A stretch of DNA of 36,624 nucleotides, taken from Pelomyxa schiedti (taxonomy: Eukaryota > Protista > Evosea). Location: the NCBI GenBank assembly GCA_020536535.1, contig JAHLWZ010000202.1, forward strand, positions 1 through 36,624, given 5' to 3'. The notes beneath the pieces are model-generated. The model was given only the letters and a program-made list of their open reading frames with translations. It did not search any database and had not been told where the DNA came from. The position numbers and the translations under genes are program-made. This document shows, one piece after another, positions 1 through 36,624 of this stretch (its first letter is position 1; each line of letters starts with the position of its first letter).

Positions 1-724
<724 letters not shown>

Positions 725-824
725 NNNNNNNNNNNNNNNNNNNNNNNNNNNNNNNNNNNNNNNNNNNNNNNNNNNNNNNNNNNNNNNNNNNNNNNNNNNN
801 NNNNNNNNNNNNNNNNNNNNNNNN

Positions 825-2300
825 TGTCAGTGCAGTGTTCATTCCGCCAAACTGGAACAATTCCTGCTTGGTGGGCAGAAGGTACCACGTGGGTGCCGTG
901 CGGACCAAGTGGGGCGTACTTGTGGGTGGGTTCATCTCGTACTGAGGCATTCCGAGGTGTTCCACCCACAATGCATTATCCCCAACTCTTTGGCATCCAA
1001 CTCGCACGTGGATGATACTTGTCTGTGGATGTTCAAGTTAGTTCTTTTTGGGATGTAGAACGGGGATGCTCACTGTTTTCCTCGATAGATAGTGGCTACA
1101 TCTTGAGGAGTGGCAGAATCCGAGCAGCGGCCCAAGAGTGCATTTTTGCAGTCTCGCTTTCTTCAATCCATGGAACCAGCTTTAAAACCGGAAACAAAGT
1201 GAGCCAAATTAGAAAAGGAGTTGGAGGGAACTACTTGCATGTATTCATCTCCAATGAACCCTGCGAAAATAGGAAGGTCAACAAAAATGAGGTAATGAAA
1301 CTTCATGAAGTCTTATTAGCTGGTCGAGGTGAAGCTGATCATAGCTAAACCAGTATGGGTATAGTTTTTGCCACTGGGAAATGTCCAAGGAGGTTGATGC
1401 ACGTCCCCCAGCACTACGTGGAAACACAGTAAGTGTTACAGATACGATTAGATTATCTCCAACTGTGGATATTCCAAGGAATAGAGTTGGATAGCTGTTG
1501 CCGTTGGTTGCCTTGCGAAACGGGACTGCAGTTGATTGTGTCTGGAGTCACTTCACGAACAGGAGTGGAGACGCCGATTCTGGCTTACTGGTTCGTGCCT
1601 CCTTTGTAGTAGAGCAAGTAGACGGAACACTGGGTCTAGAACTAGAAGTAGTAGTAGCTATAGTGACACCAGATGCACGATGTATAAGTTTTCTTTGCCG
1701 AGTTGGGAGGTTTTTGCAGACTCGGACCGGACCGTTTGGTGTGGCATCACGGAGTGCGTTGCGGTTTGTTGCCTAGACGAAGTGCTCAATTATCAAATAT
1801 ACCTGGTAGGACGTTTAAAAACCGCCTGTAGTAGCCACATCTTTGACTACAAGTTGTTATTACTCCACTGATCCGCACCTTCACTCAGAATCCAGCTTGG
1901 AATGAAGTTACCTCAAGACAATGTGACAACCCCAAAAATTAGTTGAGCGTGATGCAGCGAATGTAAATTCTCTCTGGCCGTCATGGTAACGCTCCAGCCA
2001 AGTATTGCAACCTCTACTGTCAATTCCGAGATTATTTTCATTGGTAGTACCATGAACATGAGCATGTTTCCCATCATTGGATTTGGAACTGCATGGGTGA
2101 TGCTGCAATCCACCAGTACTTGTTCTCTGCTCATGTGCAGAAGCCCTCCAAACATCTTTTAAGGCCCAGACCCACAGTGCAAAAGTAATATCAAATCGCA
2201 ATTGGCAAGTCAAATGGCCGTGCTCTTCAGTAACCCAAGGCGGACGACGGAACATCTGCAATTCTAAGGTACGAAGGCCGGTTGTGTAACATTCATTCAC
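825..2300 (-). pseudogene. Possible degraded multi-exon hypothetical gene
   Basis: Several GT..AG-bounded segments between about 1415 and 825 can be spliced into one open frame (CWGTCINLLGHF...WYLLPTKQELFQFGGMNT). The upstream segment (about 1430-1775) has stops in all three frames. No domain recognised. Confidence 0.25.
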
Positions 2301-3097
2301 CAGAGGGGCATAGAGTGACCCACGTTATGAAATGCACGGATCCCAGGAAATGAACGAGTCAACAAAGAACATAACGTGTCCATCACAGAATGGCGCTTTT
2401 TGTTTCTGGGAGAGCGTGCGTTAGCCAAGTTACTGACAATGGACCATCGATACGAAATCGGAAAAGACTTCATTCAAGCTGCCAGATGGAAACACGTCCC
2501 ATAATCACGTCATCATACATGACAACTCCTCCTCGTTCATCTCCTGTTCCACTCATCGCCTACACTTTGTTTTTTCGTTTTTGTGCAGGGTGGACAGGAT
2601 CAAAGATCACACAATAAGCAGGGCAATACTGTCACACTCGTCCTACTACTACTTCGACGTTTGACAACTGAGTGACAGGTGCCAAACACGGTGCCATTTC
2701 ATTTTTTTAAAAAAATGAGATGAACGAAGCCGTTCCACGACGACCCAGGTCCGGTGATAAGGAAGCAAGGAGGAACGAGGTGTGAGTGACGGAGTCGTGG
2801 CTCTGGGGGTCGTGGTTGTTGCGGTGGCCAGTGTGAGGTGTCCTGCTGCGCCATATTCATCACCGTATCGTGTCACTTCTCCACGCCCACAAATTTCTAC
2901 TCCTACTCAGAATTCGTTACTATGTTGTACTTCAAACCTCGTTACGCCGACTTCAGGAATCCACGCATTTGGATTATCGTGTTGAACACTGCTTCAAAAA
3001 AACCATGGTTAAGATAGTTTCCAATTCTTTTTTTTTAATTAACTTCGGAATCTTTGTCGTGTTGCCTCGCCTCCGTTCATTTGACTGAGAACACCTC

Positions 3098-3480
3098 AGA
3101 GTGGATTATATCCATTACCGAGTAGATTGACTATCCATATTGATTAGATTCTATCCTTTATCTTGACTGTATCGATTACAGAGTATATTCTATCCTGGTT
3201 TATAATACATTTATCTTATATCTATCTTGTATCCATTACAGAGTAGATTATCCAATTTTACAGATATTGATTAGCCTCTATCCTGGTTTATAATATTTAG
3301 TAGATTCTATACTGGGGCTTTTAGAGATTATAATAGATTTCTTGTATATATAACACCTCCATAAGTACTGTATTAGCCTTTAGTAGTATCCTTTAGAAAA
3401 TATTATTCACATTAGTACAGTATCCATTCATCGTAATATCCGCAATATGAAATTTAGGTATATCCTGTAGTATTAGCCCC
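3098..3480. repeat. AT-rich degenerate repeat tract
   Basis: Variants of TATCCATTACAGAGTAGATT occur at about 3109, 3170 and 3230, and CTATCCTGGTTTATAATA at about 3190 and 3278. No ORF of 60 aa or more in the track. Confidence 0.6.
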
Positions 3481-4029
3481 ATACAATGTTGATTCATTAA
3501 ACAGAAAACAACAACCACGCCTGATCCGATCTGCTCTGAACTTGCGGTCGGTGCTGCTCTTGCTGCTGTGCTTGATCACTTATGTGTTTTCCAACCACCA
3601 TCAGCCATCAGCCACCACTTGTTGTTGTGCTGCTTGCTGTCACCACCCGCCTGTGTTTGTCTCTGTCTCGCCACACCGCCTGCTTACAGTACTGTATGTT
3701 ATTGTTGTGACTTGTGTGCTTATTGTTGTGTGTCCTAATAACAGGGAGTTATGTCTTGGGAAAAACAAAATTGTGTCTTGGGAAATTTCCTTCAATTCGA
3801 TTTTTTCGCTCCCTAAAAACTTTTCATGCGTTGCGTCAACGTCGTAGATTGGGCCGAGGTGTTTCTGACTGGAGGTTGGTTGTTGTGAAAGTGAATGACA
3901 TGTGATGCTATGCTGGGGGTCCACCGAAGACTTGGAATTCACGCGGTCCTTTTCTTTTTGCCACACCCACAATGCAGTTTGGAGATAAATTTCGTTTTAG
4001 TTTGCCCCGGGAATCCCCCTTATACTTCG

Positions 4030-4169
4030 CCTACAGTAGCTCAGTGAACGCTAGTCCCAACCCAATCCAAACGACACCTCTTCAGAGGCCACTGATTGAA
4101 ATGGGATGTTCCGGTTAGAGCACCAGAGTCTAAAGCTGGGGGTCCTGGGTTCAAGTCCCAGCTGTAGGA
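4030..4169 (+). tRNA. tRNA-like gene, anticodon CUA (amber suppressor type, Tyr-like acceptor), with ~66-nt D-loop insertion (about 4046-4111)
   Basis: Acceptor stem CCTACAG(4030-4036)/CTGTAGG(4162-4168) with discriminator A4169. T8A9. D stem GCTC/GAGC(4118-4121). Anticodon arm CCAGA-GTCTAAA-GCTGG with CTA at 4130-4132. Variable loop GGGTC. T arm CTGGG-TTCAAGT-CCCAG. A TTTTT run follows immediately. Confidence 0.85.
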
Positions 4170-4171
4170 TA

Positions 4172-4176
4172 TTTTT
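4172..4176 (+). terminator. RNA polymerase III terminator (T5)
   Basis: TTTTT begins 3 nt after the tRNA discriminator base. Confidence 0.65.
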
Positions 4177-4208
4177 GCTATTTTGTTGTTGGAAGTAGTG
4201 GGAGGTTT

Positions 4209-7077
4209 TCATTCATGAGCATTGTTGGCTTTATGCTTGGGGGTGAAGGTGAATCCAGGAGGTGGTGGTCCCAAAAACATTGACGAAATATTCACCCAGT
4301 CAGTGGCCTAATAAAGCATGAAAAAAAAAAAAAAAGGAAGTTGGGTGGAGTGGCAACCTTGGGGCTTGAAAGAAGTGTCTCCAAGTCAGACCTTCCAAAG
4401 TATGCCGGTGCTCTGTCAATCATTCTTGCTGGTAAAACCTCAAGCAATCCAACTGGAACATATCTATTATTGTTAGTAGTCTATATTTTAGCACACTCTT
4501 AATGAAAATTGTGAAATTGATACTAGTGGTTACAGAGGGTTTTGTGTAATCAACCTGTAGGAGAACGAGAGCCATTGCAGTAGGAAGTTCCTGGTGTTTT
4601 CCACACCCCTTGTATCTGACCCCCAGTGCTCCAAACCATTTGAAACGAACTCCTTCACGATGTCCAACCTCTCTGATGCGGAAATATCCCAGTGCTTGCG
4701 TTGCTTGATTTCTTCAAATATCCATGGTTTAATGAGAGCACCTCGCGCAATCGTGGCTGTTGCAACTCCCGTCTGTAATGCGGCATCATAGTCTTCGTAA
4801 CTGAACACATCCCCATTTCCAAGCACCGTGACTTGTTTTTTCCCATTGCTGGAAGTGGAAGCAATCCCAACGCATTGTTTGATAAACTCCCAGTCGGCAA
4901 GTTTGCTGTATCTCTGGTGCCGGGACCGCCCATGGATGATTACAGCATCCACGCCCCATTGAGAGAGGTTGGGTACAATGGTCTTATGCACTGTGGGATT
5001 TTTTTCCTCTTTACCCGTGCGGATTTTGAGAGTCAGAGGCACATCAAGCACCTGAAGAAAAATGTTAGAAATATGCATGGAAATCAGCAAGTGATACCTG
5101 AGACATTGGAAGAAGAATACTCCCAAGTTTGGCAGGACGCTCAAGCAAACCTGCTCCACACCCATAATCCACAAGAAGGTCAATTGGACAACCAGCATTC
5201 ACGTCGACAAAGTCAACCTAAAATGGACTATTTTGGAAATTGCTAGTGCCTTCTCAATCGAGGGTGTCTCATTTCTTGAATTACCTGGAAGTTGTCATTG
5301 ATCACTTCGCATGCTTGTGTCATGAGCTGCGCATCATGGCCAGCAATTTGAATCCCAAAGATATCCTGGGAAGTCTGTGTGAGTGGTATTTTGATGGTCA
5401 GAGGTTTAAGTGTACTTCAGAAGGGTGTCTGCGCAATAAAGCCCATTCATTGATTTTTCCTGAAAGCAAGTTGGGTGCCATTGCCATTTCACCAACAGTG
5501 ATATCTGAATATGGTATTAACAACATCCGATGGATGCTGTTCGGCAGGGAGGGATCACACCTGCCCCAAATTTTTTGCATATTCTTCGGAAAGGTAGATT
5601 TCCAACAGTGGTCAGTGGTGCTAAATACAGTTTTCCTCTCCAATCGATTGATTTCTTCTCGCAAGACCGCAGGGGTTGTTCTGAAGCACAGCTGGTACTG
5701 GTGGAAGGGGTGGTGGGAACAATTTCGTTGCCTGGTGCCCCTTGTTCTGTATTTGGAGGCGGGGCTGCAGGTGGCGCATGTGGTACATTGGTCACTTTCT
5801 TCTGGCCCCCTTTGCCAGTGTTCCCTTTGGGAAAACTTGGGACCCGTTTGAAGGAGTAGGCCTGAAATAAGATAAGTGCAAGCTGGTAGCGTTAAAGACT
5901 AGTAAACCTTCTTTCTTAGAGATTGTAATAGCGCCTTGGGAAGTTGGTTATTTTCAGGGAGTAATTTTTCGGCAGAGTTTTCAGCCACAATGGATTTTTC
6001 ACCCTGTATGATGAACAAAGTGTCAACAGTTGCATCCCCAACGCTAAGAAGCCAAACCACGATATGCTGCCCTCCAAATCTACAGTGTAAGCCACTTGGG
6101 CATACTCCGTACTTCTGAAAAACAAGGCAGTCCCCTCCCAAATCAGACGGCTTTGATTTCAAATACTCTGTGGCTGAATGAATGTATTTGCAACCAGGGA
6201 AATTGCACTGAGAACCCTGCACAACAATAGTTTGAACCACTGTACAAACCAAGAACTAATGCCCCCCCAAAATATCATACCCAACAATCTCACAACAAAA
6301 CAAACCCAAAAACAGACACGGTAGAAAAGGAGGGTTATCCCGAGAAAAGTAAACGGGAATTGTCGATGTCACAAGCATGGGAGCCAACGAACCAACCAAC
6401 CAACCCACCTCGAGCATGTAAGGGCACAGCCTGTCACAGTACATCGACTCAGCTGGCACGCTTGCCCCGTTCTTGGGCCCCTTCCTCCTCCGCTTGTTGC
6501 GGCCCCCCCTTCCCCCTCCTCTGCCCCCCTGATTCCACTCCCTGCCCCCCTTCCCCGTGCCCTCCCCTGTTGTCGTTGGTGGTGGTGGTGTTGTGCTCGC
6601 GCTGGTTGTGGTGGTGGTGTTGTTTGCTGCTGTTCCCTCGCCCCCCTGCTCCTCCCCCTCCCCCTCCCCCTCCTCGTCTGCACCCCCTTCTGCCCCCTCG
6701 TCCTCCGCCTCTTGCTCGCCGCCACCTGTTGGGCCCCCACTGGCGCCTTGGCTCCTTGGCCTCTTGCTGCCGGCTGCTGCTGCTGCTGTCGGTGTGTCTT
6801 CCTCCGCCGCCACTCCGGCGGTGCCTGTGGGTGACGCCCTTGTGGCGGGCGAGGCGCTCGTGCTCGTGCTCGTGCATGTGGCTGTGGTCTTGGGGGCGGC
6901 CGTACGTGGTACGAGGTACTGGGCCTTTATTGGGGCATCCGCGCCAAACACCGGCCTCACTGCCTGTGCTTGTGGTTGTGGTTGTGGCTGTGGCTGTGGC
7001 TGCGGTTGCACCGCCACCACTGGTTGTAGGTCCCCTTCCCCGTTGTGCACGTCTGCCGCCTGGGCTGCCTCCTGCAT
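4209..7077 (-). CDS. DUS3: tRNA-dihydrouridine(47) synthase, Dus3/DUS3L family (multi-exon)
   Basis: Two CCCH-type zinc fingers (LCPYMLE/..[10 protein letters not shown]; [22 protein letters not shown]). Dus motifs [68 protein letters not shown] and GLEHWGSD. C-terminus ...[14 protein letters not shown] with TGA at 4209-4211. Confidence 0.95.
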
Positions 7078-7314
7078 AGGAACGATCTGATAGAAATTGC
7101 TTCCAAGAATAGTCGGTACCAGACTGCAGTGTCCTCCCAGGGCTTGGTGAGGGGGAGTCCCTGCCGTAGAACAAAAGTGTGCACCAAGGAAGCCCCTCGC
7201 AGTAACACAAGTTCGATCTCAGAATCTAGGAAACGAAAAAGAACGAGCAAAAACAAAAAAAAAAAAAAACAGAAAATAAAAAGGGCCCCATATTGCGGGT
7301 GGGTGGGATCGAAG
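7078..7314. promoter_or_regulatory. Putative bidirectional promoter between divergent DUS3 and SRPK
   Basis: Divergent ATGs at 7077 (-) and probably 7315 (+) are separated by 237 bp that include an A-rich tract. Confidence 0.45.
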
Positions 7315-10053
<2,739 letters not shown>

Positions 10054-10167
10054 ATTTCAAGTAACACTGATCACACTCTCTGTTCGTCGAACTCTGTTTT
10101 TTTTGGTTTTTGTTTTGATAGCAGATAGCAGTTCGTCGTAGACGAGAAGTACGCGAGGGGACACGCA

Positions 10168-10965
10168 ATGGTTGTACGGGGAGTGGCGGAAACGGCAACG
10201 TGGGGGAGAACAATTGTGGGACTGATAGCGCAGGTGGACCCAGTTGTGTTCGTCCTCAGCGCCACAGCGGGCGTCACCCTCATGGTTGCAATATTGGCGT
10301 TATGCTTCAGATCAAAAATTGTAGGGTCACCCTCGTCCTCGGCGCAGACGTCTGCAGCACCACCGGCTTCGCGTGCCTCTATCGAGAACAACAAGCTGCA
10401 CAGCAGCAATTGTGGGAGATCATCAAAGCCAGGAGCTGCTGATGATTGCAATCACAAATCACAGGTGAGTACAGGGACTAGTGCCAAGGATAAGGATAAG
10501 GACAAATCAACTGCTGGAACCCCAGCTGTGGTTTATGCTGATGTGTATGAGGAGATACTGGCCACCAACCCACTGCTGTTGTCTGACCCTCTAGCTTATG
10601 CCTGTATCCCTGGGCTGGCTGAGGCCCTGATGAAACGCGGGAGCCAGCAGAAAACGCAACACCAACCCCATGACAACACCGAATCCACCGGCATTAATCA
10701 GACGCACAGCTCTGTGACTGAGCCACAGACCTGTAGCACTACCGAGGTGGACATTTGCTCTGGTTCAGCTACTGTGAATGACACAGCAAGTGCTGATTCC
10801 TGTTGCGCAAAAAGGACCTGCAGCAACAGTTCCAGTGGAAATGGAAATGGCAGTAGTGATAGTACCAATGACAGCAACACACCCGCCACTGATTCAGTCG
10901 AAACAAAGAAGGATTCCCCAATCATAAGCACAGATGACACCAACCAACACCCACACAATGACTAA
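10168..10965 (+). CDS. Hypothetical single-pass membrane protein, 265 aa, intronless
   Basis: Uninterrupted ATG..TAA ORF fills the gap between SRPK and VPS20. It has an N-terminal hydrophobic stretch (VVFVLSATAGVTLMVAILALCF), S/T-rich disordered regions and one short ordered patch (YADVYEEILATNPLLLSDPLAYACIPGLAEAL). Confidence 0.7.
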   Translation: MVVRGVAETATWGRTIVGLIAQVDPVVFVLSATAGVTLMVAILALCFRSKIVGSPSSSAQTSAAPPASRASIENNKLHSSNCGRSSKPGAADDCNHKSQVSTGTSAKDKDKDKSTAGTPAVVYADVYEEILATNPLLLSDPLAYACIPGLAEALMKRGSQQKTQHQPHDNTESTGINQTHSSVTEPQTCSTTEVDICSGSATVNDTASADSCCAKRTCSNSSSGNGNGSSDSTNDSNTPATDSVETKKDSPIISTDDTNQHPHND

Positions 10966-11142
10966 CGCCTCCCATAATACCAGTGTGCATGTACAAACAA
11001 CGCGTTATCAAGGCAACACCCCTTCATCGCTCTTCATCAAAATCCTTTGTTCTTTCTCCAAAAAAAAAGCTCCGCCGAAATCACAGTCGCCTGCCAGCGG
11101 TTGTCATTGTGTGTAGCAGCACGGTGGTGATACGATAACATT

Positions 11143-12370
11143 ATGGGAGGGTTGTTCTCGTCGTTGTTTGGTGGGGGCGACAAGCACGGAGGAGGGTCTC
11201 ACGACGACGCAGCTGCACACCACTCAAAAAAGGACTCGGTCACTGCTCACGATAGAGCCGTGCGTGTCACCTCATTAAAATCGAATTACGAACCAGGAAT
11301 TAGAATAGCATCGTAATATGAATCAATGTTAAATGTCCAACACGAAACATGAAACAAAGCCAAATAAAAACGTACCATTCAAATTGGAACACAAACATAT
11401 CTCTTGGTGCTGTGTTGTGTTTAAATTGTGAATTGCTTGCTTTGTTGGTATATTGACTCACTACCAGATTCTAGACTTGAAAACGCAACGCGATAAAATC
11501 ACGATGTTTCAGAAGAAGGTAAATATCACCATCAGATGAAGCTTATTTACCTTACCCTGTCTAAAATAAGCAAAGATAAATGGAGTCATTGAAAGGGAGG
11601 TCCAAGTTGCCAAAGAATTGGCACATCAAGGCAAAAAGAAAGAGGTAAACGTTGCAATTTCCACAATTTCCTCTTATTTCACTTAGGCAATTCGAGTTTT
11701 GAAGAAGAAAAAGTATCAAGAACAACTGTTAGAAAAGGCGCAGTCACAACTTGACAATGTGCAACAAATGATTGACTCTGTTGAATTTGCTGTGATGGAA
11801 AAGCAGGTGTTTGATGGCTTGAAGGCTGGTAACGAGGTATGTTCGTAATGTCTTGTATGTGGTTAATGGGTATCTTAGGTATTGAAAGCTCTCAACAACG
11901 AAATGTCAGTAGAGCAAGTTGAAACTTTGATGGAAGAGACAGCTGAAGCAATAGAGTATCAAAATGTACCCAGTTCCCATTGACTCGATAACTGAGTAAC
12001 CACACCCACAGCAAATTGATGAGCTTCTTGCAGGGCAACTTACTTCAGCTGACAATGTGGCAATTGAGGAAGAACTTGATGCCATGGAAGTTGCAGTATG
12101 CCAATCGTTCCCTCAGCAGTATTCCCTTGACAGTAAAACATATAGCTAAGTATGCCAAGTGTACCGGAAACAGATTTGAAAAAGGTTAAAGTTACTGAAA
12201 AACCCGCAGAAACTGAAGTAATAGTTGACCCAGATGCTGACACAGAACCCACCCCTGGTAAGTTCTTTTTTAAATCAATTGGAAGTTTAAATGTTTATTT
12301 GGAATTGTACTCACTTTCATAAGCAAAAAACACCACCAAAAAGGAAAAGCAACTTGCTCTTGCAGACTGA
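11143..12370 (+). CDS. VPS20: ESCRT-III subunit Vps20/CHMP6 (Snf7 family), multi-exon
   Basis: MGGLFS N-myristoylation motif. Spliced sequence VTAHDRAILDLKTQRDK, AIRVLKKKKYQEQLLEK, IDSVEFAVMEKQVFDGLKAGNEVLKALN, VETLMEETAEAIEYQNQIDELLAGQL. First intron 11260-11468. TGA at 12368-12370. Absent from the ORF track because of short exons. Confidence 0.93.
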
Positions 12371-13090
12371 AGTAATAGTTGACCCACAATTCTGCAATTG
12401 CACTACAACAGAACACCCCTTTGCTTTTTGTGAACCAGTTCCCATAATTATCCCGTAGCAGATGTTTTTCCCCAAAAAACTAGGCGCCCCGGCGCACAAC
12501 ATCCGGAGATGGTGGGATACGTGGTGCTCCAATGTGAACGTGGTACTTCGAATAAATACATCATGCGCAAGCTATCATGCCAATCATCGTGGTGGTCCTC
12601 CAAGCAAGGGCTCCGCCACCCCCTGCCACCTAGCTCTGAACTGGGACCGGTGGGGAAACCCCACGTTACTCATATCACTGCCCTATCATTCCCTTTTTTT
12701 GTTCTTTCTTAGCCTGTAACCCACATCCACTACGTAGGGAAAAATTCAAACTCCTTTCGCACTTGTAACACAACGCGGAAGAAAGCCCCTTCCGCACGGT
12801 ACGAGAGCAACTACAGGGTTTTTTAATATTTCCGTGTGAGCTTTTTCCATGATTTGATGGATGCCTAAAGTAGAACTTCAACGGACCACGTACGAAATCA
12901 ATTTTCCATTACGGTGACACGCAACCGGGAACGCACGCCCCATGAACCCAATCTGTGTCCGGCGGACAATCACGCTGCGCTCCTATAGATTAGATTCAGT
13001 TTGACAGCAACCCCCTGCTTCGTCACCCACTTTGTGAACTTGACAAACAAAACGAACAAACGACAAGAAAAATCGGATTAAACGAGATAC

Positions 13091-15501
13091 ATGGGCAGTA
13101 CCGAGTGCGACGTAGATGACTTGCGTGTCGTAGACACGCCAACTGACGACCCACATGTGGACGTATGGGCCAAAACGCCGACAAAAACCGAGTGCGAAAG
13201 TGCCCCCTCCGCCGATTCTTCTTCGTCGCAGTCTACGAATACGACGACTGGCGCAGAGACACGAGGAAACGTGGGTGTTGTTGCGGCTACTGTAACCGAG
13301 AAAAAGATGAGTGCTAGGCATATTGCACTGTTCGTGGAGATGGTCTTCATATCTTTCTGTGTAATTTCCTCTTTCCATGCAATCAGTACTCTTGGTTTGT
13401 TTTGGTCGTCATTTTTCACTGAGTCATTAGGTGTCCTTTGTGGATACTATTATTGTGCCGGCACTGCCGACTATATCTAAGCAGTTTGAGGGTGATGTGG
13501 TACAACAGAAATTGATACCTTGGATTCTGACAGTCTACATGCTCGTTGGAGGTTAGCAGTCCTTTTGATTCTGCCCAGCTCTCACAATTTTCCCTATTCC
13601 TCAAATAGCTATTTCAACACCTATCATTGGAGGGCTGGATGGTTAGTAAATTCTTTGTCTTTCTTGGAACTTATCTCGGTGCTGAAAAACAGCACTCTTT
13701 AGCCCCTTGATTGTGGTTGCAGTTCCATTGGTGATTTACATCTTTGGGCTCCTGATTGGTGGAATTTGGGGAGATGAAAGTGTTCTTATCCTTGTGATTT
13801 GCCGAGGATTTATGGGCTTTGGACTGCCTGTGTTTGTCATATGTAAGTGCACTGCTTCTTTTTAAGTCTTTCACATACTTCGGCAAAGTTTATGGAGTCA
13901 TCAAACGAGAATTTCCTGAAAAACTAGTCCCTCTTTCGTTGGGTATTTTGCTATTGAGTTCCTTACATAATGTTCACCTCCTATAGGCTGTGTGTCCGCA
14001 ATGTTTTCTGTTGGAGCTTCTATTGGATTTCTGGGAGGTGCGGCGCTGATGGCGAGAGTTTCTTACAATGAAGTGTTCTTTGTGGTGCTCCCCATTGCTG
14101 TTATTTCTGGTGCTGCTGTTATTTTAACCATGGGGAATGCCACTCCATCACGGATCATCAACTTCTTCAAAAAGAAAGAAAGAAAACAAGAAGTGACTTC
14201 AGGTGAGAGTCTGTGGCGCAGAGGGTGGAAACAGGTCGTAGAGACCTTCAGGCAAGTGGATTTTTTGGGTGGTGCTATTGTTGCCATTGGGGCTGGATCG
14301 CTTCTGGTTGGAATGACCATGGTTGAGCGTTAAAAACCCTCTTCTGTGTTGACCTAACCACAGGGTTCCGCTTGGGGATGGACATCCCCAGAGTCATTGT
14401 GCACTGTTATACTTGGTGCCTTATTCATTTTCCTCTTCGTTTTACTTGAATGTTGGCTCACAAAACCACTTGTACCCATGAGGCTGATGCTGTCCGTGGA
14501 CCTGTTCTTCTTGACATTAATGTCATTTCAAATAGGACTCGTCATATTTTCCATTTTTCAAGCTCTCCCCTTCCTCATGACTAGTCCAATCATGCCATTT
14601 AAGTAAGGCTTACTCGATTCCAACTGAAAATCTTAACAAGTCGACAAATAGATATGATAAACAGTTTCAAGGTCCCGCTTTTGTTTTCACCACTTTCGAA
14701 AATCAATTTACATGAAAAAGTTGGCTTACTGATGTTTCCAAGTGGAATTACTATTCTTTTTACTGCGCCACTAACAGGAGCGGTCTGCAGACTTATAGGA
14801 TCCTCTTTGTGTGTATCATTGGCCGTGGGTTTGCCTGAGGCTTTACTTCTGTAACCTAAGCCGCCCCTTAGGTTTTACTACACACTGTGCCAATGGTAAT
14901 TTTGATATGGTGCCATACTAAACCATATCAAATTGTTATTTGCAACATCTTACAAGGAGCCGGACTAGGTGGAATTTTTACTGCTCAAATGGTACGTTCC
15001 CTTTTCCTCTCCCTTGAAGCTTACGACCACTTTTCCGTGAAATAGACAGTGTTAGCTGATAAATGTACAAAGAGGAACTTTGCCGGCGCCTCCGGCCTTT
15101 TTACGTTTTTCCGAACTATTGGGGGTGCTGTGGGACCAATCGTAACAGGTTTTCCAGATCACCCAAACCAAAAAAGGCCATGTCACATATCCACAAAAAC
15201 CAAAACAAGGAAAAAACCCAGTACCACCAACCCACCTTCACTTTTAGATTTCTTTCTGTCTGAGACAGTGCCCTATGAGTACCCCAATGGATATACAGTC
15301 AATACCACCAGCGAAGAGGGCTACACACATGTATTTATTTTCTGTGCCTGTGTATCCTTCTCTGCATTCCTTTCGTCGCTGGTAATCAGTGGTCACCTCG
15401 ATGTATTCACGCACTTCCTCAACTGGCGTTTGGAAAAGCAACACAAGAAACAGGAGCAGCAGCAGGGAATAGAACTAGAACCCTACGAACTCGTTGTATA
15501 A
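13091..15501 (+). CDS. Major facilitator superfamily transporter, DHA2/EmrB-like, multi-exon
   Basis: Many hydrophobic exons with DHA2-like motifs: IKREFPEK, SAMFSVGASIGFLGGAAL, DFLGGAIVAIG, PLVPMRLM and AGASGLFTFFRTIGGAVG. TAA ends at 15501. Confidence 0.85.
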
Positions 15502-16241
15502 TGTATAGACACTGAGCCAACAAACAAACAATACGGCGGCAAGTGCTTTGATACCCCATAGGTATTCGTACTCAAGCTTCTAAATTGTGAAAAATACTTC
15601 CGGGTTCCAAGTTTGTTTGTTACAAGAAAAGAAAGTGTAGCTTTCTTTTCTCTCGGAAAGTTACGAGGCACTCACGAGCGGGGGTTTATGGTAGTGTATT
15701 GTCACACCACAACGTCGAGGAACTCATGATACCAGTTACTTGTGTTGCAATTTTTTGAAGTTACGTGTGAGACGAAAGTGAGCCTACTCACGTATAAGTC
15801 ACAGGGACCTTTTGTGCACGACAACAAGGAATAGGGATAGAAACAGTTTATTTCCTCACGTAACGAAATTTGAAGCTTCTGGTACTACGATGTTACGAGA
15901 CAAGTTACGTGGGGCGTATGTTCCGTCTTCTACGGACCATAGGTCTGAGAATTTAAGGGGTTCGCCGTAGTATGGAGAACCTCTTTCATTCTGTTCTGTT
16001 CTTTTCTTGGGCTGCAGGAAGCAAAGTTGTTTTTATCCTCTTAACTTATTACAGTAGCAGTATGCTTCTAAATCTCACCTCTTCCACTATGACTCACCAC
16101 GTATTGCCGGTGTTGTCATAAAAATTACTGCGAAACACCACTGTTATGCCGGCACAATACACCAAGATGTGTTTTTGGAAGTTTTGCTATAAGATAGACC
16201 ACATTCAACCAATAAACTATTTTTTAAGTTCGAGCTTGTTT

Positions 16242-19200
16242 TTAAGGCAGAGCTTTGACAATGCAGGACATAACGGAATCAGAAATACACCAGCAATCCT
16301 GTGGTGTCATGTACGATTCCGTGTGGTCTTTGTGCACAAATGTTACTGTTACTGACGGAACAGCTGCACCAGTCTTTGTGTTTTTCATCGCGTAAATGGC
16401 CGATTCGAGAAGGGATTGGCAGCTGTGTTTCAGTTAGTTTTTTAAAAACAAAAACCAAATGAGTGAGTATGTATGTGAGTGAGAGTGGGAAATGAATGGA
16501 GCCGTACTGGTAACTGGTAAACTTGGTGCGAAGAATATCCACGGTGAAGCTTTCCCAAATGACATTTATTGTTACAGTGGGTTTGTCGGTGGGCTTAGTT
16601 CCCAATAGTTTGGTTGTGAACTGCACTAACTGGGGGATTTCGGTATTGGTGCAACCTATTTTTTGGTGGTTTTTTTTTAGGAAAAGGTATCATTTCCCAC
16701 ACGGCTTCAAAGGCCAGAATTCCCACCTTGAATGACAGTAAATTCTTTGTGATGGAATAGTTGTTCAAGCCATTCTTCAACCCCCACACATGTACACAAG
16801 TCTTGTTCAATCTGAACTGGAATGGAAAGTATTCTGCTGTCCAGTGAAACATCGCCTTGGCTAATGAAGCATTCATTAAAAAAACCAAAAAACAGATAAA
16901 ATGGGGGGCAGGGGGGTGGAAGAAAGGAAATTTCCGATACCTTGAAGAACTTCTTAGTATGATGGAATCGATGCACTTACCAAAAGACACTACAAGGCTT
17001 CTGTCAGTAGCAATTATCTTCAAATTATCAATAATGGGTGCTGTATGGAAATAATAATAGTGAGATCAAGTAGAATTTTTCTATAGGGTTGAAGTGTACC
17101 AAGTAATACATCTGCAGATAACGAAGCAAGTAAAACTGGCATCTCTGCTGGAGGGAATGATGCCCAGTCAACGGAGATAGTTACTGAGAGGCCAATTTTC
17201 TTGAAATCAGTGGTAATGGAGGCAAGGTTCTGCTGTTCAATGATTTCTTTGGCTTTCTGGAAAAACCAGTCAGTTATTAGAGGATGACTTATTTGTCGGT
17301 TGAAAGAAACTTCGGAATCGGGGGTATCATCAGTCATTCCCAATAGGTGTTGCATATCACGAGATGAAAGCCTCTTTTTTTTTTTAGGATAAGAAAGTCA
17401 TAAAGAATCGTACCTCGGCATTCGATTTCCACTGACTCTTCAGGTTGGGGGTAGTGAGACCTAAAAGAAGATTCAGAAGGGGCGGCACCCTATTTTTTTT
17501 TACCCAAAGATTTGGCTGTCATAACGATTTTTTCAGAGGCAAATTGAAGTGTTTCAGCTGCATGCTGCTGTACAACATCAATTCCCCACCGTTCAATGAG
17601 GTATCGTAAGATTCGAACACAATTGGTTCCAACTGAGGCCTGGATGATTGACTTCTGCATGTTGTCCTTTGCAAAAGTGGAGATGATCGGAGTAAGAACT
17701 GGAAGGAAAATGTAAAATTATCCATACATCCAAGAAAATCTCAGCAAATTGAGACTCGAAAAATAATAGTGTCTCAAGAGACCCTGTGAGTACAGCATCT
17801 AACACAAGCTTGTCCTTTTCTTCAGTAGACCTATTATCACATAATCAAAAAAAAAGGAGATTTTACGGATATGTTTTACAATGAATCATGGACGTGGGGG
17901 ATGAGAAGTTTCAATATATTGACATTTCCCTTGGAGGTTGCTATTTTCAACCACCTCTTAGATGTGGCCTGTGTTGTATGAATTCATAAGTTACGGGCAT
18001 CACTTTTTGCCAATAAAAGAACCTTGTCAAGGGTAGCATTCTGAGAACTCAAAAATACTTTCAAAATGTCATCACGGCCTGCACTAACAATACAATTCAT
18101 TGGGACAATACTGTTCACACAAGCAAAGGGATCTGCCCCAAGTTTCAGCAGTCTTGTTGCAAACTCAACTTCAGAGTTTCGAACGGTTTGTGAAGGTGGT
18201 GGTGAAGAACGGATGCACTCCGCAAAGAGACAAAGTTCATATTGAGGGTCTGATATTGTATCAAGTTTGATCTTGGCCTGAATTCCATTAATGCTGCCAA
18301 CAAAAAGAAGCTTTTTTTTTTACTTTGGCGCCTTTGCTATTTAGTAGCTGCACGATTTCGTGATTACCTTGTGCAATAGCATAATCAAGGGGTGTGTTTC
18401 CCTCCGAATCCACTTGGTTAACATCCATGAAAGCTTGCAGTGCTTCAGTGGCAAGATCCTTTCTTAACATTGAAATTTTTGGAAGAAAGTAAAGGAGCGT
18501 TACCATGCACCCTAGGAACGCGGCATAGTGCAGTGCATTCCCGCCGGGAAATTTCGGCTTATCAAAAGGAGAAGACGCCGTCAGAGTTGCTCCACTCTGC
18601 AATAGGAGGGAAATTACAGCCTAACAGAAGTGAGGAATCCCAAAGTCAAGGTGTAGTTTTTTGCCAAGACAGACCTTGTCGCCACCTTCGATGCCAGCCC
18701 ACAAACAGCTGTTGTTAATTGGAGCACCTGATTTAATCAGATACTTCACTGTTTCTCCTTGGCATCCAAATGAAGCATACCTGGAATCATTACTGGCAAA
18801 CTTGGGATTGAGGGAGGGGTACCAGAGTGGAGGGAAGCCGTATCTATCATACTGGTCAAGAAGAGACAAAAAGTTAGGCCTTGCTTCCAGCAGGACTTTC
18901 AAAGATTCAATGCAACCACCCCAGCAAAGGTCATAGAGCAGGTCATAGGTCACTGGAACGGAAATCCAGGGGTAATCTGAGTCGAAGTGTAAGCTTATTT
19001 GGTTAGAATGCGAAACGAGCCTTTCTCATTTTCTAGTAAGAGCACCAAGGTTTTTGTATGCTGACATAATGCTGCAATAGCAATTGGGGAACATTGGAAG
19101 TGTTCTGAAAGAATTTGAAGGTCACTTATTGAAGCGTTTTGTACCTAATGATTATCAAAAATTACTTAGGTGTCAAGGTCAATACTTACATCCGGAGGGC

Positions 19201-22200
19201 TGCTTTGCTGAGAGGAAATGGAATAAATAATAGTTTGACGCCTTCTATGTAGAAGTGCAGAGAACGCCAAAGAGGATTTTTCAGTTATGGATTTTTTCAA
19301 TAATGAATATGTATCCTTTTCTTTCAGTGCCTCTTTATCGAGAAGTGTTAAGGTGGTTTCCTCTTTTTTTTTTTTTTTTTTTTAAACCTAGCAATAAAGA
19401 CACCAACTCAGTGTCATCACAAGAACGAATTGCTCTTTCAATGGGAGTGATATTTTTATATGAAAGAGTTGTATCTGCGCCATTTCGAACAAGAAGTTTA
19501 GCAAGTTCTGGAAGTTTCTGAAATATGTTAGGTTGAGAGTTTCGTTGCCAAGTACGAATTGTACAAGTTCCAGGGACAAAGAAAGGGGTGTCCACTGTCC
19601 TTCATGCACTTCATTAATATCAACAGACACTGAAGAAAAATGACGCCATTTAGAATGATAAGTGCCAGAAGATGTGAGTTTTACTTCGCTTATTGAATAT
19701 GAGTTGGGCCATATGGGTCATAGAGGCATCATCGATATCATGAAACTCTCGATAGCCTGCCAGCAATGCATGAAGCTACAGAGATATATCAGCGAATTTC
19801 AAGGGAGTTGATTGAGAGGAACCAGATTGGGTGAGGTGGTGGTGGTTGCAGGAATTCGTTCCAGAATGTCAGAGATGGGTTTTGCATCTTTAGAGAATAA
19901 GGCCTCAGCAAGTGGTGTACTTGAGGAGCACTCTATAATGAAAGAAAATTAACTTGATGAAGAGTATTTTCCTGTTGGTTACGTGGGAAGAATTTGTCAA
20001 ACAATGTCGTTATACTTTTTGCACTGAGAGCTAACTTCTGTGCAGATTGAATTCTGCACGAGCCGGTCACAGATAGGTCTGTTTATGAAAGGCATATATT
20101 GAGAAAGACAACGCAAGTCAAGTCAACAAGAAACTTACCAAACCCTCTTTCGAGAAGAATTGTGAAGACGGACCTAAATCGGGCAGCGAGAGGATGTTCC
20201 ATTGGTGGGGTTGACCACATTGTCCTGTGCTCTGCGCCGCAAACATAAGACCTCGTCCAATTCATGGATGACGATGGACTCCACTTCCTTTTGCACTCTG
20301 AAAGCATTCGTAGCGTCGTGACAATAAGAGACGACTGTAGAAAAAATATTAAACAACGTAATTGTTGATACCATTCATACAAACTCGGCTGGCTGGATAG
20401 CTGGAAGAAGAATTTTAACACATTGTGGTTGCCCACAGATGCATGCCAGTAATACAGGGGACATTCCTAGGAGAGCAAGATTTCAGATGCGAATAACATG
20501 TCTCTTTACCTCCAATCCCAGTGAATGTCGGAGAAACCCCAGCGTCGATGAGAGCTTTCACAAGCGTAACATTTCCATTATGGCATGCCTGTCGATAATT
20601 GCGTAGGTCTTAAGAAGTACTGTAAAAGTTTAACCTTAAACAGCAGGCGCTGCGTGATTGTAAGTTGCCCCATTTCCTGTGAGCCACATCCCAAATTCTG
20701 GTTAAGTGTATTGCGGAAATCTTCGAGAGCCAACTGAGTTGCAGAATCTTTTTTTGGGAGGAGGGGTTAGAGAGAATATTTGTTGGAAATGCTACTACCA
20801 TACGACCAGAATTTTGTTACTTGCAACTGTGCAGACAAGCCTTTTGTGTCACAAATATGTAAAGCCCGAAGTAGTAGAGGCCAGTCCCATCCACCAGTCT
20901 CGTGCAGCATGTCACAGATGGGGTAATCCAGAGGCAATTGGAGAATCACCTGTATACAATTGGATATTTCTTCCACCATTTGTGACACACACCTCCACAA
21001 GTTCTGCCGATCCCCGCAGTGCAGTTGGGAAGAGATGGAAAGATAGCTTCTGATTATTGGGTCTATATACACCAGAACTAAATAGCGATGATGCGTGTCT
21101 CAAAATATGTGCGGCAGCGTGAAAAAATCTTGTTTTTAGAGCAGCCTAAAATTATATGGTTTACCCAAAGAGAATACCTCAAGAAAATCAACCTTGTAGG
21201 CTGTAAAAACAGGACCGGTAGTTGTTGGTAGTCTTAAACAGGGAAGAAGTGCATCGACGAACTTGAGATAGTAGTCTAGCCTCCTGCAATCACCTTAGGT
21301 GGTAGGTTGTGAAAAAAGGTCAAATACATTGTCTGAGAATCGCTCTGGGTGACAATATTTGGTGGAGCACAGTTTAGCAATAAAATCAGTGCATTCCAAA
21401 CGTCTTCTTCCGTTGGGGTGCCTGCCAGTTTATCAGAAAGACTTGAAAAGGAAAAAAAACACACATTTCGTTAGAAGCTTTTGAAACACTGGCAGCTCAA
21501 GAAAGACGATGGAAGTAAACGTAATCACTCCGAGTTTTTCCTATAAATTATCAATTTGCAACGAGTTTTTCTTGGTCTTGTAACATGATATCCAGATGGA
21601 ATCTTCTCAAGAAGGAACAAGGCAATTTCAGTATGATTTTGACAGCACGCAGCTGCGACGGCAACACACAATTCAGGTTCTTTTGCATACTGGACAAGTA
21701 TTTTGACAATGTCCAAATGACCATAGTAAGAGGCTAGAGAAAGTGGGGGCGCATTTTCTTTCATTCTTTGATTGGTAAGGGAAAAACCCATGTGATTGTA
21801 AATTACTGTGGGATGCGTCTTTGGTTGAATTTCCTGCTTCCCTGTCCTTGGGTTACTGGGGATAGAAATCACAAATTTTACACACATTGAATACATAATT
21901 ATTGAAGGCGCTGAGCTGGATTGCCACAGATTCTGTGTTCGAGTCCATACTAATGCCACCTTCAATCAATCGGGATACCCCCTCAAGGTTACCTAATAGA
22001 GATGAGATTGGTTGGGAACAGGTTCTTCATCACCTTCTTTGCACAAATGCTGGAGCAAGGAACTTCCTGACCACTTAGGATTGATCCTATCTTGCAAGGA
22101 ATGGCGCTTCACAATTGAGAAATACTCCTCCCAATTGTAATCAAAATAAACAGCAAAGCACCACAAAAATGGTCGAAGGTATTCATCTGTTGAATCTGGA

Positions 22201-23889
22201 CTTGCTCCATGTGTGAGAAGAAGGGAAACCAACTCTAAAGCTCTTTGAGTGGGAAAAAAATGAGAAGGGGTAAGTAACCTAAGTTCTTTGAATAAGTGGA
22301 GGCAATAAGAGGGGAATGAATGTGAGGAGGTGGGCACATGGGTGCAATCAATAAACAACGCTGTTTCTTCTTATGATGTGGCTTCTTTGGAATAGGAGGT
22401 ACTTCTTTTTACACATATGAACAAAAGTATGATTCTAAATGGAGAAAACTTTTGTGCACTGGCTTTCTCCAATCCGAAAAAGTGGGATTTACTTGTGCCC
22501 CTTGGTTCAGAAGAATCTGGGCCAATTGACAATTTCCAGTAAGGCAAGCTATGTACAAAGGAGATTGCATAGAGGCATTAAGGAGATTGACATTTGCAGA
22601 TTTATTTAATATCCGCTGAACAAGTGGGATTCTATGTCACATTCACATTGAGATTGAGATTGGAAGTACTGGAGACATACGACGGAATGAAACTTCGAAG
22701 TGCCAGGTGCAGTACAGAATTACCGGAACAGTCTTGTATGTTTACAGTCTCACTGGAAATGAGCGAATCAATAATTTCTAAATCCTCCAGGGAGTACTCT
22801 CTTTGAGTGTATCAGCCAGTCAAAGGGAAAAAAAAAGCATATGTATTGATTGCACTATCACTTTATTTTAAACAAGTAACCTGTGTCGATCACTCAAAAA
22901 CAGATGAGCCGCAGTTTGATTGTCCACAGTGAGGTCACTAATTCGAACTGGAGTTTGCAGCAGCCTTTTGATCTGCTCCACATTTTTATTGCAGGCTTTT
23001 TGCTTTTAGACACATTGAAGAAGGCACTTGAAAAGCCACACCCATTACATGCAGTGCTGTCCATTTGAATTCAGGAAGCGTGTCAATTTTATCTTTAGCA
23101 AAAAAGAGCTCATTTCTGGTCATTTCCTCCGATGTCAGAATCTTAGATGCAAGTGTTACAGGTGTTTCCCCATTCCTGTTGTACAGATGCAAGAAGATGT
23201 TAGTTATTCTTCATGCTTTATACTTCATAAAAAGAAAGATACATGTCACAGAGAAGAAGTGACTGAGGGCATGCTTCAGACAAAATTTTAAATATGGGAA
23301 TGTTTTTTCGTGCTATAGCCACATGTAGTGGGGTCCTTCCCCAGCTATCAGGAGCTGTACACAATGTATTAGTGGCCTCAGGCCTTGCTTTTAGAATATC
23401 GAGGGCAACCTTTCATGTACAGTAAGGTATACACTAAATGAGATTGGGGAATACTTTTTCGAGAAGTGGCCTGTCACATGAGTAGTGCAGAGGGTTTTGC
23501 CCCCTTGTGTCAAGAGCCAAACAGCATGACGGAACCTCATTTATAAGTCGGTGCACAATTTCTACATACATCTCTGTTTACAGGTAAAGGTAAAAAAAGG
23601 AAATTTGGCGGAGTACCAGACAATGTGTTTGGCGATTCACCAAAAGAGAACGTGTGATTGAGAAGACCCATGACAGTGTGCAAAATAGGTAAGCCATCTT
23701 CCAGGGGGCATACAACATCACTCTGAGTATCAGTTTAGCAGAAACGCTAAAGTAGGCATGAAGACACACTGGCCGCAGATCACTGATTTGGGAACAAGCG
23801 GTAGCAGGATTTTCCTGAAGTAAATTTACGAAGTCACTCAGTTGGGGCTTGACAGCCAGTGAATGGCAAGATATGAAGATAGTGACCAT
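16242..23889 (-). CDS. Large multi-exon ankyrin-repeat protein (may be more than one gene; 5' end uncertain)
   Basis: Many ankyrin motifs: GQNPLHY, GRTPLHVAI, NGETPVTLA, PPLSLASYYGHLDIVKILV, ACHNGNVTLVKALIDAG, WTPLSLSL, GNALHYAA and DVNQVDSEGNTPLDYAIAQGNHEIVQLL. A phase-2 splice into the last exon gives ...SCIVKALP with TAA at 16242-16244. Confidence 0.8.
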
Positions 23890-24932
23890 CTTGGGGAGGC
23901 ATCAGATAGAAGACTAGAAAAAGCGTGGATAATTACACAAGTTGTCAGTTTTGGTTGTTTAATTGATGGACTTCTGCAACTTGGTTGCCATGAGAGAGCA
24001 GGAATGCAATCCTTGACTTTCACTGTGCTTTCTTGGTGTTGTTCAATACAAATTGGCTTGTGCCCTTTCTGAATAGGGTAATTTGAGGTTAGGTTTGTCA
24101 GAACCAAATCAGTGGATAACAAACTGTAGCTTTTGTTGGAAACAGCAAGAAATCATACTGATATTCAATTGTGAGACCAATACTCTTCCTCAATGTGCTC
24201 AAGGTCTAAATCCAAAACAAAGAAGAACTACTAAGAGGGAAAAAAGGAATTATGGGATGGGATGCAGACGTCATTTTTGGGCAACTGAGTGACGAGGAAC
24301 GTGGTCCCAGATTTGAAGTCAGTCACAGCCAGCAACAAGTTGGCATCACATCCCACAACTGAGTCTTCGCCTTTGCCTCCCTTGGCAGTCGTAGCCTCAC
24401 CAATATTAGTTCGGCGCAGCATCTTCTTGACGGTTTTGTTTCCTTTTGGTTTCTGTTGGGTTGAACGGTTTTTTTTGTGGCTTCTCAATTTCCATTTGGA
24501 GTACTGCAAGTTGTTTTGGACCCTCTTTCAACACCTTTCTCCATTTGTGGCACACCACTGCCACTGTGCTCCACTTTTGTCCACTCCATTGACATCTCCA
24601 TGGATATCTTGCAACTGTTCCACTGACCCTCATACACGGTTTTCCAGATGCCAGTTCTTCTAAGGGGAATTTCCAGGCAATAGCTCCTCCCAGATTAATC
24701 TTTCCTCCTGTGTGTGGGGTCCCACCCAACCCAGTGACCAATCACCGTCGAGGTCACCCAAAGTTATCCCTTTTTCTTCCTTAGAAGACCGTAGACTACG
24801 ACACTCCTGAGGACAACTGGAGTAGGGTCTATGTCTAGTGAAGTTTGTCTGACTGGGGCAATTGAGACCAGATTGCTAATTGTCCAATTGGTCTGGCTTT
24901 ACAAGCTCCGCAATCAAGGCAAAAAAACATAA

Positions 24933-26630
<1,698 letters not shown>

Positions 26631-26829
26631 ATACAACACCCCACCACACAACATTCCTTTCCCACCAACCATCACCTTGTATTTTGAATAATCAAAAAAA
26701 CACATTTCGTTGACCAAGTCTCATCCCGGATGAAGCCATCCTGGTGCTCCATGACATAATTAGGACATTCATTAAGTTAACAAAGGAACTGAAAACTTAA
26801 AAATCGCTCTTATTACCCACTAATAAGAG

Positions 26830-27040
26830 GTGACTCTGGGGTTTGGGTTAGATTTTTTCGTGGAGAAGAGAGTGTTTATTACCTTGGACAATACTTTGCG
26901 TTTTTGAATAGTAGTAGTAATAGCAGCTACCTAGCTTGAGGGTACGAAAAAGGGGAGAAGGGGAATGAGGGGAGAAGCGGGAGAAACCGGGAGAAGAGTA
27001 AAGGTTGTGAGGGTCATATGACAACAACAACAACAAGTAT
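26830..27040 (+). repeat. Dispersed G/purine-rich repeat block (copies at about 33612-33830, 33870-33990, 34051-34095 partial, 36413-36624)
   Basis: Near-identical sequence GTGACTCTGGGGTTTGGGTTAGATTTT...GAGGGTACGAAAA(G)nAGAAGGGGAATGAGGGGAGAAGCGGGAGAAAC recurs downstream of ubiquitin loci B, C and D. Confidence 0.9.
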
Positions 27041-27198
27041 GAAACTGGAACTGCACATGTGATATGCTGTAATGCACAACACCTGAGAATGGGAAAGGAA
27101 TGGTGAGATCGGCGACGATTGCTTCGAGGGAAAAAAAAACCAAAAAACCAAACCTGGGTAGAAAGAAGGCAAAGACCCATGCAAGTTCTTGCACAATA

Positions 27199-27397
27199 AC
27201 CGCACCGTGAGCAGCACACATGTTGATTGCGTTCACTAGGGTCCCACTTTGTGACGATCCTCATCAGTGTCACCTCCGCGAACCATGGCTGAGGTCTTCT
27301 TTTTCTGCAGTTTTGTGGAGGTGACGCTGATGAGGATTCGTCACAAAGTGGGAAGCCTGGTGAATGCGATCAACGCGTGTGCTGCTCATGGGGCGGT
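27199..27397 (+). ncRNA. Long imperfect hairpin (pre-miRNA/hpRNA candidate)
   Basis: Arms 27199-27283 and 27310-27397 are reverse complements around a 26-nt loop. About 8 substitutions give G-U pairs on the + strand. Confidence 0.6.
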
Positions 27398-27704
27398 CTG
27401 TTACGTTCAAACGCAACCGCACAGATCATTCTGTTTCTGGAAAAAAGTCATATTCAATGAGAAAAAAAAAACAAAAAAAAAGAGGAAGGTATCAGATTTT
27501 CATTGATGGTTAAGCAGGTATGTACTCGCACTGTGTCCCTGGTTGTTGTTTCCTTCACTTCTTTTGTTCATTAGCAATGAGGGGGAAAAAAAAACCGAGC
27601 TCGCAAAGGCGCACTGTTTGGGCTCCTGTTGTTTCGTGTCGACCGCTGCATTGGATTCTCCTGCAGCCGGCCGGGCGTAGTTAAGGTTTTTTTAGAGTTC
27701 TGGA

Positions 27705-30070
27705 TTATTTTTCTCTTTTGAAAGCTCCGAAGCCAATTTCAAGGGTTTTCAAACAGTTGCAAGGGTGCTTCCCGCGGGGGTCTATTTTTAGCGCTAAAGG
27801 AACTTTTCGTAGTTGGTAGCACCCTTTGCTTTGTAACAAAGTCCATCCCAGGATGGGTTGAGCAAGTTGTGAAGAGGAAGAATTGATTTGTGTGGTGCTC
27901 TTCTTTGGGTCTGTGGTGGAATTTGAACTGGTTGCTGTGACGAACCTCTTGTTGTGGTTGCTCCAGCCATTCGATGTGTTGATGGCAAGCTCGATGACGA
28001 GGGTATTTCCTGCACGGGTTGTATTTGGGAAGATGATGATGATGGCTTGTGCGGAGTGGGTGATGGAGAGTGGGAGTTGGAGTGTGACCTCACACCGGGA
28101 TGTTGGTTGTCCTGTGGTGCTGCTGAGTGCTGTTGTGCCTGGTTCTGTGTGATTTGTGCGTGGTTGTTGTTGTTGTTGCTGCTGCTGCTGTTGCTTCTGA
28201 GCTTGAAGAAGCAGTAGTTTACACAACGCAACGCCATCCGGTGACATCGCCAACGCAGAGAGAGCCGCCGTTTGCAATTGGAGTAAGTCGGGTTCCGCGG
28301 GAGGTATCTCTCTCTGGGGAATTGGATTAGTGCTTTCTTCTCGCAGTGGTGGTTGTGTTGTACTCACTCTTTTTTTGGCAGCGGATGCCCGTGAATTCCG
28401 CTAAAAACTGTTCAGATTGCGGGCACAGAAGTGAAAAGGTTTTGGCAGCGGTGCAGTTCGTTGTTCTGCGAGAAGCTGCAGTTCAGTTGGTGGTGGTACG
28501 GCACTATCTGCCGGGAAAGAACCGCCTGGAGAGCGTACGGGAGATGGAGAGCAAGACGATGGCTGGTTGTGGGAACGGGGATTCGTAACGATGACGAGAG
28601 GAGAATACGGTTGCGCGATTCTTTCCCTGACTCATCACCAAGCATCGTGATGGGTAGCGATTCACCATAAATCTTTCTTCAGATTGAGCCCGATGCATCG
28701 CCAATGGGAAGCACTGCATCGCCGATCATTGGGCGATTTTATCTTCAGCGTTAATATTATGGAGGACTTTGTCAGAGAAGATGGCACCCTGTACAATATT
28801 GTAGAGGCAGGGAGCCCTAGTTGTGCCAGATGTGCCTCACACTGCTGTAGTGATTGCAGCGACTTCTGCTTGAACTCCTGGGAACTTGCCTGATCAGGGT
28901 GAACATCGAGCACACGACCACCACCCCTGGTGAAAAATTCTTCCAGCTTGTGCTGAATGGCCTCAAAAGGGCACGATTCTGCGACCCACGAAAACAGAGA
29001 CGGCAGCAGCTCCAATTCTGGTTTCGAACTGAAGTATTTTCCAGCTTGACTCAAGTCGACGAATATTATCGCAGGAGCCAACATCCTCCACGTAAGTTTG
29101 CGCTCCATACAGTCAGTCAGCAATCAGTTTGTGTGACTGTGATGGGATCCAGTTCATGCAATACAAGGTCAGGAGCCATGGATCATCCACTTGAGAAAGC
29201 GCCTTCTGCAAATCAGCGACGGGAAGCGATGAGGAAGGAATGCCACGAGAGGATGGTTTTGAGTGCAAAAGCGTGCTTGTTGAGTTTCCGGTAACCAATG
29301 TCAGGGTGAATGTCACTGGCCTTGATTGGGAATCGGATGTGGTGGTGTTTTTTTTGGAGGGGGGATGAGAAGACAGCAGCCTTTTCATGAAGGTTTCAGG
29401 TGAGGATGACATTAACCCTTCATGAAGCAAGTTGTCCCGGAGCCAATTGAGGGTGTCACTGAGGCATCCAATCCTGACCAACCCAACAAGTTCATCATCA
29501 ATGAACTTGACAGCTTGATCTTGGTGGTTCTTGAAAAGTGGGAGCAAGAAGTTGGTTGCAAATTTGTAAATTTGGGGGTTGTTGGAGTCGTGTAGTGGTG
29601 GCAAAAATCAGCCGGGCATCCTTTCCGAGGTACACAAGTGGGAACAGCAGGATCTTCAGAGAGCTTGTGAAAATGAGAACTAGCTGTGTTTACCTCGGCC
29701 AGTATTTCAGGCTGGGCGGCCAAGTGCTGAAAAATGAGGGGATTGTTGTTCTCACACACAGCTTTGAGGATAAGGCACAAGCTGCCAGGAAGTAGATTCC
29801 CATGCGTTAACTCCACCCATTTTCGGTACATTTTTTCAAAAGCAGGCACAGCTTCTGCTGTCTTGTTCCTTGCTGCTCTGCACGTCATATTTGGCAGGCA
29901 CTTTTGGAAATTCTCGTCACCATCGCAAGCATCGGGAGTAAGAACGGTCTCCCAGAATGGTCGGTCGTACGAGTCCACGTCAATTATGTCGCCGGCGCAG
30001 GGCACTGACTCTGGGTTAGCATGCACCCAATTCAAATACGCACGGAAAAATTGTGGGATTGCAGTCTGAG
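27705..30070 (-). pseudogene. Long intronless frameshifted ORF of unknown function
   Basis: Abutting or overlapping ORFs in successive frames (29412-30035, 29113-29604, 28662-29123, 28504-28719, 28412-28645, 27705-28367) read as one protein. One junction is a 4-nt duplication (CAGTCAGTCAG at about 29110-29120). Confidence 0.55.
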
Positions 30071-30238
30071 TCCTCGCTTGCTGTTCGTGGTGGTTGTCTC
30101 GACGTCGATGCGATGCAGTTGCATCTCGAAGATGTCACGAGCCGCCGTGGTGTTTACGTTGACCACCCGGAACCTCAAGGAATGGTGACGACGTCGTCGA
30201 TGATTACGATTGCCGCGTTGCCTGCTGTTGCTGTAAGA

Positions 30239-30305
30239 CACCGATCAACAGAGGCTCATTTTGCCGGAAAGCAACGCGAGGACGGCAGCCCCCTCGGTGC
30301 TCAGG
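30239..30305 (+). pseudogene. Degenerate ubiquitin fragment
   Basis: CACCGATCAACAGAGGCTCATTTTGCCGGAAAGCAACGCGAGGACGGCAGCCCCCTC-GGTGCTCAGG matches ubiquitin codons about 38-56 fused to VLR (70-72). It carries a 1-nt deletion, an L50R change and an internal deletion. Confidence 0.85.
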
Positions 30306-30618
30306 TTTTTTCGTAGCCAACATACCTTGTAGTTTTGGGACTCACACTTTCTATTTTATTTTGGCATCAACGGGGCAACAGAGGCCCTGGTTCTCTGTAT
30401 CCGGTGAAGGGAAATTCTGGAATGTCTGGAGCACATCTGGACCGTACACATTCTACCGTTTCGTGATCTTTCCAGCCTCTGAGGAGCATCACGTCGCAAG
30501 ATCCGAAGACCAAAAAATTAAAAGTTTTGTTCTCAACCATTTCTATTCACATGGGGAGGGGCTCTCTACAATTCAGCACGGGCACCTCCCCTTTAAAAAA
30601 AAATCATGCTGTGTCGCA

Positions 30619-31475
30619 TCAAATTTGGCTTTCTTTGCAGCCGGCAGCTGTCGTGAATTGACTGCTCCCACCTTCCGGGAGTTCTTGCACTTCCTCTGTG
30701 GTTCTATGACTGTCGATGCGGTGTTTCATTGTATCGGTTGCGTCGGGACCTCTCAGCCGTTGGTTGTCACAGGGTGGTGATGATACTGCTGCTGCTCTGA
30801 TTCTTGAAATCGGCGCGGTTGGTGGACTTGTCACAACTCTCTCAAGGAGGTTCTGGAAGCAATCGCTCATGCAAGAAAGGCTTCTTTCCGAATACAACAC
30901 AGGGTCGTGGTCAAACGTCATCTTGATGGTCTCGCCACCACCGAAGCCGGATGTTGTTGGTGCTGCCGGTGACGGTGATGACAGGGATGACGATGACATT
31001 ATGGCTGACAGAGCAAGTGCGAAAGGTATCCGCTCTCTCGCGGAGCATCCCTTCACGGCCAAGTTTGTGAGGTGGTATTGCTCAAAGGAGGGAGAGGGGA
31101 AGTTGTGGAACTTGAAGAGAGTTCGAAACAGAGATGACTGGGCTCCGGGCAGCACGGCTTCCATGATCTCATCTGGTTGAACACAGCAGCCGTGTTGTGG
31201 AATGTCAAAGAGGATGTGCCGGTGCAGCTGCGAAATGGCTTCGGAGAGCGTGACTGTTTTCGTGAAGCGCAAACGAACCGGCATTGCGGTGATGAACAGA
31301 CCGACTCCTTCGCCGATGTTATCCACTTCCTCGGGCCTTCCGGAATAAACAGTGCCGAATGTCACTTCCGCGGGCGTTCCTGCTGGTTCCGAGAGAGTGC
31401 GGAGAACCAGACCCCAAATCAATTGGAGGATCACGTTCACGGTTGTGCTGTGTGACTTGGCGAAATCCTGCACTT
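30619..31475 (-). CDS. NRPS condensation domain, C-terminal lobe (DCL-like); 5' part lost in the assembly gap
   Basis: Sequence FAKSHSTTVNVILQLIWGLVL, EVTFGTVYSGRP, VGLFITAMPVR, LFRTLFKFHNFP, PFALAL and FDHDPVLYS..SLSCMSDCFQNLL follows the C-domain consensus WGLVL..DVVFGTVVSGRP..VGLFINTLPVR..LFDTLFVFENYP. Confidence 0.85.
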
Positions 31476-31575
31476 NNNNNNNNNNNNNNNNNNNNNNNNN
31501 NNNNNNNNNNNNNNNNNNNNNNNNNNNNNNNNNNNNNNNNNNNNNNNNNNNNNNNNNNNNNNNNNNNNNNNNNNN

Positions 31576-32781
<1,206 letters not shown>

Positions 32782-32989
32782 ATAAAACCACCCCACCACA
32801 CAACATTCCTTTCCCACCCTTGTAGTATTTTGAATAATCAAAAAAACACATTTCGTTGCTCATAAACCTATGAATGTATTGTGCCCTCAAGTCTCTTCCC
32901 GGATGAAGCTAGCCTGGTACAACATTCCTTACATTAACAAAGGAACTGAAAACTTAAAAAATCGCTCTTATTACTCTTGTTAATAAGGT

Positions 32990-33612
32990 TTTTTTGTCCA
33001 AAGGGCGTGGTCCCCACCCCAGCTGCGAAGTGGCAAATGGCTAATGTGGGAGCGTCGGCTGCAAACGGACACCAATCGAGCGGTCAGAAAGAAAAAGCTG
33101 CAACTGTGGAGCACCGAAAAATTCTTGGATTTGGCATATCATTGGTGTGAATGGTGGTACCACTGGTGTGACTTGTTGTTATTGGAGTGGGAACTGCCGT
33201 TGCGACTGTCATGATTGTGGAGAGCTTCTTCTTGGGTGTGGAGAAAGTGGAACTTGGCTGTGGGAGGGTTGGTGTGGTGAGCAGTCGGGATAATTACTGA
33301 GTTGTGTGCCTTCCATCCGTTCACGGGTAGGGTTGGGTGCCAGTAGAGTGCCAGCGCAAGGGTATCACAGTGCAGTGCAGCCAGACAGCCAGTCAGTGCG
33401 TGAGGTTACTCAACCGCGTGATTACGGGGCTCACTCCGTGTCAGTGCCACCATGTACGGTCAGGCATTTGGCGTGGGCAAAATAGGCAGCCCTGAGGGTT
33501 AAAGTGAGTGTTGTGCCAACATGAGTGAGGGTTTTGTACCTCAGTCCGATGTGAAACACCGCATATCTTGCATGAGACCGTGCTAAGCGGTACGGCTGTT
33601 TCCACAAAAAGG
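32990..33612. mobile_element. Putative ~620-bp insertion downstream of locus C (also about 35871-36413 in D; absent in B)
   Basis: Locus B reads TAATAAGAGGTGACTCT. Loci C and D read TAATAAGGT-[..TTTTTGTCC...CCACAAA]-AAGGTGACTCT, giving an AAGGT direct repeat and a TTTTTGT/ACAAAAA inverted pair near the ends. Confidence 0.4.
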
Positions 33613-34665
33613 TGACTCTGTGGTTTGGGTTAGATTTTTCGTGGAGAAGAGAGAGTGTTCATTACCTTGGACAATACTTTGCGTTTTTTGAATAGTAAGT
33701 AGTAGTAAATAGCAGCTAGCTAGCTTGAGGGTACGAAAAGGGGGAGAAGGGGAATGAGGGGAGAAGCGGGAGAAACTGGGAGAAGAGTAAAGGGGTTGAC
33801 TGAGGGGTTACAACAAACAACAACAACTTTGAGTGGCCAATAGAATAATAAAATCCTTGTCATGTATTAATAATAGCAGCTAGCTAGCTTGAGGGTACGA
33901 AAAAGGGGAGAAGGGGAATGAGGGGAGAAGCGGGAGAAACTGGGAGAAGAGTAAAGGTTGTGAGGGTTATATGACAACAACAACAACAAGTACGAATACG
34001 AAAAATAGGGAAAACATACACCCCCATTCAATTTCATATATCCCAATATAACTCTGTGGTTTGGGTTAGATTTTTCGTGGAGAAGAGAGAGTGTTAAATC
34101 GATTGCCCGTGTGTGGTGGTAAATATTTTTGTGTTAAAGAAACGTGGTGGCTGTTGGTCATTGTTGTTGTTGAGCTGGGGAAGCCAAGGTGGCCGCGTGG
34201 TAGTGGATGATGATTGTTGTTGCCTGTGGGTGTGATTGGAGCTCATGAAGGTAGATGATGTCTTCGTGGCAGCGTGATCACCACGACGGCGTTGTTCCGT
34301 CCTCGCGACGTGCACGGTCCCATCATCGGGAGTGGCTGGGTCCTGCGGCGAAAGATTAGAGTTAGCGACGCCAACACACGTGGGTGAACAAAAACACGTA
34401 GAAAACAACGAACGGGGGGAGGGGGGGAGCGGAGAAAAAAACACACACGAGAGATCGGTACGTGTACCTGTTCACGTGTGCATCGAGGAGCGATATCGGG
34501 TTTGCGTTTCGGCACAGTCGCCCTCGCGATCGCGTGCGTGTCACTTTGGTTGGTTTTGGTTTTNNNNNNNNNNNNNNNNNNNNNNNNNNNNNNNNNNNNN
34601 NNNNNNNNNNNNNNNNNNNNNNNNNNNNNNNNNNNNNNNNNNNNNNNNNNNNNNNNNNNNNNNCA

Positions 34666-35664
<999 letters not shown>

Positions 35665-36624
35665 ATACAACACCCCACCACACAACATTCCTTTCCCACC
35701 CTTGTAGTATTTTGAATAATCAAAAAAAACACATTTCGTTGCTCATAAACCTATGAATGTATTGCCCCCAAGTCTCTTCCCGGATGAAGCTATCCTGGTA
35801 CAACATTTCTTACATTAACAAAGGAACCGAAAACTTAAAAAATCGCTCTTATTACTCTTGTTAATAAGGTCTTTTTGTCCAAAGGGCGTGGTCCCCACCC
35901 CAGCTGCGAAGTGGTAAATGGCTAATGTGGGAGCGTCGGCTGCAAACGCACACCAATCGAGCGGTCAGAAAGAAAAAGCTGCAACTGTGGAGCACCGAAA
36001 AATTTTTGGAATGGGCATATCATTGGTGTGAATGGTGGTACCACTGGTGTGACTTGTTGTTATTGGAGTGGGAACTGCCGTTGCGACTGTTATGATTGTG
36101 GAGAGCTTCTTCTTGGGTGTGGAGAAAGTGGAACTTGGCTGTGGGAGGGTTGCCAGCGCAAGGGTATCACAGTGCAGTGCAGCCAGACAGTCAGTCAGTG
36201 CGTGAGGTTACTCATCCGCGTGATTACAGGGCTCACTCCATGTCAGTGCCACCATGTACGGTCAGGCATTTGGCGTGGTCAAAATAGGCAGCCCTGAGGG
36301 TTAAAGTGAGTGTTGTGCAACATGAGTGAGGGTTTTGTACCTCAGTCCGATGTGAAACACCGCATATCTTGCAGGAGACAGTGCTAAGCGGTACGGTTGT
36401 TTCCACAAAAAGGTGACTCTGGGGTTTGGGTTAGATTTTTCGTGGAGAAGAGAGAGTGTTCATTACCTTGGACAATACTTTGCGTTTTTTGAATAGTAGT
36501 AGTAATAGCAGCTAGCTAGCTTGAGGGTACGAAAAGGGGGAGAAGGGGAATGAGGGGAGAAGCGGGAGAAACTGGGAGAAGAGTAAAGGGGTTGACTGAG
36601 GGGTTACAACAAACAACAACAACT
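35665..36624 (+). repeat. Near-identical duplicate of the locus C 3' flank (32782 to about 33830)
   Basis: Colinear sequence with scattered substitutions and one 79-nt indel (33272-33350 is present only in C). Confidence 0.9.

Follow-up and report, generated by a model that had tools for sequence, protein, structure and literature searches.

A family of transcribed tRNA-like genes with a conserved arm in the D-loop in Pelomyxa schiedti

The 36,624 nt stretch analysed here (the window; contig JAHLWZ010000202.1, positions 1–36,624, of Pelomyxa schiedti assembly GCA_020536535.1) carries a transcribed tRNA-like gene (nt 4030–4169, forward strand) in which 66 additional nucleotides separate positions 16 and 17. 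The RNA is 141 nt long and combines a full tRNA shape with an arm that extends out of the D-loop. The gene probably belongs to a small family specifying a non-decoding, tRNA-mimicking RNA, in which the arm serves as a permanent docking domain. The parts of the gene and its flanking signals are given in Table 1.

Table 1. Features of the tRNA-like gene and its flanks (positions in the window)
Feature	Position (nt)	Strand	Basis and remarks
DUSE-like upstream promoter element ACCCACAAT	3965–3973	+	CCCACAA core begins 63 nt 5' of the first transcribed G
G-1, probable transcription start	4029	+	RNA 5' end seen; G in all four intact copies
tRNA positions 1–16	4030–4045	+	Acceptor 5' strand (C1 C2), U8 A9, D-stem 5' strand, A14 G15 U16; from sequence and cloverleaf
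Self-closing arm at 16/17	4046–4111	+	66 nt (65 in paralogues); four helices, 4-nt bulge, two internal loops, terminal hairpin
D-loop 3' part with G18 G19, D-stem 3' strand, A26	4112–4122	+	Sequence and cloverleaf
Abnormal anticodon arm	4123–4139	+	4 bp, A31·G39 mismatch, G32; CUA triplet at 4130–4132 (CCA in three other copies)
Variable loop (differs from copy to copy) and invariant T-arm/B box	4140–4161	+	Alignment of copies
Acceptor 3' strand (G72) and discriminator A73	4162–4169	+	3' limit of RNA contigs; two compensatory pair changes between types
T5 run, RNA polymerase III-type terminator	4172–4176	+	Sequence

With nt 4046–4111 deleted, the remaining 74 nt form a cloverleaf that passes ARAGORN even when the threshold is set to 115% and that is normal save for its anticodon arm; the four intact copies of the family all pass once the insert is removed. 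An earlier note on this DNA had claimed that removal of the insert restores a canonical D-loop, and the ARAGORN result bears this out. The position of the insert and its four helices also agree with that description: GAAC (4046–4049) pairs with GTTC (4108–4111), GTCCCA (4054–4059) with TGGGAT (4102–4107), CAATC (4063–4067) with GATTG (4094–4098), and CCTC (4077–4080) with GAGG (4085–4088). The insertion point, 16/17, differs from the canonical eukaryotic intron site at 37/38, one base 3' of the anticodon. As had been expected, the intact gene escapes standard tRNA finders, since ARAGORN called no tRNA in the whole window, and Rfam returned a single sub-threshold tRNA match (21 bits) to the 3' part of the gene only. 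Standard annotation with tRNA finders and Rfam misses genes of this kind.

At least six copies are present at four loci of the P. schiedti genome, and the insert is kept in all of them. Three have the triplet CUA (the window copy, on contig C202, and two on C372, one of them truncated at the contig end) and three have CCA (two on C19, one with its 5' part deleted, and one on C2236), so that C202, C372, C19 and C2236 each carry one of the four intact copies. A covariance model revealed no extra insert-bearing member among the 150 candidates scored. Every copy is followed by a T-run of five to ten residues. Between the CUA and CCA types the insert is 86–94% identical and the tRNA body 84–87%, with the promoter spacer at 44–53% (shuffled sequences, 40%) and other flanks at 35–44%; in some comparisons the arm is the most conserved part (94% versus 85%). 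G-1, C1-G72, C2-G71 and A73 are invariant, the triplet and the variable loop vary, and acceptor pairs 3 and 4 are altered on both sides between types, giving two compensatory pairs.

The description of the insert as highly structured needs to be qualified. Its ends pair with each other in only 3–6 of 500 shuffled sequences and in the minimum free energy (MFE) folds of three of the four copies, so that end closure, like the conservation of the fold among paralogues, exceeds chance. The stability, on the other hand, had been overstated, as the folding energy is just marginally better than that of shuffled controls (z-scores: window copy, -1.9; paralogues, -0.6 to -1.1). The consensus fold of the aligned copies is a cloverleaf plus arm with 38 pairs, none of them broken. 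Of the nine insert columns that vary, eight lie in unpaired positions and one retains its pair (p about 0.006, a rough value because the copies are related). Covariation within the arm amounts to one change from G·U to A-U, four related copies giving little covariation in any case. Given the conservation, the unbroken pairs and the concentration of variable columns in unpaired positions, the insert appears from the alignment to be under selection for sequence as well as fold, including the unpaired loops. Gene conversion between copies could add to the likeness of the inserts.

Upstream of the gene, CCCACAAT begins 63 nt 5' of the G before position 1 in all four intact copies. The DUSE-like element precedes the 5'-deleted C19 copy as well, and thus each copy with upstream DNA has one. 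In the same genome, CCCAYAA lies 62–64 nt upstream of 20 U6 genes (control, 0), and none of 32 ordinary tRNA loci has it at that spacing; the chance of such a word is about 0.2% per 7-nt slot. CCCACAATKCA occurs 391 times genome-wide against 37, but this excess was not used, as coding DNA is also rich in the word; its fixed position was taken as the evidence. The gene thus has a WCCCAYAA-type element about 63 nt upstream of its start, in common with snRNA genes, as is expected of a DUSE-driven ncRNA gene. In dictyostelids, snRNA and Class I genes are preceded by the DUSE at a distance of about 63 nt (PMC3188802, PMC7919456). Together with the T-run terminator, the position of the element indicates that the gene is built like a U6 gene and unlike the tRNA genes of the organism. 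The genome carries at least 20 U6 snRNA genes, an unusually large family, with a DUSE-type promoter outside the dictyostelids.

Expression was assessed in two Smart-seq2 single-cell runs (PMC8887013) from one sample, analysed as contigs. RNA contigs cover nt 4029–4169, with none on nt 3700–4028, and sequence differences assign them individually to C202, C372, C19 and C2236. Unspliced RNA was found from all four intact copies, with the insert joined to its tRNA flanks. In a contig of run X4, the template-switch adapter abuts G4029, the start predicted from the spacing of the element, and the sequence reads on into the insert, and a contig across the 3' junction has about 41 insert letters (27 aligned and 14 as a loose end) and 58 letters beyond. 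The insert is not a dispersed repeat, and RNA containing it is made; the earlier note had named a dispersed repeat without RNA as an outcome fatal to its proposal. Two contigs, representing both runs, end at A73 (nt 4169), and one contig has a single non-genomic C between A73 and the adapter, which hints weakly at CCA addition. Contigs 17 and 23 (nt 4103–4169) show one difference beyond the C372 prediction, which may reflect allelic variation, the alignment itself or misreading of a modified base. Contigs of the two runs contained neither a spliced joint skipping the insert nor a loose end at nt 4112, in a library type that is biased against mature tRNA. Mature tRNAs with their modifications are undersampled by Smart-seq2, which preferentially captures precursors or A-tailed decay substrates, contigs lose rare forms, and a spliced joint could escape detection because the 5' exon has just 17 nt.

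The anticodon arm is abnormal in every copy: residue 32 is G, and A31 is mismatched with G39. By comparison, the 32 ordinary tRNA loci without exception show a pyrimidine at 32 and Watson–Crick pairing of 31 with 39. The copies do not form the arm of a decoding tRNA (5-bp anticodon stem and 7-nt loop with pyrimidine 32 and U33). ARAGORN labels the CUA cloverleaf as tRNA-Pyl, an identity that was rejected. The hallmarks of tRNA-Pyl are a 6-bp anticodon stem, a 3-nt variable loop, the absence of G18G19 and of TΨC, and one base between the acceptor and D-stems, and the cloverleaf has none of them. In eukaryotes, C1-G72 together with A73 specifies Tyr and G-1 together with A73 specifies His, while Trp requires G1-C72 (PMC9976931); a CCA-bearing tRNA with the C1-G72 end would risk mistranslation. 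Supply of a missing Trp or Tyr tRNA was dismissed as a role, as the genome has ordinary Trp-CCA genes and intron-containing Tyr-GUA genes. [quoted passage not shown] In two weak tests, reading through TAG lengthened open reading frames merely in proportion to triplet frequency, and TAG terminates three ubiquitin arrays in the window; UAG appears to be a normal stop, which counts against its reassignment.

If the RNA is a tRNA mimic, the DUSE-like element would direct its transcription as in U6 genes, presumably by RNA polymerase III, and would make up for the A box, which is split by the insert. Transcription would start at G-1 and stop in the oligo-T run, in the manner of RNA polymerase III. 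The transcript is predicted to fold into a cloverleaf in which U8-A14, G15-C48 and the T-loop partners of G18/G19 are intact, a fold supported by conservation. Positions 16/17 belong to the variable, solvent-facing part of the D-loop, so that an arm leaving there could be accommodated, in model terms, as a rod projecting from the L-shape. The 3' end would be trimmed to A73, probably followed by CCA addition, with the arm staying on, steps that are partly seen in the contigs. Decoding would be precluded by G32, A31·G39, the freely varying triplet and the bulky arm at the elbow, and the RNA may act as an adaptor or decoy instead. The tRNA shell would provide stability and, through the kept end (G-1, C1-G72, A73), could bind a tRNA-handling protein, while the invariant loops of the arm may dock a second partner, by analogy with the tRNA-like Y RNAs of bacteria. 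TyrRS, HisRS and the TROVE protein of the genome would be the first candidate partners. Counting against the tRNA-mimic reading are the textbook D-loop obtained when the insert is removed, the modest stability of the insert, the scant covariation within the arm, the library bias against mature tRNAs, and the fact that no homologue was found outside this genome.

The first of these points is what would be expected of a D-loop intron, removed without a BHB to yield CUA tRNAs (amber suppressors, probably charged with Tyr) and CCA tRNAs, the sequenced RNA being an end-trimmed precursor. This explanation is considered unlikely, even though the cloverleaf is cleanly restored, the genome encodes two tRNA-endonuclease catalytic domains, the C1-G72/A73 end is of the Tyr type and CUA is one change away from GUA. 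Precedent exists in Cyanidioschyzon merolae, with 14 D-loop introns of up to 69 nt, some of them lacking the central helix ('No H'), in genes with upstream promoters (PMC3728597), so that the missing BHB is compatible with splicing here and such splicing is still conceivable. The library type, which misses mature tRNAs, likewise leaves room for a D-loop intron devoid of any motif. Against this, enumeration of all junction pairs gave no strict or relaxed BHB that regenerates a canonical D-loop. Splicing on the GAAC/GTTC helix would leave a D-loop of 12–13 nt without G18, confirming (at 13 nt) the judgement made by eye in the earlier note that a strict BHB on this helix does not give a canonical loop. 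Only one 4-pair option retains G18G19 in every copy, and it consists mostly of G·U pairs. The endonuclease is already served by tRNA-Tyr genes with ordinary introns at 37/38. The insert is conserved at least as well as the exons, unpaired loops included, and selection-like conservation of loops is unusual in tRNA introns. G32 and A31·G39 occur in every copy, and the spliced contig is absent from both runs. The CCA triplet on a C1-G72 end clashes with the G1-C72 identity of Trp (PMC9976931). The earlier note had left the choice between an intron gating a suppressor tRNA and a retained domain of a tRNA-like ncRNA; the latter has gained support from the U6-type promoter, conserved insert, unspliced RNA and abnormal anticodon arm, while the former is weakened by the lack of a usable BHB, by the CCA sisters with their Tyr-type acceptor end and by the ordinary Trp and Tyr genes.

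Recent duplication or gene conversion could account for the likeness of the copies if the RNA were a tRNA derivative (a pseudogene or SINE-like master) that is expressed yet selfish or without function and is A-tailed for decay. Two of the six copies are damaged or lie within segmental duplications (the second C19 copy lacks its 5' part), the folding energy is modest, the collections searched held no homologue, and capture by oligo-dT suggests tailing. This is nonetheless quite improbable, as the flanks have diverged to near-random identity yet gene and terminator survive together with the element at its unchanged distance, and the acceptor stem shows double compensatory changes. Unlike retroposed sequences, the copies each bring the promoter with them and lack an A-tail. 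By copy number (at least six), T-run ends and the retained upstream element, the family also falls outside the tRNA-derived SINEs. Least probable is that the tRNA shell is a carrier, discarded or left as a by-product, for an excised 65-nt arm (linear or circular), a scheme that would suit the self-closing arm, its leading conservation in some comparisons and the defective anticodon arm but that finds no excision motif, no RNA contig starting or ending at nt 4046 or 4111, and no snoRNA, Sm or other Rfam signature.

Among known systems, the gene resembles the D-loop intron genes of C. merolae in insert length (up to 69 nt), split A box and upstream promoter (PMC3728597). It differs from these and from archaeal intron genes in lacking any BHB (or motif resembling one) by which the loop would be restored and in the exon-like conservation of the insert; compared with C. 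merolae, the anticodon arm of the spliced product would be defective, no missing isotype would be filled, and the upstream element is absent from the ordinary tRNA genes of the genome. With the dictyostelid DUSE-driven small RNAs (snRNAs, Class I/II) it shares the element about 63 nt 5' of an initiating G and the oligo-T end (PMC3188802, PMC7919456), but Class I RNAs are about 50–60 nt long with a terminal stem and CCTTACAG, while the Pelomyxa RNA is 141 nt, tRNA-shaped, without CCTTACAG and found outside Dictyostelia. In the bacterial YrlA/Yrn1 RNAs, a long interrupted stem is joined to a tRNA-mimic module whose D/T elbow residues are intact and which can serve as a substrate of tRNA-processing enzymes (PMC4201824). 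The Pelomyxa RNA has a comparable module and stem, but is unpermuted, with a free acceptor end and the stem leaving from the D-loop; the Ro60-binding motif (GNCGAA or GGUCCGA) is absent from it, and Rfam gave no Y RNA or YrlA match. tRNA-Sec genes combine an snRNA-type upstream promoter with a B box and start at or beside the mature 5' end. The Pelomyxa gene is similar in this plan and start, but has no UCA anticodon, G73, long variable arm, 9/4 fold or 6-bp D-stem. Vault RNA, mascRNA/menRNA and tRNA-derived SINEs are RNA polymerase III or tRNA-derived ncRNAs that use tRNA promoter boxes or processing; the Pelomyxa RNA differs in its full cloverleaf, own promoter, low copy number, lack of an A-tail and lack of an Rfam match.

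A second tRNA-like RNA, in two copies, is encoded on contig C590 (about nt 1464–1665, forward strand), sharing with the present family both the element at -63 and the C1-G72/A73 end. It is permuted, with the T-arm and acceptor 3' strand followed by a linker of about 40 nt and then the acceptor 5' strand and D-arm, all within a long interrupted terminal stem, which is the layout of bacterial YrlA, although Rfam gave no match. The genome also has an intron-split TROVE-domain gene of Ro60 or TEP1 type (C807, nt 26,546–27,809, forward strand). The C590 element and the TROVE gene fit a wider set of tRNA mimics. It may tentatively be proposed that the RNA belongs to an undescribed class of Archamoebae RNAs, with snRNA promoters and tRNA scaffolds, in which the site of attachment of the arm on the cloverleaf varies (D-loop in the present family, a permuted YrlA-like form on C590) and which would tether proteins as bacterial Y RNAs do, or else that its genes reveal BHB-independent D-loop splicing that yields a natural amber suppressor.

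The RNA is known from one genome. Searches of metagenome, prokaryotic-genome and viral-contig collections, which are poor in amoebae so that blanks say little, returned no homologue; the lone metagenome match was a chance similarity within a bacterial coding region. A resemblance of the 5' strand of the arm to Y RNAs was set aside, as were one to a telomerase template (the CCCAA repeats differ between types and are paired) and a possible pairing of an arm loop with the exon junction, which fits C372 alone. The papers searched held no description of such an RNA, and neither outcome, arm kept or arm spliced, is reported in them. If the arm is kept, this would be a natural tRNA with a permanent 65-nt elbow domain, and both tRNA-mimic adaptors and the DUSE promoter would be extended to Archamoebae; if it is spliced, D-loop introns would be extended beyond the algae and archaea, with excision independent of a BHB, and the product would be an amber-reading tRNA in an organism that seemingly uses UAG as a stop.

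The gene is nuclear, as it is flanked by eukaryotic, intron-containing genes in a window with polyubiquitin arrays, and a symbiont origin was rejected on these grounds. Its convergent neighbour (about nt 4300–7077, reverse strand) is an intron-containing gene for a DUS3-like tRNA dihydrouridine synthase, an adjacency that is probably due to chance since the other copies have different neighbours. In three polyubiquitin arrays, the last unit stops with TAG after LVLRL, without the C-terminal RGG (nt 26,610–26,630, 32,761–32,781 and 35,644–35,664, forward strand). The window also contains an NRPS-type condensation domain (nt 30,619–31,587, reverse strand; Pfam PF00668, E = 3e-17) in this protist contig, and a long imperfect inverted repeat (nt 27,199–27,397) with 47-nt arms that are 81% complementary.
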